Source: Lysobacterales bacterium (lineage in GTDB: Bacteria; Pseudomonadota; Gammaproteobacteria; Xanthomonadales; SZUA-5). Taken from it: a stretch of 64,000 bases of DNA. Numbering within the stretch: position 1 is the first letter of the stretch; each line of letters begins with the position of its first letter. This document shows, piece by piece, positions 1-64,000 of the stretch. The notes under the pieces were generated by a model. That model was not told the origin of the DNA. It saw nothing but the letters and a program-made list of their open reading frames with translations, and did no database searches. Where the stretch lies: contig JALHMH010000006.1 of the NCBI GenBank assembly GCA_022844165.1, positions 1 through 64,000 of the forward strand. The letters are read 5' to 3'. A program made the translations under genes and the position numbers.

Positions 1-212
1 GCCCGTCAGCGTAGCTGCCGGGCGCTCGGAGCATCGCGCGCTGCGCGCGCAAACGATGCCCCTCTCCCATTGCGACGACGAGCAACGAAGAGTCCGGCGC
101 AAAGAACGAGCGAGGGCCGTGTTGGCGAGGAAATGGCAGCGAACACTCTGTCAGTACGGCCAACTCGATGATTTCCACGCTGTAACGAAATCAAGCCATT
201 TCATCGCGACCT

Positions 213-246
213 CATGAAATATGCGGGCTAACCCGCATATTTCATG
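213..246. other. Perfect 15-bp inverted repeat with 4-nt loop (terminator or operator candidate)
   Basis: CATGAAATATGCGGG-ctaa-CCCGCATATTTCATG in an AT-rich patch about 200 bp downstream of recQ; no clear U-tract. Confidence 0.5.
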
Positions 247-441
247 TGTTGCGCGACCCACAAGTGTGCGGTGGGCCATGGCTATTTCGCTTGAGCGTGA
301 TGCGGGGCCTCTGTTGTCACTGCCAACACCGCGGCGCCGTGCCGCTGCTGTTTGGGCGATCGCCTGTGGTCTGGCGCAGGTATCGCCTGCGATGTGGCGC
401 ATTGCACTTGTGACTGACGCGGTGCGCCGTGGCTCTTTCGC

Positions 442-2235
442 TCAAGCGTGATGTGGCGCTTCTGCCGTCGTCAGCGCCAGCACCGCGGCGCCGTAACGCT
501 CCAGTTTGGTCGCGCCAACACCGCTGATTTTGGCGAGTTCGGCGATCGACTGTGGTTTGGCGCCAGCGATCGCCTGCAAGGTGGCGTCGTGGAAGATCAC
601 GTAGGCGGGTACGCTTTGTTCGCGCGCGAGTTGTTGGCGCAACGCGCGCAAGCGGCCGAACAGGCCATCATCGACAGCGGCGCCGCTGGTGACCTTGTAG
701 CGCTCGCGTTTGCCGCGGGGTTGATCCAGACGCATGGCGATCGAGGTCTCGCCGCGCAGAAGCGGACGTGCGGCGTCGGTCAGACGCAAGCTGCCGAAGC
801 CACCGTCGTCGACATCCAGATAGCCATGTGCGATGAGCTGACGGAACACACTGCGCCAACGCTTGCTGTCCAGATCCTTGCCGATACCGAATACGCTGAG
901 CGAACCGTGGCGCGCGGTTTTTTCTGTGTGTGCGCCGATCAGCACATCGATCAAGTGCATCACACCGTAGCGTTGGCCGGTACGCCAGACACAGCTCAGC
1001 GCCTTGCGCGATGCCTCTGTGGCGTCCCAGGCTTGCGGCGGGTTCAAACAGTTGTCGCAGTTGCCGCATGGCGGTGTACCGAGCTCGCCGAAATAGCTCA
1101 GCAAAAACTGCCGGCGGCAGCTGACCATTTCTGCATAGGAGAGCAACGCGTCGAGTTTGCGCCGTTCCAGGCGTTTGCGCTCTTCGCCGGCTTCACCACC
1201 GTCGATCATTTGCTTGAGGGTCATGACATCGCCCAGGCCGTACAACAAATAGGCCTCCGCCGGCGCGCCATCGCGTCCTGCCCGGCCGGTTTCCTGGTAG
1301 TAGTTCTCCATCGATTTGGGCAAGTCGATGTGCGCGACGTAGCGCACATCCGGTTTGTCGATGCCCATACCGAAGGCAATCGTCGCGACCATGACGACGC
1401 CATCGTCGCGCAGGAATCGGGTTTGCCGTGCGCTGCGAGTTTTGGCATCCAGGCCGGCGTGATAGGCCAGGGCATCGATCCCGGCTTCCACCAGTGCGGC
1501 GGCGGTTTCGTCGACTTTTTTGCGGCTCAACGCGTAGACGATGCCGTTTTGTCCGCGGCGCTCGCGCAAGAACGTCAGCAGTTGTGCTCTGGCATCGCGT
1601 TTAGGCTCGACGATGTAGCGGATGTTGGGCCGGTCGAAAGACGATACGAATTGCCGGGCATGCGCAAGCGTCAGGTGTTCGACGATTTCGGCCCGCGTTG
1701 GCGTATCGGCGGTCGCGGTGAGCGCGATCCGTGGCACGTTCGGCCAACGTTGGTGCAGCAGTTTGAGTTCGCGGTATTCGGGGCGGAAATCGTGACCCCA
1801 TTGCGATACGCAGTGCGCTTCGTCGATGGCGAACAGTGCGAGCTTCGCCTCAGCCAGCAACTCGAGCGTGCGCGGCGACAACAAGCGCTCCGGGGCGACG
1901 TACAGCAGGTCCAGCTCACCTGCGGTCAAAGCCCGTTCGATCGCAAACGCGGTGCGCGCATCGAGCGCAGAATTCAGACAGGCGGCGCGCACACCGAGCT
2001 GTTGCAGCGCGCTGACCTGGTCGTGCATCAGTGCGATCAGCGGCGATACGACGATCGCTGTGCCGGGCAATAACAGTGCGGGCAACTGATAACACAACGA
2101 CTTGCCGCCGCCCGTCGGCATCAACACCAGTGCATCGCGTCCCGCCAGCAGCTCATCAATGATCGCGCGCTGCGGGCCGCGAAAGGCGTTGAAGCCAAAA
2201 ACGCGCTTTAGCGTGTCGAGAACCGGATCGGTCAC
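442..2235 (-). CDS. recQ: ATP-dependent DNA helicase RecQ
   Basis: [12 protein letters not shown] Walker [37 protein letters not shown], Zn-binding cysteines (CRRQ...CGNCDNC), C-terminal HRDC ([12 protein letters not shown]). Confidence 0.97.
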
Positions 2236-3431
2236 GTTCGCGACACGCGTTCGGCGAGAACGGCGGCGATAGCGAGCAGCACTGCCGCCAGATAAAAACC
2301 GGCACCGGGAACATCAAGCCGGATACCCGTGGCGTACACGTGGGTGAACGTGTACGGTCCGACGATGCCGGCGATGGCAACAACGCCGGCCATCGAGCCT
2401 TGTAAACGGCCTTGTTCATCCGTGCCCACGCGCCGCGTTACAATGGCCTGCAGCGATGGGTTGGCCAGCCCCCAGAGTGCCAGTATCGGCATGACCAGCC
2501 ACAACATCGGCCCGCTGCTCGCCGAGCCGTAGCCGACGAAACCGATTGCTGCCAGCGTCAGGCCGGTGAGCAACGCGCGCCGTTCTCCGAGCCTTGGAAC
2601 GATCTTCCGCACCAGCCCACCTTGCACAATCGCGCTGAGTACGCCGGCGAACGCCAAGGTCAACCCAACCGTTCGCTCATCCCAACCGTAGCGGTGATAG
2701 GCGTACAAGACAAAAGTGGCCGGGAACACCACATGCGCCAGAGCGCTCAGGAAACTCACACTGGCCAGACCCAACACACCCGGCGTGCGCTTCAACCACT
2801 GCAGTGACGCGAAAGGATTGGCACGGCGCCAGGCAAACGCGGCGCGGCGCTCAGTCGGCAACGACTCGGGCAGCACAAAATAGCCGTAACAGAAGTTCGC
2901 CAGACTCAAAGCCGCCGCAACCCAGAACGGCATCCGCGGATCGATGCTGCCCAGAAGCCCACCCGCCGCCGGGCCCAGGATGAAGCCCAGACTGAAGGCC
3001 GCTCCAAGCAAGCCGAAACTCTCGGCTCGTTTGTCCGGTGGTGTGACGTCGGCGATGTAAGCATTCGCGGTGGCGATACTCGCCGAGGTGATGCCCGAAA
3101 GCACCCGACCGATCAGCAACAACGGCAAGGTTTGCGCCAGGGCCATCAAGATGTAGTCGAGTCCGAGCCCGAGATTGCTGAGCAAGATCACCGGCCGGCG
3201 CCCAAAACGATCGGACAGGCTGCCCAGAATCGGCGCGGCAACAAATTGCACCACTGCAAACACTGTTACGAACAGCCCATACAGCGCCGCGCCTTCGGCC
3301 TGGTCTGGGCGAAAGCCGGCGATCAGTGGCGGCAAGACCGGAATCACCAGGCCCATCGCCAACACGTCGAGTGTCACGGTGATGAATATGAAAATGATCG
3401 CCGGACGGCGCGGCGATAGAGTTGGAGACAT
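2232..3431 (-). CDS. TCR/Tet-family MFS transporter
   Basis: Motif [36 protein letters not shown], about 12 hydrophobic segments; start set at ATG 3431 (MSPTLS). Confidence 0.9.
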
Positions 3432-3525
3432 CGGATGGCACAGCGCTTGACGTTGCGGCGGAGAATAGCGGAGCGCCTGGGTTTGGACTGTGGCAACATT
3501 CCCCGTCCGACGGCGGAGCTGCAAG

Positions 3526-4119
3526 ATGACCACAGAAAACCCCTATGCAGCGCCGGTCGCTGTCGCGCACGACTCTGATACCTCAAGTCAGCACTACTAC
3601 GTCGTGGCTTCGAGGAAATTTCTGGTCATGATGGTGGGCACCATGGCCTTGTACAGCTTGTACTGGTTTTACCGCCAGTGGGCGGGGCTCAAACAACGCT
3701 TCAAGAGCGATATCTGGCCGATACCGCGCGCCATCTTCAATGTGTTCTTCACGCACTCGCTTTTTGCCCAGGTCGACAACGACATGCGTGCCCAGGGGCA
3801 CAAAATCAACTGGATGCCGGGCGCCATGGCTACGCTTTATGTTGTGTGCGCCATCGCCACGCGAGTATTCGATCGGCTTGGCGCCAAGCAGGAGGCGCTC
3901 CATTGGTTCGATTTCGCCAGCTTTCCGCTGCTCGTGCCGATCGTGTGGTCGTTGTGGACCGCGCAACAAGCGATCAACCTCGCCGAGAACGATCCCGCAG
4001 GACAGAGCAACGCGCATTTTACGGCCGCGAATATCGTTTGGCTGGTCTTAGGCGGGCTGGTTTGGTTGCTGAGCCTGATCGGGCTCTACGCACTGCTGGT
4101 GGGTATCCCAGGCGTTTGA
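3526..4119 (+). CDS. Membrane protein with N-terminal NPYAAP motif (DUF4234-like)
   Basis: ENPYAAP, LYSLYWFYRQW, IWPIPRAIF, several TM segments. Confidence 0.7.
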   Translation: MTTENPYAAPVAVAHDSDTSSQHYYVVASRKFLVMMVGTMALYSLYWFYRQWAGLKQRFKSDIWPIPRAIFNVFFTHSLFAQVDNDMRAQGHKINWMPGAMATLYVVCAIATRVFDRLGAKQEALHWFDFASFPLLVPIVWSLWTAQQAINLAENDPAGQSNAHFTAANIVWLVLGGLVWLLSLIGLYALLVGIPGV

Positions 4120-4142
4120 CGGAACGGCGGCCTGACCAGCCC

Positions 4143-4496
4143 TCAGGCATCGCGCAACTGGTCGAGCGTCACCACGCCGAGCGTATTCAGATGCGTCGCT
4201 TCCAAGACCACGGGCGGGGCAACGCCAGCGTGGTAGGCCTCGCGCCAACGGGTTGCGCACACACACCAACGATCGCCTGGGAGCAGGCCGGGAAATTCGT
4301 ACTCGGGCCGCGGCGTCGACAAATCGTTGCCGACGGCTTTCGAGAACGCGAGGAATTCTTCCGTGACCACGGAACATACCCAATGCATGCCACGATCGCT
4401 GCTATCGGAGCGACAGCAGCCGTCGCGGAACCAGCCAGTTTTGGGTTCGGCGCTGCACAACTGAAGCGGCGTGCCCAATACGTTGAGTTCGCTCAT
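4143..4496 (-). CDS. DUF2237 family protein
   Basis: NVLGTPLQLCS..TGWFRDGCC, GNDLSTPRPEYEFPGLLPGDRWCVCATRW; the ORF-track extension to 5633 overlaps the RND gene. Confidence 0.9.
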   Translation of the reverse strand: MSELNVLGTPLQLCSAEPKTGWFRDGCCRSDSSDRGMHWVCSVVTEEFLAFSKAVGNDLSTPRPEYEFPGLLPGDRWCVCATRWREAYHAGVAPPVVLEATHLNTLGVVTLDQLRDA

Positions 4497-4522
4497 GCGG
4501 TCGGTCCCTGTTCTGAAGACGC

Positions 4523-7500
4523 CTATCGTACCATCGGGGTGGTCTCTTCCAGACGCGCGATTTCGCGCGTCAGCGCCTCCGGCGAGCGCGTGAACCGCGC
4601 CAACAGACGATAGAACGCCGGCACCACAAACAGCGTCAGGAATGTGGCGAGCGCAACGCCTGCCGCAATCACAAGGCCAATCGTGAACCGCGAGTTGGAG
4701 CCAGCCCCGGTCGCAAATACCAGCGGCATCGCGCCTGCGGCGGTGGCAATGCTGGTCATCAGAATGGGGCGCAATCGCAGTATTGAAGCATCGATGATCG
4801 CCTCGTCGATGTTTTTTCCAGCGTCGCGCAATTGGTTGGCAAACTCGACGATCAGGATGCCGTTTTTCGTTGCGATACCAATCAAAATGACGATGCCGAT
4901 CTGGCTGTAGAGATTCAAGGTCGCGCCGAACGTCGACAAACCCAGGCTGGCAGCGATGAGGCCCCATCCCCATAACGCGAGCAGCGCGCCGAGCACCGCA
5001 AGCGGCACCGTGAGCATGATCACAAGGGGATGCACAAAACTCTCGAATTGCGCCGCGAGAACCAGAAACACCACGAGCATCGCCAGCGCGAAGGTCAGCA
5101 AAATCGTATCGCCGCTGGTCAGATAGTCGCGCGACTCGCCGCGATAGTCGATTTGCGCCGAAGGCGGTAGCTCCTCCCTCGCGATTTGATCCAGATCGGC
5201 AAGTGCCTGCCCCAGGGAATAGCCTGGCGCCAGACGCGCGGTGATCGTGATCGAACGAATGCGGTTGAAGCGCTCCAGCTCGCCGGAGTCCGCCAGTTCC
5301 TTGAGCGTGACCAGATTGCCGAGAGGGATGAGTTGCCCGCTGTGTTCGCTGCGCACGTACATCTGGCTCAGGTCTTGCGGATCCGCGCGATCGGCGCGCC
5401 CGGCTTGCAGGATCACGTCGTACTCTTCGCCGTCGCGCTCGAAGGTTGTCGCGCGGCGCGAGCCGAGCATCGTCTCCAACGTCGAACCGATGGCTTCGGC
5501 GGAAACACCAAGATCCGCGGCGCGCGCATGGTCGATCTCGACCCGAAGTTGCGGCCGGGTTTCTTTGTAGTCGGTATCCACGCCGACCAGTCCGGGAATC
5601 TGTTCTGCGCGGGCGAGCATTTTGTCGCGCCACTGCGCGAGCGTTGGATAGTCCGGTCCACCGATCACGAACTGTACCGGCTGCCCGCCGCCGCCGCGCG
5701 ACAAACCGCCGCGCATGACCACAAAGGAGCGCACGCCTGGAATGGTGTCGAGTTCTGCCTGCAGCCGCTGTTGAATAGAAAATGCATCCGGGCGCTCGCC
5801 CCAGGGCTTCAGGAACAACAACGCTTGCGCGGTGTGCATATCCTCACTGGTTGCTCCGCCGAAGCCGCGCGGCGCGCGCACGATGACACGTGTGGCAACG
5901 CCATCGTCGACCAGCTTCATCAGCCGCTCTTCGACCTTCAACGCCTGCGCAACGGTGTAGTCGAATCCGGCGCCTTCCGGGCCGTTGATCGTAATAAAGA
6001 ACGAGCCCTGATCCTCTGGCGGTGTGAGTTCCTTGGGGATCGCCGTGTAGAGCGCGGCGCTGGCGCCGATAGCGCCGAGCACGATCAGCGCATAGATCCA
6101 GACGTGCCCAATGCTGTGGGTCAGCGCCTTGCGATAGAAGGCTTCGAAGCGCCGGAACGCGCCGTCGACCCATCTGGCAAATCCGGTGTGGGCATCGCTC
6201 TTGACCAGCAACTTGCTGCACATGGTCGCCGAAAGACTAAGTGCGACGAGCGAGGAGATCGCAACAGCAGTCGACAACGCGACCCCAAGCTCGCGGAACA
6301 ACACGCCCAGATTGCCCTGCAAGAACGCAATCGGCAGAAACACCGCAACCAGCACTGCGGTGGTTGCGATCACGGCGAACGCGACTTGATTGGTCCCGCG
6401 TTCGGCAGCGATCAGCGCCGGTTCGCCCAAATCCACGCGGCGCTGGCAGTTTTCCAGCACCACAATCGCGTCGTCGACGACCAGGCCAATACACAGCACC
6501 AGTGCCAGCAGCGTGATCAGATTGATTGAGAAGCCAAAGGCGTACAGGCCAATAAACGTGCCGATGACGCAGATGGGAATGGTCACCGCCGGAATCAACG
6601 CGGCGCGCCAGCTGCCGAGGAACAGGTAGATCACAGCGATCACCATCAACATGGTGATGCTGAGGGTGAAGTACACCTCGTGAATCGCCGAGTCGATGTA
6701 CATCGAGGTATCGAAGGCGACCACCAGTTGCATGTCGGCTGGGAGCGTGGGCGCAATCTTCTCGACTTCGGCTCTGACCGCTTGCGCCACGGCCACAGTA
6801 TTGGCGGTGGACTGTTTGACGATGCCCAGGCCGATTTGCTCGCGGCCGTTGCCGCGGATGAGATTGCGTCGCTCGACACTGGCCAGCTCCACCCGCGCCA
6901 CTTCGCCCAGACGGATGACGTGGCCATCGCTGCCTTTGGCCAAAGGCAACGATGCGAATTGATCCTGCTCTCGATAGCTGCGATCGATGCGCACGGTAAA
7001 GTCGCGTTGCGCTGATTCGACCTGCCCCGCCGGTAATTCAACGTTCTCGCGGCGCAAGGCCGAAACGACGTCCTGCACCGTCAAACCCCGTGCGGCGAGC
7101 GCGCTGCGGTCGAGCCAGACGCGCATCGCGTAACGCTGTCGGCCGCCGACGGTCACATTCGCCACGCCCGGCATCGTTGACACGCGATCGACCAGATAGC
7201 GTTCGGCGTAGTCGGTCAAGGCCAGCATATCCAGCGAATCGCTGGCCAGATTGAGCCACAGGATGGGCTGCGCATCGGCATCGATTTTTGCGACTTGTGG
7301 TGCGTCGAGTTCCGGCGGCAATTGCGACAACACACGGCTGACCGCGTCGCGCACGTCGTTGGTTGCCGCTTCGATATCGCGCCCGAGGCGGAACTGGACC
7401 GTGACGCCGGAGCGACCGTTATCGCTCGAAGAAGAGATGGTTTCGATGCCCTCGATGCCACTCACCGCGTCTTCGACGATCTGCGTGATGCGCGTTTCGA

Positions 7501-7675
7501 CCACCGCCGCTGAAGCGCCCCGGTAACTGGTGCTCACGGAGACGATGGGTGGGTCGACGTCCGGCAATTCGCGTAACGGCAAGTTTACGAACGAGGCGAT
7601 ACCGCAGGCAATGAGTAGCAGCGACATCACCGTGGCCAGCACCGGGCGCCGGATGGACAGGTCTGAAATGCTCAT
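4523..7675 (-). CDS. Efflux RND transporter permease (AcrB/MexW-like)
   Basis: 1050 aa; SIRRPV start, GLVVDDAIVVLEN, KNGILIVEFA, RLRPILMTS. Confidence 0.96.
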   Translation of the reverse strand: MSISDLSIRRPVLATVMSLLLIACGIASFVNLPLRELPDVDPPIVSVSTSYRGASAAVVETRITQIVEDAVSGIEGIETISSSSDNGRSGVTVQFRLGRDIEAATNDVRDAVSRVLSQLPPELDAPQVAKIDADAQPILWLNLASDSLDMLALTDYAERYLVDRVSTMPGVANVTVGGRQRYAMRVWLDRSALAARGLTVQDVVSALRRENVELPAGQVESAQRDFTVRIDRSYREQDQFASLPLAKGSDGHVIRLGEVARVELASVERRNLIRGNGREQIGLGIVKQSTANTVAVAQAVRAEVEKIAPTLPADMQLVVAFDTSMYIDSAIHEVYFTLSITMLMVIAVIYLFLGSWRAALIPAVTIPICVIGTFIGLYAFGFSINLITLLALVLCIGLVVDDAIVVLENCQRRVDLGEPALIAAERGTNQVAFAVIATTAVLVAVFLPIAFLQGNLGVLFRELGVALSTAVAISSLVALSLSATMCSKLLVKSDAHTGFARWVDGAFRRFEAFYRKALTHSIGHVWIYALIVLGAIGASAALYTAIPKELTPPEDQGSFFITINGPEGAGFDYTVAQALKVEERLMKLVDDGVATRVIVRAPRGFGGATSEDMHTAQALLFLKPWGERPDAFSIQQRLQAELDTIPGVRSFVVMRGGLSRGGGGQPVQFVIGGPDYPTLAQWRDKMLARAEQIPGLVGVDTDYKETRPQLRVEIDHARAADLGVSAEAIGSTLETMLGSRRATTFERDGEEYDVILQAGRADRADPQDLSQMYVRSEHSGQLIPLGNLVTLKELADSGELERFNRIRSITITARLAPGYSLGQALADLDQIAREELPPSAQIDYRGESRDYLTSGDTILLTFALAMLVVFLVLAAQFESFVHPLVIMLTVPLAVLGALLALWGWGLIAASLGLSTFGATLNLYSQIGIVILIGIATKNGILIVEFANQLRDAGKNIDEAIIDASILRLRPILMTSIATAAGAMPLVFATGAGSNSRFTIGLVIAAGVALATFLTLFVVPAFYRLLARFTRSPEALTREIARLEETTPMVR

Positions 7676-8721
7676 GTGGCGGGCTCCTCCACCACTTGCA
7701 CCGGTGCCCCATCGCGCATGCGCACCAGCCCATCGGTCACGATCCGATCGCCCTCTTCAAGGCCCTCCAGGATCTCGACCTCGCCGCTGCGCCGCGCGCC
7801 AATACGCACATCAGTTTCTTGTGCCTTGTTGTCGTTGACGCGATAGACGAACATGCGTTCGCGCACCGCCGATAACGACACTTCTGGTATCGACAGCGAT
7901 TCGCGTGGGCGATTGAGCACCTCCACCGCCAGCAACATGCCGGGTTTCAGGGCGCCGTCGGTGTTGGGCAATTCAGCCCGGACCGTGATCGATCGCGTCA
8001 CCGCATCGACTCGCGGCGACAAGGACGTTACCTTGCCGGCAAACCTGCGGTCGCCGTAAGCGGCGCCTGTGGCTTCGATGTCCTGACCAGGCGCGAGCGC
8101 CGTCAGAAAGGTCTCCGGCACCGAAAAATCGAGCTTGATCACCGACAAGTCGTCGAGTGTTGCGATGACCGTGCCCGGTTGAACAAAAGTCCCCGGGCTC
8201 ACCGCGCGAAATCCGAGCACGCCGGCGAATGGCGCTGTCACGACGCGATCCTGCAGGCGCACGCGGATGGCTTCCATTCGTGCTCGCGCCGAATCCCGCG
8301 CGGCGAGTTGTTGATCCACCTGACTTTGCGTCACTGTGCCTTGTTTGACCAGACCCGCGAGGCGATCGTATTGCTGCTGCGCTTCAACAGTCGCCGCCTG
8401 CGCTTCTTTCAGCTGCGCGACCTCGGCGCGATCGGTCATTTCGACCAATACCGCGCCTGCTTCGACGCGCTGACCATCATCGAAATTGACGCGGGCGACG
8501 GTCTCGGCCGTTTTTGCTGTCAAGGTCACAGACTCATTGGCGCGTGCGGTACCGAGCGCCTGGATACGGTCGATCCAGGGCTTCTTCTGCACGACTTGCA
8601 CATGCACGGGTTGCGGCTTACCGCCACCCGGCGGGCCCGACGGCCGGTTCTGGCCGTCGTCCTGCCCACAAGCGACGAGCGCGCCCGCGATGAGCACCGC
8701 GAAGAGTCTGATCAGATTCAT
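7672..8721 (-). CDS. RND periplasmic adaptor (membrane fusion protein), probable lipoprotein
   Basis: LVAC lipobox, VTAPFAGVLG, LKPGM, GLEEGDRIVTDG; overlaps the RND start; AAGGA SD upstream. Confidence 0.92.
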   Translation of the reverse strand: MNLIRLFAVLIAGALVACGQDDGQNRPSGPPGGGKPQPVHVQVVQKKPWIDRIQALGTARANESVTLTAKTAETVARVNFDDGQRVEAGAVLVEMTDRAEVAQLKEAQAATVEAQQQYDRLAGLVKQGTVTQSQVDQQLAARDSARARMEAIRVRLQDRVVTAPFAGVLGFRAVSPGTFVQPGTVIATLDDLSVIKLDFSVPETFLTALAPGQDIEATGAAYGDRRFAGKVTSLSPRVDAVTRSITVRAELPNTDGALKPGMLLAVEVLNRPRESLSIPEVSLSAVRERMFVYRVNDNKAQETDVRIGARRSGEVEILEGLEEGDRIVTDGLVRMRDGAPVQVVEEPAT

Positions 8722-8727
8722 AGGCTG

Positions 8728-8892
8728 GAGTCCTTGGCGGCGCGGGATCTGTACACGTGAGTCAGAATTTTCATGGGAGTGCCTTGGCCTTGTGCAGCCC
8801 CTTAAGCCAAGAGGCGCACAAAGCACGGGTTGTCGCAAGTATGCTGTCGACCGAAACCAACGACGCTCGTCGGTGTTGAGGCGTAGCCTCGC
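8728..8892 (-). repeat. Modular palindromic repeat, A+C copy (diverged)
   Basis: Matches 59302-59483 and 45570-45815: GCGAGGCTACGCCTC hairpin, CCTCTTGGCTTAAGGGG hairpin, AATTCTGACTCA, ...CAAGGACTC. Confidence 0.8.
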
Positions 8893-9229
8893 AACATTTC
8901 ACAAAAGTGAAGTCCCGGAGTTTAGCGCGGAGCGCTGTGAAGAGCGTGCGCTGGCGGCGTGCAAGCGGCGAACAATAGTGCCCGGCCCGGCCGTCATCCA
9001 AAACTGAACGGCGCGTCGTAGCCACCTTTCAGCGTTTGCGCTCCGTGAAAGCGCCGCGATAGAGTTCGCGCCCGCCTGCCCAGCGGGCCAGCCGTAACGA
9101 TCCTTGCGACCATTCATTCGGTTGCCTGAATCATGGGCCAAACCGAATTCTCTAACGCCTGCCCCTGCCTCTCCGCTCGTCGGCGAGGACCTGAGTATCA
9201 AAACAACTCAACACTTTAAAGGACCATTC

Positions 9230-10171
9230 ATGACCGTCATTCGCCACTCACTGATTGCGCTGCTCTGTTCTGCGGCGTTGCTCGCCGGTTGTGGCGACAA
9301 GGAAACAACCGCGCCGGCAGCGCCTGCGGCACAGAAAGCCACGCCGGCGCTCGCCGATGCTGCTGGCGTGTTCAATCAGCAGATTGCGGCCTTCAAAGCC
9401 AACGATGTCAAAACCATGTTGATGGCGGCCGTGCCCGCCAAAGATATCGACGAAATGAAGGCGGAGTGGGACAAGAAACGCGCCGAACCGATGACGGAAG
9501 ATCAGAAAAAAGAGTTCGCCGACAGTTGGGGAAAGATCATTGCCGCCGATGGTGTTGACCAGATCATGAAGGAACTGGAACCGCAGCTGGCCGAAATGAA
9601 GCCGCAGATGGCCGGCCTGATGGCCATGATGCAGGGCATGGCCACCATGAGCATCCAACAGAACACCGACCTGACCGATGCCCAAAAAGCGCAGGCAACG
9701 CAATTCATGACCGGGCTGAGCGGTTGGCTGAACAAGACCGATTTCACCGATCCGGCATTGACGCGCTCGGCGCTCACCGCGTTGGCAGACGGCCTGCGCG
9801 CGACGGGCGTGACCACACTGGAGCAGATCAACGCGAAAAGTTTCGACGAGGTATTGGCCTTGGGTGGCCAGATTCTGGTCGGCGTCAAAGGCGCGCTGAA
9901 CGCTTACGGACTCTCGCTGGACGACATCGCGGGCAGCATGAAAGCCACACAACTTAGCGCCGAAGGCGACCTTGCGAAGCTGAAGGTTGACTACTCGCTG
10001 TTTGGTGCACCGCTCAGTTTCGAGAGCGAGATGAAGCAGCAGGATGGCCGCTGGTACAGCAAAGATATGTTAGAGCAGGTGGAGAAAGTGGCCGCCGAGG
10101 ATGGCGAGCCCGTCGACGGCAGCGATGAGGGCGACGATAGCGACACGGAAGCGACCGAACAGCAACCCTAA
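9230..10171 (+). CDS. Uncharacterized lipoprotein
   Basis: AAAGGA SD, LLAGC lipobox, helical body, acidic C-terminal tail. Confidence 0.8.
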   Translation: MTVIRHSLIALLCSAALLAGCGDKETTAPAAPAAQKATPALADAAGVFNQQIAAFKANDVKTMLMAAVPAKDIDEMKAEWDKKRAEPMTEDQKKEFADSWGKIIAADGVDQIMKELEPQLAEMKPQMAGLMAMMQGMATMSIQQNTDLTDAQKAQATQFMTGLSGWLNKTDFTDPALTRSALTALADGLRATGVTTLEQINAKSFDEVLALGGQILVGVKGALNAYGLSLDDIAGSMKATQLSAEGDLAKLKVDYSLFGAPLSFESEMKQQDGRWYSKDMLEQVEKVAAEDGEPVDGSDEGDDSDTEATEQQP

Positions 10172-10194
10172 GCGATCCGCACAGGGGCGATGGT

Positions 10195-12690
10195 ATGAGC
10201 GAGGTCAACGCGCGTGCGCCATGGTGGCGGCGCGCGAGTATGTCTTTTGTGCAGTGGCTGCAAGAGCCGTTCGTGCGCATTCGGCGCATCACGCCGGAGG
10301 TCGATCGCCCACCTTTCGACCCAGCGCAGCCGGTGTGCTACATCCTGGATCGCCACGCGCTGTCGAGTCTGGCGATTCTCGACCGGGCGTGCCGCGAAGC
10401 GGGGTGGCCAAGTCCAATCGATCCGCTGCCCCTGGCCAGTCTGAGTCGACCGCCGGGCAGCGTGTTCGCGCTCGACAAACGTAAGGGCTGGTTACCGCGC
10501 CGTCGTCAGTTGAGCGATCGTACGGTCCGGCTTGAGCGGCTTCTTGAGGCCATCCGTCGCGACCCTGAGGCCAGGGTGCAGCTCGTTCCGGTGTCGATCT
10601 TCGTTGGCCGCGCACCCGATCGCAGCAGCGGTTGGTTCAAAGTGTTGTTCTCGGAAAACTGGGTGGTGGTGGGTCGGTTTCGGCGTCTGCTGGCGATCTT
10701 GTTCAATGGCCGCAACACCCTGGTTCAATTCAGTCCGACCGTCACACTCGATCAGGCCGTCCCCGAGTCGGACGACCTCAAACGCGCGGCGCATAAACTG
10801 TCCTTGCTGATGCGCGTGCACTTCCGGCGTCTGCGCACGGCGGTGATTGGCCCGGATCTCTCGCATCGCCGAACCTTGGTCGATGCGGTCGTGCGGAGCG
10901 CGCCGGTGCGCGAGGCGATCGCCGCGCAAGGGGCCAAAGAAAAGGGTGGCATCGCGGCGGCGCAGTCCAAAGCGCGTTCTTACGCACGGGAAGTCGCCGC
11001 CGACTATTCGCATCCGGTCGTGCGCAGTCTCAGTTTTATCCTTTCGGCGTTTTGGAACCGCATCTACGATGGCATCGCGGTGCATCACTTTGAGGAGCTG
11101 CGGCAGAATGCGCCCAACTATGAAGTGGTGTACGTACCTTGCCACCGCAGCCATATCGACTATCTGGTCCTGTCGTACCTCTTGTATCGCAATGGTCTGG
11201 TGCCGCCGCACATTGCGGCCGGCGTGAACTTGAATCTGCCGATCGTCGGGCCGATCCTGCGCCGCGGCGGCGCGTTTTTCCTGCGCCGTAGCTTCAAGGC
11301 CAACGCACTGTATTCGGCAGTGTTCAGCGAATATGTGGCGCAGTTGATCCGCCAGGGCGTGGCCCTCGAGTACTTCATCGAAGGTGGCCGCAGTCGCACC
11401 GGGCGCCTGTTACAACCGCGGGCGGGCATGCTGGCGATGACCATCCGCGCGTTCTTGCGCGAACGCGCTCGCCCGGTGTTGTTTCAGCCGGTCTACATCG
11501 GCTACGAGAAGTTGATCGAGGGAAAATCCTATATCGGCGAATTGTCCGGCCAGCCCAAAGCCAAGGAATCCTGGTGGACGCTCTTGCGCTCGTTGTCGGT
11601 GTTGCGCAATCGATATGGGCGCGTATCGGTGAACTTCGGCGAACCGATCGCGCTTGATCAGGTGCTGGATGTGCACAGCGGCGACTGGCGGCAGACCGCG
11701 CTTCGTGAGGACGAGAAACCGCAATGGTTGTCGACTGCGATCGACGATGTCGCTGAGCGTATTCTGATCAACATCAATCGTGCGGTCGATGTGAATCCTG
11801 TTGCATTGGTGGGGCTGACGATCCTTGGTACGCCCAAACACGCGATTGGCGAGGCCGACTTACTGGCGCATTTGCAGGTGTTCCTGCAGCTGCTCAAAGC
11901 CCGGCCATACGATCGACGCGTGACCTTCACCGATTTTACGCCCGAACAAATTGTGGCGCACGTGGAGGCAATGAGTTGGATCGCCCGAATCAAACATCCG
12001 CTGGGCGATGTTCTTTGCGCGCCCGGCGATCAGGGTGTGCTGCTGTCCTACCATCGCAACAATGTGATGCATGTATTCGCCGCGGTCAGCTGGGTGGCCT
12101 GTTGTCTGATCAATACGCGGCGCTTGTCCAGGACGGGGCTGAGCCGGCTCGGGCGAATGGTGTATCCGTTCTTGAAGACCGAGCTGTTTTTGCCCTGGGA
12201 TGTGGAGGGTTTCAGCGCCGAAATCGATGGCGCAGTGGCGTTCCTGAGCGGACAAGGGTTGATCAACCTCGATGCCGACGGCCAGTGGATCTCGCGCCCG
12301 GCCGACGGTGGCGATGCGTTTTTCGGCCTGCGCGTGTTGGCCCATAGTTTGCTCCAGACTTTCCAGCGCTATTACGTTGTGATCGCTGTTCTGACAAAAA
12401 ACGGCTCCGGGACGCTGAGCGCAGCCGAACTCGAAAACCTATGCCACCTGACCGCACAGCGCCTCGCCCTGCTGCACGAAATGTCCGGCCCGGAGTTTGG
12501 CGATAAAGCGCTGTTCAAGAGCTTCATCCAGATGCTCAAAAGCGAAAACATCGTCGCGACCGACGACAACAACAAGCTGACCTTCGGTACCGAGCTGAAT
12601 CAACTTGGCAGCGACGCGCGCATCATCCTGTCGCGCGAACTCCGTCAGGGCATCGTTGCATTGACGATGGAGGCGCGCGAAGCGCTTTGA
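10195..12690 (+). CDS. plsB: Glycerol-3-phosphate 1-O-acyltransferase
   Basis: HRSHIDY (HxxxxD), GAFFLRR, EYFIEGGRSRTGRLL, 831 aa. Confidence 0.96.
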   Translation: MSEVNARAPWWRRASMSFVQWLQEPFVRIRRITPEVDRPPFDPAQPVCYILDRHALSSLAILDRACREAGWPSPIDPLPLASLSRPPGSVFALDKRKGWLPRRRQLSDRTVRLERLLEAIRRDPEARVQLVPVSIFVGRAPDRSSGWFKVLFSENWVVVGRFRRLLAILFNGRNTLVQFSPTVTLDQAVPESDDLKRAAHKLSLLMRVHFRRLRTAVIGPDLSHRRTLVDAVVRSAPVREAIAAQGAKEKGGIAAAQSKARSYAREVAADYSHPVVRSLSFILSAFWNRIYDGIAVHHFEELRQNAPNYEVVYVPCHRSHIDYLVLSYLLYRNGLVPPHIAAGVNLNLPIVGPILRRGGAFFLRRSFKANALYSAVFSEYVAQLIRQGVALEYFIEGGRSRTGRLLQPRAGMLAMTIRAFLRERARPVLFQPVYIGYEKLIEGKSYIGELSGQPKAKESWWTLLRSLSVLRNRYGRVSVNFGEPIALDQVLDVHSGDWRQTALREDEKPQWLSTAIDDVAERILININRAVDVNPVALVGLTILGTPKHAIGEADLLAHLQVFLQLLKARPYDRRVTFTDFTPEQIVAHVEAMSWIARIKHPLGDVLCAPGDQGVLLSYHRNNVMHVFAAVSWVACCLINTRRLSRTGLSRLGRMVYPFLKTELFLPWDVEGFSAEIDGAVAFLSGQGLINLDADGQWISRPADGGDAFFGLRVLAHSLLQTFQRYYVVIAVLTKNGSGTLSAAELENLCHLTAQRLALLHEMSGPEFGDKALFKSFIQMLKSENIVATDDNNKLTFGTELNQLGSDARIILSRELRQGIVALTMEAREAL

Positions 12691-12763
12691 CCAAACGCGC
12701 CGGGTCAACGCAACCGGCGCGTGCGCGTTGAGGCAGGCAGGCCATAACGAACGGAATTCGCCG

Positions 12764-15091
12764 ATGCGCTGGATCGGGTTGTCGCTGTTTTTCGCCTGCG
12801 CGTCGGTCGGAGCGCAAAGTGGCCTGTACTTCGACCGGACCCGATCGGGCCACGGCATGGACTGGCAATTCGTCGCTGATCGCCTGGTGGGCGCGCTCTT
12901 CACCTATGACGATAACGGCGAACCGGTCTGGTACTTGCTGGATGCAGCAAGCGACGGCGGCAACGCCGATGGGGAGCTGGTCGAGTATCGCCTGAGCGGC
13001 GGTGCGCCTTTGCTATTTCAACGGTTCCCGGGGTTACGCATCCGCAGGAGCGAGCCGGCGCAGTGCGGCGATGGCAGCCCACGACCCGGCGCAAGCGCTT
13101 TGTACGATGTCCAGTTTACGCTCGATGGGCGCAGCCATCGCTGGTGCCTGGAAGCCATCACGCCGAGCACGACCATCGCCGAAAGCGCGCTGTCTGGCAC
13201 CTGGTACGCTGGCGAATCGGACGCCGGCTGGGGTCTGATCACCTACCGCTTTGGCGATACGCCGACGGCCGCCCGTGCCTTTTCGACGCTGTATGTCTAC
13301 GACGGCGCCGGCCGCCCGCGGTGGGCATTCGCCGAGCATGCGGCGAGCGACGCTGATCTGAGTCAGGAACTCGTGTTCGCGCGGGGCTACTGCCGCGATT
13401 GCGCGACCGTGCCACTGCAGACCGCGGCTGCTGGAAGTGCGCTGACGCGACTGATCACCCCGCGCAATGATGTCGATCACAACCGTATCGCGCTGGACCT
13501 GCGTTACCCATTCGGCAGCGGTGGCTTCGCACGCAGTGAGCGACCGTTGCGGGTACTGTTGAGCGCCGCGTTGCCGCGTGTCGTTGCGACACGCGAGGGC
13601 CTGGTGGAGGGCGAATCCTTGGCCAGCTCGACGCGTTATTTTGCGATTCCATACGCTGCGCCACCGACCACCGCATTGCGCTGGCGAGCGCCACAACCCG
13701 CCGCGGCACGCGCCGCGCCGCTGCGCAACGCCGTGCGCGGCCCGTCCTGCCCGCAGCGGCCTGTCAGCGAAGGCATCTTTGGCGGCGATCTGGGTCTGCT
13801 CAGCGAGGATTGCCTGCAGCTCAATATCTGGACGCCGACCGCTGGCGGCGGTTCGCGGCCCGTCATGGTGTGGATCCATGGCGGCGGATTGACGCAGGGT
13901 TCGGCCGTCGAAACCGCGCCCGGCAACAGCCGCTTGAAGTTCGATGGCGCTTTGCTCGCCGACGACGGCGTTGTGTTGGTGTCGATCAATTATCGTCTTG
14001 GCCCATTCGGCTATCTGGCGATGCAGCCGTTCGCCGGCGAAGCGCCGGATCATCCCACCGCGGGCAACTACGGCGTACTGGATCAAATCGCCGCGTTGCG
14101 CTGGGTACAACAGAACATCGCGGCCTTCGGCGGCGATCCCAGTCGCGTGACCGTCTTTGGCGAATCCGCTGGCGGCTTGTCCACCTGCGCTTTGCTCGCC
14201 AGCCCACTAGCGCGAGGACTGTTCCAACGCGCCATCATGCAAAGCGGCGGATGCCCGAATGCGCTGCCGGTCCTGGATAGCAGCACCGGCAACTTGAGCA
14301 GCGCTTATGCACAGGGCGATCGCGTGATCGGTCTGGCAGGTTGTGCGGGCAATGTCGACCGCAAGGGCTGCATGCGGGGATTGCCCTGGCAAGCACTCAT
14401 CGATGCCACACAACCGACCGTTGGGTTTGGTCGAACCGGCGAGGAATTTGGCCAGATCGTTGACCGCTTCTCGCTGCCTGAGGCGCCGGGCCTGGCGCTC
14501 CGCGGCGGACGTGGGGCACCGGTACCGTTGATCGTTGGCGTCAACGAAGATGAGATGACCACCCTGCTCGGGCCCACGCAGCGTCCGCAGACGGTGGCCG
14601 AATACGAGGCCCTGGTGCGCGCGCAGTTCGTCAATGTCGGAGGTCTTGTGCTGGCGCAGTACCCGGCGGCGAACTACGCCAACCCGACACTCGCCTATGC
14701 CGATCTGGTCGACGATCTGACGTTTGCCTGCCCCGCCGGTGCCTACTCCCGCAACCACGCGGCGGGCGCTCCCACCTGGCGTTACGTCTACACCCACGTG
14801 TTCGATAACGCAACGCGCATCTATGGCGCGTTCCACGGCGCCGACATCGCTTTTGTGTTCGGACCGGGCGAGAGTTTTACCGCCGCCGAACGCAGCTTGA
14901 GCGAACGCGTACAGCGCTACTGGACACGCTTCGCCGCCAGCGGCAATCCCAATGGCGGCAGTGATTCATTCTGGCCGCAACGTACAAGCGGCAGCGATGT
15001 CGCCATCGAGCTTGCGACCAGTGACAAACCGTTGATTCTCGACTACCGCAAGCCGTACTGCGACTTCTGGAGTCGCTTTTTGACCTTTTAG
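12764..15091 (+). CDS. Secreted type-B carboxylesterase with tandem N-terminal accessory domains
   Basis: SEDCLQLNIW, WIHGGG, FGESAGG nucleophile motif, GAFHGADI; signal peptide followed by two SGx(W/Y)...GxG repeats. Confidence 0.9.
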   Translation: MRWIGLSLFFACASVGAQSGLYFDRTRSGHGMDWQFVADRLVGALFTYDDNGEPVWYLLDAASDGGNADGELVEYRLSGGAPLLFQRFPGLRIRRSEPAQCGDGSPRPGASALYDVQFTLDGRSHRWCLEAITPSTTIAESALSGTWYAGESDAGWGLITYRFGDTPTAARAFSTLYVYDGAGRPRWAFAEHAASDADLSQELVFARGYCRDCATVPLQTAAAGSALTRLITPRNDVDHNRIALDLRYPFGSGGFARSERPLRVLLSAALPRVVATREGLVEGESLASSTRYFAIPYAAPPTTALRWRAPQPAAARAAPLRNAVRGPSCPQRPVSEGIFGGDLGLLSEDCLQLNIWTPTAGGGSRPVMVWIHGGGLTQGSAVETAPGNSRLKFDGALLADDGVVLVSINYRLGPFGYLAMQPFAGEAPDHPTAGNYGVLDQIAALRWVQQNIAAFGGDPSRVTVFGESAGGLSTCALLASPLARGLFQRAIMQSGGCPNALPVLDSSTGNLSSAYAQGDRVIGLAGCAGNVDRKGCMRGLPWQALIDATQPTVGFGRTGEEFGQIVDRFSLPEAPGLALRGGRGAPVPLIVGVNEDEMTTLLGPTQRPQTVAEYEALVRAQFVNVGGLVLAQYPAANYANPTLAYADLVDDLTFACPAGAYSRNHAAGAPTWRYVYTHVFDNATRIYGAFHGADIAFVFGPGESFTAAERSLSERVQRYWTRFAASGNPNGGSDSFWPQRTSGSDVAIELATSDKPLILDYRKPYCDFWSRFLTF

Positions 15092-15136
15092 CTCCGATAT
15101 CTTCTTGGGTCGCGAGGAACCATCCGGGCCAGTCTC

Positions 15137-15241
15137 GCGTGCTGCCCAGAAGTGATTGGAAGAAATCTCCGATGGATTTCGGACCGAAGATGGGCGAAAA
15201 ACGCGGACATAGCTCCAATCACTTCTGGGACACCACACTAG
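15137..15241. mobile_element. Small MITE-like element with 16-bp perfect inverted repeats
   Basis: CCCAGAAGTGATTGGA (15145-15160) and TCCAATCACTTCTGGG (15214-15229); right end CACCACACTAG. Confidence 0.5.
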
Positions 15242-15254
15242 CTATGCTCGCGGC

Positions 15255-16559
15255 ATGCTGCCGCTGCCGACCACCGAAGACTTGCGTCATCTGAGCGCCT
15301 TTGATGGCGACTCGGTTGCCGCATGGCGGCTCAACACGGAGTTGCTGCAACTGCGCTACGGCTCTGTCGGTCTCGCATTGTTGTATCGCGGCGGCGACGC
15401 AACGGTGCACCTGGTGGCATTGAGCGCACCCGACGGCAATGTGTTGCTCGATGCGACAGATCCGTTCGCAGAACTCGGTGTAGCGCCGCGGCTGCCCGCG
15501 GTGCGGGCGCTGCTCGACGACCAAACGTGGCGTGGCGCGCCGGATGGGCTCTGGCAAGCATCGTTGTTGGGACAGCTGTTGCCTTGCGAGACGGCGATCG
15601 TGTTACCACTGTTTGCCGAGGGCCAGGCCGCGCACGCGCTGGTTTTTGCGTTGCACGATCAGCATCCTTTGCGGATCGCAGACCTGCAGCTGTTGCAGGT
15701 TCTTGCCAATCTTTACGGTGCGTATTTCAGTGGGGCATTGGATCGTCGCGATTTGTCCGAGCGTTCGCGGCTGGCCGAATCCGAAATCAAAGACCTGGCC
15801 GACGTGCAGCGGCAGTTGCTGCCGGACAATCTGCAGATTCGCGGTGCCAGCTATGCCGTGCACTACCAGCCTTCGCTGACCGCCGGCGGCGACTATTACG
15901 ATCTGGTGCGCCTCTCGCACCGCGTGCGCGAAGACTATCCGGTCGACTGGCCCGATACCTTCGGCCTGCTCATCGCTGATGTCTCCGGCCATGGCGCCGG
16001 AGCGGCCATGGAGGCGGTGCAGTTCGACGCTATCTTGCGGACCTATCGAGGCGACGAGGGCGAGGGTCCCGCCGGGGCTTTGACTTACGCCAACCGATAC
16101 TACTTTTCGCGCCGATCGCGTGGCCACTTCATGACTGCGCTGGGCCTGCTGTATGCGCCACACGAGGGCCAGTTCCGCATCTGCAATGCCGGCCATTTGC
16201 CGCCGATCCGGCGGCGCGCCGGGCGTGTCGACCGATTGGACATCGGCAGCGATATTCCGATCGGCATCCTGCGCGAACACCGCTACGCCAATGCAAGCGT
16301 CGCTGCGGAACCCGGCGATTGGGTCGTGCTGTACACCGACGGCATCGTCGAGGCGCGCAGTTCCGCCGGCGTGGAATTCGGCATCGAGCGCCTGATGACC
16401 ATCATCGAAGCCGGGGCCGAACACCCGGTGGTGTTGCGCGATGCCATCCTAGGCGCGTTGTTTGCGCATCAGGAGGGCGATGTCGGTCGCGACGATCAGA
16501 CACTGATCGTCGTGCGCATTGAGCCCCCCGGAGTGGATGGCTGCCTTTCAGCGGCGTAG
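15255..16559 (+). CDS. PP2C/SpoIIE (RsbU-like) serine phosphatase with N-terminal GAF-like region
   Basis: AGGDYYD, IADVSGHG, NAGH, LYTDGIVEA, DDQT. Confidence 0.9.
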   Translation: MLPLPTTEDLRHLSAFDGDSVAAWRLNTELLQLRYGSVGLALLYRGGDATVHLVALSAPDGNVLLDATDPFAELGVAPRLPAVRALLDDQTWRGAPDGLWQASLLGQLLPCETAIVLPLFAEGQAAHALVFALHDQHPLRIADLQLLQVLANLYGAYFSGALDRRDLSERSRLAESEIKDLADVQRQLLPDNLQIRGASYAVHYQPSLTAGGDYYDLVRLSHRVREDYPVDWPDTFGLLIADVSGHGAGAAMEAVQFDAILRTYRGDEGEGPAGALTYANRYYFSRRSRGHFMTALGLLYAPHEGQFRICNAGHLPPIRRRAGRVDRLDIGSDIPIGILREHRYANASVAAEPGDWVVLYTDGIVEARSSAGVEFGIERLMTIIEAGAEHPVVLRDAILGALFAHQEGDVGRDDQTLIVVRIEPPGVDGCLSAA

Positions 16560-16707
16560 TCCGGTGCTTCGCCGCGTCACAATCATTGCTTGCCAGTCGT
16601 CCGAAACGGTGAATAGCGTGGCGCAAAGACGATTTGCGACGACGCCAACAAACCGCAGCCGCGTGCGCTATGTGAGAATGTGGGGCTGATTCTGGTGCGG
16701 ACGAACG

Positions 16708-18807
16708 ATGGAAGCGGTTCGGGAACTGATTAACAAGGGGCACCTCACAGCGGCGGAACACACGCTGCGCGATCGGCTGAGCGATGCGCCCGACGACGCC
16801 GAAGCGGTGAACTTGTATGCAGTGGTTCTGGCGCGCAAGGGCGACACGTTGGGCGCGCGCAGCCACTTCAAGCGGGCGATGGATCTGCGCCCCGATGAGC
16901 CGCGATATCTGGTCAACTACGGAATGATGCTCGCGCAACAAGGCGATCAGCTACGAGCAACCGAGTACCTGGAACGCGCCACCTCGCTCGATCCGAATTG
17001 GTCCCGCTCGCATGCTCAGCTCGGCGAGCTGGCGCTTGCGGCGGGCCACCTGGAACAAGCCGAACAGCGTTTCAGGACGGCACTACGGGCTGATGCGCAG
17101 GACGCGCACGCAATGGTTGGGCTCGCGCAGACGTTACTGTTGCGCGACCAACCAGAGAAGGCGCTGGAGATGGCACAAGCGGCGATCGAACGATTGCCCA
17201 ACGAGCCGCGCGCCCAGGCGGTGATCGGCGCGGTGCTGTTGGCGCAAGGGCATCACGCGTTCGCCCGTCAGGCGCTGCAAAACGCATTGCGCATCGATAG
17301 CGGGAACGCGCGCGTACGCCGTCTGACGGCGCAGGCGCAACTCGCGGATGGGGCGCCAGACGCTGCTCTGAAGACCCTGCTCGGCGTGCGCGATTGGACG
17401 GAAGACGACTTGTCTGTGCTTGCGCCGCTGGCGGATGCGGCGTTGCGCGGCGGTCATTCGGCAGCACTCATCGGGCTGCTGGACTCGGTGTTGCCCAAAC
17501 TTCCGCGGGCGGCACCGATCATCCACGCGGCGGCCGAGGCGCGCCTGCGTAGCTCGCGCAGCGAGGATGCGCTGGCGCTGCTCGCCAGTTACACGCACCC
17601 CGAATCGCCGTCCACGCTGTGGGCGCATCGCCTCAATATTCTGGCGCGCCTTAGAAGAATCGACGAGGCCTACGCATTCGCCAAACACTGGAGCGAGGTA
17701 CAGCCGCACATCGCCGAGGCACACGCCGAGTACGCCACGGGCGCGGAATTGCGGGGCGATGCCGACGTCGCGCGGCAGGCGGCAGAACGTGCGCTGGGAT
17801 TGGATCCGCGCAACGCAAAGGCACTGACCATCGCTGTCGCCTATGAACTCAAACGCGGAAAAGTCGGACCGCACTATCGAGCGCTGGCTCAGACCTCGGC
17901 GGACGAAATGCCGCAACCGGTGCGCGCGATGCGCAACTTCTTGCTGGGATACGGCGCCGATCGCGCTGGCGAGTACGCGGGCGCGTTCGAACATTGGTCT
18001 GGCCTGCACAAGGCGCAGCCGAAAACGCGCATGCCGGCCTTGTCCGATCCGCTCGGCGCGCCGCGTGAACTGCCTTTGCCGCTGCCGGCAGACGAACACG
18101 GCCCAGTCGTCTTTGTGCCCCACATCCCGGGCACGGGCACGGAGCAATTGTTGCGGGCACTGGCGCGCGGCCGCAGCGTTGTGGTGATGGCCGACCGGCT
18201 GACGTCCAGCGGCCGCCACGATGGGCTGTCACCGGACCAGCGCGGTTTGCTCGACAATCGCCTGCCGGAATCCGCACTGCGCGTGTTCCGTCGGCGCTAC
18301 TGGCGTGCTTTTGCGCGCGAGCGTGTGCCGCGGGGCCGAGTGCCGATCGATGTATTGCCGACGCTCGAGTGGGCGCAATACGCGGCGCTCTCCGGCGCCC
18401 TGCCGGGCGCGCGTGTGCTCGCTTTTGTGCGCGACCCGCGCGACGCTTTATTGCACTGGCTGGCTTTCGGCACGCAACCGGTTCGGCCAGTGCTGCAGTT
18501 GGAACTCGCGGCCAATTTTCTCTTGCGGCAGTACCAACATCTGGATCGCATGCGCTCCTCGGCTGGACTGGCGGTGGTGGTCATCAAGGGCGAAGAGTTC
18601 GATGCCGATCGCGGCTCGCTCAAGGGCCGTATCGCTCAAGCGTTGGGTGTCGCCATCGACAGCATCGATTTGAGCGAGAGCGAACGTGCGACGTTGGGCG
18701 GCTTGCCGGAGCGCCTGGAGAACGGTCGTCACGCGCTCTATGCGGGCGGCGCACTCAGCAAAGCGTTCAAGCTGCTGACGCCCGCCGCGAAGCGCTTCGG
18801 CTACTAG
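16708..18807 (+). CDS. TPR-repeat protein with C-terminal sulfotransferase-like domain
   Basis: Multiple TPR-like repeats; VFVPHIPGTGTEQLL and VRDPRDALLHW resemble degenerate 5'-PSB and 3'-PB motifs. Confidence 0.7.
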   Translation: MEAVRELINKGHLTAAEHTLRDRLSDAPDDAEAVNLYAVVLARKGDTLGARSHFKRAMDLRPDEPRYLVNYGMMLAQQGDQLRATEYLERATSLDPNWSRSHAQLGELALAAGHLEQAEQRFRTALRADAQDAHAMVGLAQTLLLRDQPEKALEMAQAAIERLPNEPRAQAVIGAVLLAQGHHAFARQALQNALRIDSGNARVRRLTAQAQLADGAPDAALKTLLGVRDWTEDDLSVLAPLADAALRGGHSAALIGLLDSVLPKLPRAAPIIHAAAEARLRSSRSEDALALLASYTHPESPSTLWAHRLNILARLRRIDEAYAFAKHWSEVQPHIAEAHAEYATGAELRGDADVARQAAERALGLDPRNAKALTIAVAYELKRGKVGPHYRALAQTSADEMPQPVRAMRNFLLGYGADRAGEYAGAFEHWSGLHKAQPKTRMPALSDPLGAPRELPLPLPADEHGPVVFVPHIPGTGTEQLLRALARGRSVVVMADRLTSSGRHDGLSPDQRGLLDNRLPESALRVFRRRYWRAFARERVPRGRVPIDVLPTLEWAQYAALSGALPGARVLAFVRDPRDALLHWLAFGTQPVRPVLQLELAANFLLRQYQHLDRMRSSAGLAVVVIKGEEFDADRGSLKGRIAQALGVAIDSIDLSESERATLGGLPERLENGRHALYAGGALSKAFKLLTPAAKRFGY

Positions 18808-18817
18808 GGCCCGAACC

Positions 18818-20035
18818 GTGCCCGCCTTCGAATATCAGGCGCTGGATGGCGACGGTCGCACGCATAAAGGCGTGGTCCAGGGCGACACACCGAAGAACGT
18901 GCGCCAGGGTTTGCGCGACCGGGGTCTGGTTCCCCTGAATGTCGTCGAAGTGCGCGAACGTCCGGCGCGCAGCGTACCGGAGCTGTTCCATCGCCATATC
19001 TCCGGTTCCGATTTGGCGGTGTTGACACGGCAGTGGGCCACACTGGTTCGCGCTGGCCTGCCGCTCGACGAAGCGCTGAGTGCATTAGGCGATGAAGCGG
19101 GTGACCCGACCGTACGGCGCATGTTGATCGGCGTGCGCGCCAAAGTCATGGAAGGACGCACACTGGCCGAGTCGTTGGCCGAGTTTTCCGAGAGCTTCCC
19201 TGAGCTGTATCGCGCCGCGGTGTCGGCAGGCGAGCAGTCCGGAAAACTCGACATGGTGCTGGAACGCCTGGCGTCATTTCTTGAGGAACGTCAGGCGCTT
19301 GGCCGTAAACTGCTCGCTGCGCTGATTTATCCCGTGTTGTTGACCTTGGTTGCGTTCGCGGTTGTGATCGGACTGATGGCGTACGTCGTGCCGCAGGTCG
19401 TGGGCGTTTTCGCCGATATGGGTGGCGCATTGCCGTGGCCGACACGCGTGTTGATGGCGATCAGCGCGGTGCTGGAGCTTGTAGGTCCGTACTTGCTCGC
19501 GGCAACCGTCGGCGGCGCGACTGCCTTCGTGATTGCGTTGCGTCGTCCCGCGTTGCGCAGCGCGTGGCACGGTCTGTTGTTGCGACTACCGCTGCTCGGC
19601 GCATTGCTTCGCGCGCAGGATTCGGCGCGCTTCGCGCGCACCTTGTCGATCGCCATTTCGGCGTCGGTACCGTTGCTCGACGCACTCAAACTCGGCGCAG
19701 CCACTTTGACATTGTTGCCGCTTCGCGAGGCGGTCCAGCAAGCGCTGATGCGCGTGCGTGAGGGTGGTTCGTTGGCGCGGGCACTAGGAGAGAGTGGCCG
19801 TTTTCCGGCACTGTTGGTGCGATTGGTGGGCGTCGGGGAAAAGAGCGGCGAGTTGGAACCGATGCTCGATCACGGCGCCGAGCTGCAAGAAAAGCATGTG
19901 CAGGCTCGTTTAGGCGCATTGATTGCGGTGCTTGAGCCGCTGTTGATCGTGTTCATGGGCGGCACCGTTTTGTTCATCGTGCTGGCGATCCTGTTACCGA
20001 TCTTCGGAATGAACGACCTTATCGGTGCACCTTGA
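18818..20035 (+). CDS. gspF: Type II secretion system inner-membrane platform protein F
   Basis: MPAFEYQALD, TRQWATLVRAGLPLDEAL, AGEQSGKLDMVLERLA, ALIYP, VGEKSGEL, EP...ILLPIF. Confidence 0.9.
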   Translation: MPAFEYQALDGDGRTHKGVVQGDTPKNVRQGLRDRGLVPLNVVEVRERPARSVPELFHRHISGSDLAVLTRQWATLVRAGLPLDEALSALGDEAGDPTVRRMLIGVRAKVMEGRTLAESLAEFSESFPELYRAAVSAGEQSGKLDMVLERLASFLEERQALGRKLLAALIYPVLLTLVAFAVVIGLMAYVVPQVVGVFADMGGALPWPTRVLMAISAVLELVGPYLLAATVGGATAFVIALRRPALRSAWHGLLLRLPLLGALLRAQDSARFARTLSIAISASVPLLDALKLGAATLTLLPLREAVQQALMRVREGGSLARALGESGRFPALLVRLVGVGEKSGELEPMLDHGAELQEKHVQARLGALIAVLEPLLIVFMGGTVLFIVLAILLPIFGMNDLIGAP

Positions 20036-20067
20036 TCGGCGCCCAGGTACCAAAGCCGAGTTCGACC

Positions 20068-20820
20068 ATGCCCACGTACCTGAATCTCGCCGCCTATTGT
20101 TTCGTCGCCATCGACGACACCGCTTCCCTGGCCGCTCATTTTCGGCAGGTATTCAGTGCATTCCGCGGCACGGCGCTGGTGGCGCCCGAGGGCATCAACC
20201 TGTTTCTCGCCGGCGCGCCGGGCCTGCTGCGGGCAGCCATCGAAACGCTGCAATGCGACGCTCGTTTCGCCGCGATGGACTGCAAGTGGAGCCAGAGCGC
20301 TTCGTTGCCGTTTCGCAAGCTGCTGGTCAAGAGCAAGCGCGAAATCATCCGCTTCGATCGACCGGAAATCGACGCAACCGCACAGCGTGCGCCGGCCGTC
20401 GATCCGACCACACTCGCCCGGTGGATCGCGCAAGGCGCCGATGACGAAGGACGCGATATCGTGTTGCTCGATACACGCAACCAGCAGGAGATCGAACACG
20501 GCACCTTCGCAGGTGCGATGACGCTGCCGATTTCCCGTTTCACCGAATTGCCGGCAGCGATCGAAGACCAACGCGCGGCGCTGCAGAATCGCACCATCGT
20601 CAGTTTTTGCACCGGCGGCATCCGCTGCGAAAAAGCCGCTTTGTGGATGCGCAACGCGGGTTTCGACCGGGTGCTGCAGTTGGACGGTGGAATTCTCGGC
20701 TACTTTGAGAAGGTCGGCGGGTTCGGTTACGACCGGCGCTGTTTCGTATTCGATGAGCGCGTCTCGCTGGACGCGCAACTGCGGGCGATGGACGATGGTG
20801 CGCATGAGCCACCCGGTTGA
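20068..20820 (+). CDS. trhO: Rhodanese-domain tRNA uridine(34) hydroxylase (UPF0176/YceA family)
   Basis: RGTALVAPEGIN, LDTRN, FCTGGIRCEKA, QLDGGILGYFE. Confidence 0.85.
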   Translation: MPTYLNLAAYCFVAIDDTASLAAHFRQVFSAFRGTALVAPEGINLFLAGAPGLLRAAIETLQCDARFAAMDCKWSQSASLPFRKLLVKSKREIIRFDRPEIDATAQRAPAVDPTTLARWIAQGADDEGRDIVLLDTRNQQEIEHGTFAGAMTLPISRFTELPAAIEDQRAALQNRTIVSFCTGGIRCEKAALWMRNAGFDRVLQLDGGILGYFEKVGGFGYDRRCFVFDERVSLDAQLRAMDDGAHEPPG

Positions 20821-20973
20821 GCGCAATCCGCTGCGCGTTTGCCTTTGGCGTCGCCGCAGGTGAGTGGTTAGCGTGTTGCACAGAAAAAATGCAAATTCTG
20901 TGTTGCGGCTGTCATCCAATCGTGATGGACTGCGTTTAGCCTTAAGGTTGGCCTGCAGCATAGGGTTCTTGTC

Positions 20974-21738
20974 ATGCGCCTCGTTCTATTCGCTCTGATG
21001 TTCCTGTGTGTCGATGTCTGGGCCGCCAACTTCACCGTGGCGGTGGGCGGTAATGCAGGCCTGGTTTTTACGCCACGCGATCTCGATATCCGCACTGGCG
21101 ATACCGTCACCTTCACGAACGCCGGTGGTTTCCATAACGTGGTGTCGCAAGCCGCCGGTTTTCGCTGCGCGAACGGCTGCGATGGCCAGGGTGGCAACGG
21201 CGCACCATCGACGGCGCCGTGGAGCGTCACGATCACATTCAACAACCCCGGGACCTTCGATATCTTCTGCGAGCCTCACGGCTCTCCCGGCGTTGGCATG
21301 GCCGGCACCATTCGCGTGACGCAGGCAGCCACGACAACGATCGATGCCAGCTATACCGGCGCCTGGTTCGACCCGGCGCAATCCGGCCATGGCCTGCTGC
21401 TGGAAGTGCTCCCCAACAATCAGCTGTTGGCGTGGTGGTTCACCTTCTCGCCAACCGGCCAACAAGCGTGGTTCGGCGGCGTGGGACCAATCACCGGCAA
21501 CACGGCAACCATCGCTGTGGCGCAAACCCAGGGCGGTCGTTTCATTCCGAACTTCAACCCGTCGCAGGTGACCAATCCACCCTGGGGCACGCTCAACTTC
21601 ACCTTCACCAGCTGCAGCAGCGGACGCGTGGACTTTACGTCGACCGCCGGGTTCGGCAGCGGCACCATGCAGTTGACTCGCCTGACGGTACCGGCCGGTA
21701 TCACTTGCCCGCCACCTGCGACGACCGTGCTGCCGTGA
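20974..21738 (+). CDS. Secreted cupredoxin (plastocyanin/azurin-like) fused to a C-terminal accessory domain
   Basis: Signal peptide, FTPRDLDIRTGDTVTF, HNV, CEPH...GM type-1 Cu ligands; then YTGAWFDPAQSGHG domain. Confidence 0.85.
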   Translation: MRLVLFALMFLCVDVWAANFTVAVGGNAGLVFTPRDLDIRTGDTVTFTNAGGFHNVVSQAAGFRCANGCDGQGGNGAPSTAPWSVTITFNNPGTFDIFCEPHGSPGVGMAGTIRVTQAATTTIDASYTGAWFDPAQSGHGLLLEVLPNNQLLAWWFTFSPTGQQAWFGGVGPITGNTATIAVAQTQGGRFIPNFNPSQVTNPPWGTLNFTFTSCSSGRVDFTSTAGFGSGTMQLTRLTVPAGITCPPPATTVLP

Positions 21739-22238
21739 GCGGCTGGCGCTGCGGACTGGCGTTGGCGCTGCTGGTCAGCGCCGCGCCATTGCGGGCGCTG
21801 GAGGTCGGCAGCGCGGCGCCAGCGGTCGTGGTTGCCGCGCTGAGTGGCGATAGCGAACATCGGCTGGAAGCGCTTCGCGGCAAGGTTGTGCTCGTGGACT
21901 TTTGGGCGTCGTGGTGCGCGCCCTGTTTGCATGCCTTGCCGGCATATGCCGAACTGGAAACGCAACTGGCGTCACGCGGTTTTGTGGTGTTGGCGATCAG
22001 CGTCGATGAACAACGCGTCGACGCTGAACGTTTTTTGCAGCGGCGCCCGGTCGCCATCCGTCTGGCCCACGATCCGACGGGTACCTGGGCAAAAGCCTTC
22101 GACGTCAAAGCCATGCCATCTTCGTACTTGATCGATCGCGAAGGCGTTGTTCGCGAAGTGCATCGCGGCTACCGAGCAGCGGAACTCAGCGCATTGCGCA
22201 GCAGTATCGAAGGTCTATTGGGGAGCGCGAATGACTAG
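21735..22238 (+). CDS. TlpA-family thiol-disulfide oxidoreductase
   Basis: GKVVLVDFWASWCAPC, AMPSSYLID; GTG start overlaps the upstream stop. Confidence 0.92.
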   Translation: MSGWRCGLALALLVSAAPLRALEVGSAAPAVVVAALSGDSEHRLEALRGKVVLVDFWASWCAPCLHALPAYAELETQLASRGFVVLAISVDEQRVDAERFLQRRPVAIRLAHDPTGTWAKAFDVKAMPSSYLIDREGVVREVHRGYRAAELSALRSSIEGLLGSAND

Positions 22239-22605
22239 CACATTGTTGAGAAACGCACTTCCTGCGCGTCTCTCAAGTCGCGAGTCCGGCGCATGTCCGG
22301 ACTCGCTCTCCATGGATCAACCGCTTGCGTGCTCGATCCATGAGCGAACCATCCCTGGTTCGCCCCAGCAGGCCGTTTCTCAACAGCCTGCTGGTCGCCT
22401 CGGACTTCTGCTGATCGCCGCTTTGTGCCTGAGTGCTTGCGCATCGACTCCCGTGCAATCCTGGGAACGCGGCCGTCTGGCGAGCGTCGAAATGCAATGG
22501 GAGCCGGATCCCCTCAAATCCGCGATGCGCGAGCACACGCGCTTCAGCAAAGAAGGCAGTAGTGGCCGGCTTGGCAATGCCGGCGGTGGTTGCGGGTGTA
22601 ATTAA
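22231..22605 (+). CDS. DUF4266 family lipoprotein carrying an in-frame 52-codon MITE insertion
   Basis: VQSWERGRLA...SKEGSSG...GGGCGCN C-terminus; LSAC lipobox displaced by the insertion. Confidence 0.85.
   Translation: MTSTLLRNALPARLSSRESGACPDSLSMDQPLACSIHERTIPGSPQQAVSQQPAGRLGLLLIAALCLSACASTPVQSWERGRLASVEMQWEPDPLKSAMREHTRFSKEGSSGRLGNAGGGCGCN
22235..22394 (+). mobile_element. MITE-like element (module B), 156 bp plus CTAG/CTGG target duplication
   Basis: Terminal IRs TGTTGAGAAACG / CGTTTCTCAACA; about 13 mismatches (counted by eye, no gaps) against 51089-51242. Confidence 0.85.
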
Positions 22606-23777
22606 TGGCGGAGAGCGAACAACTCGGCAGCAGCGCGCGACTGTTGCGACTGATGGCCGCCGCCGCAGCGCTGCATGCGGCTGCACCCGCGGTCGCCGAA
22701 ACCCGCGTCAGTGTTCGTGGCAGTGAGTATGACGAGCGGCCACTGCGCGAGGCGCCGGTCGATGGCAGCGATGAGCGCTATACCGTGCGCAAGCAGCAAT
22801 TCGAGTTGAGCCACGAGCGCGACGAACGCGACGCCGTTTCGCTGCGGTTGACGCGCGAATGGATGAGCGGTTCTTCGCCATGGTTCAACGTGCCAGGCGA
22901 AAACGGCGCCGTGCAACAGGTCATGAGCGGGGCGACGATCGATGATCGGCGCGCGGAGCTGGTCGCCAGCTGGACGCGGCGCACCGACGGCCGCTCCCGC
23001 ACGTTGCAGGTCAGCACATCCGACGAGAACGACTACCGCTCGCTGGCGCTGGGCTTGAGCTATGAGCGGCCCATCGACGATCGATTTACCGTCGGCTACG
23101 GCGCCGGCGTTTCCAGCGACACGATCGAACCCACCGACGCAGCATTGTTCGGCCGCGTCGAGCGCGAACGCAAACGCAGCTATTCGGCGCATGCCAGCCT
23201 GGCGCAAATTCTCGACAGCAACCGCGTCGTGCAGTGGGGGCTGAGCCTTAATCACGGCAACGGCTATTTGTCCGATCCTTACAAGCTGTTTTTTGCCGGT
23301 GGGCGGACTCTGCCGGACACCCGTCCCGAACAGCGCACCCAGCTTTCCGCTCACACGCGTTACCGGCACAGCGTGGTGTCGCACTCGGCTGTGCTGCATG
23401 CCGACGCGCGTCTCTCGAACGACAGCTGGGGCTTGCAGTCCCTCGCGATCGAAGGCGCGTGGTATCAAAGCCTGGGCGACGATTGGCGCATCGTTCCGCA
23501 ACTGCGCTACTACGAACAATCGGCCGCGAGTTTCTACGCACCGTTCAGCGCCAATATCGCCAGCGCCGGGCGCGTCCATTCGAGCGACTTCCGGCTCGGC
23601 GCCTTCGGCGCAATTTCGGGCGCCATCGACTTGCGTTGGCAGTCGCGCGATTTTGCGGTGGTATTTGGCTACGAGTACTACCGCGGCGACGAGCCGCTGT
23701 TTTTCAGCTCCGATAACGACGACCCGGCGTGGCTGACCTTCGGCCAGTGGCATGCCGGGATCGACTATCGCTTCTGA
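22605..23777 (+). CDS. DUF3570 family outer-membrane beta-barrel-like protein
   Basis: Lies between DUF4266 and apbE; GYLSDPY, D.RP..R, DSWG..S, SSDFRL, terminal Phe; SGSS and SGAT motifs. Confidence 0.85.
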   Translation: MAESEQLGSSARLLRLMAAAAALHAAAPAVAETRVSVRGSEYDERPLREAPVDGSDERYTVRKQQFELSHERDERDAVSLRLTREWMSGSSPWFNVPGENGAVQQVMSGATIDDRRAELVASWTRRTDGRSRTLQVSTSDENDYRSLALGLSYERPIDDRFTVGYGAGVSSDTIEPTDAALFGRVERERKRSYSAHASLAQILDSNRVVQWGLSLNHGNGYLSDPYKLFFAGGRTLPDTRPEQRTQLSAHTRYRHSVVSHSAVLHADARLSNDSWGLQSLAIEGAWYQSLGDDWRIVPQLRYYEQSAASFYAPFSANIASAGRVHSSDFRLGAFGAISGAIDLRWQSRDFAVVFGYEYYRGDEPLFFSSDNDDPAWLTFGQWHAGIDYRF

Positions 23778-24709
23778 TGCCGCTGTTGGCCTCGGCCGAC
23801 TACCAGCGGGAGTTCGCGGCGATGGGTTGTCCGTGCGTTGTCGCCATCGAAGGCCTCGATGCGCGTCGCGCATCGATCGTGGCAAACATCGCGCAGCGCG
23901 AAGTCGACCGCCTCGATCGAAAGTACTCGCACTATCGTGACGACAGCGAGCTCGCACGTTGGCACGCTGCGTGGCCAAACGCTGTGTTGATCGACGACGA
24001 GTCGCAGGCGTTGCTGCAGCTGGCGGCCGTGTTGCACGCCGACAGCGGCGGCCGCTTCGATATCACCGCCGCGCCGCTGACGCGACTCTGGGATGGCAAA
24101 TGCGGCCGCATGCCGACGCCGGAGGAAATCGAAGCAGCGCGACGGCACGTTGGTTTTACGCGGCTGATCATCGACGGCGCACGCCTGAGCCTGCCCAGCG
24201 CCGAGGCGCGCATCGAGTTCGGCGGACTGGTCAAAGAATACGCTGCCGATCGCGCCGCCGAACTCTGTCGCCAAGCCGGCGCACATCACGGCATTGTCGA
24301 TCTGGGCGGCGATATTGCCGTCATCGGTCCGCACGCCGATGGCGCTCCCTGGCGAATCGGCATTCGCAATCCCAACGCGCCTGCGGCGGCCATCGCCGAT
24401 ATCGAACTCGCCAGCGGTGGCCTCGCCACCAGCGGCGATTACGAGCGCTGCTTAGTCGTTGACGGCAAACGCTATTCGCACATCGTCGACCCCACCAGCG
24501 GCTGGCCCGTCGCCGGTTTCAGCTCCGTCAGCGTCAGCGCCCCCAGCACCCTCATCGCCGGCGCCGCCTGCACCACCGCCATGCTGCTCGGCCTGAAAGC
24601 CGGCAGCGCATACCTCAACGAACTCGCGCTACCGTGGGTCGCGGTGGGTGTGGATGGTGAGGTGTCGCGGACGGCCTGGGGCGATCGGATATCGTCGCGA
24701 ACGAAGTAG
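23777..24709 (+). CDS. apbE: FAD:protein FMN transferase
   Basis: AMGC, SGGRFDIT, FGGLVKEYAAD, DLGGDI, ATSGDYER, HIVDPTSG. Confidence 0.93.
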   Translation: MPLLASADYQREFAAMGCPCVVAIEGLDARRASIVANIAQREVDRLDRKYSHYRDDSELARWHAAWPNAVLIDDESQALLQLAAVLHADSGGRFDITAAPLTRLWDGKCGRMPTPEEIEAARRHVGFTRLIIDGARLSLPSAEARIEFGGLVKEYAADRAAELCRQAGAHHGIVDLGGDIAVIGPHADGAPWRIGIRNPNAPAAAIADIELASGGLATSGDYERCLVVDGKRYSHIVDPTSGWPVAGFSSVSVSAPSTLIAGAACTTAMLLGLKAGSAYLNELALPWVAVGVDGEVSRTAWGDRISSRTK

Positions 24710-25095
24710 TCTGCACACCTGATAGGCAAGGACGTCGGCAAGGACTTTGTCTTCTACGACGAGTGGCACCCCTCAATCAAGGGCGTTGGATCCGTGGAGC
24801 GGTTACGGAGCGTCTACCTCAACTCACCGCTGGTTGTCGTTTGCCTTTCACGCGACTACGCCGTCAAGCTTTTCCTGCAACGAAAAAGGCAAGTGATCTT
24901 GGATCGACGCACGAGATTTCAGAGCGCGAACGGCGGCACCCTTGTCGACTATCACCACGAGTATCAACTGCGATTCGACGACTGTGATGTAGATGGATAT
25001 TCGCTCGACGATATCTACGTCAGCCCAAATGAGCACAGTGCTTCTGCTATTGCCGACGAGATTCTTGAGAAGCTCAAGAGAGCCGAGCAGTCCAG
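24710..25095 (+). pseudogene. Degenerate TIR-domain coding remnant
   Basis: Frame reads GKDFVFYDEW...LRSVYLNSPLVVVCLSRDYAVK...LRFDDCDVDG...SASAIADEILEKL; first beta strand/start and WCxxE catalytic segment absent. Confidence 0.55.
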
Positions 25096-25179
25096 GTGCG
25101 ACACCGTCTGCATTTCAACCACACTAAGCGCAGCTGCAGGTCGCGAAATGACGCATCGACCAAGTTGCTTTCTTTCGCC

Positions 25180-25569
25180 CTACCAGCAGATCGACATCCC
25201 GTACTCTCTGAAGATCGGGTCGCAAGTGACGATCTGCGCTTTTTCCAGCTCGGCTTGTGCCATCAACATCCGATCGAAGGGGTCGCGATGCGGGCCGGGT
25301 AATCGGCCTGCGGCCAATGCGTGTTCGAGTTTCATTGGCAGCGGCTCGAAGCGCTCGGCGCGTAAGAGACGTGGCAGTTCGCGAACCAGATACTCGGCTT
25401 CGGGCAGTTTTCCAAGGCGGTGTTTAGTGGCGATCTCCCATGCCGATGCGGCGCTGACGAGGATGCGATGCGTGCCCTCGCCAATGGCCTCGCGCGCCGT
25501 TTTGCTGAGTTCGGCGCCATCGAGCAACCACCAGAGGAGAGCATGCGTGTCGAGGAGCAGCGTTTTCAT
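25180..25569 (-). CDS. vapC: PIN-domain type II toxin
   Basis: LLLDTHALLWW, SAASAWEIATK, HRDPFDRMLMAQA. Confidence 0.93.
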   Translation of the reverse strand: MKTLLLDTHALLWWLLDGAELSKTAREAIGEGTHRILVSAASAWEIATKHRLGKLPEAEYLVRELPRLLRAERFEPLPMKLEHALAAGRLPGPHRDPFDRMLMAQAELEKAQIVTCDPIFREYGMSICW

Positions 25570-25790
25570 TGCCCGAACGCATCCAACTCGGTATCAGGCA
25601 ATGGCTCAAAGAACGCCGGGCCGATTTTGGCCTTGCCTTTCGCTGCGCCTGGCACACGCGCAGGAAGTGCCACGGGTACCAGTCGCACAACGGGCTTTCC
25701 GGCTTTGGCAATAAGAACCTCTTCTCCCAAAAGCGCGGCGTCCAGCAGTCGGGACAGTTGCGCCTTTGCATCTTGAACGTTGACTTGCAT
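25566..25790 (-). CDS. Phd/YefM family antitoxin
   Basis: VNVQDAKAQLSRLLD..GEEVLIAKAGKPVVRLVP; overlaps vapC start. Confidence 0.92.
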   Translation of the reverse strand: MQVNVQDAKAQLSRLLDAALLGEEVLIAKAGKPVVRLVPVALPARVPGAAKGKAKIGPAFFEPLPDTELDAFGQ

Positions 25791-25861
25791 GACCTTGAAC
25801 CATTCTGATTGGACCAGACCATTCTAGCAGACCAAGCATCGAAACTCGCGCGGCAGCTGCG

Positions 25862-26545
25862 TCAATCTGCGGATCTTCGCCCCTGCTCTCGCGCAAACAC
25901 ATACGGCATCGTCGGCGGTACGCGGAACGCGTAGGCGCCAGATTCCAGGCGGCCGGATTCCTGATAGTTGAGCGCTGCGCCGACGCGTTCGACGCGGGCG
26001 TCGATGCCCATTTTGCGCCCGGACGCGGCGATGAGGGTGCAGTCGCTGGCGCTGATCTCGCCACGCCAACCGGAGTCGGTGGGCACAAAGCGCAGGGCGC
26101 ACGCGGGGCCGTAGCCGCGCAGGTGGGTAGGGTCCAAACTGGCGAAAGCGGCGGGATCGTGGCTCTTGCCGGCGTAGGGCGCGCCGTCGATGAAGGCGTA
26201 GAAATCCATGCGCAGCTCGCCTTCGCGCTCGTGGAAGCTCCAGATGCGCTGGCGGCTGATGTCGCCGCTGGCGTCGGCTTTGCGCCACTCCAGGTACAGC
26301 ACCGTATCGCCAAGCGCGGGTGCCCTGACGCGGGTAAAACGCGCGTGCTGGTGATCGAGCCATTCGCCATCAATCGCGGGTGGCACTTTGAGCGTCGGGT
26401 CAGCCGCGGCGTATTGCGCGCGGTTGCTCCACACATCGGCGAGATCGTTGGCGACGAGTTCCGCGCTCAGCGTCGAGGACTCCGGCGGCGCGTTGGCGCA
26501 GGCGGAGAGGGTGGCGATCAACGAAGCGAGCAGGACCAGGCGCAT
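25862..26545 (-). CDS. Lipoprotein, CpcT/CpeT (DUF1001)-like beta-barrel
   Basis: LSAC lipobox; WSNRAQY, LYLEW, RQRIWSF, two Cys, PYVF. Confidence 0.6.
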   Translation of the reverse strand: MRLVLLASLIATLSACANAPPESSTLSAELVANDLADVWSNRAQYAAADPTLKVPPAIDGEWLDHQHARFTRVRAPALGDTVLYLEWRKADASGDISRQRIWSFHEREGELRMDFYAFIDGAPYAGKSHDPAAFASLDPTHLRGYGPACALRFVPTDSGWRGEISASDCTLIAASGRKMGIDARVERVGAALNYQESGRLESGAYAFRVPPTMPYVFAREQGRRSAD

Positions 26546-26559
26546 GGGTGACCGTCTAT

Positions 26560-26731
26560 GAGCGACTGAACAGTATCGCTTTCCACTTCCCGAGTAAACT
26601 CGACCGCGGCGTTGTTGCCCCAGATTCGCGCGTGCGCGCCGGTTTCGAGGCGCCCGGTTTCTTGGTAGTAGAGCGCTGCGCCGATGCGCTCGACGCGGGC
26701 GTCGATGCCCATTTTGCGGCCGGACGCGGCG
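26560..26731 (-). pseudogene. 5'-truncated paralog of the CpcT-like gene
   Basis: 26635-26731 nearly duplicates 25935-26030 (AASGRKMGIDARVER.GAAL.YQE.GRLE.GA). Confidence 0.7.
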
Positions 26732-26786
26732 CTAAGGGTGCGCCTGAGCGCGCCGAGAGCGAACAGGCTTCGGCGGCGAGGCGTGG

Positions 26787-27557
26787 CTACATCTGCCGGA
26801 ACAGGTGCAGGTAGCTGCGGCTGACCGGCAACACATCGTTGCGGTCCTTCAGGTGGATGTCTGCGGTCTCGTGATCGCCACGAACAACATGCCGGATGGA
26901 ACGCAAATTCACGACGACCGAACGATGCACCTGCACGAAGACGTTGGCATCGAGTTGTTGCAGCAGTTCTTTGAGCGGCGTCCGAATGAGCGCCGCGCCG
27001 GGTTGACCGGCGTCGCCGCGCCACGCGATGCGTGTGTACTTTTCGTCTGAGCGCAGGTAGTCGATGTCCTCCACCGCAATCAAGCGCACCGTTTGTCCAA
27101 GCGAGGCGCGTATCCAGCGCAGCGCCGACTTTTGCCCAAGGCGTGCGGCGATTTGCTCGATCAGCGCCTCGGTATCGGCCGCCGGCTGCTGGGCGCGCAA
27201 TCGCTCCTGCAGCCGGGTGATGGTATCGGTCAGCCGTTCGAGTTCGACGGGCTTGACCAGATAGTCGATTGCTCCCTGTTCGAATGCCTGCAGCGCATAT
27301 TGGTTGTAGGCCGTGACAAACACCAGATGCGCGCGCCGACCGATGTAGCGTGCCGCCTCAACGCCGGACACGCCAGGCATATGCACATCGAGAAAGCAGA
27401 TAGCAGGATGTTTCGCCTCGAACTGCTCCACCGCTTCGCGGCCGTTGCGTGCCTGCGCGACGATCTCGAGTTCCGGCCACACCTGCGTCAGCTGCCGCAC
27501 CAGCGATTTGCGCAACAGCGGTTCATCATCGGCGATGAGCGCGGTCGGTCGTTTCAT
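26787..27557 (-). CDS. LytTR-family response regulator
   Basis: IADDEP, FLDVHMPG, VFVTAY, DYLVKP, QVHRS, LPVSR. Confidence 0.95.
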   Translation of the reverse strand: MKRPTALIADDEPLLRKSLVRQLTQVWPELEIVAQARNGREAVEQFEAKHPAICFLDVHMPGVSGVEAARYIGRRAHLVFVTAYNQYALQAFEQGAIDYLVKPVELERLTDTITRLQERLRAQQPAADTEALIEQIAARLGQKSALRWIRASLGQTVRLIAVEDIDYLRSDEKYTRIAWRGDAGQPGAALIRTPLKELLQQLDANVFVQVHRSVVVNLRSIRHVVRGDHETADIHLKDRNDVLPVSRSYLHLFRQM

Positions 27558-28630
27558 GACACCACCCGCTGAGCCGGGAATTCGGCCTGTGCGCAGACAC
27601 CGTGCGGGCGCACCGGGAGCAGGTGCAGGCGTGCGTTTCCGGCGAAGGCCAGCGACAATCGCTCGCGCAGATTCGTCAGACCTGTTCCGAGGGTATCGCC
27701 ATCCGGCGCGATCCCAACGCCCGTATCGAGGACTCGCACGCGGCAGTCAGCATCGTTCAGGTCGACGTGGACGTCAATGCGTCCGCCCTCTTCGCTTGGG
27801 TCGATGCCGTGGCGGACGGCGTTTTCGACCAACGTCAGCAAGGTCGTTGAAGGGCACCGCAGGTCCAGCGTTGCGGGCTGCACGTGGAGCTCGTACTGCA
27901 ATCGATCTGGCATACGCATGTGCATGACCTCAAGATAAGCGCGCACCAAATCGACCTCCTGACGCACCGTGGTGCCGGGATCGTTCAACCGTGGAACCGC
28001 TGCACGCAGATAGGCGATCAAACTGCCGAGCACGGCGGAGGCCTGCGGCGAACCAGAGTCCACAAGCTCGCGCACGTTGGCTAAGGTGTTGAACAGAAAG
28101 TGTGGTTCGACTTGCGCCTGCAACAGTCGTATGCGGGCATCGAGCGCCTTGCGCTGGTACTCGCTGCGCTCAAGTTCGAAGGCCAGTGCCTGCTTCTCCG
28201 CCTCGCCTCTGATCTGGCGGATCAGTGCGCTGACCGTGATCCAGGGCGCAACCAACAGCGTGAAAAACGTGAATACCCCAAAGCCTTCCAATCGGTCGGA
28301 ATCGCGATACCACGGGGGGTCCAGGCCGATGGTCGTCAGCGCATAGGCACTCATGGTGGCGATCGGGATCGTCGCGACCACCGCAACCACTTGCAGCGCC
28401 CAGCGGGCGAACCATCGCGGCAGGCGCCGCGGCCAACGTTCGAACAGGGTAAACACGCTGAGCAACAGCATGCCGATATAGATCCAGCGGGTCACCAAGA
28501 CCCAGTACGGCGATTCCCAGCCGGCTGCCAACAACGCTGTCGGTACGGCCGCGGCAACCAAGACCACGCGCAATCGTTGCCAGCGCAACAAGCGGGCGAA
28601 GAATCCGTCACTGATTTTGGCTGCGTCCAT
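27554..28630 (-). CDS. LytS/YehU-type sensor histidine kinase
   Basis: LQAQVEPHFLFNTL, LVENAVRHG, DTGVG, GTGLTNLRERL; N-terminal TM segments. Confidence 0.94.
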   Translation of the reverse strand: MDAAKISDGFFARLLRWQRLRVVLVAAAVPTALLAAGWESPYWVLVTRWIYIGMLLLSVFTLFERWPRRLPRWFARWALQVVAVVATIPIATMSAYALTTIGLDPPWYRDSDRLEGFGVFTFFTLLVAPWITVSALIRQIRGEAEKQALAFELERSEYQRKALDARIRLLQAQVEPHFLFNTLANVRELVDSGSPQASAVLGSLIAYLRAAVPRLNDPGTTVRQEVDLVRAYLEVMHMRMPDRLQYELHVQPATLDLRCPSTTLLTLVENAVRHGIDPSEEGGRIDVHVDLNDADCRVRVLDTGVGIAPDGDTLGTGLTNLRERLSLAFAGNARLHLLPVRPHGVCAQAEFPAQRVVS

Positions 28631-28779
28631 AGTCCTGAGCTTTCACCAACGTCGATGACTATCCAGCAACCCGGTCGTACCGTAAACCGCCGTGCGACGA
28701 GACACCGCTGGCGGCGACCGGGCGGCGATCGGCGTCGTGTCAAGGTGCAAAGAACAACGCGGTGAGAAGGAGCGCAACC

Positions 28780-28944
28780 GATACCTCGCTCACGCACGAC
28801 CTCTGAGGTAGTGTTCGGCACGCGGCCTGCGGCGTGCCGTTCCCCATCCCCCGACTCACAAGGGCTTCAAAAGCCCACTGTGCCTGGAACAGAAATTTGA
28901 CTCGAATCGCCAAATCGCGCTCTGTCAAGAACGCCAAGAACTCT
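28780..28944 (+). repeat. Degenerate copy of the A+C repeat
   Basis: CAAGGGCTTCAAAAGCC...GAAATTTGACTCGAAT...CAAGAACTCT matches module C of 59302-59390 (reverse complement). Confidence 0.6.
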
Positions 28945-30156
28945 GTGTCGTGGCTTGCCTATCCGTTGCAATCGGAGGCATTGCTGACGATCGGTGTCCT
29001 GGCGGTTCTGCGCCTGGTGCTCTACATCCCGCTGGGATTCCTGCTGAACGTGCTGGTGACCGTGGCCATGCTGCGTTACGCCGCGGCCGTGTTGGTCAGT
29101 AGTGCCGATGGCGAGACCGAAGCCCCGAACGGAATCGTCACAACACCGTCATTGGGCTGGGTTGTGCTGCGTGTGCAGATCGCGCTGACCATCCTGGGTG
29201 GCGGCGGCACATTTGTGCTGCACTATTTTTTCGACGCGGGCTGGTTGGCGTTGTTGCCGCTGTTGCTGATCTCAATGGCGACGCCAGCGGCTTTGATGAT
29301 CGCCGCCATCGACGAATCGACGATGGGCGCACTGAATCCGACCCGGTGGATTGAGCTGATTGCGCGTATCGGACCGCGCTATTTCCAAGCGAGTTTTTTG
29401 TGCCTGGCGATTCTCGTGGTTGAAGTCGGAGCGCAGTGGTTTTTGGCGCCGTGGTTGCCGCCTGTGATTGGCCTGGTGATGGTGTACTTCATCGCGCACT
29501 ATTGCACTGTGCTGATGTTTCACCTGCTGGGACGACTGGTATACGACCGGCGCGATGCGCTCGGATATCAGCCGGATCCCGTGGTGCGCAAAGTGGAGCG
29601 ACCCAAAGACAAGGATCAGGCAATTCTCGATGCCAGCGAAGCGCCCGCCAAACGGGGCGATTTCGTGGCAGCGGCCGGACTGTTGGCGGCGCACATTGAA
29701 CAGCGTGGCGGCACCGATGCCGTTCACTCGCGCTATCGCCAATATCTGCAGCGCCTGAACGATACGTCGGCGCTCAATGACCATTCGCGATCCTGGCTCA
29801 ACGTCATGATTGCTAACGAACGCTGGGCACAGGCGCTGACGTTCTGGAACGATGTGCGAACAGCGAATCCGGGAGTTTGGCCGATCAGCGGCGAACTGCT
29901 GGTGCAACTGCTCGAAAAGGCGCACGAACTGGGTCGGCCTGAGCTCTGTCCGCTGTTTGCATCGGGTTTTGCGCAAGCGCATCCTGGCGATGCGTATATT
30001 GGCCGAGTGCATAGCCTGACGGCGATGGCGATGCTCGCCTTGGGCCAAACGCACGAGGCGCTGGCGCTCGTTGAATCGACTCTGGCCGCCTATCCGAAAT
30101 CCAAGGCGAGATCTGAGTTGGAGGCGCTCCGGCACAAAGCGCAATCGCGGACTTGA
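28945..30156 (+). CDS. Membrane protein with C-terminal TPR-like region
   Basis: About 6 TM segments, then a helical domain ending AYPKS; start uncertain (GTG 28945 chosen). Confidence 0.7.
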   Translation: MSWLAYPLQSEALLTIGVLAVLRLVLYIPLGFLLNVLVTVAMLRYAAAVLVSSADGETEAPNGIVTTPSLGWVVLRVQIALTILGGGGTFVLHYFFDAGWLALLPLLLISMATPAALMIAAIDESTMGALNPTRWIELIARIGPRYFQASFLCLAILVVEVGAQWFLAPWLPPVIGLVMVYFIAHYCTVLMFHLLGRLVYDRRDALGYQPDPVVRKVERPKDKDQAILDASEAPAKRGDFVAAAGLLAAHIEQRGGTDAVHSRYRQYLQRLNDTSALNDHSRSWLNVMIANERWAQALTFWNDVRTANPGVWPISGELLVQLLEKAHELGRPELCPLFASGFAQAHPGDAYIGRVHSLTAMAMLALGQTHEALALVESTLAAYPKSKARSELEALRHKAQSRT

Positions 30157-30220
30157 CTCCCGACCTCGCTGAAGGCCTGCCGGGACAACCTAAGGGAAGA
30201 CAGATGATCGCGAAGCGCCA

Positions 30221-30907
30221 ATGAGCACTTTGACCATGATTCGCCACGGCCAGGCCGGCGCGACAGCGAACAACTACGACGAGTTGTCGCGTCTGGGTTT
30301 CGAACAGGCGCAACGCGCCGGGCGCTGGCTGCGTGCACACGACCGTCGTTTCGCGGCGACATACAGCGGCACGATGCGCCGCCAACGCGATACGTTGGCA
30401 ACGATCGTGCAGGTCCTGGTCAGTGCGCCGCCCAGCCAGGAGCACCTGGGGCTGAACGAATATGTCTTCGCCGATCTGGTACGCGCTTATGCCAAGGGCG
30501 CGCCGAACGATCCGGATCTGCAGCACGCCATGGCCGATCGCTTCGACAAACGGCGCTGGTTCGCATTGCTCAAGACCACACTGACCGCCTGGTCGGAAGA
30601 CCGTATCGCTGCGCCGCCGGAATCGTATGCTGCATTTCGGGCGCGTATTGCCGTTGCCGAATCGGTGTTGCGTGAAGCACTGGTGCATGGCGACGTTTTG
30701 GCGGTCAGCTCTGGTGGCGTGATGAGCCATTTGATCGCCGCGACGCTTGGCGCGTCGTCGGCGGCTGCGATCGATTTGAATCTGACGATCGCCAACACCG
30801 GCATCTGCGAGTTCAAACTCGCCCGATCCGGCCTCAAGTTGGTGTCGGTCAACAGTCTGCCGCACCTGTCGGCGCCTGAAGACGCCGGCCTGGTGACCTT
30901 GGCGTAG
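30221..30907 (+). CDS. Histidine phosphatase family protein
   Basis: IRHGQA, YDELSRLG, SGTMRRQ, SSGG, NSLPHL. Confidence 0.9.
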   Translation: MSTLTMIRHGQAGATANNYDELSRLGFEQAQRAGRWLRAHDRRFAATYSGTMRRQRDTLATIVQVLVSAPPSQEHLGLNEYVFADLVRAYAKGAPNDPDLQHAMADRFDKRRWFALLKTTLTAWSEDRIAAPPESYAAFRARIAVAESVLREALVHGDVLAVSSGGVMSHLIAATLGASSAAAIDLNLTIANTGICEFKLARSGLKLVSVNSLPHLSAPEDAGLVTLA

Positions 30908-30998
30908 ATCGCCGCCTGCGATCGCGCATGTTCATGATGCAGCAGTCTGCTCGACTGGCTTGCCGCGGTGCCATCGGCCGTTGCGCACCGGCGAGGCG

Positions 30999-31916
30999 TC
31001 AGGCCAGCACGTAATCGAGGCCCGCACGAACCGCGGCCACTTGCGCGGCCACACATTCGGCAGGCGTGGTCCTGGCGCTATCTGGATACACTTCAGTGGT
31101 GGTCGTAAAGCGTGCGTCGCTGGCGCCGGCACACAGGCCCAGCGCTTTGAACGGATAGCGGATGACACCTGGCGCCACCAACGGCGTGCCGATGAGGTTG
31201 CCGGCCGCATCGGCCGGCGCTATGTGCGTCACTTTCGATACGGCATCAATGATCGCCTGCTGGAATTGCGGTTGCGGATTGTCCTGATCGTCCACCAGGT
31301 AAAAACCGTCGGGAATTTCGCCCGGCTCATACGGCTTGCCGTCCCGTGCGGCCAACGCCGGCCGAAACTCGGACTCGTCGCTATCGGTGGTTTCGTGCAG
31401 GTCGATATGGACCATGAAACGCCCGAACCACGGCGCAATCAACCGCATCAGTGCCAAGGCCTCTTGTGCTTCGCCGCCCGCGCGGAACGAACGATTCGGA
31501 TCGATCGCGTGAGCATTCCAGCGGTGGATGCGCTCATACGCCCATGGGCTGACGCACGGCGCAATCAGTACATTGAGGCGTCCGGCATAGTCGGTCAGAT
31601 GCGCCCGCGCAAATGCCAAAGCGCCGTGTACGCCGCTGGTCTCATAACCGTGAACGCCGCCGGTGATCAGTGCGCACGGCAAGTGGTCGCGCCAATCGGT
31701 ACTGCGGATCGCACGTAGCGCAAACTGCTCATCGCCGTACGCAACTTGCCCATAGTCGACGATCGGCGCATGCCTGCCGATGTCGGCCAACGCTGTGAGC
31801 ACATCATCGGCATAACTGCGATGTTTGATCTGTCGATCAAGCCAGGCGCGGCGCTCGACATCGCCCCACGGCGTGCCAGGGGTGCCGATCGGGTAAACGC
31901 TGGTCTGCGAAGTCAT
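30999..31916 (-). CDS. M14 family metallocarboxypeptidase (ASTE/ASPA-like)
   Basis: GGVHGYE, DPNRSF, IDLHET, TTTEVYPD. Confidence 0.88.
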   Translation of the reverse strand: MTSQTSVYPIGTPGTPWGDVERRAWLDRQIKHRSYADDVLTALADIGRHAPIVDYGQVAYGDEQFALRAIRSTDWRDHLPCALITGGVHGYETSGVHGALAFARAHLTDYAGRLNVLIAPCVSPWAYERIHRWNAHAIDPNRSFRAGGEAQEALALMRLIAPWFGRFMVHIDLHETTDSDESEFRPALAARDGKPYEPGEIPDGFYLVDDQDNPQPQFQQAIIDAVSKVTHIAPADAAGNLIGTPLVAPGVIRYPFKALGLCAGASDARFTTTTEVYPDSARTTPAECVAAQVAAVRAGLDYVLA

Positions 31917-32042
31917 GGCGTGAGGGGCGCTATTTCGGTCCGGCGACTATGCCATGTCCATGCGCAATCGTGACGGCTGCACCTTGATTCGGAGTGTGGC
32001 GCAGCCTATGTTGGATGTTCGATATTTTCACCGGCACAGGCC

Positions 32043-32363
32043 ATGGCACAAGGCTTCGAAAAGCGGCGCCATCCGCGCACCGAGATTTCGGCGGTTGCGG
32101 TGTTGATCGCCACGGCAAAGGGTGCGTATTTGAGCCATCTGGCCGATGTGTCCCGCGGCGGTTGCCGAGTGGTTAGACCGTTGCCGTGGAGCAACGAGTC
32201 GCGCCCTCCGTTTCGCCTTTATTTCATCGTCGACCAGGACACGGTGATCGACATCGAAGCTCTGATGGTGCGCGCGGGCGATGAGCACATCGCCTTCCAA
32301 TTCGCGGCAGGACAGAACGACGAAGTCGAACAGCTGTTATACGAGGCACGCTTCATTGCCTGA
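32043..32363 (+). CDS. Stand-alone PilZ domain protein
   Basis: EKRRHPR and DVSRGG c-di-GMP-binding motifs. Confidence 0.85.
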   Translation: MAQGFEKRRHPRTEISAVAVLIATAKGAYLSHLADVSRGGCRVVRPLPWSNESRPPFRLYFIVDQDTVIDIEALMVRAGDEHIAFQFAAGQNDEVEQLLYEARFIA

Positions 32364-32379
32364 TGTGCTGGCCTACCCT

Positions 32380-32856
32380 ATGCCATCCGGCCCGCAACTC
32401 GCTTTGATCGCAGCAGTCGACCGTAACCTCGCGATTGGCGCGAGCGGCCAGTTGCCCTGGCACTATCCGGCAGACTTGAAACGCTTCAAGGCGCTGACCC
32501 TTGGGCACGCCATTCTGATGGGCCGCAAGACCTTCGATTCGATCGGCAAACCCTTGCCCGGACGGCGCAACCTCGTGCTGACGCGCGCGGCGATTGCGCA
32601 CAGTGGCATCGAAAGTTTCGATTCACTGGACGCTGCCTTGGGTGCCGTCGATGGACCCATCTGGGTGATCGGCGGCGGCGAAATCTACGCGCTGTGCCTG
32701 CCACTCGCGCAGCGCCTGGAATTGACACGAATTCCACTCGCCATCGAAAACGCCGACGCGTGGTTTCCAGCCTTTTCCAGCGACAGTTTTGAGTGCGTTT
32801 CGCGCCAGGCCGATCAGGATTTGGTCTTTGAGCGCTGGGAGCGATGCGTCGAGTGA
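32380..32856 (+). CDS. folA: Dihydrofolate reductase
   Basis: LIAAV, LPWHYPADLKRFK, MGRKTFDSIGKPLPGRRNLVLT, VIGGGEIY. Confidence 0.95.
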   Translation: MPSGPQLALIAAVDRNLAIGASGQLPWHYPADLKRFKALTLGHAILMGRKTFDSIGKPLPGRRNLVLTRAAIAHSGIESFDSLDAALGAVDGPIWVIGGGEIYALCLPLAQRLELTRIPLAIENADAWFPAFSSDSFECVSRQADQDLVFERWERCVE

Positions 32857-32935
32857 CGGGCCGAATCGCTCACTGCGGAGCATGTGCGCGGCGGCCGCAA
32901 CGCCATGGAGCGCACGGGCCATAGCCGTTCCGCTG

Positions 32936-33829
32936 TTACTGCACCACAATCTCAACCCGTCGATTCCGCGCTCGCCCGGGTTCCTGTGCGTTTGCTGCGG
33001 CCGGTGCCAGCGGGCCGACGCCGTGTGCAGACATTCGGCCAGCGGCGATGCCAAAGCGCTGCGTGAGCGCAGCAACAACGCTCGCTGCGCGATTGGCGGA
33101 CAGGCTTTGATTGTGCGCCAGGCTGCCCTGGTTATCGGTGTGACCAACGACGTACAACTTCAGCGCTGGCCGTTCTTTCAGTAGCAACGCGACCTGTTCA
33201 AGGGCCGTGTCCGACGTTGGCTGAAGTTTGGCGCTGTCGGTGTCGAAGAAAATGCCGTCGACGGCCACCCGGCCGTCGCGGTCCAGGGCTGAGCCCAGCG
33301 CGGCGGCGTCAGCCACGACGAGCCCCTGCTGCATTTGTGTCACTTCGATGATGTGGACATGGTGCACACTGGGATTGACCGCCACCGACACGTATGCGCG
33401 TTGCGACTGATACGCCAATTGCCCCGTGAAGTAGCGCACATCCTTGACGGCACCCATGTTCATACCGTTGATGGCGTTCCAGCTCGGGATTTCGCGCCAG
33501 CCGATGCCGCTGCTGGCGCAGCTGTCGCGGCCCACGCATTCATAGTCGATGCGCATGCCCGCCGCGACCAGCGCCTGGCGATAGTTCGCCGCGATTTCCA
33601 GTGGCGAACGGCCGGCGGGGTTGCGGTAGGTCAACCGGGTCAGCTTGCCCGACAAGGCCTCGGTTTGACTCGCATCCTCGCGCATGCCGACGATGCGCTG
33701 ATATTCGCTAAAGGCCAGCGCTTCTTTCTTGGTCAACACCGATCCTGGGTAAGCCGTCAACAGCGGGTGTTCGGCAAAGGCAGTGGCGGCGAGCGACAGC
33801 GCGCCAATCAAGCAGAACAAGCGTGGCAT
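32936..33829 (-). CDS. OmpA-family peptidoglycan-binding protein (DUF4892-like N-terminus)
   Basis: Signal peptide, HPLLTAYPGS, VVGHTDNQG..HNQSLSANRA, GRARNRRVEIV. Confidence 0.88.
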   Translation of the reverse strand: MPRLFCLIGALSLAATAFAEHPLLTAYPGSVLTKKEALAFSEYQRIVGMREDASQTEALSGKLTRLTYRNPAGRSPLEIAANYRQALVAAGMRIDYECVGRDSCASSGIGWREIPSWNAINGMNMGAVKDVRYFTGQLAYQSQRAYVSVAVNPSVHHVHIIEVTQMQQGLVVADAAALGSALDRDGRVAVDGIFFDTDSAKLQPTSDTALEQVALLLKERPALKLYVVGHTDNQGSLAHNQSLSANRAASVVAALTQRFGIAAGRMSAHGVGPLAPAAANAQEPGRARNRRVEIVVQ

Positions 33830-34007
33830 GGTCGATTCCAGGACAGATGCTGGCGCCAACCATAGCGCGCGTCCAGGGAAGACGCGAGCCGGTACGGCCA
33901 AGCGTTTCGTGCGCCAGCCAGCCATTTCACCTGGCAAGCTGCACGGATCGAGATTGCGACTTCGTTTGTACGGCTGCGGCCCCTTTGGCCGGACCTGGAG
34001 ATGCGCA

Positions 34008-36080
34008 ATGCGTTGTGTTGTTGGGTTGTGGTTATTGTGGTGTTCGGTCGCCGATGCGGGCATTGTGCCGGTGCGCTGGCCTGATGCCTCGGGCCTGTGC
34101 GCAGGAATGACGTTGCAGCAGTGCATCGAAGCCACGCCCGGAGGCGCGGAGCTGCGGGTGGTGCGCGGCGCCGGCGCCAACCCGCTGTACCACGCCATTC
34201 CAGGTACCTTGACCATCACTCGACCGTTGGTCCTGAGCGTCGAACCCGGTGTCGATGCGGTACTTGCCGATGGCGCCGATATCGAATGCGACCTGTCGGC
34301 AGGCGTGGGCAACTGCCACATTGAGGGCTTCGTTTTACGCCGCGGGAAAATTCGTCTCCTGGCGCCTGGAGCGTCGCCCGGCGATGTCCGCATTCTCCGC
34401 AATCGTATCGGCATCCCGTCGCGATCGAGCGCAACCGCAGCGATCGAGATCGACCTCCGGGGTGCGGTCTCAATGTCCAATTGGGAAGTACAGATCGCCA
34501 ACAACGTCTTGCATTCGACCGGGCCGTCCGGCGCCAACGGCATCTACGTCGTCAACGGTGTCCGGGCGCGTGCGCAAATTGCCGACAACCTGATCGAATC
34601 GAATCACGCGCAAGGGATGCGCAACGGCATTTTTGTGATCTATCAGAATGATGGCGAATTGCGCATCGAGCGCAACATCGTACGCGGCAGCACCGATGTC
34701 ACGGCGACTTCGAGTCCGATCACGATCACCCTGAATGGCCCGATGTCGGCGCCCATTCGCGTGGCCGACAATTGGATTCGTTCAGTGCCCGACGCCACCG
34801 GCGCTGGCATTGGCATGGTCCTGGGATTCCCAGGGGTCTCGACGGCACGCATCGTCAACAACTCGGTGATCGAAGGGCGATTCGGCATATCGCTGGCGAG
34901 CACCGCGCGCGCCGACACTTACGAGCTGCATAACAACCTCGTGGTTGGCCAATCGAACACCGCCGTCATCTTCTCTGGGGCGCCAATGGCGGCGCTCAAC
35001 AACACGTTCAACGCCTTGTTCGGAAATGCTGCGAGTGCCGTGGGTTTCGTACCGTCCAGCACCAACATCTTCGCCGACCCGCGGATCGAGAACCGCGACT
35101 TCCCGCGCCCGATCGCCGGCTCGCCACTGATCCAGGCTGGGAGCTTCTCACAGTGGTCCGCCCGGGCGGGAGAGCCGCCGTTTGTGGACGTAGGTGGCGA
35201 TCCCCGTCGAGGCAATGCGCTTGCAATCGACATTGGTGCGTTCCAGTGGCACCGCGACACCATCTTCGTTCATGAGGCGAACACCGAAAACTCCGACGGC
35301 AACTACACAGTCTTGCCCGCATCGATCGATGCGTCCAACCATCCGGTTGCCGTGCCTTTGGTGCAAGGGAGTATGCCAATGCAGCACGACCAGGCGGTCG
35401 GCGTCTGGCGCCCAACGCCGGCTCGCCTCGCGCTCTATCACGAAGATGCGGCAACGCCGATCAGTGGCCGTCGCTTCATTGTGGCCAGCTACGAGGCAGC
35501 GGCGTTCCCACACGATGCGGACTTGGGAAACACCGCAGGCGGCTGCACCCGCGTACCGGGGATCGGTTTCAACCAGCGCGATCCCAACTCTGTTGCCATC
35601 GCCATGCACCGATTTGAGGGTCCATTCGGCAATCTCTATTTTCCGGAGCCGTTCAGCATGGTTTTCGACGCCGACTGGTTTATTTGCACCGATACGCCTT
35701 CGGTGATTCCGCCTGGCCTGCGTTTTCATGTGCTGGATGCACCGCTGCGGTCGCCGAACGGATTCACGACCAGGGCGCTGCCGCAGTCTGCCGCCGAGGT
35801 GCCCTTGGCGCATCGATTGTTGGACGGCGCTGCCTGCGCTCTGCCCGTTGTCGGGCGCGGCCACGATACGACCGCGCTTTCGCAAGTGAATCCGCGCTCT
35901 CTGGCGGTACAGCACGAACCGCCGCGTGGCCCTGGTGCGCCGTCGCGATGGGTCGTGCATCGCGTCGGCACGTCATCCGAGCCCTTTCCGATGAATGCCG
36001 CATTCAACACCGTTTTAAGCGGTGCACAAGCGTTGCGTTGCCGGGTCGACGCGGATTTATTGCGCAACGGTTTCGAATAG
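34008..36080 (+). CDS. Secreted right-handed beta-helix protein with repeated C-terminal modules and GFE tail
   Basis: Signal peptide, TLQQCIE, repeated I.NN. rungs, SPLIQAG/DIGAFQ, ends DLLRNGFE. Confidence 0.75.
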   Translation: MRCVVGLWLLWCSVADAGIVPVRWPDASGLCAGMTLQQCIEATPGGAELRVVRGAGANPLYHAIPGTLTITRPLVLSVEPGVDAVLADGADIECDLSAGVGNCHIEGFVLRRGKIRLLAPGASPGDVRILRNRIGIPSRSSATAAIEIDLRGAVSMSNWEVQIANNVLHSTGPSGANGIYVVNGVRARAQIADNLIESNHAQGMRNGIFVIYQNDGELRIERNIVRGSTDVTATSSPITITLNGPMSAPIRVADNWIRSVPDATGAGIGMVLGFPGVSTARIVNNSVIEGRFGISLASTARADTYELHNNLVVGQSNTAVIFSGAPMAALNNTFNALFGNAASAVGFVPSSTNIFADPRIENRDFPRPIAGSPLIQAGSFSQWSARAGEPPFVDVGGDPRRGNALAIDIGAFQWHRDTIFVHEANTENSDGNYTVLPASIDASNHPVAVPLVQGSMPMQHDQAVGVWRPTPARLALYHEDAATPISGRRFIVASYEAAAFPHDADLGNTAGGCTRVPGIGFNQRDPNSVAIAMHRFEGPFGNLYFPEPFSMVFDADWFICTDTPSVIPPGLRFHVLDAPLRSPNGFTTRALPQSAAEVPLAHRLLDGAACALPVVGRGHDTTALSQVNPRSLAVQHEPPRGPGAPSRWVVHRVGTSSEPFPMNAAFNTVLSGAQALRCRVDADLLRNGFE

Positions 36081-36138
36081 GAGCTGGGTGGGCCAGCGGT
36101 CTTGTCCGCCGGGCAGGAGATTCGCCTAGACTTGAGCG

Positions 36139-37863
36139 ATGTCCGCCCAACAACGCCGCGCCGATGTGCTTGCCCGAGTAGCGCACTTGCCGCTGTTCGC
36201 GGGATTGGAGCGGCGTTCGTTGGTGCGGGTCGCAGATGAGCTGCAGTGGATCGCTTTGCCAGGCGGCGCCGAGCTCTTTGCCGAAAACGATGTGCCTGAC
36301 GCGGTGTATGTGCTGGTTGCCGGTTCACTCGGTGCGTTTCGCCTGGTCGACGGCCGCCTGAAGTTGCTCGGCCGTGTGCAGCCGGGCGAAACGGTCGGCG
36401 AAATGGCGCTGTTGAGCGGACATGTGCGCACCGCGACAGTACGTGCATTGCGCGATTCGGAGGTCGTACGCTTTTCTCTTGAGGGCTTCGAGCGGCTGGC
36501 AAAACAGCATCCGGATGCGATGTTGGCGATCGCGCGCGTCGCGGTCGAGCGCCTGGAACGCACGCTGGAGGCCAAACGCCAGGATCCGCCGCCGCGCACG
36601 CTGGCGTTGCTGCCGGCGCATCCGGGCCTGGATCTCGAACCGCTGGTCGAGCGACTGGCGTACGCCATGGCGCGGTTTGGCACGGTCGCGGTTGTCGGTG
36701 CGGACGAAGGACGGGATGCGACGATTTCCGAATTGCACGATATCGAAGCCGATCATGCAAAGGTGATTTACGTCGGCAGCAGCGACCCGGCCTGGAACGA
36801 ACGCTGTCGCCGCCAGGCCGACACTTTGGTTCTGGTGGCCGACGCACGTGAACCCGCCGTCGCGATCGACGCCGCGTCAGCAACCGATGCCTATCAGGCC
36901 ATTTTGCTCGTTTTGATGCACCCAGGACGTATCGTCCCCGGCGCAGCGCGCGCCTGGCGCACGCGCCTTGGTATTGAGCAACATCTGCATGTGCGCGATC
37001 ACAACGATATCGATCGGCTGGCGCGCCACCTGGCGCATCGTGCCGTGGGTGTTGTGTTTTCGGGTGGCGGTGCGCGCGGGTTTGCGCACATCGGTGCGAT
37101 TCGCGCCATGCGCGAGGCAGGCCTGGCGATCGATTCGGTCGGCGGTACGTCGATCGGTTCGTTGATGGCGGCCGCGATCGCGCTCGAATGGGAAGACGAT
37201 CTCATCCAGAGCTGCTTTCAGCGCTCGTTTGTGGCGACCAATCCACTGTCGGATTACACCATTCCGCTGGTGGCGCTGGTCGCGGGGCGTAAGGCTTCGC
37301 GTCTGCTGCGGCGGGAGTTTACGGAGATCGATATCGAAGACCTGCCGTTGCCGTTTTACGCGGTCTCGGCCGATCTTGCGGACGGTCGCAGTGTGGTGCA
37401 TCGCAGCGGCCCCTTGTGGCGCGCATTGCGCGCGTCTATCGCGATTCCCGGCGTGTTGCCGCCGGTCTGCCAGGGCGGCAAAGTGCTCGTCGACGGCGGT
37501 GTGATCGACAATCTGCCGATCGCGGCGATGCGCAAACGCCACCACGGGCCGGTCATCGGCATCGATATTGCCGGCAACCACGCGCTGGCAACGGATCTGG
37601 ATGAAACCGATCTGCCCTCTGCATGGGCGCTGCTGATGGCGCGCTGGCGCGGCCACCCCAAACGTCCCGGTATCTTGCGCATTTTGTTGCGTGCCGGCAT
37701 GGTCAACTCCGCCAGTACCGCCGAAGCGAACGCTGCGATGAGCGATCTCATCGTCAAGCCACCCGTCGACAACATCGATCTGTTGGCCTGGCAACGCTTC
37801 GAAGATGCGATCGCAAGCGGCTATGCGCACACTCGCGCGGCGTTGGCGAAGGCGACGCTGTGA
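36139..37863 (+). CDS. cNMP-binding patatin-like phospholipase (NTE family)
   Basis: cNMP domain (GETVGEMALL..RTATV), GGGARG, GTSIG, DGG. Confidence 0.92.
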   Translation: MSAQQRRADVLARVAHLPLFAGLERRSLVRVADELQWIALPGGAELFAENDVPDAVYVLVAGSLGAFRLVDGRLKLLGRVQPGETVGEMALLSGHVRTATVRALRDSEVVRFSLEGFERLAKQHPDAMLAIARVAVERLERTLEAKRQDPPPRTLALLPAHPGLDLEPLVERLAYAMARFGTVAVVGADEGRDATISELHDIEADHAKVIYVGSSDPAWNERCRRQADTLVLVADAREPAVAIDAASATDAYQAILLVLMHPGRIVPGAARAWRTRLGIEQHLHVRDHNDIDRLARHLAHRAVGVVFSGGGARGFAHIGAIRAMREAGLAIDSVGGTSIGSLMAAAIALEWEDDLIQSCFQRSFVATNPLSDYTIPLVALVAGRKASRLLRREFTEIDIEDLPLPFYAVSADLADGRSVVHRSGPLWRALRASIAIPGVLPPVCQGGKVLVDGGVIDNLPIAAMRKRHHGPVIGIDIAGNHALATDLDETDLPSAWALLMARWRGHPKRPGILRILLRAGMVNSASTAEANAAMSDLIVKPPVDNIDLLAWQRFEDAIASGYAHTRAALAKATL

Positions 37864-37997
37864 CCCGACTTGCGCACAACCGGTCGCGAGGCCGTTGTGC
37901 AGCAACGCCGATATACGAAGCGAATTGGGCATGGCATCGCGCCAAGAGCGGCCTTTTTGCGTAGCATCCGCAATGGTCGCACTCGACGGGGATCGAA

Positions 37998-38450
37998 ATG
38001 GCTGAGACCGGAGCGTTGGGCTGGATAAGTGGCGCCTTGGGTGGTTTGTTCAAACAGGAACAACTGGATCCAAAAGAGGAAATTTTCATCGCCGTGCTGT
38101 TCGCATTGCTCGGCTCGCTGGCCCGCGCTGACGGTGTGGTGTCCGCCGAAGAGGCGGCGCATGGCGAAGAACTCATCGATCGCATGCAGTTATCCAAAGC
38201 TGGCCGCAAGCTGGCGTTTACGCACTTCGAACGTGGTCGCGCTGGCGGGCTCAATGTTGAAGCGGAGTTGAACCGTTTTCTGGCCGTGTTTCGGCAGAGT
38301 TCAACCCACTCTGAGCAATTGATGGAAGCGTTGTTGACCTTGGCGCGTGCCGATGGTCGCATGCGCATTCCTGAAAAATCGTGGTTGACGCGCGTCGGCA
38401 CACGACTCGGGATCGATTCGGAGACACTGAAGGAGCGCATCGGCTCCTGA
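37998..38450 (+). CDS. TerB-family protein (DjlA N-terminal-like, no J-domain)
   Basis: [12 protein letters not shown] and LARADG repeats. Confidence 0.75.
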
Positions 38451-38524
38451 GGTTAGCGACGCGGGGTCAACTTCTTCGCAGCGAACGGCGCTATCGTTCG
38501 CTGCTACGATTGCCGCAGGAACAT

Positions 38525-39610
38525 ATGCGCATTTTCCCGCAACATCGCACGTGGGTGCACAGCGCCATTGCTGAGATCGACGCCGACTTTCAGCGTTCGG
38601 CGGATACACATCTGTTTCGCCTCCCGTGGCCGGCGGCGCCAGCGATTCGCATCTACTTTAAAGACGAATCCACGCACCCGACAGGCAGTTTGAAGCATCG
38701 GCTTGCGCGCTCGCTGTTTTTGTTCGGGCTGTGCAACGGCTGGATCGGACCGAAGACGCCGATCATCGAGGCCTCCAGCGGTAGCACCGCGATCAGTGAA
38801 GCCTACTTTGCGCGACTGCTGGGCCTGCCGTTCATCGCGGTGATGCCGCGCCACGTGTCGCCGGAGAAAATCGCGCAGATCGAGTTTTATGGCGGGCGCT
38901 GCCACCTGGTCGATGGTCCAAGTGTCTACGCCGAATCCGAGCGGCTCGCGCGAGAGCTGGGTGGCCACTACATGGACCAGTTCACGTTCGCCGAGCGGGC
39001 CACCGATTGGCGCGGCAATAACAACATCGCCGAAGCGATTTACGCACAGATGCAGCGCGAGCCCGATCCGATTCCGCGCTGGATTGTCGTCTCTGCCGGT
39101 ACCGGTGGCACGTCCGCGACCATCGGGCGTTACATGCGTTACTGCGCGAAACGCGACTGCAGCAGCCAGCTGTGTGTCGTAGATCCCGAACGCAGTGTGT
39201 TCTACGACTATTTCCAGAGCCTGGATGCGACGCTGACACTCGATTGCAGTTCGCGCATCGAAGGCATCGGTCGGCCGCGCGTCGAACCCTCGTTCGTACC
39301 AAGCGCGATCGATCGCATGCTGCAAATACCGGACGCCGCGTCGTTGGCGGCGATGCGTTTTCTCGAATCCCTGCTCGGTCGGCGCTGCGGTGGTTCCACC
39401 GGCACCAACTTCTACGGCGTTTGCACACTGCTCGCGGAAATGCGTGAGCGCAGCGAAACCGGTTCAGTGGTGACGCTGATTTGCGACGGCGGCGAACGAT
39501 ATCGCTGCACCTATTACAACGACGAATGGGTGCGCGCCCAGGGTCTGGACCTCGCACCATATCGCGCGCAATTGGAACGCTTCTGGCAAGGCGGTGCCTG
39601 GTCGTTGTGA
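38525..39610 (+). CDS. cds1: PLP-dependent cysteine synthase family protein, Cds1-type L-cysteine desulfhydrase
   Basis: [63 protein letters not shown]. Confidence 0.8.
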
Positions 39611-40251
39611 GACCATCCATCGGCAAACGTGGGCGTTTGATTTTTGCCGGTATCGATGCGCTGCTGCCGTTGCTGGGAATACTCTGCTTCGGCTGGTCGG
39701 CCGTGGCTTATGTGATCTGGTTCCTGGCCGACTGTGTGCTCGTGCCAGCGGGTGCAGTCGCCCGCCGCGTGCAGTTCCAACTCCATGGCTTCGATCCTGG
39801 CCCAGAGGCGAATTGGGTGGATCACGCTTCGTTGTGGCTGGCGCCAGTGCTGACGCTGGGTTTGTTCGCACTGGTCATGGGCGCAGGGCTGGCGGCATTC
39901 CTGGTGCCGTTGATTTTGTTTTCCAACTGGTGGCCAGCCATCGTTGCCGCTTGGCACAGCGAGCTGTTTTTCGCGATCGTTTCCAGCCTGGTGCTCCAAA
40001 CTTTCGCCACGTTGCGACCCAGCCAGCCGCTGAAATCGATTGAGGCGGCGTTTGCCCAGGAACACCAAAGCGCATTGCCGTTGGCCTTGGCCTTGATCGT
40101 GATGCCAGGCGCCATTGCCGCTGGCGCGGCGCTCGGACAGAGTGGCTTGATGATCGTCGCTACGGTCGCTTCGGCGCTGCGCCTGGTGTTGGCCTGGTAT
40201 CAGGAATCGCGCGCGCCCAGCGATGAGTCAGCGCCGCCACGGCGGCGGTGA
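39607..40251 (+). CDS. Hypothetical membrane protein
   Basis: 5-6 hydrophobic segments; GTG start overlaps the upstream stop. Confidence 0.6.
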
Positions 40252-43125
40252 AGAAGCGCGGGCGTGGGTCACAATGGCGTGGCCCTCCAAGCGCAATGCA
40301 TGCCGCGCAGCATTCGCGATCGAATCGGCATCGACTTCGAAAAAGCGCCGCAGCGCCGCGCGCGTGTCGCTGCGGCCGAAGCCGTCGGTGCCGAGCGTGA
40401 CGTAGCGGCGTGGCACGAAGGCGCGGATCAGCTCGGGCAGTGCGCGGATGTAATCGCTCGCCGCGATCACGGGTCCTGGCAGGTGCTGCAGTTGCTGCGT
40501 GACCCACGGTGTGCGCGGCTCGTCGTCGGGCGCGAGGCGCGCGAGGCGTTCGCATTCGATGCCATCGCGGTGCAGCTCGGTCCAACTGGTCACGCTGAAG
40601 ACGTAGACGTCGATGCCTTCGGCGCGCAGCGTATCGGCCGCGCGCAGGGCTTGCCCAAGAATCGGGCCGGAGGCGAGCAGGCTCACGGTGGGTGGCGGTG
40701 GCGGATCGTTCGCCGGTTTGGGGCCACGGCGTTTGAGTTTGGCGAGTGCACGCGTTTCGATTTCGCGGATGCGTTCGCGCGTGACGTCAAACTGCGCAGC
40801 GACCTCTTCCAACGTCGTGTCCCCCACGTTGCCGATGTCTATTCCAAGTTTCTCCTTGAGGACGCGTCGTTCGCGCTCGGATAAGTTGAAGCTCGGCGAC
40901 AGCCGGTACATACCGCGCAGAACACCATCTCGGACGGACGCGTCTGTTGTTGGCGAGAGCGCGGCAAGCCAAGCCGCGGGCAGCGACGGCTGCGCCGCAT
41001 TCTCGTTGCACACCGTCAAGTAATAGAACACATCGTTTTGCTCAACCAACATCTCCTCAATTCCGCGCTCCACGATCAGCGCCACCTCATACGCAAAAGC
41101 CGGATCGTAGGCGCGGCAATTGGGCACGCCAGCAAATCCCAGATGGCTCGATCCATCCTGATGCTGCAGTCCCTCGCCGCCCAACGTGGTACGTCCGCTG
41201 GTCGCGCCGAGCAAGAATCCCCGCGCGCGCTGATCGGCGGCGGCCCAGATCAAATCGCCGACGCGTTGCCAGCCGAACATCGAGTAGTAGATGTAGAACG
41301 GCAGCATCGGCAAATCGTGCGTCGAATAACTGGTCGCCGCTGCGATCCAGGAACTGATCGCGCCGGCCTCGGAGATGCCTTCTTCCAGGATCTGGCCGCT
41401 CTGCGTTTCGCGGTAATAGAGCATCGAGCCCATATCCTCGGGCTCGTACTTCTGGCCGTGCGGCGCGTAGATGCCGACCTGACGAAACAGACTGGCCATG
41501 CCGAAAGTGCGCGCCTCGTCGGCGACAATCGGCACCACGCGCGGGCCGATATGCTCGTCTTTCAGAAGGTTGCCGAGCATGCGTACGACCGCCATCGTCG
41601 TCGACATTTCCTTGCCGTTGGCTTCCAACGCAAATGTCGCAAAGCTCGCCGCGCTGGGCGCCGGCAATCTCTCGCTGCTGCGCTGGCGCCGCCGCGGCAG
41701 ATAGCCGCCGAGCGCCTCGCGGCGCGCGTGCAGATAGCGCAGCTCCGGGCTGTCCGGCGGCGGCGCGTAAAACTTGACCGCATCGACATCGCTATCGGAG
41801 AGCGGCAGCGCGAAACGGTCGCGAAATCCGCGCAGCTCCTCGCTATCGAGCTTTTTCTGCTGATGCGTGGTCATGCGACCTTGCCCGGCTTTGCCCATGC
41901 CGAAACCCTTCATCGTTTTTGCCAGCACCACGGTCGGCTGGCCGCGATGCGCAATTGCTGCCGCATAGGCCGCATGCAGCTTGCGCGCATCGTGCCCGCC
42001 GCGGCGCAGGCGATCGATATCGGCGTCCGACAAACCATCGATCAGTCGCGTCAACTCCGAGCTTTGGCCAAAGAAGCGCTCGCGGTTGTAGGCGCCATCG
42101 TTCGCCGAAAACGTCTGGAACTGGCCATCGACCGTTTGTGCGAACGCGCGCAGCAATTCGCCGCTGCTATCGCGCGCGAACAGCGCGTCCCAATCCGATC
42201 CCCACAACACTTTGATCACATGCCAGCCGGCGCCGGTGAACAGCGCCTCCAACTCGTCGATCACGCGCGAATTGCCGCGCACCGGACCATCGAGCCGCTG
42301 CAGATTGCAGTTGATCACGAAAGTCAGATTGTCGAGGCCTTCGCGCGCAGCGAGCGACAGAGCGCCGATCGACTCGGGTTCGTCCATCTCGCCATCGCCA
42401 AAAAAACCCCAGACGCGACGCCCTCCGCCGGCGTGCAATCCACGGTGCTCCAGATAACGCAGAAATCGCGCCTGATAAATCGCGTTGATCGGGCCCAGGC
42501 CCATGGAGCCGGTCGGGAACTGCCAGAAGTCCGGCATCAGCCATGGGTGCGGATAGGAGCACAGTCCGGGTTGATCAATCTCGCGTCGATAGTGATGCAA
42601 GCGCGATTCCGGCAAGTAGCCTTCCAAATAAGCCCGCGCATACACACCGGGCGCCGAATGCGGCTGCAGGAACACCAGATCGCTGCCGTCGGGATGTTCG
42701 GGGCCTTTGAAGAAGTGATGAAAGCCGACCTCGAACAAATCCGCCGCCGACGCGTAGGAGGCGATATGACCACCCAACTCGCCAGCTTCGGTATTGGCGC
42801 GCACCACCATGGCCAGCGCGTTCCAACGCATCGCCGCATTGAGCCGTGCTTCCAGATCCAGATCTCCCGGATACGGCGGTTCCGCGCTGCGAGGAATGGT
42901 GTTGCAATAAGGCGTGATACGCGCCCGCGCCGAGTTCACACCGCGCGTCAAAGCGTGATCGGCGAGCCGGTCGAACAAGTACTGCGCGCGTGCCTTGCCG
43001 CCGCGCGCGACGACGCTATCGAGCGCCTCTAACCACTCCTGCGTCTCCGCCGGATCGTCGTCCATCGCGCTCGATGCGATCGCCAGTGCGCGTATCGCTG
43101 CGGGTGGGAAATCGGCTGGTTGCAT
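40228..43125 (-). CDS. mdeB: Homodimeric 2-oxoacid dehydrogenase E1 (MdeB/AceE type) with inserted sigma-70 region 4 domain
   Basis: [76 protein letters not shown]; insertion at 40690-40899. Confidence 0.9.
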   Translation of the reverse strand: [965 protein letters not shown]

Positions 43126-43217
43126 GGCGATGCTCTGCGGTGAACTGGCGCGAAGCATAGTGTGGCGGAGACTCGATGCGACTGGCCGCTTGTGCGATGG
43201 GCGTGCGCACGTCAAAC

Positions 43218-43721
43218 TCAGCTTAACCAGCGACGAGCGTCCTTTAACAACAACAGCCACTGCTGTGGCCGCAGTGGCGAAACGACGAACCCAAAGCGCG
43301 AGTAGAACTTTTCCGCACCTTCATCGATAGGGTGCGTCAGAATCGCGCGGATACCTGCCTGTTCGGCAACTTTCATTGTGCGGCGGATTGCATCTTGCAG
43401 CAATCCGATTCCGATTCCACGCCCGTGCCGGTGCTGCGACACCGCCAATCGCGCCAGAATCACGACAGGAATCGGATATTGCCCCAGCCCTTTGCGGATG
43501 CGTTCGGGTACCTCCAGCACATCGACCTGGCCGACAGTCAAGCTGTAGTAGCCGACCACACGAGCATCGTCAGAAACGACGAAGGTCTTGGCCGACCCGC
43601 TGGCTTGCGCTTGTCTGGCGTGGCGCGTCAACCAATCGTTGAGCGAGTGTTTGCCGCAGTCAAATCCTTCGAGAGTGTGGCCCGCATTCAGCGGCTCGGG
43701 TTCGCGCAAAATCACGCCCAA
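43218..43721 (-). CDS. GNAT-family toxin (TacT/AtaT-like)
   Basis: FDCG..SLNDWL, VVGYYSL, PVVILARLAV, GRGIG, FYSRFGF. Confidence 0.9.
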   Translation of the reverse strand: MGVILREPEPLNAGHTLEGFDCGKHSLNDWLTRHARQAQASGSAKTFVVSDDARVVGYYSLTVGQVDVLEVPERIRKGLGQYPIPVVILARLAVSQHRHGRGIGIGLLQDAIRRTMKVAEQAGIRAILTHPIDEGAEKFYSRFGFVVSPLRPQQWLLLLKDARRWLS

Positions 43722-43999
43722 GGCGCCTTGCGCGAAAACAAATCGCGCAAGCCCTCATTAACCTGTTCGGGTTGCTCCAGCAGCGTCAACAGCGCTTGGT
43801 ACTCGCTGCCAGTGACCATAAATATCCGCTGGTCCAGCAAAGTTTGCTCGGCCGCCAAACAAGCACTGTCGAGAATGAAGTCCGTTAGCGACTTGTGCGC
43901 CAACTCAGCTGCACGGCGCAGTACAAGCTCTTGTTGTTGAGTAGCGCGTAGCCCCAAACGAGCAGTTCGAGCCGAAGGTGAAGGAGCGACTACGTTCAT
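43712..43999 (-). CDS. DUF1778 RHH antitoxin (TacA/AtaR-like)
   Basis: RLGLRAT...RRAAE...SLTDFILDSACLAAEQTLLDQR...KAPW; overlaps the toxin start. Confidence 0.9.
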   Translation of the reverse strand: MNVVAPSPSARTARLGLRATQQQELVLRRAAELAHKSLTDFILDSACLAAEQTLLDQRIFMVTGSEYQALLTLLEQPEQVNEGLRDLFSRKAPWA

Positions 44000-44028
44000 G
44001 ACTATTCTGATCGTTAATGCAGTCGCTA

Positions 44029-44049
44029 TGTTAGTACAAATGACAAACA
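44029..44049 (-). promoter_or_regulatory. Putative autoregulatory operator of the DUF1778-GNAT module
   Basis: Imperfect palindrome TGTTTGTCATTTGTACTAACA 30 bp upstream of the antitoxin start. Confidence 0.35.
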
Positions 44050-44126
44050 TCATCCAGCGTGTACTTCAACGACGAACAACTGGGTATCGTCGCAATCACT
44101 AGAGCATCGCTCAAGGAGCAGATCGT

Positions 44127-45515
44127 ATGGCCACCATCCAATTCTTCGGCGCCGCTGGCGAAGTCACCGGCTCCAGCCATTTGCTGCGCGCAGCGGGCAA
44201 GAAGATCCTGCTCGACTGCGGGATGATTCAGGGCGGGCGCGAGGAGGACGAGCGCAACCGCGAGCGCTTCGGCTTCGCGCCGGACGATCTCGATGCGATG
44301 ATTCTCAGCCACGCGCATATCGATCACTGCGGGCGTTTGCCGCTGCTGGTCAAACGCGGTTTCACCGGACGCATCTTTACGCACCGCGCGACTGCAGACT
44401 TGTGCCAGATCATGCTCGAAGATGCGGCACGTCTGGCGGCGGCAGACGTCGAGTACGAAAACGAGCATCGAGCGCGGCGAGGCCTCGCTCCTATCGAACC
44501 GCTCTATGATTTGAGCGATGTGTCGGCGGTGCTTGCACAGTTGACGCCCGTCGATTACCGGCAGCGCTTCGAGGTGTTCCCCGGTATTGAGGCGCGCCTG
44601 TCGGATGCCGGGCACATCCTCGGCGCGGCGATTGTCGAGGTCTTTATTCGAGAGGGCGACTCCGAGCGGACGCTGGTATTCAGCGGCGACATCGGCCCAG
44701 ATCACACGCCGATCATTGCCGATCCGACGCCCATCGAACATGCCGACATGGTGCTCATGGAATCCACCTACGGCGACCGATTGCATCGCAATCGCGGCGA
44801 CACGGTGCGTGAGATCGGTGAGGTACTCGACGCCGCCGAACGCACCGGCGGTAACGTCATCATTCCGGCATTTGCTGTGGGCCGCAGCCAGGAGCTACTT
44901 TACTGGTTCACGAAAATGTATGAGGAGTGGAACCTCAAGCGCTGGCGCATTTATCTCGACAGCCCGATGGCGACAAAGGTCACCGGCGTTTACAAACGCC
45001 ACCGCTATCTGTTCGACGAGCAAGCACGCGAAATGCTCGGCAATCGCGACCCGTTCAATCTGCCGAACTTGCACTTCGTTGAATCTCTGGATGCTTCGCG
45101 CGCGATCAACAAACAAACGCACGGTGCAATCATCATCGCCGGCAGCGGCATGGCCAACGGCGGGCGCGTGCGCCATCACTTGAAACACAATTTATGGCGC
45201 AAAGGTGCGCACGTGATGATCGTCGGTTATCAGGCACACAACACGCTCGGCAGGCAACTTGTCGACGGTCGTAAGACCGTGCGGATATTCAACGAAGTGA
45301 TCAAGGTCAATGCCGAGATCCACACCGTCGGCGGCCTCTCGGCCCACGCCGATCAAGCCGGGCTGATGAAGTGGTACGGGCATTTCAAATCGCGCCCACC
45401 GGTGTATCTGGTGCACGGCGAAGATCCGGCGCGACAAGTACTGGCTGAAAAACTGCGCAGCACTTACGGCTGCGATGCCTGGGGTGCGGCACCGGGTTTA
45501 CAGCGCGAGATTTAG
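44127..45515 (+). CDS. MBL-fold beta-CASP ribonuclease-like hydrolase
   Basis: GAAGEVTGS, LSHAHIDHCG, AGHILG, FSGD, ESTYG, PAFAVGRSQ, SAHAD, VHGE. Confidence 0.93.
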   Translation: MATIQFFGAAGEVTGSSHLLRAAGKKILLDCGMIQGGREEDERNRERFGFAPDDLDAMILSHAHIDHCGRLPLLVKRGFTGRIFTHRATADLCQIMLEDAARLAAADVEYENEHRARRGLAPIEPLYDLSDVSAVLAQLTPVDYRQRFEVFPGIEARLSDAGHILGAAIVEVFIREGDSERTLVFSGDIGPDHTPIIADPTPIEHADMVLMESTYGDRLHRNRGDTVREIGEVLDAAERTGGNVIIPAFAVGRSQELLYWFTKMYEEWNLKRWRIYLDSPMATKVTGVYKRHRYLFDEQAREMLGNRDPFNLPNLHFVESLDASRAINKQTHGAIIIAGSGMANGGRVRHHLKHNLWRKGAHVMIVGYQAHNTLGRQLVDGRKTVRIFNEVIKVNAEIHTVGGLSAHADQAGLMKWYGHFKSRPPVYLVHGEDPARQVLAEKLRSTYGCDAWGAAPGLQREI

Positions 45516-45815
45516 CAGGTTTTGAGAAACAGCCTGCTGGTGCGAACCATGGAGGGTTCGCACATGGATCTTGAGTCCTTGACGGAGCCGGATCTGTACA
45601 TTTGAGTCAAATTTTCTGCGCAACGGCTTTGGCAGTTGAAGCCCCCTTGAGTACAAGGGGGGTGAGGATCGGCGCTTACACGCCGCAAGGCGTGTGCCGA
45701 GACGAACGACCGGCGGCTGTGCCGCCGGGCCGGAAATGCGGAGCGCGGGGCTGTGGCGAGCACGCTGTCGGACGAAGCCAGCAATGCTCGGCGGTCCGAG
45801 GCGAAGCCTCGCTAG
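45513..45815 (-). repeat. Long composite repeat: module A + spacer + module C + 3' half of module B
   Basis: Minus strand runs from CTAGCGAGGCTTCGCCTCG through CCCCCTTGTACTCAAGGGGG to GCGAACC..GGTTCGC...GTTTCTCAAAACCTGCTA; overlaps the MBL stop codon. Confidence 0.85.
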
Positions 45816-45941
45816 CAAGTCAGTGCGTTGCTCAACATAGGGCTGGGGCCGACTGTGGTGATCCGGCCCCAATGTTCGCGCGTTGCGAAGTGCCGGTGCG
45901 GACTTTGTGCATTCGCCACCGCGTTCGAGGCAGGGTCGAGA

Positions 45942-46847
45942 TCACCGGTCGACCTCGGCCTGCGTAAATCGTTCAGCCAAGAAGTCCAGTAGCGCTCGTA
46001 CGGCAGGCAGCAAGTTTCGGGTGCTTGGCAGCACGGCGTGCACGAGGTGCGTTGGCAGTTTCCATTCGGGCAAAACGACAATCAGTTGGCCGTTTGCGAG
46101 CGCATCGCGAACCAGGACGCGCGGCAATTGCGCGACACCGACACCGGCGATCGCTGCGTCGAACAGCGTGCGCATATCATCGGTAATCAGTCGCGGCTGG
46201 TGGCGTATCGCGGCGTTTGCGCCGTTGGTATCGGCGAGCTCGAAACGATAGTCGTGTCGCAAGGGGCCGTTGTCGAGCGTCGGTGCGTGTCCCAGATCGG
46301 CCGGCACCGAAATGGCGTAACGCTCAAGCAAGGCCCCACTGGCGACCAGACACTGCTCGCGCCGGGCCAATACTCTGAGCACCAGATCGCTGTCTTTGAG
46401 CGGTGGCGTGCGCACGCGCAGGGCCACATCGAAGCCTTCGCCGATCACATCCACGGCACGATTGGTCGCCTGCAAGTGCACCGTCACGCGTGGGCACTGC
46501 GCGAGGAACTCGGACAGCATCGGCCCAACATCAGCATGCAGCAGCGCAATCGGGCAGCTCATGCGCACCAGGCCGCGCGGCTCGGCGCGCATCGCATCAA
46601 TGGATTCCTGAGCGGCTTCGGCTTCTACCAGCATCGCTTTGCAATGCGCATAGAAGCGCTGTCCAGCGTCTGTTGTGGAGAATCTACGCGTCGAACGTTG
46701 AACCAGCCGCAGCCCAAGTCGCTCCTCCAAAAATGCCAGGCGGCGGCTGAGCTTGGATTTCGGGATGCCCAACGCGCGGGACGCGGGGGCAAAGCCACCG
46801 TGGTCCACGGCCATTGCAAAGTAGTACAGATCGTTGAGATCGAGCAT
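45942..46847 (-). CDS. LysR family transcriptional regulator
   Basis: DLNDLYYF..GGFAPASRALGIPKSKLSRR..LEERLG; divergent from pirin. Confidence 0.95.
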   Translation of the reverse strand: MLDLNDLYYFAMAVDHGGFAPASRALGIPKSKLSRRLAFLEERLGLRLVQRSTRRFSTTDAGQRFYAHCKAMLVEAEAAQESIDAMRAEPRGLVRMSCPIALLHADVGPMLSEFLAQCPRVTVHLQATNRAVDVIGEGFDVALRVRTPPLKDSDLVLRVLARREQCLVASGALLERYAISVPADLGHAPTLDNGPLRHDYRFELADTNGANAAIRHQPRLITDDMRTLFDAAIAGVGVAQLPRVLVRDALANGQLIVVLPEWKLPTHLVHAVLPSTRNLLPAVRALLDFLAERFTQAEVDR

Positions 46848-46972
46848 GTAGTCGTCCCATAGATGGAACAATGAGTGTACTTTTTGACGACTACTCGCAC
46901 CATTGGCCTGGCGATAGATTTCTCACGACGCGAAACGGCACCAATGGGTGCCCGCGCAACAGGAGTTCGATC

Positions 46973-47830
46973 ATGAAGAAAGTCGTCGCTGTCTACAGCG
47001 CGCCTCGTCCGCATTGGGTGGGCGATGGTTTCCAGGTGCGCTCGTTGATTTCGTACAACGCGCACGGTCAGCACGTCAGCCCGTTTCTGCTGCTCGATCA
47101 CGCCGCGCCCACGCAGTTCGCCCCGGCTGCTCGAAAGCGCGGCGTTGGCGTGCATCCGCACCGGGGTTTCGAGACGGTCACGATCGTCTATCAGGGTGAA
47201 GTCGACCATCGCGACTCCACCGGCGCTGGCGGACACATTGGGCCGGGCGATGTGCAGTGGATGACCGCGGGATCGGGCATCCTGCACGAGGAGTTTCACT
47301 CCGAGACGTTTACCCGACAAGGCGGCACCCTGGAGATGGTGCAGTTGTGGGTGAACCTTCCAGCAAAAGACAAAATGACGCAACCTGGCTATCAGACGCT
47401 GCGTGACGCGGCGATTCCCGACGTCGCGCTGGACGATGTCGGGCGAGTGCGCGTCATCGCCGGCCAATTCCAGAGTCACCAGGGACCGGCGCGTACATTC
47501 ACGCCGATCGACCTTTGGGATGTGCGGCTCAACGCGGGCAAGCGCAGCGAGTTTTGCCTGCCGAAAGGCCGCACGCTGGCGCTCGTTGCATTGTCTGGCA
47601 CGGTGCAAATGAACGATAGCGAGTTGCTGCGCGAAGGCCAGTTCGCGCAGTTCACCAAGAATGGCGAAACTTTCAGCGTTGAGGCAAACAACGACGCCAG
47701 GCTTTTGGTACTGAGTGGCGCGCCTATCGAAGAACCCATCGTCGGCTACGGGCCGTTCGTGATGAACACGCATGCAGAAATCGCACAGGCCATCGACGAT
47801 TTCAACGCAGGCAAATTCGGGCAGATGTAG
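46973..47830 (+). CDS. Pirin family protein
   Basis: VGDGF, PFLLLD, HPHRGFETVT, QWMTAGSGILHEE, GPFVMN. Confidence 0.95.
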   Translation: MKKVVAVYSAPRPHWVGDGFQVRSLISYNAHGQHVSPFLLLDHAAPTQFAPAARKRGVGVHPHRGFETVTIVYQGEVDHRDSTGAGGHIGPGDVQWMTAGSGILHEEFHSETFTRQGGTLEMVQLWVNLPAKDKMTQPGYQTLRDAAIPDVALDDVGRVRVIAGQFQSHQGPARTFTPIDLWDVRLNAGKRSEFCLPKGRTLALVALSGTVQMNDSELLREGQFAQFTKNGETFSVEANNDARLLVLSGAPIEEPIVGYGPFVMNTHAEIAQAIDDFNAGKFGQM

Positions 47831-48041
47831 GCAGCCTACGGCGCCGCACTGGCGGCGCCCGCGGCGGTTGATACTCGCTGGAGCGGATACTCTCGCGAAC
47901 ATGCCTCCGTTGCGCGCTCGCCGTGCCCATCGTTCGTGTCCGCGACCTTGCGGACGCGAGGATTGCGCGACATCGCCGCGCTCGGCTGCGCTGTACCAAC
48001 AACGCTCTCTTTGAGGGGCAGTCGATGCTTTCAGTACCTTG

Positions 48042-48085
48042 CGCACACGTATGCAAACCGCTGTGCCGTCATGAATACGATTACA
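48042..48085. promoter_or_regulatory. Two LacI-type operator-like palindromes upstream of the TBDR
   Basis: CGCACACGTATGCA (48042-48055) and TGAATACGATTACA (48072-48085), central CG, 30 bp apart. Confidence 0.45.
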
Positions 48086-48212
48086 GCTAGACCAACTACT
48101 CTAGCGTCGCAGCTACCATCCCGGCCTCGTTAGCACTTCGTTAACGCGGTTTCATTTTTGGCCTGAATGCTCGGTCGTGAGCGCATCGGCCAGCATCGAG
48201 AAGGGAGGAGTG

Positions 48213-51002
48213 ATGATGCAACTTAGACGCAATCTATTGACCGTGGCGATCGCATCGGCAGTACTCATGGCGACCGGCAACGCGCACGCGCAGGACAATG
48301 CAGCCGGCGCCGACGCGGTCAACGAAACGCCTGCCCAGCGCCGCCAGCGCGAGGCAGAAGAACGCCGCGCAGCGCAGGAACTTGACGTCGTGCAAGTCAC
48401 TGGTATTCGCGGTGCGATCGAGAATTCCACGGCCATCAAGAGAGATCAAACATCGATTGTTGAGTCGATCTCCGCCGAAGATATCGGAAAACTGCCGGAC
48501 CAATCGATCGCCGAATCTATTGCTCGTTTGCCTGGGCTCTCCGCACAACGCGTGGCCGGTCGCGCGCAGGTGATCAGCGTTCGCGGGTTATCGCCGGATT
48601 TTGCGACCACCTTGTTAAATGGTCGGGAGCTGGTCAGCACCGGCGACAATCGCAGTGTCGAATTCGACCAATACCCGTCTGAGCTCTTTAGTGGCGTGAC
48701 CATCTATAAGACGCCGGATGCCGGCATAGTGGGCCAGGGATTGTCGGGCACCATTGACATGCGTACCGTCAGGCCCCTGGATTACAAGGATCCGGTGTTT
48801 GTGGTTGGTGTCCGTGGCCAGCGCAATTCCTTGGGCAGCGCGGCCGATGCCAGTGGCACGGGAAGTCGCGTCAACCTGAGCTACATCGGCCAATCGGAAA
48901 ATGGCAACTTCGGTTATGCATTAGGCATTTCGTATGCCGATACGCCAATTCAGGAAAACCAGGTGGGGTTGTATGAGCCGTGGCAGGCGATTGGTGCCGG
49001 TTGGCGCCCGGGCGTTCCAGCTGGCACGTTCTACTCGGACGGCATCAAAGCGTTGCGTCGTACTGGTTACACCGAACGTACGGGCCTGCTGGGAACGTTC
49101 CAATTGAATGCCACTGATACATGGACGAGCACGCTGGATGTTTTTTATTCGACAGCTGAACAAGAAGATACTGCCAATCAATTTGAAGTCAATCTCGGCG
49201 ATTACAATGGCGGTTTTGATCGCCTGAGCGTGACTAACCCGGTCATCAATCCCAACGGCACTTTTGTCGGTGGTACTGCGAACAACGTCTATCCGCTGGT
49301 TCGCGGCATGTACAACAAGCGCGACGACACCATCAAAGCGTTCGGCTGGACCAACGAGTTTACGCTCGACGATATTTTGCTGACGGCCGATATCAATTGG
49401 TCGAAAGCCGATCGAGATGAATTAAGTCTGGAGAGTAATACCCAAAGACGCGTTCCAACCCCGAGTCTCGACTCAATCGACCTGGTGTTTCGCAGCAACG
49501 GCTTTTCACAATTGACTCCGCGCCGAACGTACTCGAACCCGGCGGATTTATTTTTGGACAACACGATTTATGGTTCCGGTTACGGCAAGGTGCCGAGCGT
49601 GGAGGATGAGCTGACAGGCATTAAGCTGGCCGCCAATATGCCGGCCCCAGAATATTTCTCCATGCTGGCATCGCTTGATATCGGCGTTAATCGGGCTGAG
49701 CGCGACAAATCCAAGCGCCAGCCGGAGGGCCCTATCAACCTGGGCGCGCAAGGCCCGACGGCGATCGGCAGCGAGTTCCAGTTTCGGCCGGTTGATCTCG
49801 GTTTCGCGGGCTTGGGTACGATCCCGGCCTGGAACGTACCCGGTGCCGTCGCGCGCTATATGCGCTTCGAGCCGCGCGACGATCTGGACTTCCTGATTCC
49901 CAAAGCCTGGGACGTCAACGAGGTCATCACCTCGACTTGGCTGCGAGCAAATATCGACACGGTCTGGGGCGACATTCCGGTCCGCGGCAATGTGGGCGTT
50001 CAGGCGCAGCACGTCGACCAATCCTCTGAGGCCAATTACTTCGACCGAACGCGGCCGGTTGGACAGCAGATTCGACCCATTGGCGGCGGCAAGTCGTACA
50101 CCGACTTTTTGCCGAGTTTGAATTTGTCCTTCGAGATCGCCGAGAACCAGCAACTTCGCGTTGGGCTTGCACGCCAGGTCGCGCGTCCTCGGGTTGATCA
50201 GTTGCGCGCCTCACTGGAGTTTGGCGTCAATACGGCAACCGGCGAACCGGGCGGGGCTGGCGGCAATCCGCTGCTCGATCCGTGGTTGGCGAATGCGATC
50301 GACGTTTCGTGGGAGCGCTATTTCGAAGGCAATAAGGGCTATGTCGCGGCTGCCATCTTCCACAAGGACTTGCGCTCGTACATCTACACGCAAACTCTGG
50401 ACGGATATGACTTCCAGGATTTGCTGGTCGGATTTGTTCCGCAGCCCGGCACGCCGCCGGTGCGGCGCTTTGGCAATTTCACAGCGCCGGCCAATGGCGA
50501 AGGTGGCGGGCTAACCGGCCTTGAGCTGACAGCATCGATACCGCTGGAGATGATGAGCGCATCGCTGGAAGGCTTTGGCGTACTGGCGAACGCGAGCTTT
50601 TATAACAGCAGTATCACGGTCCGCGACCCCGAAAGTGCCTCCAGCGTTGGCGGTGGCGACATTGACCTGCCAGGGCTGTCGGATCGCGTGTTCAACCTGA
50701 CGGCCTATTATGAACGCGATGGCTTCGAGGCGCGCATCAGCCAACGTTACCGATCTGACTTCATTGGCGAGATCGGCAACTTCAATGGCAATCGAACCTT
50801 GCGCTACGTTGTCGGCGAGAGCATCACTGATGCGCAGGTGAGCTACGCGTTCAAGGGCGGGCTGGAAGGCCTGAGCGTATTGCTGCAAGCCAGCAATCTG
50901 ACGGACGAAGCGTATCGGACCTACGCCGGTTCGAAGGATCGGCCGCTCGAGTACATTGAGTGGGGCCGCACGTACTTGCTCGGCTTTAGCTATAAGCTCT
51001 AA
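48213..51002 (+). CDS. TonB-dependent receptor, probably carbohydrate-specific
   Basis: GGAGG SD, signal peptide, VQVTGIR, SAEDIGKLPD, GNPLLDP, NLTDE, GRTYLLGFSYKL. Confidence 0.94.
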   Translation: MMQLRRNLLTVAIASAVLMATGNAHAQDNAAGADAVNETPAQRRQREAEERRAAQELDVVQVTGIRGAIENSTAIKRDQTSIVESISAEDIGKLPDQSIAESIARLPGLSAQRVAGRAQVISVRGLSPDFATTLLNGRELVSTGDNRSVEFDQYPSELFSGVTIYKTPDAGIVGQGLSGTIDMRTVRPLDYKDPVFVVGVRGQRNSLGSAADASGTGSRVNLSYIGQSENGNFGYALGISYADTPIQENQVGLYEPWQAIGAGWRPGVPAGTFYSDGIKALRRTGYTERTGLLGTFQLNATDTWTSTLDVFYSTAEQEDTANQFEVNLGDYNGGFDRLSVTNPVINPNGTFVGGTANNVYPLVRGMYNKRDDTIKAFGWTNEFTLDDILLTADINWSKADRDELSLESNTQRRVPTPSLDSIDLVFRSNGFSQLTPRRTYSNPADLFLDNTIYGSGYGKVPSVEDELTGIKLAANMPAPEYFSMLASLDIGVNRAERDKSKRQPEGPINLGAQGPTAIGSEFQFRPVDLGFAGLGTIPAWNVPGAVARYMRFEPRDDLDFLIPKAWDVNEVITSTWLRANIDTVWGDIPVRGNVGVQAQHVDQSSEANYFDRTRPVGQQIRPIGGGKSYTDFLPSLNLSFEIAENQQLRVGLARQVARPRVDQLRASLEFGVNTATGEPGGAGGNPLLDPWLANAIDVSWERYFEGNKGYVAAAIFHKDLRSYIYTQTLDGYDFQDLLVGFVPQPGTPPVRRFGNFTAPANGEGGGLTGLELTASIPLEMMSASLEGFGVLANASFYNSSITVRDPESASSVGGGDIDLPGLSDRVFNLTAYYERDGFEARISQRYRSDFIGEIGNFNGNRTLRYVVGESITDAQVSYAFKGGLEGLSVLLQASNLTDEAYRTYAGSKDRPLEYIEWGRTYLLGFSYKL

Positions 51003-51438
51003 CGAGGCATCGCCTTAGACCGACGAGCATTGCTGGCTTCGTCCGACAGCGTGCTCGCCACAGCCCCGCGCTTGGAGTCTCGGTCAAGGCACGTTGTTGA
51101 GAAACGCACTTCCTGTGCGTTTCTCAAGTCGCGAGTCCGGCACATGTCCGGACTCGCTCTCCATGGATCAAACACTTACGTGCTCGATCCATGTGCGAAC
51201 CATCCATGGTTCGCGCCCGCAGGCTGTTTCTCAACAACCTGCCAGCAAGGCTTCGCCGCAACCCTGTCGAGTGTCGTGCGCTCGGATGCCGTCCCAGCGG
51301 CCCAGCCGCAGGTGGTTAGGCAGCTGGCAGCGCGTCAGCGCCTGCGCTCGCCTCGATTGACTCAAGGGGGCCGCAAAAGCCAAAGTCGCTCCGAAGACAC
51401 AGGCTCAAAGGCCAAGATCCGGCTGCATCAAGGCCTCT
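50999..51438 (+). repeat. Composite repeat cluster: module A (50999-51072), MITE B (51089-51245), degenerate A, module C (51351-51438)
   Basis: A is the near-exact reverse complement of 45745-45815; B matches 22238-22391; C ends AGATCCGGCTGCATCAAGGCCTCT. Confidence 0.85.
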
Positions 51439-51674
51439 GGCCATCTGAAGCTGCCGATCGATAGGATTCACTTCTCGGGTTTGAGATCTCGTGCGCGCTA
51501 TGCTCTTCTTGATCGTGCAGACTTGCGACGGGTCAGGCTTCCCCGACTATTGTTAAACGTCCACAACGCGTGCCGCCATACCAGCACGTATGGCGATGTT
51601 CGCCGAACTTCGCGCCTTTACTTGAGCGACGGCAATGCGCAGACTACGGCGCCTTCACGGTGCGATGGGTCGTC

Positions 51675-52109
51675 ATGGCCAGGCTGCTGCTACTGAACGG
51701 CCCGAATCTGAATCTGCTCGGTACGCGCGAACCGGAGATCTATGGTCGCGCTTCTTTGGCGGAGATCGAAGCGGAATTGCGCGCGATGGCTCAAGTTGCA
51801 GGCCATCAGCTCGATTGCCTGCAATCGAATGCCGAACATGTGTTGATCGATCGTCTGCATTTGGCTCGCGGCGACGGAACGCGTTTCGTATTGATCAATC
51901 CCGGTGCATTGACCCACACCAGTATTGCGCTGCGTGACGCGTTCGCCGCAGTCGCCTTGCCGTTCATCGAGTTGCACTTGAGTAATGTGCACGCGCGCGA
52001 AGCGTTTCGCCACCGCTCCTTTCTCTCGGATCTCGCCGTCGGCGTGATCACTGGATTGGGCATCGATAGTTATCGTCTTGCGCTGCGTGCAGCGCTTGCG
52101 CGTCTTTGA
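51675..52109 (+). CDS. aroQ: Type II 3-dehydroquinate dehydratase
   Basis: [47 protein letters not shown]. Confidence 0.97.
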
Positions 52110-52122
52110 CAAGGAAACACCC

Positions 52123-52599
52123 ATGGCTATGGACATCCGCAAGATCAAGAAACTGATCGAGCTGTTAGAAGAATCGAATCTCGCTGAACTCGAGATTCGT
52201 GAGGGCGAAGAAACCGTACGCTTATCGCGCTGGCCGAAAAACATCCCCATGCCGAGCGCGGCGCCAACGCTGATTCCCGTGGGTACGCCGACGGTGGCGC
52301 CGGCGGCAATGACCGCGCCCGCCTCGCCGCATGCGCCAGTTGCCCCAGCTGACCTGGCGCACGATGGCACCGTGGTTCGTTCGCCCATGGTGGGTACGTA
52401 CTACGCCGCGTCAGCACCGAACGCGCCACCATTCATCAAAGTGGGTCAGCAAATCAAGGTGGGCGATACCCTCGGCATCATCGAGGCGATGAAGATGTTC
52501 AATCCGATCGAAAGCGACGTCGCAGGCACCATCGTCAAGATCCTGGTTCAGAACGGACAACCCGTCGAATTCGACGAACCTCTGCTCGTGGTGCAATGA
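52123..52599 (+). CDS. accB: Acetyl-CoA carboxylase biotin carboxyl carrier protein
   Basis: [25 protein letters not shown]. Confidence 0.97.
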
Positions 52600-53951
52600 T
52601 GATCGAAAAAATCGTCATCGCGAACCGCGGCGAAATTGCGCTGCGTGTGTTGCGGGCCTGTCAGGCGCTTGGTATTCGCACGGTCGCTGTGCATTCCACT
52701 GTCGATCGCAATCTTAAGCACGTGGCGATGGCGGACGAGTCGGTTTGCATTGGACCGGCGGCGCCAAAGGACAGTTATCTCAATGTGCCGGCGCTGATCG
52801 CGGCGGCGGAGGTCACCGATGCGCAGGCGATCCATCCAGGGTATGGGTTTTTGAGCGAAAACGCAGACTTCGCCGAGCGCGTGGAAGAGTCCGGGTTCAT
52901 CTTCATCGGCCCGAAACCGGAGACGATTCGCCTCATGGGCGACAAAGTGTCGGCGATCACTGCGATGCGTGAAGCCGGCGTGCCATGCGTGCCCGGATCG
53001 GGCGCTCCGCTGGGCGACGATGCGATCGAGAACGCCCGTATCGCCAAAGACATCGGCTATCCGGTCATTATCAAAGCGGCGGGCGGCGGCGGTGGTCGCG
53101 GCATGCGCGTGGTGCACACCGAAATGGCGCTGATGAATGCAGTGGCGATGACGCGCGCCGAAGCGGCCAGTGCTTTTGGCAACGATCAGGTGTATTTGGA
53201 AAAGTACCTGGAAAATCCGCGCCATATCGAAATTCAGGTGCTCGCCGATACGCACGGCAACGCCATCCACCTGGGCGAGCGCGATTGTTCGATGCAACGC
53301 CGCCATCAGAAGGTCATCGAAGAATCGCCGGCGCCTGGGCTGACCCCCAAACAGCGCGCCGAGATCGGCGAAGTTTGTGTCGCCGCTTGTCAACGGATCG
53401 GTTATCGAGGCGCAGGCACATTCGAGTTCTTGTATGAACGCGGGCGTTTCTACTTCATCGAAATGAACACCCGCATCCAGGTCGAACATCCGGTGACCGA
53501 ACTGGTGACGGGTGTGGATCTGGTGACGGAACAAATCCGCATCGCTTCGGGGGAGAAGTTGCGCTACGAACAATCCGATATCGTGATGCGCGGCCATTCC
53601 ATCGAATGCCGCATCAACGCCGAAGACCCGAATACCTTTACGCCTTCGCCCGGTACCGTGACGCGCTACCACCCGCCGGGCGGCCCGGGCATTCGAATGG
53701 ACACGCACCTTTACGATGGCTACAAAGTGCCGCCGAACTACGATGCGATGATCGCCAAACTCATCAGCCACGGTCCGGACCGTGCCACTGCGATTGCGCG
53801 CATGCGCGTGGCGCTGAGCGAGCTGGTCATCGACGGGGTCAAGACCAACATCCCGTTGCAACAGCAGAACATGCTCGACCAGATGTTCCAGGTCGGCGGC
53901 TTCAACATTCACTACCTGGAACGTCGACTCGCAGAAGCGCGCAAGGGGTGA
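52596..53951 (+). CDS. accC: Biotin carboxylase
   Basis: [43 protein letters not shown]. Confidence 0.97.
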
Positions 53952-54034
53952 GAGCCGGCGGCTTGCGCGGCATGCGGCGCGCCGGCTCGAACGCCCGCAA
54001 CTTGTTGCGGGCCGGGGCGGCGTCTGCGCGGCTG

Positions 54035-55657
54035 TCAATTCGGCGCGTGCACCGTGCCTCCGCCATCTGGGTGGACGCGCTGCGCGACCCGTGGATCGAT
54101 CGACTGACCACCAATCAGCTGGCTGTAGTCGATGTTCTTGGCGCTGAAGCGCTGCGGCAGCGCGCCTGGAAAGGGTGTGGCCGAAGCGCCGACGCCGTAG
54201 GGGTTGGTGTACCACACCGGCGGTCCACCCGCATTGCGCAACACGCCGGGCTGGAAGTACATGCCGCGGTTGAGCCCGCGAAAACCCGAGCGCGGATCGT
54301 TCCAATCGATGCCGGCGATCTGCCCAAAGTTCGTGGACCAGTCGCAAGGTCCCCCACGGCTCCGACGGTTCTGCGCCGATAACGAGAGGTCGTAACACAG
54401 ATCCATCGAATAGCCCAAGTTGGTTCCGGCCAGTTCTGGGCGCACCGTGTCATAACCGCGCAGCGCTTTGAGCGCCTCGGGATAGAAATAACGCGCTGCA
54501 TCTTGCACATCAAACAGGAGATTGATGCCCTCGACCAGCGCCTGCGGCGCGTTGCCGCGAACGCTCAAGCTTGCCGGCCACGCTTCGTAGAAATTGCCCG
54601 ACCATTGCCCAGGCGGAACCAGAAAGCCGATCTCCACGCATTGCCGCGTGATGATCTCGCGATCACCGGCCCCATCCGGGTAGTGCGGCGAAAACGCACT
54701 GTGCCCGACTTGGACAAAATCCTGTGGATCGCCGCGACGCGGCACGTTGCACATTGGCATGAAACTGGTGAACCCGGCAGCGCGGCCAAACGGTTGTAGC
54801 TGAGTCGTTGCGATCTTGCTGTTCTGCGGGTGGCTGTCGGGGCAGGTCGACAGGTCGTTGGGATTCGTGCATGCCGCCAGATCGCTGACGTGGCGGCAGT
54901 CGCTCAGATACATCACTTCATGCAAGTTGTGGCGGAACGCATCGGGCGTGCTGGTGCCCTGATGCGCTTTAGCCAGGAAAAAACAGCGCATGCCGGTATC
55001 GGCCGCAACTACGCCATTGCCGAGCCGACCGATCCACACGCCGCCGTTGGGCGCCGTGCTCATGTTGTGCGTGGCGATATCGGGCTCGCCGTTCGCCCAC
55101 TCGACCTTGTGGCCGACGTGATCCTCGTGGCGCATCGTCGGAATCTGGTTGGCCGCAAACCAAACGTCTGCCTGTTCGTTGGCGTATGCAAAGGGCAGCC
55201 CAGCGAGCGCTTCTTCGGCGGGATCCATCTGGTCATTGCCATTCGCATCCCAGAAATAGGCCCGTTGAATCTGTTTGGTTTTCCACAACTGCGACAGCTT
55301 CGGATCGCGACCGTGTTCGTGGCCAAAGGTACAGCTCTGCCCCGTGGCCGGATCGATCACCACCGGTGGATGCCAGGTGGGGTAGCGTTTGCCATCCGGA
55401 GCGACCACGAAAAAACTGTCGTGCAATTCGCGTGAGCAGGTGTCGTGAACCGGATGGGGGTTCCACAGCCCCATCGCATGGCTGTCCGGGGCGCCTTCGA
55501 CCAACTCGAAGCCGGCGCCGAATAGCCGGTCGCTGTTAGCGATTGCCTTGCGTTGCGACGGCGTACAACTGGCCGCTTCGATCGCCGCGATCTGTGGCGA
55601 TCGACCTGACCACGCGCCGATCGCAGCAGCACAAACGACAAGGGCGACACGCAACAT
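54035..55657 (-). CDS. Uncharacterized secreted His/Cys-rich protein
   Basis: Hydrophobic N-terminus; YPTWHPP, CTFGHEHG.DP, HEDHVGHK, AHQG, HNLHE. Confidence 0.75.
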   Translation of the reverse strand: MLRVALVVCAAAIGAWSGRSPQIAAIEAASCTPSQRKAIANSDRLFGAGFELVEGAPDSHAMGLWNPHPVHDTCSRELHDSFFVVAPDGKRYPTWHPPVVIDPATGQSCTFGHEHGRDPKLSQLWKTKQIQRAYFWDANGNDQMDPAEEALAGLPFAYANEQADVWFAANQIPTMRHEDHVGHKVEWANGEPDIATHNMSTAPNGGVWIGRLGNGVVAADTGMRCFFLAKAHQGTSTPDAFRHNLHEVMYLSDCRHVSDLAACTNPNDLSTCPDSHPQNSKIATTQLQPFGRAAGFTSFMPMCNVPRRGDPQDFVQVGHSAFSPHYPDGAGDREIITRQCVEIGFLVPPGQWSGNFYEAWPASLSVRGNAPQALVEGINLLFDVQDAARYFYPEALKALRGYDTVRPELAGTNLGYSMDLCYDLSLSAQNRRSRGGPCDWSTNFGQIAGIDWNDPRSGFRGLNRGMYFQPGVLRNAGGPPVWYTNPYGVGASATPFPGALPQRFSAKNIDYSQLIGGQSIDPRVAQRVHPDGGGTVHAPN

Positions 55658-55704
55658 GGCAAACTCCAGAGTCTTCGCCGCATCCAGTTTAGACGACGAG
55701 AGCC

Positions 55705-56343
55705 TTAACTTTCGTGGCGGTCGTCGCGCATTCCGGCCAAGACCAGATAGCGGCGGTGCGCAAGCGCTACGGCGGTTTGCAGGGCGTCCAACCCGGCGCG
55801 GTTGACGATCACGTCGTCGGCAGCCGTCAGCCGCTGCGCGCGGGTGACCTGCGCTGCGATCATCGCGCGCGCCAGCGTCGCATCGATCCCGTCGCGTGCG
55901 GTCAGCCGCTGCATTTGGCGATCGACATCGACATCGACATCGACGACGAGCACGCGCTCTACCCAATCGAACTGGCCGGATTCGACGAGAAGTGGCACGA
56001 CCAAGACCGCATACGGGCCAGCCGCTTTTGCTAGTCGCGCCACGGCCAGTCCACGAATTCGCGGGTGCAGAATGGCATTCAGGCGTTCGCGTTCGGCGGG
56101 TGCATCGAACACCCGCTGCCGCAGCGCTCGGCGATCGAGTGCGCCAGCGTCATCCAACACCCCTGGCCCGAACGCAGCTACCACGGCCGCCAGCCCATCG
56201 CTACCCGGCAACACCACTTCGCGCGCCAGCACGTCGGTGTCGACAATCGCCGCGCCAAGCTTGCCGAGCGCGTCGGACACGGCGGACTTGCCAGATGCGA
56301 TTCCGCCGGTGAGCGCTACGGTAAAGGGAAGCGTCTGGCGCAT
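55705..56343 (-). CDS. coaE: Dephospho-CoA kinase
   Basis: ALTGGIASGKS, DTD, LNAILHP, VPLLVE, RDG, ADDVIVN. Confidence 0.95.
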   Translation of the reverse strand: MRQTLPFTVALTGGIASGKSAVSDALGKLGAAIVDTDVLAREVVLPGSDGLAAVVAAFGPGVLDDAGALDRRALRQRVFDAPAERERLNAILHPRIRGLAVARLAKAAGPYAVLVVPLLVESGQFDWVERVLVVDVDVDVDRQMQRLTARDGIDATLARAMIAAQVTRAQRLTAADDVIVNRAGLDALQTAVALAHRRYLVLAGMRDDRHES

Positions 56344-56489
56344 GACGGCTCCGCAATCGAGTGTGAGGCCCACATGATCGAGCGCCGGTGCAAGAGACGC
56401 AACGCCGGCACTCCAATCTCCAGAGCCATCGTCAGGTGACCCAGCTACAATTGGCCCCACCCGCAGCTGCGAGAACACTTGCCGTGTCC

Positions 56490-57017
56490 ATGCGAAACCC
56501 GCTCCAGGAACAGTTGCTCAAGGCCGGGCTCGCGAAGAAGCAACAGGTCGATGCAGCCGCACGTGCGCAAGAGCGCCAACGCGACGGCAAGGCACCGGCC
56601 GCCGACAAAATCGATGCCGATAAGCTGCTTGCCGAACGCGCCGAGCGCGATCGGGCACTGGCCGCGGAGCGCAACGCCAAAGCACGCGAGCAGGAATTGC
56701 GCGCACAGATATTACAGATCATCGAAACGCACAAAGTCGCAATCAAAGGCGACTTGCCGTACCGCTTCCCCCATGGCGGCAAGATTCGCGAAATTCTGGT
56801 CGACGAACGCCTGCGCAAACAACTGGCCAGCGGTGCGCTGGTCGTCGTGGAACACGACTCGGGTTATGCACTGCTGCCACGCAACGCCGCCGATATGATC
56901 TACGAGCGCGGCGGCATCGCGGTACTCGACCACGGCAGGTCGCCTTCGAACACCCAGAATGCCGAGGACGACGAGTACTACAAGCGGTTCGTCGTGCCTG
57001 ACGACTTGATCTGGTAG
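56490..57017 (+). CDS. DUF2058 family protein
   Basis: LQEQLLKAGL start; Y...VPDDLIW end. Confidence 0.9.
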   Translation: MRNPLQEQLLKAGLAKKQQVDAAARAQERQRDGKAPAADKIDADKLLAERAERDRALAAERNAKAREQELRAQILQIIETHKVAIKGDLPYRFPHGGKIREILVDERLRKQLASGALVVVEHDSGYALLPRNAADMIYERGGIAVLDHGRSPSNTQNAEDDEYYKRFVVPDDLIW

Positions 57018-57071
57018 CGTGCGGTTGCCGTGCGAGCCAGGGGACGACGCGCAGCAAATTGGCGGACGGGC

Positions 57072-58025
57072 TCACATCACTTTGGCACGGTATTTTTTGT
57101 AGATCGGCAGTTCGTCGCCGAAGTACCCCCAGGGGACCCCCGCAACATACCCCTCGGTCAACGAAAAAGCCTGTTCTGCCCGTTTGACGTTCTTCGCCAG
57201 CACGAATTGAAAGGCGAAGACGTTTGCGCCCTGGCGTAACGCTGTACGATCAGTACCTTCGCAAAATTTCGCGAAAGCCTCTTCGACTTCTACTCGGACC
57301 TGCGGTCGATTCGCATAGTTGACCCGATCGTGCGCTTTATCCATGAAAATCGTCGCCTCGATATGAGCGAGCGGAATGAGAACCTGCAGCGCTGGCGAGC
57401 GTGGCGCGGATTGGCGAGCAAACGCGAACATCGCCTCGTCGCTTCCACCCCACTTCGCACAAAGAGAGTTCAACATCAATCGGTGTGCGCTGATGAGAGT
57501 AGGGGCCAAAGCGATGGCGTGCTCGAAAGTCGCACGTTTGTGGTCTTCTTTGGCTTGTTGACCCATCAAGACCCGTATCGACAAGGCCGAAGGCAAGGCG
57601 CTACCCGGATCCAGACGCTGAGCCTCGTCGAGGTCGGTTTCAGCAAGCGCCAGACGCCGAAAAAACTCCCGGAATTTTGCGGCGCCCACCTGATCAGCGC
57701 AGCCGCTGCCCCTCGCTTGCCAGGCCCAATGCGTGGAGTGAGCGCCCCGCACCAAACGCGCCAGCGCGGAACGGGGCCTTTGCAAAACCCAATGGTCGAG
57801 CCATTCGGGACGACCCTCCCAGTCGCTGCAGGCCTGGATCCAGTGGTCGAGTGTCTGCATATCGGGCGCCTGGGCCAACTGACGCTCGGCCGTTTCGAAG
57901 TCGCTCGCCGAGAGCGCAGCGCGAATCGAGGCCGCTTTGGAATCTCCCCATGTGATGTCGATCCTCGCCAATGGAAGTCGCTTCTTCAGCAGGATGGAAA
58001 AAAGCCACTCAACGAGTCCCAGCAT
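57072..58025 (-). CDS. DUF4034-like helical protein
   Basis: WAWQARGSG.A, L.AKWGGS.EAMFAFAR. Confidence 0.7.
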   Translation of the reverse strand: MLGLVEWLFSILLKKRLPLARIDITWGDSKAASIRAALSASDFETAERQLAQAPDMQTLDHWIQACSDWEGRPEWLDHWVLQRPRSALARLVRGAHSTHWAWQARGSGCADQVGAAKFREFFRRLALAETDLDEAQRLDPGSALPSALSIRVLMGQQAKEDHKRATFEHAIALAPTLISAHRLMLNSLCAKWGGSDEAMFAFARQSAPRSPALQVLIPLAHIEATIFMDKAHDRVNYANRPQVRVEVEEAFAKFCEGTDRTALRQGANVFAFQFVLAKNVKRAEQAFSLTEGYVAGVPWGYFGDELPIYKKYRAKVM

Positions 58026-58121
58026 CGTGCGCTCCGATTCGATCTGCTGCCTGATCCGCAGAATACCGGTGCCGCGTTGGGTGCGGCCCATTGCGAAAGC
58101 TGGATTGAGTTCTGCGCAGGG

Positions 58122-59300
58122 TCATTGCCGGCCCGATGTATCGCTGGCATTGAGGCGGTGCCTGAGCAATTCGAGTTCTTCATCGAGCATCGCGCGACTG
58201 GCGGCGTCGAAGGTGTGTCTGCGCAAATGATCGGCAACATTCCACTCGGTGCGCGCCGTTGCGGCATCACCGCGGTCCAAAGCAATCGCGGCGCGTAAGG
58301 TTGCGCATTGCGCAGTCATGTCGACCAAACCGCCCTGGCACTGCTGCAACCAGGCGGTAGCCAGGTCGAGCTCGCCCAACGCTTCGTGTGCCCAGCATGC
58401 GATCAATTGCGCACTGAACTGGCGCACGCCATCGGGGTTGGTCCAAAAGGCGGTTGCCAGGCGTGCCGCCGCATCGTGGGCTGCGGTATTGGCGTAGTCC
58501 TTGCGATCGAGCGCCTGGGCCAGTTGGCAGCGCGCAAATGCATCGCCGAGATGGGCGGGGAGTGTGGTTAGATCCAGATCCAATTCACGGGCCATGGGCC
58601 AATCCCGCGGGCGGACGCCGAGCATCGCCAGGCCCGCCATTCGGTTGAGTTGCATGATGGCTTTGGTTTCATCGCTGTTGTGCCATAACTTGAGCAGCTG
58701 GCGGCCGTCGGTACTCCATCCGCCGGAGACGAACGGTACAAGGTTGACCAGACCTAGGAACACGCCCGAGCCAAACACGGCGATGCCGATTGCAGCGGTA
58801 CTCCCGCTTGCATTGAACGCAAATGGCGCGGCAATTGCCGCAATCGCCAGATTCATCAGCGGACCACCGAACAGATAAATCGCGCTCTGTCGCACGGATT
58901 GTTCGCCATTGGGCGGCAACAAAATGGCGAACCCCCCGATACCCTGTATCGCCCGCGTCCAACGGAAGTGCCAGCGATCCGCACCGCGCTGCAATCGGAT
59001 CGGGCCCACACCAAGCGCAATTGGACGTAGACCCACGGCGATGCCAGCCAGCGCATGCCCCGCCTCGTGCAGAACAACCTGCAACCAGAACACCACGAGA
59101 AATCCAACAACAATCGATACCGCGACCAGCAGTCCATGGCCTTGCAGCGAGTGCACGGCAAAGTAGCCGACAGCCCCGCCGACCAGGCAACTGATCAAGG
59201 TCAGCACCACGCCAGGCAGGCGTTGATGGGGAGATTCGGCAGGCTTGGCCGGAATTGCCAGAGTGGCGGCGCCGATTCTGCGCTGATCTTCGTCGGACAT
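58122..59300 (-). CDS. M50-family membrane zinc metallopeptidase
   Basis: HEAGH in a TM segment, GGPLMN, NLVP...TDG; SD AAGGA lies inside the adjacent repeat. Confidence 0.85.
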   Translation of the reverse strand: MSDEDQRRIGAATLAIPAKPAESPHQRLPGVVLTLISCLVGGAVGYFAVHSLQGHGLLVAVSIVVGFLVVFWLQVVLHEAGHALAGIAVGLRPIALGVGPIRLQRGADRWHFRWTRAIQGIGGFAILLPPNGEQSVRQSAIYLFGGPLMNLAIAAIAAPFAFNASGSTAAIGIAVFGSGVFLGLVNLVPFVSGGWSTDGRQLLKLWHNSDETKAIMQLNRMAGLAMLGVRPRDWPMARELDLDLTTLPAHLGDAFARCQLAQALDRKDYANTAAHDAAARLATAFWTNPDGVRQFSAQLIACWAHEALGELDLATAWLQQCQGGLVDMTAQCATLRAAIALDRGDAATARTEWNVADHLRRHTFDAASRAMLDEELELLRHRLNASDTSGRQ

Positions 59301-59301
59301 A

Positions 59302-59483
59302 GAGTCCTTGATGAAGCTGGATCTTGTCATTTGAGTCAAATTTTCGTCGGTGCGGCTTTGGCTGTTGAAGCCCCCTTGAGTACAAGGGGGCGATTGAGCG
59401 CGCAGCGCTCAATGGGGGTTTTGGCAAGTACGGTGTCTGGCGAAGCCAACAATGCTCGGCGGTCTGAGGCGAAGCCTCGCTAG
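59302..59483 (-). repeat. Modular palindromic repeat, A+C copy
   Basis: CTAGCGAGGCTTCGCCTC ... ATTGAGCGCTGCGCGCTCAAT ... CCCCCTTGTACTCAAGGGGG ... AAATTTGACTCAAAT ... TCAAGGACTC. Confidence 0.85.
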
Positions 59484-59698
59484 GGTGTTTACGGCCAGTC
59501 AGTCCATCCGATGAGCCAGATCGAGTGTCGTATCAAAGGTCTCGCCGCTGTGCATCGCCAATCGCAGCAACATCATCAGCGCCTCGCTATCGAGCAAGGC
59601 GCGAACACAAAACCCACGCGACGGGCACCGTCGATGCGCACAAAAACGCGTTTTCTCATCCTGGAAGCCTCATTAGGCGGCCGGCAGTCGACGAGGGC

Positions 59699-60646
59699 TC
59701 AACCACGACGAGCCGCTCGCTTTCTGGTGCCGTTCGGCCTCGCTGCCGCCGTGGTCTTGGTCGGTGCAGCCCTGGCCTTTGCGCTTGCCTTTTTTGCGGG
59801 CTTGGTTTTGGCCTTGCCCTCGACTTTGGCCTTCGTTTTGGTTTTTGCCGCTTTGGGTGGCGGCGGATCGTCGGCCTTGGGCGCCAGCTTGCCGAAGTCG
59901 GGCAGACTCGGGAGCAAACCAGAGACGCGCCCAACCCACGACTTTGCCGATTCTTGAACTTGATCGATCGCGGTGCGCGCGGCGCTCGTTGCCCATTCGA
60001 CCAGCGTGCTCTCGTCGATATTGGTGACCTGTTTCATCAGCTTTGGCCACTCTTCCAATTCGGCATCGCGGAACTTGGCGACCGCTTGCGCGCGCATGCC
60101 GACGGCGTGCGTCAGCGCTATGTTCTTGGTCGCAGCGGTGGCGATGTTGGTGATCGGCAACGCGCGCTTGAGGACGAAGCCGCCGATGACGGCGCCCGCG
60201 TAACGCTTCAGCAATTTGGTGACGATGCTGGACGCGTGCGTCGCGCCGACGTTTGTCGCTGCGATCGCGAGGATCGAAAAGCGCTCTCCCGCTTCACCCA
60301 GATCGACCTCATAAACGGCAAAGGTCTCGAGAACCAATTCCGCTTGCAATGCAACAACGGTTGCGGTGTCGATCACCGGGCCCAAAAACATGCCGGCAAT
60401 TTTTCCAGCACCCGGCAACAGTTCCATCGTCGCAGACAGCGCGCCGATCGCACCTGCCTGCAAACACTTGCTTTGCACCAACAATCGGTGCAGCTCCTCG
60501 GGTTCCGCGTCGGGCATACGTTTGCGCAGCGCGGCGACACGTGCCTTGATCGCGGCACGATCCGCCTTGCGTAGGCTCTTCCACAGCGCTTGGGCGGCGT
60601 CGGGCAACATGCGCGTGTCCTGATCGAGGATGACGGTTGCCATCAT
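59699..60646 (-). CDS. EcsC-like protein with Lys/Ala-rich C-terminal tail
   Basis: KCLQAGAIGALSA..LPGAG, LQAELVLE.FAVY; tail KAAKTKTKAK...; start uncertain. Confidence 0.6.
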   Translation of the reverse strand: MMATVILDQDTRMLPDAAQALWKSLRKADRAAIKARVAALRKRMPDAEPEELHRLLVQSKCLQAGAIGALSATMELLPGAGKIAGMFLGPVIDTATVVALQAELVLETFAVYEVDLGEAGERFSILAIAATNVGATHASSIVTKLLKRYAGAVIGGFVLKRALPITNIATAATKNIALTHAVGMRAQAVAKFRDAELEEWPKLMKQVTNIDESTLVEWATSAARTAIDQVQESAKSWVGRVSGLLPSLPDFGKLAPKADDPPPPKAAKTKTKAKVEGKAKTKPAKKASAKARAAPTKTTAAARPNGTRKRAARRG

Positions 60647-60717
60647 CGGTCGAACGGGCGACCGGGGCAATGGGCAATCGTTGCTCCTTTGCGCCGACGC
60701 GCGACTGCCAGTTGCGC

Positions 60718-61974
60718 TCAGACTCGATCGAGAATCGCATAGAAAAACCCGTCCTCGTCGTGTTCGCCCGGCAGATTCTGTTGCCCGGCACCGGCGTCGA
60801 AGCCCCATGCAGCAAACGGTACCGGTGCCAACCGCGCCTCGGGTGTACGCGCCAGAAATGCGGCGATCTGATCGCCGTTTTCGGCGCGCAGTATCGAGCA
60901 GGTCGCATACACCAGACGACCGCCGGGTTTCAGCTTTCGCCACAGCGCATCGAGCAACCGCCGTTGCTCCTCGACCAGCGCGCCGACGTCGCTGGCACGG
61001 CGCAGCAGCTTGATATCCGGATGGCGGCGAATCACCCCGGTGCCGGTGCAAGGTGCATCGATCACGATGCGATCGAAGTCCGTATCGAAGAGGGTGGTCG
61101 CGGCATCGCCAACCAACACTTGGGCGTCGACGCGGCAGCGCTCGAAGGTATCGCGCAGGCGTCCGATGCGTGCAGCATCGCGATCGATGGCGGTCAACAA
61201 CAAGCCGGGAACGGCTTCAACCAGTGCGGCGGCTTTGCCACCGGGCGCCGCGCACGCATCGAGCACGCGCTGGCCGGCGCGCGCAGCGACGGCGGCGACG
61301 ATGCGCTGCGCGGCGGCGTCTTGCACTGATACCGCGCCGAGCGCAAAGTCTGGGAGACGCTCGATCGCAACGGGCGTCACTAATTTCAACGCGTGCGGCG
61401 GATCGTCTGGCATCTCAGCGGCGATGCCGCTCTGCGCCAGGCGCTCGCGATAAAGCTCGCGCCCTGGTCCGCGTGCGTCGATGCGCAACCACATCGGCGG
61501 CGCCTGGTTGGCGGCGGCACAAATCGCCTCCAGGTGCCCTGGCCAATCGCGCGCGATGGCTTCCAGCAACCACGTCGGGTGCTCGTAGCGAGCCTCTGCG
61601 GCTTCCATGGCATGCGCCTCAAGCGCGCTGCGCTCACGCTGAAAACGGCGCAGTACCGCGTTAACGAAACCGGCTGCGCTGGCCTGGATCGATCGCGCGC
61701 CTGCGACGCTCTCGTTCACCGCCGCGTGTGCGGGTGTCGCCAGGAATCGCAACTCGGTCAACGCAACATGCAACAGCGCCAGGATCAGCGGCTTGGGCCG
61801 GCGCTCGCAGAGTTCTTCAATGATCGCCGCGGTGGAAAAATGCTGGCGGCAGGCAGCGTACAGCAGCGCCTGCGCGAATGGCCGGTCGTCAGCTGCGAAT
61901 GTCGCCAGGGCTTGATCGAGGTTGGCGCCATCGAAAATCCGTTTCAGGGCGCGTGCGAGGTTGGCGCGAAGCAT
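60718..61974 (-). CDS. rsmB: 16S rRNA m5C967 methyltransferase
   Basis: VQD, LDACAAPGGK, DAPCTGTGVIRRHPD, VYATCS, DGFFYA. Confidence 0.96.
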   Translation of the reverse strand: MLRANLARALKRIFDGANLDQALATFAADDRPFAQALLYAACRQHFSTAAIIEELCERRPKPLILALLHVALTELRFLATPAHAAVNESVAGARSIQASAAGFVNAVLRRFQRERSALEAHAMEAAEARYEHPTWLLEAIARDWPGHLEAICAAANQAPPMWLRIDARGPGRELYRERLAQSGIAAEMPDDPPHALKLVTPVAIERLPDFALGAVSVQDAAAQRIVAAVAARAGQRVLDACAAPGGKAAALVEAVPGLLLTAIDRDAARIGRLRDTFERCRVDAQVLVGDAATTLFDTDFDRIVIDAPCTGTGVIRRHPDIKLLRRASDVGALVEEQRRLLDALWRKLKPGGRLVYATCSILRAENGDQIAAFLARTPEARLAPVPFAAWGFDAGAGQQNLPGEHDEDGFFYAILDRV

Positions 61975-61987
61975 GATGGAGTGCGGG

Positions 61988-62893
61988 CTAACGCGAGCCG
62001 CGCGCGTTGACGAAGTCCGCAGCGTCGATCACGCGCCCACCGGCACGCTGCAATTTCAGAATCGCCAGAGCGCCTTGACCGCACGCGATCACCAATCGGC
62101 TGCGCGAATGGCGCACGATTTCGCCCGGTGTGCCGCTGGCTTCGACGGGTTCCGCCGCGTGGATACGCACGCGCTCGCCGTCGATGACGGCTTCGGCGAT
62201 CGGCCAGGGGTTGAATGCGCGAATCTTGCGATCGATCGCCACTGCGCTCGCTGTCCAGTCGATCGATGCTTCGGCTTTGTCGATTTTGTGCGCGTATTCG
62301 ATGCCCTCGCTCGATTGCGTGCGCGGTATCAGTTCAATGCCGGATTGCACATCGAGCAGTGCTTGACGCAGCACTCCGGCGCCGAGTTGCGCCAGACGAT
62401 CGTGCAGGCTCGCCGAAGTGTCGTCCGCGGCGATAGGCGTGCGCACTTCGCGCAGCACTGGCCCGGTGTCGAGGCCCGCTTCCATCTGCATCAAATCCAC
62501 GCCCGTTTCCGCGTCGCCCGCCAAAATCGCGCGCTGAATGGGCGCCGCACCGCGCCAGCGCGGCAACAGGCTCGCATGCAAATTCCAGGCGCCGCGGGTT
62601 GGCATCGCCAGCACCGCTTTGGGCAAGATCAAACCGTAGGCCACCACGACCATCAGATCTGCACGGTACGCCGCGAGCGATTCCTGGACTTCAGCAGGTT
62701 TCAGTGATTCAGGCTGTTCGACGACAATGCCCGCGTCGATGGCGCGTTGTTTGACGGCGCTTGGCGTCAGCTGCCGACCGCGGCCCGCCGGGCGATCCGG
62801 CTGGGTGTACGCCGCAACACATTCGCAGGTGTCGAGTACCGCTTCGAACGCAGGCACTGAAAACGCCGGCGTGCCGGCGAAAATCACCCTCAT
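61988..62893 (-). CDS. fmt: Methionyl-tRNA formyltransferase
   Basis: [36 protein letters not shown]. Confidence 0.97.
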
Positions 62894-63393
62894 GCGGCTT
62901 GCCGACGGCGCTTGTCGAGCTTGCGCTGCACCATTTGCCGTTTCAGTGGCGACAAATAGTCGACGAACACCTTACCGGCCAGATGGTCCATTTCGTGTTG
63001 GATACAAACCGCGAGCAAACCCGATGCTGCGATGCGCTGCGGCTGGCCGTGGCGATCCAGGCATTCGACGACGATGTGATCGGCGCGATCGACGTCGGCA
63101 AAAATGCCGGGCACCGACAGGCAGCCCTCCTGATAGGTTTGCACGCCCTCGCGTTCGACGATTTTCGGGTTGATGACCACCAGCGGCTGGTCTTTGTTCT
63201 CGCTGACGTCCATGACGATCAGCTGGCGATGATCATCGACTTGTGTGGCTGCCAGGCCAATGCCTGGCGCGGCGTACATGGTTTCGAACATGTCGTCGAT
63301 GCGCGTTTGCAGGGCGGCATCGAATTCCGCGATGGGTTTGGCGACCGTACGCAAACGTTCGTCGGGAAACTCGAGAATCGTTAGAAGGGCCAT
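62890..63393 (-). CDS. def: Peptide deformylase
   Basis: [21 protein letters not shown]. Confidence 0.97.
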
Positions 63394-63500
63394 AGCGTTG
63401 GACTCCAGTTGCTGCCGCACAGCTTGGGGCGATTGGGTAGAAGTTTCAAGGCCCGGCCGAGTTCGTGGTCGGATTTGCGTCGGGTACAGAGAGATCTGCC

Positions 63501-64000
63501 TTAGCCTCGGAATCCGGGCATTCCACCAAAACCACCGCCGCCACCCAGGCCCTTGAGGGCGCGCAGCATGCCGCGCATGCCGCCGCCGGAGAGCTTTTTC
63601 ATCATCTTTTCCATCGTCATGTACTGCTTCATCAGCTTGTTCACATCCGATGGGTGCGTGCCCGAACCCTTGGCGATGCGCGCGCGCCGCGAGCCATTCA
63701 AGAGATCAGGAAAGCGCCGTTCCTTCTTGGTCATCGAGTTGATGATCGCGATCATCTTGCGCACTTCTTTGTCGCCCATGGCACCAACCGCGGATGGATC
63801 GTCGATTTTCGGCAACATCGGCATCTTGTCCATCAACTGCGCCATGCCGCCCATGCCCTGCATCTGCTGCAGCTGATCGCGCATATCCGATAGATCGAAC
63901 TTCTTGCCGCTGACCACTTTTTTGGCCAGCTTCTCCATCGTGTCCTGATCGGCCTTGCGCGTCACATCCTCGATCAGCGACATCACGTCGCCCATGCCCA
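63501..64000 (-). CDS. ffh: Signal recognition particle protein, C-terminal M domain (partial; 5' end outside window)
   Basis: [29 protein letters not shown], Met-rich tail. Confidence 0.95.

Follow-up and report, generated by a model that had tools for sequence, protein, structure and literature searches.

A copy of sigma70 region 4 in frame within a surface loop of an accessory 2-oxoacid dehydrogenase E1

Why would an enzyme of 2-oxoacid metabolism carry, inside its chain, the domain by which a housekeeping sigma factor recognises promoters? The question is raised by one gene in the 64,000-nucleotide stretch of Lysobacterales DNA analysed here (the window, from genome G000), and it has three parts: what the insert is, where it came from, and whether it is kept for a function of its own.

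The insert and its host enzyme

The first part can be answered plainly. A copy of sigma70 region 4 lies in frame within a surface loop of an accessory 2-oxoacid dehydrogenase E1, and this is confirmed. A sequence-only reading of this DNA had proposed an RpoD-type Sigma70_r4 domain in an MdeB-type E1. The Pfam model Sigma70_r4 (PF04545) indeed matches residues 793-843 with a score of 41.7 bits, which rises to 48.9 when the insert is searched by itself (cut-off 24.1), and the best NCBIfam matches of the insert are RpoD models. A phmmer search against the PDB aligns insert residues 6-57 to residues 551-600 of E. coli sigma70 (E about 1e-9 to 1e-11), so that homology to RpoD covers the whole of region 4: the hydrophobic core persists together with R584, E585, R586 and R588, and E takes the place of Q589, as had been read from the letters for R584, E585 and Q589. 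The features of the gene are the following.

40228..43125, minus strand: E1 gene, accessory homodimeric type (TIGR03186, MdeB-like), 965 residues from M46 plus stop
42187..42819, minus strand: Transketolase_N, the ThDP-binding N-terminal domain, with GDGE inside it (Pfam, residues 148-358 of P0001)
40987..41649, minus strand: middle domain PDH_E1_M, ending just ahead of the loop (Pfam, residues 538-758, 325.7 bits)
40690..40899, minus strand: in-frame insert of 70 residues, with the sigma4 module between a short N-terminal linker (SPSFN) and a C-terminal linker rich in Pro
40816..40884, minus strand: region-4.1-like half of the module (equivalents of sigma70 551 to about 571, by alignment to sigma70)
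40732..40815, minus strand: HTH half with the recognition helix (equivalents of sigma70 about 572-599, with most of the invariant columns)
40690..40731, minus strand: Pro-rich linker of 14 residues from the module to the C-terminal domain
40330..40695, minus strand: transketolase-like C-terminal domain of E1 (Pfam Transketolase_C_1, residues 856-977)

Relative to sigma70, the region-4.1-like half has a 2-residue insertion in its turn, and the recognition-helix sequence includes KLK. The module comes without regions 1.2, 2 and 3 of RpoD and without the C-terminal tail after residue ~600, and the Pfam models Sigma70_r2, r3 and r1_2 have no match in the E1 protein, which has a sigma4 domain without being a sigma factor. 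The open reading frame spans 40228..43260 on the minus strand (1010 residues), and the database version of the protein (P0003) begins at M46 and has 965. An alternative start is present further upstream, inside the 1010-residue frame.

The host is distinct from the canonical aceE of the same genome. Its whole-protein score on TIGR03186 is 1529.4 bits (cut-off 1408.3), whereas the other E1 (G000:C50) is a canonical aceE of TIGR00759 and reaches 1290.2 bits on TIGR03186, below the cut-off. GDGE, GTDGFGRSD and a further E1 motif of 9 residues are all in frame, in agreement with the earlier statement that the E1 motifs are intact, and the junctions read exactly as had been described: GMYRL, 70 residues, TVSLLASG. 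Between shared anchors the loop has 96 residues here versus 22 in the E. coli E1 (1l8a), so that 74 residues are added between positions 703 and 726 of the E. coli protein. None of 29 diverse full-length E1 representatives has an insert at this loop, which measures 8-17 residues in them. Judged from its sequence, the enzyme part has all three domains intact and is under strong constraint, and decarboxylation of 2-oxobutyrate or another 2-oxoacid is its predicted activity.

Some members of TIGR03186 are described next to mdeA (methionine gamma-lyase) and an Lrp-type regulator. The gene in the window adjoins neither of these, nor E2 or E3; its neighbours are patatin/cNMP, TerB, a PALP enzyme, an unknown ORF and TacT/TacA, and the absence of an adjacent Lrp gene, already pointed out, was borne out by a scan of the six ORFs around it. 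The neighbourhood of the E1 gene is not conserved among the relatives, where no accompanying regulator or target was seen.

Origin from rpoD, distribution and heptamer palindromes

The module and the RpoD region 4 of the family share 79% of amino acids and 73% of nucleotides in G022, and the figures fall to 62% and 60% between the module in the window and the RpoD of its own genome, in which no DNA duplicate of the module was found. True RpoD region 4 is 99-100% identical across these genera, whereas the module evolves fast and its copies have derived states in common (e.g., RIREIE); Q589E and M561E are shared in this way. These comparisons show that the module descends from rpoD region 4 and that it is old. 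It is this homology, rather than codon usage, that reveals its origin. The codons TTA, ATA, CGA and CTT had been taken to hint at a separate origin, and they are rare in the gene (each is found once among the 70 codons of the insert, versus 1, 1, 4 and 3 times in the other 896); however, the GC content of the insert (0.61) and its GC3 (0.686) are unremarkable, with 20% and 13% of equal-sized windows of the gene being equally low. Codon and composition evidence for a foreign origin is weak.

The same identities exclude a recent self-duplication, or a chimera involving the resident rpoD, and they count against an artefact of assembly or annotation, in which a chimeric contig would have joined E1 to rpoD. 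The genome is a draft in 59 contigs and the copies of some relatives (G001, G022, G016) look damaged, yet run X1 yields an independent Logan contig that covers 40445-41022 and bridges both junctions with 0 differences, and one from X4 covers 40513-40733. These contigs possibly derive from the source sample but were made with a different assembler. Independent genomes and metagenomes also have orthologous inserts placed at the identical codon, and the artefact is effectively refuted.

A look for the same architecture elsewhere, one of the checks proposed at the outset, found the module in the same loop in five of the 25 genomes of this Xanthomonadales/Lysobacterales family (G000, G001, G020, G022, G002; three genera) and in none of 374 genomes sampled from the order's 11 remaining families. 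The metagenome locus L162 and the proteins P0004-P0009 and P0193 are additional carriers. A DNA pattern scan across the order was positive in 5 of 399 genomes (reversed-pattern controls, 0), and the RIREIE pattern matches once per carrier genome, only in the E1 gene, which excludes a multi-copy mobile sigma4 element. The scan of metagenomes returned 47 stretches, one of which (L162) is an E1 with the module, the remaining ones being ordinary sigma factors, small sigma4-like ORFs or chance matches. A GTDB-wide scan with the module alignment gave at least 80 loci, and the 80 kept were all rpoD-like, since of the two peptide patterns one is matched by ordinary RpoD as well. Literature searches found no description of an E1-sigma4 fusion, so the earlier impression that it is undescribed stands.

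Several lineages show decay or loss of the module. It is frameshifted and truncated in G016, has gone from G008 and G040, where heptamer arms are left (see below), and has left no trace in G018. In G020, 5 residues are deleted from the region-4.1-like half. The module of P0219 is 41% identical to that of P0193, with R586 and R588 replaced, in a protein that is otherwise 94% identical.

In the sister genera (G020, G022, G002), an inverted heptamer-repeat palindrome, (GGGACTC)n...(GAGTCCC)n, has the module at its centre. The copy in the window lacks these arms, and 0 heptamer arrays occur in its genome; the Pro-rich linker occupies the position of the right arm. The arms have been lost in the genus of the window. 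By themselves, the arms occur in many copies (60-294 pattern matches in G002, G022, G008 and G020), and the heptamer repeat is also in frame in the corresponding loop of the aceE paralogue of G022 and in a lipoyl-domain linker. Since this loop and other protein linkers hold the repeat without the module, the site is in itself permissive. The centres of 11 palindromes are unrelated to each other, save for one match of 12 nt, and all three centres tested are unique in G022. The idea that the palindromes habitually capture gene fragments is therefore unsupported, although old captures may have taken place. Of two traits of MITE/REP-like elements, terminal inverted repeats surround the insert in G020, G022 and G002 but not in the window, and high copy number per genome is not a trait of the sigma4 module. 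Literature searches found no heptamer palindromes of this type. The closest parallel comes from passages of a review on MITEs (PMC10969869), which describe Rickettsia palindromic elements inserted in frame into genes. Like them, the insert of the sister genera is bracketed by inverted repeats, here of a repeat family spread over the genome and found in frame in several proteins; it differs in that the arms are tandem heptamers, that the 11 centres compared are unrelated, that the sigma4 centre is single copy, and that the window's copy is armless.

Selection on the module

The dN/dS of the insert, another check suggested by the sequence-only reading, shows purifying selection: between G000 and L162 it is 0.20 (dN 0.136, dS 0.69; Fisher test of pN<pS, p=7e-5), and between G022 and G002 it is 0.07 (p=7e-10). 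The E1 core is under tighter constraint (dN/dS 0.025 versus L162, the closest full-length relative); the module evolves 2.5-7 times faster, and its dN is exceeded by 1.2% of equal-sized windows of the gene.

Constraint is unevenly spread along the module. In the HTH half, 17 of 28 columns are invariant, versus 2 of 24 in the region-4.1-like half (Fisher p=1e-4), and within-clade pairs give pN/pS of 0.11-0.13 and 0.35-0.44, respectively. The equivalents of T583, R584, R586 and R588 are invariant, even in G020 despite its deletion, as is that of K597; the equivalent of R599 is always K and that of K593 always K or R. At other sites the module has departed from RpoD, with E for M561 in the four copies that keep this stretch and A for R596 in three of five. 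Natural sigma factors with RIREIE exist, so that Q589E is compatible with function. In structures of sigma4 with the -35 element, T583, R584, R586 and R588 belong to the DNA-facing surface, and selection for structure alone would have no reason to preserve such sites. These patterns show that purifying selection maintains the amino-acid sequence of the module in the window's lineage, most strongly on the HTH and its recognition helix.

What the module may be kept for

Evidently, a fragment of rpoD region 4 entered the loop linking the middle and C-terminal domains of E1 in the ancestor of the three genera, and the inserted domain has been inherited vertically. In the window's genus the arms are lost, and short linkers, of which one is Pro-rich, connect the module to the enzyme. 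Our tentative preference is that selection retains the module for a ligand that its HTH still binds, the likeliest one being DNA of the -35 type (TTGACA-like). Isolated sigma4 binds -35 DNA, and an E1 of A. vinelandii is reported to bind promoter DNA. A homodimeric E1 would display two such HTHs and could be a regulator akin to trigger enzymes, or an enzyme tethered to DNA, but not a sigma factor. PutA, an enzyme with a built-in DNA-binding domain, is the classic trigger enzyme. The E1 would likewise unite a metabolic enzyme and a bona fide DNA-binding fold in one polypeptide, with a putative regulatory activity; it differs in that the unit is an internal, sigma-derived insertion and not a terminal RHH or wHTH. 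A fuller scheme, in which the dimeric E1 has exapted the domain and sits with two sigma4 HTHs on -35-like DNA to couple 2-oxoacid/ThDP status to transcription, making it a new class of trigger enzyme, and in which the palindromes are the vehicle that brought a folded domain into the loop by natural domain shuffling, strikes us as rather unlikely.

Preference for binding through the HTH is slight, and a second explanation is nearly tied with it. The rpoD fragment may have come as the companion or the cargo of a selfish palindromic repeat, settled in a permissive loop and stayed as a tolerated passenger devoid of a function of its own; selection would then keep it compact, soluble and folded so that the surrounding E1 folds and assembles. 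We hold this to be nearly as plausible. It fits the patchy distribution restricted to one family, the repeated decay or loss in G016, G008, G040, G018 and P0219 with the partial deletion in G020, the in-frame heptamers in the aceE paralogue and the lipoyl-domain linker, the high dN relative to the rest of the gene, the unconserved gene context and the predicted fold, which is of low confidence. The Rickettsia elements, which the same review passages present without a known role (PMC10969869), are a precedent. What a passenger accounts for less easily is the low dN/dS in two independent clades at dS>=0.7 and the pN/pS of 0.11-0.13 in the HTH half, which includes residues that we take to be exposed to solvent or DNA in sigma4. 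Moreover, the module was retained, trimmed near its domain borders, where the arms and the whole repeat family were lost. The deletion bias of bacteria should purge a useless 210 bp, as happened in G008/G040 and G018.

The module could also serve to contact proteins. As a mimic of sigma4, the E1 would compete with the housekeeping sigma factor for its partners, or titrate them: the beta-flap, an anti-sigma factor or an activator of class II type. The module is of RpoD type, and it preserves K597 and a positive residue at 599 and 593, positions that are presumably targets of activators. The region-4.1-like half, which we assume to grip the beta-flap and to form much of its pocket, is nevertheless the relaxed one, partly deleted in G020, and the changes at M561 and R596 point the same way. 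Rsd/AlgQ had been named as a possible target of such a decoy, and no member of that family was found in the genome, which is 99.97% complete; this removes that particular target. We consider mimicry improbable.

The preferred reading, DNA binding, matters beyond this gene. If it is true, an enzyme that reuses sigma70 region 4 would represent a route to a metabolic regulator that had not been reported, and relatives with an intact, truncated, arms-only or insert-free gene would amount to a natural experiment. Even with the module as a passenger, a second protein has acquired a copy of a domain from an essential gene, a loop on the surface of E1 tolerates 70-140 extra residues, and a family of heptamer-repeat palindromes sits in frame in proteins, all of which is useful for protein engineering and for understanding the origin of domain insertions.

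Structural models give a less definite picture of the module. AsiA remodels sigma4, and the best Foldseek match in the PDB is 1tlh_B, a sigma4 remodelled by AsiA (TMq 0.40; no match at E<=1e-3). AF2 gives the module a pLDDT of 49-64 in its context, with one long helix at 772-799, and of 75.7 on its own, with a continuous helix at 30-57; structure prediction thus returned no confident canonical three-helix HTH. A predicted complex of the module with the genome's own beta-flap scored 0.00 and 0.00, in runs made without controls, and carries no weight for or against binding. As for sites on the DNA, TTGAC-N22-GTCAA has 67 occurrences in the genome for a background of about 4, and would suit a dimer. 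These sites belong to a repeat family of ~70 bp specific to G000 (75 copies, versus 0 in the other 24 family genomes). The repeat is absent from the other carriers and does not track the module, so it is rejected as a target. This DNA is listed for five sequencing runs, none of them of RNA: four from one drinking-water metagenome study and one, with a small share, from freshwater.

A region 4-like module within an E1 enzyme

The insert under study lies in a gene of the minus strand:

40228..43260, minus strand: open reading frame of a homodimeric-type 2-oxoacid dehydrogenase E1, 1010 aa
40690-40899, minus strand: in-frame insert of 70 residues (the module), resembling region 4 of sigma70 (sigma4)

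The database version of this E1 (P0003) starts at M46 and has 965 aa. The protein matches TIGR03186, the MdeB-like 'exception' paralogue of AceE (NCBIfam, 1529 bits, cut-off 1408), and Pfam places Sigma70_r4 (residues 793-843, 41.7 bits, cut-off 24.1) between the last two of its Transketolase_N, PDH_E1_M and Transketolase_C_1 domains; RpoD models are the best NCBIfam matches of the insert taken alone. These matches agree with the sequence-only reading of this DNA, which had proposed a sigma4 insertion into an E1. Its description also holds in detail: the translation of 40690-40899 is the one it gave, the E1 motifs (GDGE, [9 protein letters not shown], GTDGFGRSD) are all in frame, and the loop between common anchors is much longer than in the E. 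coli E1 (96 residues vs 22 in 1l8a). This loop is free of inserts in all 29 diverse full-length E1 representatives compared. When aligned to solved structures, insert residues 6-57 correspond to E. coli sigma70 551-600, with the R584, E585, R586 and R588 equivalents retained and Q589 replaced by E, as had been read for R584, E585 and Q589. The window's copy is two residues longer in the turn that joins regions 4.1 and 4.2.

The AF2 model of the E1 (44-row alignment) is good, with a mean pLDDT of 86.8 and a pTM of 0.86; the module within it reaches a pLDDT of only 49-64 and is modelled with two helices (750-760, 772-799). Modelled alone (27-row sigma4 alignment), the module reaches a pLDDT of 75.7, with helices at 8-18 and, unbroken, at 30-57, and its sole notable PDB match is 1tlh_B, sigma70 region 4 bound to T4 AsiA (TMq 0.40, rmsd 11 Å). 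Calling the module a sigma4 domain rests on sequence homology.

That the fusion is an artefact is exceedingly improbable. A 578-nt contig of the public run X1 covers 40445-41022 with 0 differences and bridges both junctions, where the earlier reading had considered an assembly chimera, and a contig of run X4 reaches over the 40690 side; both come from a different assembler, and the runs may include the source sample. The same reading took several uncommon codons as a hint of separate origin. The four codons are indeed present, but only once each, and the GC (0.61) and GC3 (0.686) of the insert are inside the range of the gene itself, so that codon usage says little on origin.

The primary sigma factor provides a steady reference: the last 191 residues of RpoD are 99-100% identical across these genera, and its region 4 is nearly invariant over beta- and gamma-proteobacteria. 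Compared with the family RpoD segment, the module of G022, a genome of the sister genus g8, has 79% (aa) and 73% (nt) identity, and that of the window 62% (aa). All modules have E at the Q589 position, and copies retaining the stretch around M561 have an acidic residue there, both states being absent in RpoD. These shared states and the identity to RpoD region 4 argue that the module is an old, single-origin derivative of the primary sigma factor region 4. It spans about residue 545 to 600 of the sigma factor, with the C-terminal tail missing. Recent copying from the rpoD of the same genome (contig C30) was ruled out, because module and rpoD are 62% (aa) and 60% (nt) identical in region 4 (59% in a first tblastn) and the source genome holds no second DNA stretch resembling the insert.

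The module and its heptamer arms in related genomes

The 261 residues surrounding the loop served as the query against 39 related genomes, and we then read the loci. The same module occurs at the same loop in five of the 25 genomes of the family and in a full-length metagenome E1 (L162). At the DNA level, the pattern T-R-[EQ]-R-I-R-E-I-E has one match each in the source genome, G001, G020, G022 and G002, always in this E1 gene; these are also the only five among 399 genomes of the order sample, whose remaining 11 families (374 genomes) gave no match. Of the 47 metagenome stretches that match the pattern, a single one is an E1 carrying the module, that of L162, whose module protein is identical to that of G001. 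The latter, from the window's genus, is 80% identical (aa) to the window's. In G020 and G022 (genus g8) and G002 (g2), the module has an in-frame array of tandem heptamers on either side, (GGGACTC)n to the left and the inverted (GAGTCCC)n to the right. Elsewhere the module has been repeatedly degraded: G016 (g8) has the arms and a shortened, frameshifted module that splits the gene, and G008 and G040 (g8) show in-frame arms with nothing but a spacer of ~30 nt. G007 (g7) has a single heptamer array, and G018 (g8) and the g5 and g6 genomes have a plain short loop.

The G022 copy has lost 2 nt near its 3' end; a database protein of the same type, P0193, is intact (1009 aa). It came, with the divergent P0219, from the best 120 of 423 matches of a protein search; 118 of these 120 were sigma factors. 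P0004-P0009 are of the G020 type (985 aa), from MAGs that their sources label Rhodanobacteraceae, Lysobacterales or Xanthomonadales. In G001, the module and the C-terminal domain share one 477-aa frame (L015, G001:C75:8673-12236); the locus has neither a homologous 5' end nor the E1 core of about 570 residues, and is thus either the remnant of a gene or misassembled. An E1 tree built with the loop removed (606 columns, 11 rows, G001 and G007 omitted) separates the plain g5 and g6 genes (100/100) and places every arm- or module-bearing gene, with the plain G018, in one poorly resolved group, where G008 (arms only) pairs with G020 (module; 91/60). Such a tree is consistent with an insert that was gained once and eroded or lost afterwards.

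In g8 and g2, heptamer arrays make up a repeat family spread over the whole genome (60-294 matches to the pattern in each), with none in the G001 and source genomes; our literature search found no description of it. The unit is (GGGACCC/GGGACTC)3-4 ... (GGGTCCC/GAGTCCC)3-4, inverted (L035-L046; G022, G020). Typical elements flank mutually unrelated 70-110 bp centres, and one such palindrome has the sigma4 piece at its centre; three other centres occur only once in their own genomes. Some elements are in frame within proteins, one in a linker following a lipoyl domain and another at the identical loop of the canonical aceE paralogue of G022, which makes this loop a permissive landing site. Two loci of the family are L045 (G022:C49:14300-15100) and L044 (G022:C6:99590-99860).

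Selection on the module and its possible role

Purifying selection, assessed by Nei-Gojobori counts on codon alignments, acts on the module, with its focus on the HTH, both in the lineage of the window and in the G022/G002 clade. The sequence-only reading had allowed for neutral evolution of the insert; the counts indicate constraint.

Selection on the module and on the E1 gene around it
Module, window vs L162: 51 codons, 80% aa identity, dN 0.136, dS 0.69, dN/dS 0.20 (pN<pS, Fisher p=7e-5)
Upstream E1, window vs L162: 702 codons, 97% aa identity, dN 0.018, dN/dS 0.025
Module, G022 vs G002: dN/dS 0.07, p=7e-10, dS saturated
Module, all remaining pairs: pN<pS, p<=3e-5
r4.1 half: 2/24 columns invariant in five copies, pN/pS 0.35-0.44 in within-clade pairs
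HTH half: 17/28 columns invariant in five copies, pN/pS 0.11-0.13 in within-clade pairs

The difference in invariant columns between the halves is significant (Fisher p=1e-4), also without G020 (7/24 vs 18/28, p=0.014). Among the invariant positions are the equivalents of T583, R584, R586, R588, E591 and K597, which in sigma4 structures are at the surface. Low dN/dS at such positions of the recognition helix would mean that the helix still binds something, the simplest candidate being DNA of the -35 type; some natural sigma factors have E at 589 too, so that this residue need not inactivate. We thus tentatively favour a selected, HTH-mediated binding role, with DNA as the preferred ligand.

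Nearly as likely, the module would be a tolerated passenger in a permissive loop, selected for a compact fold only. Its retention is patchy and its evolution fast: just 1.2% of 51-codon windows elsewhere in the E1 gene match its dN. In P0219, the sigma4 core is 41% identical to that of P0193 (20/49) vs 94% outside the loop (821/870 aligned residues), R586 and R588 are replaced and Sigma70_r4 is at threshold (24.0 bits); the N-terminal domain of this E1 (966 aa, jgi) is also missing 25 residues. A mimic of sigma4 directed at proteins, close to the earlier suggestion of a decoy for sigma4-binding factors, seems unlikely: the relaxed r4.1 half argues against binding to the RNAP core, and we found no Rsd/AlgQ homologue in the source genome. 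The case falls within known kinds, i.e., domain insertions, in-frame palindromic elements and possible trigger enzymes; in line with the earlier reading, which knew of no described E1-sigma4 fusion, no sigma4 domain within an E1, or any enzyme, was described in the literature that we searched.

Gene neighbourhood and other repeats

The E1 gene stands alone, with no partner genes beside it. One flank encodes a patatin/cNMP protein, TerB, a PALP enzyme and an unknown ORF, the other a TacT/TacA toxin-antitoxin pair, and the neighbours are not the same in L162, G020, G002 and G018. The source genome also encodes a canonical aceE (contig C50; TIGR00759, 1447 bits; TIGR03186, 1290 bits, below cut-off), and its sole TIGR01348-type E2 above cut-off is on a third contig; the module-bearing gene is the accessory E1 paralogue. 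Two neighbouring loci are:

36139-37863, plus strand: patatin-like phospholipase with an N-terminal cyclic-nucleotide-binding domain and an NTE P-loop-like domain
43218-44053, minus strand: TacT-like GNAT acetyltransferase and TacA-type antitoxin, directly upstream of the E1 gene and missing from that position in the relatives examined

The source genome also has a dispersed ~70-bp repeat with the core TTGAC-N22-GTCAA, then GGAC(TCTAG), which looks MITE/REP-like. With at most one mismatch, it has 75 copies there (in the window at ~28897-28928, 45575-45610 and 59304-59339) and none in the family's 24 remaining genomes, G001 of the same genus among them; its presence does not follow the sigma4 module. 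Among metagenome contigs, four loci (L128, L136, L148, L158) have 173-aa frames that end like a sigma4 recognition helix (...[20 protein letters not shown]...) and whose N-terminal part may, by eye, be QueD/PTPS-like, and others carry small sigma4-only frames (L133/L144, L130/L159, L152).
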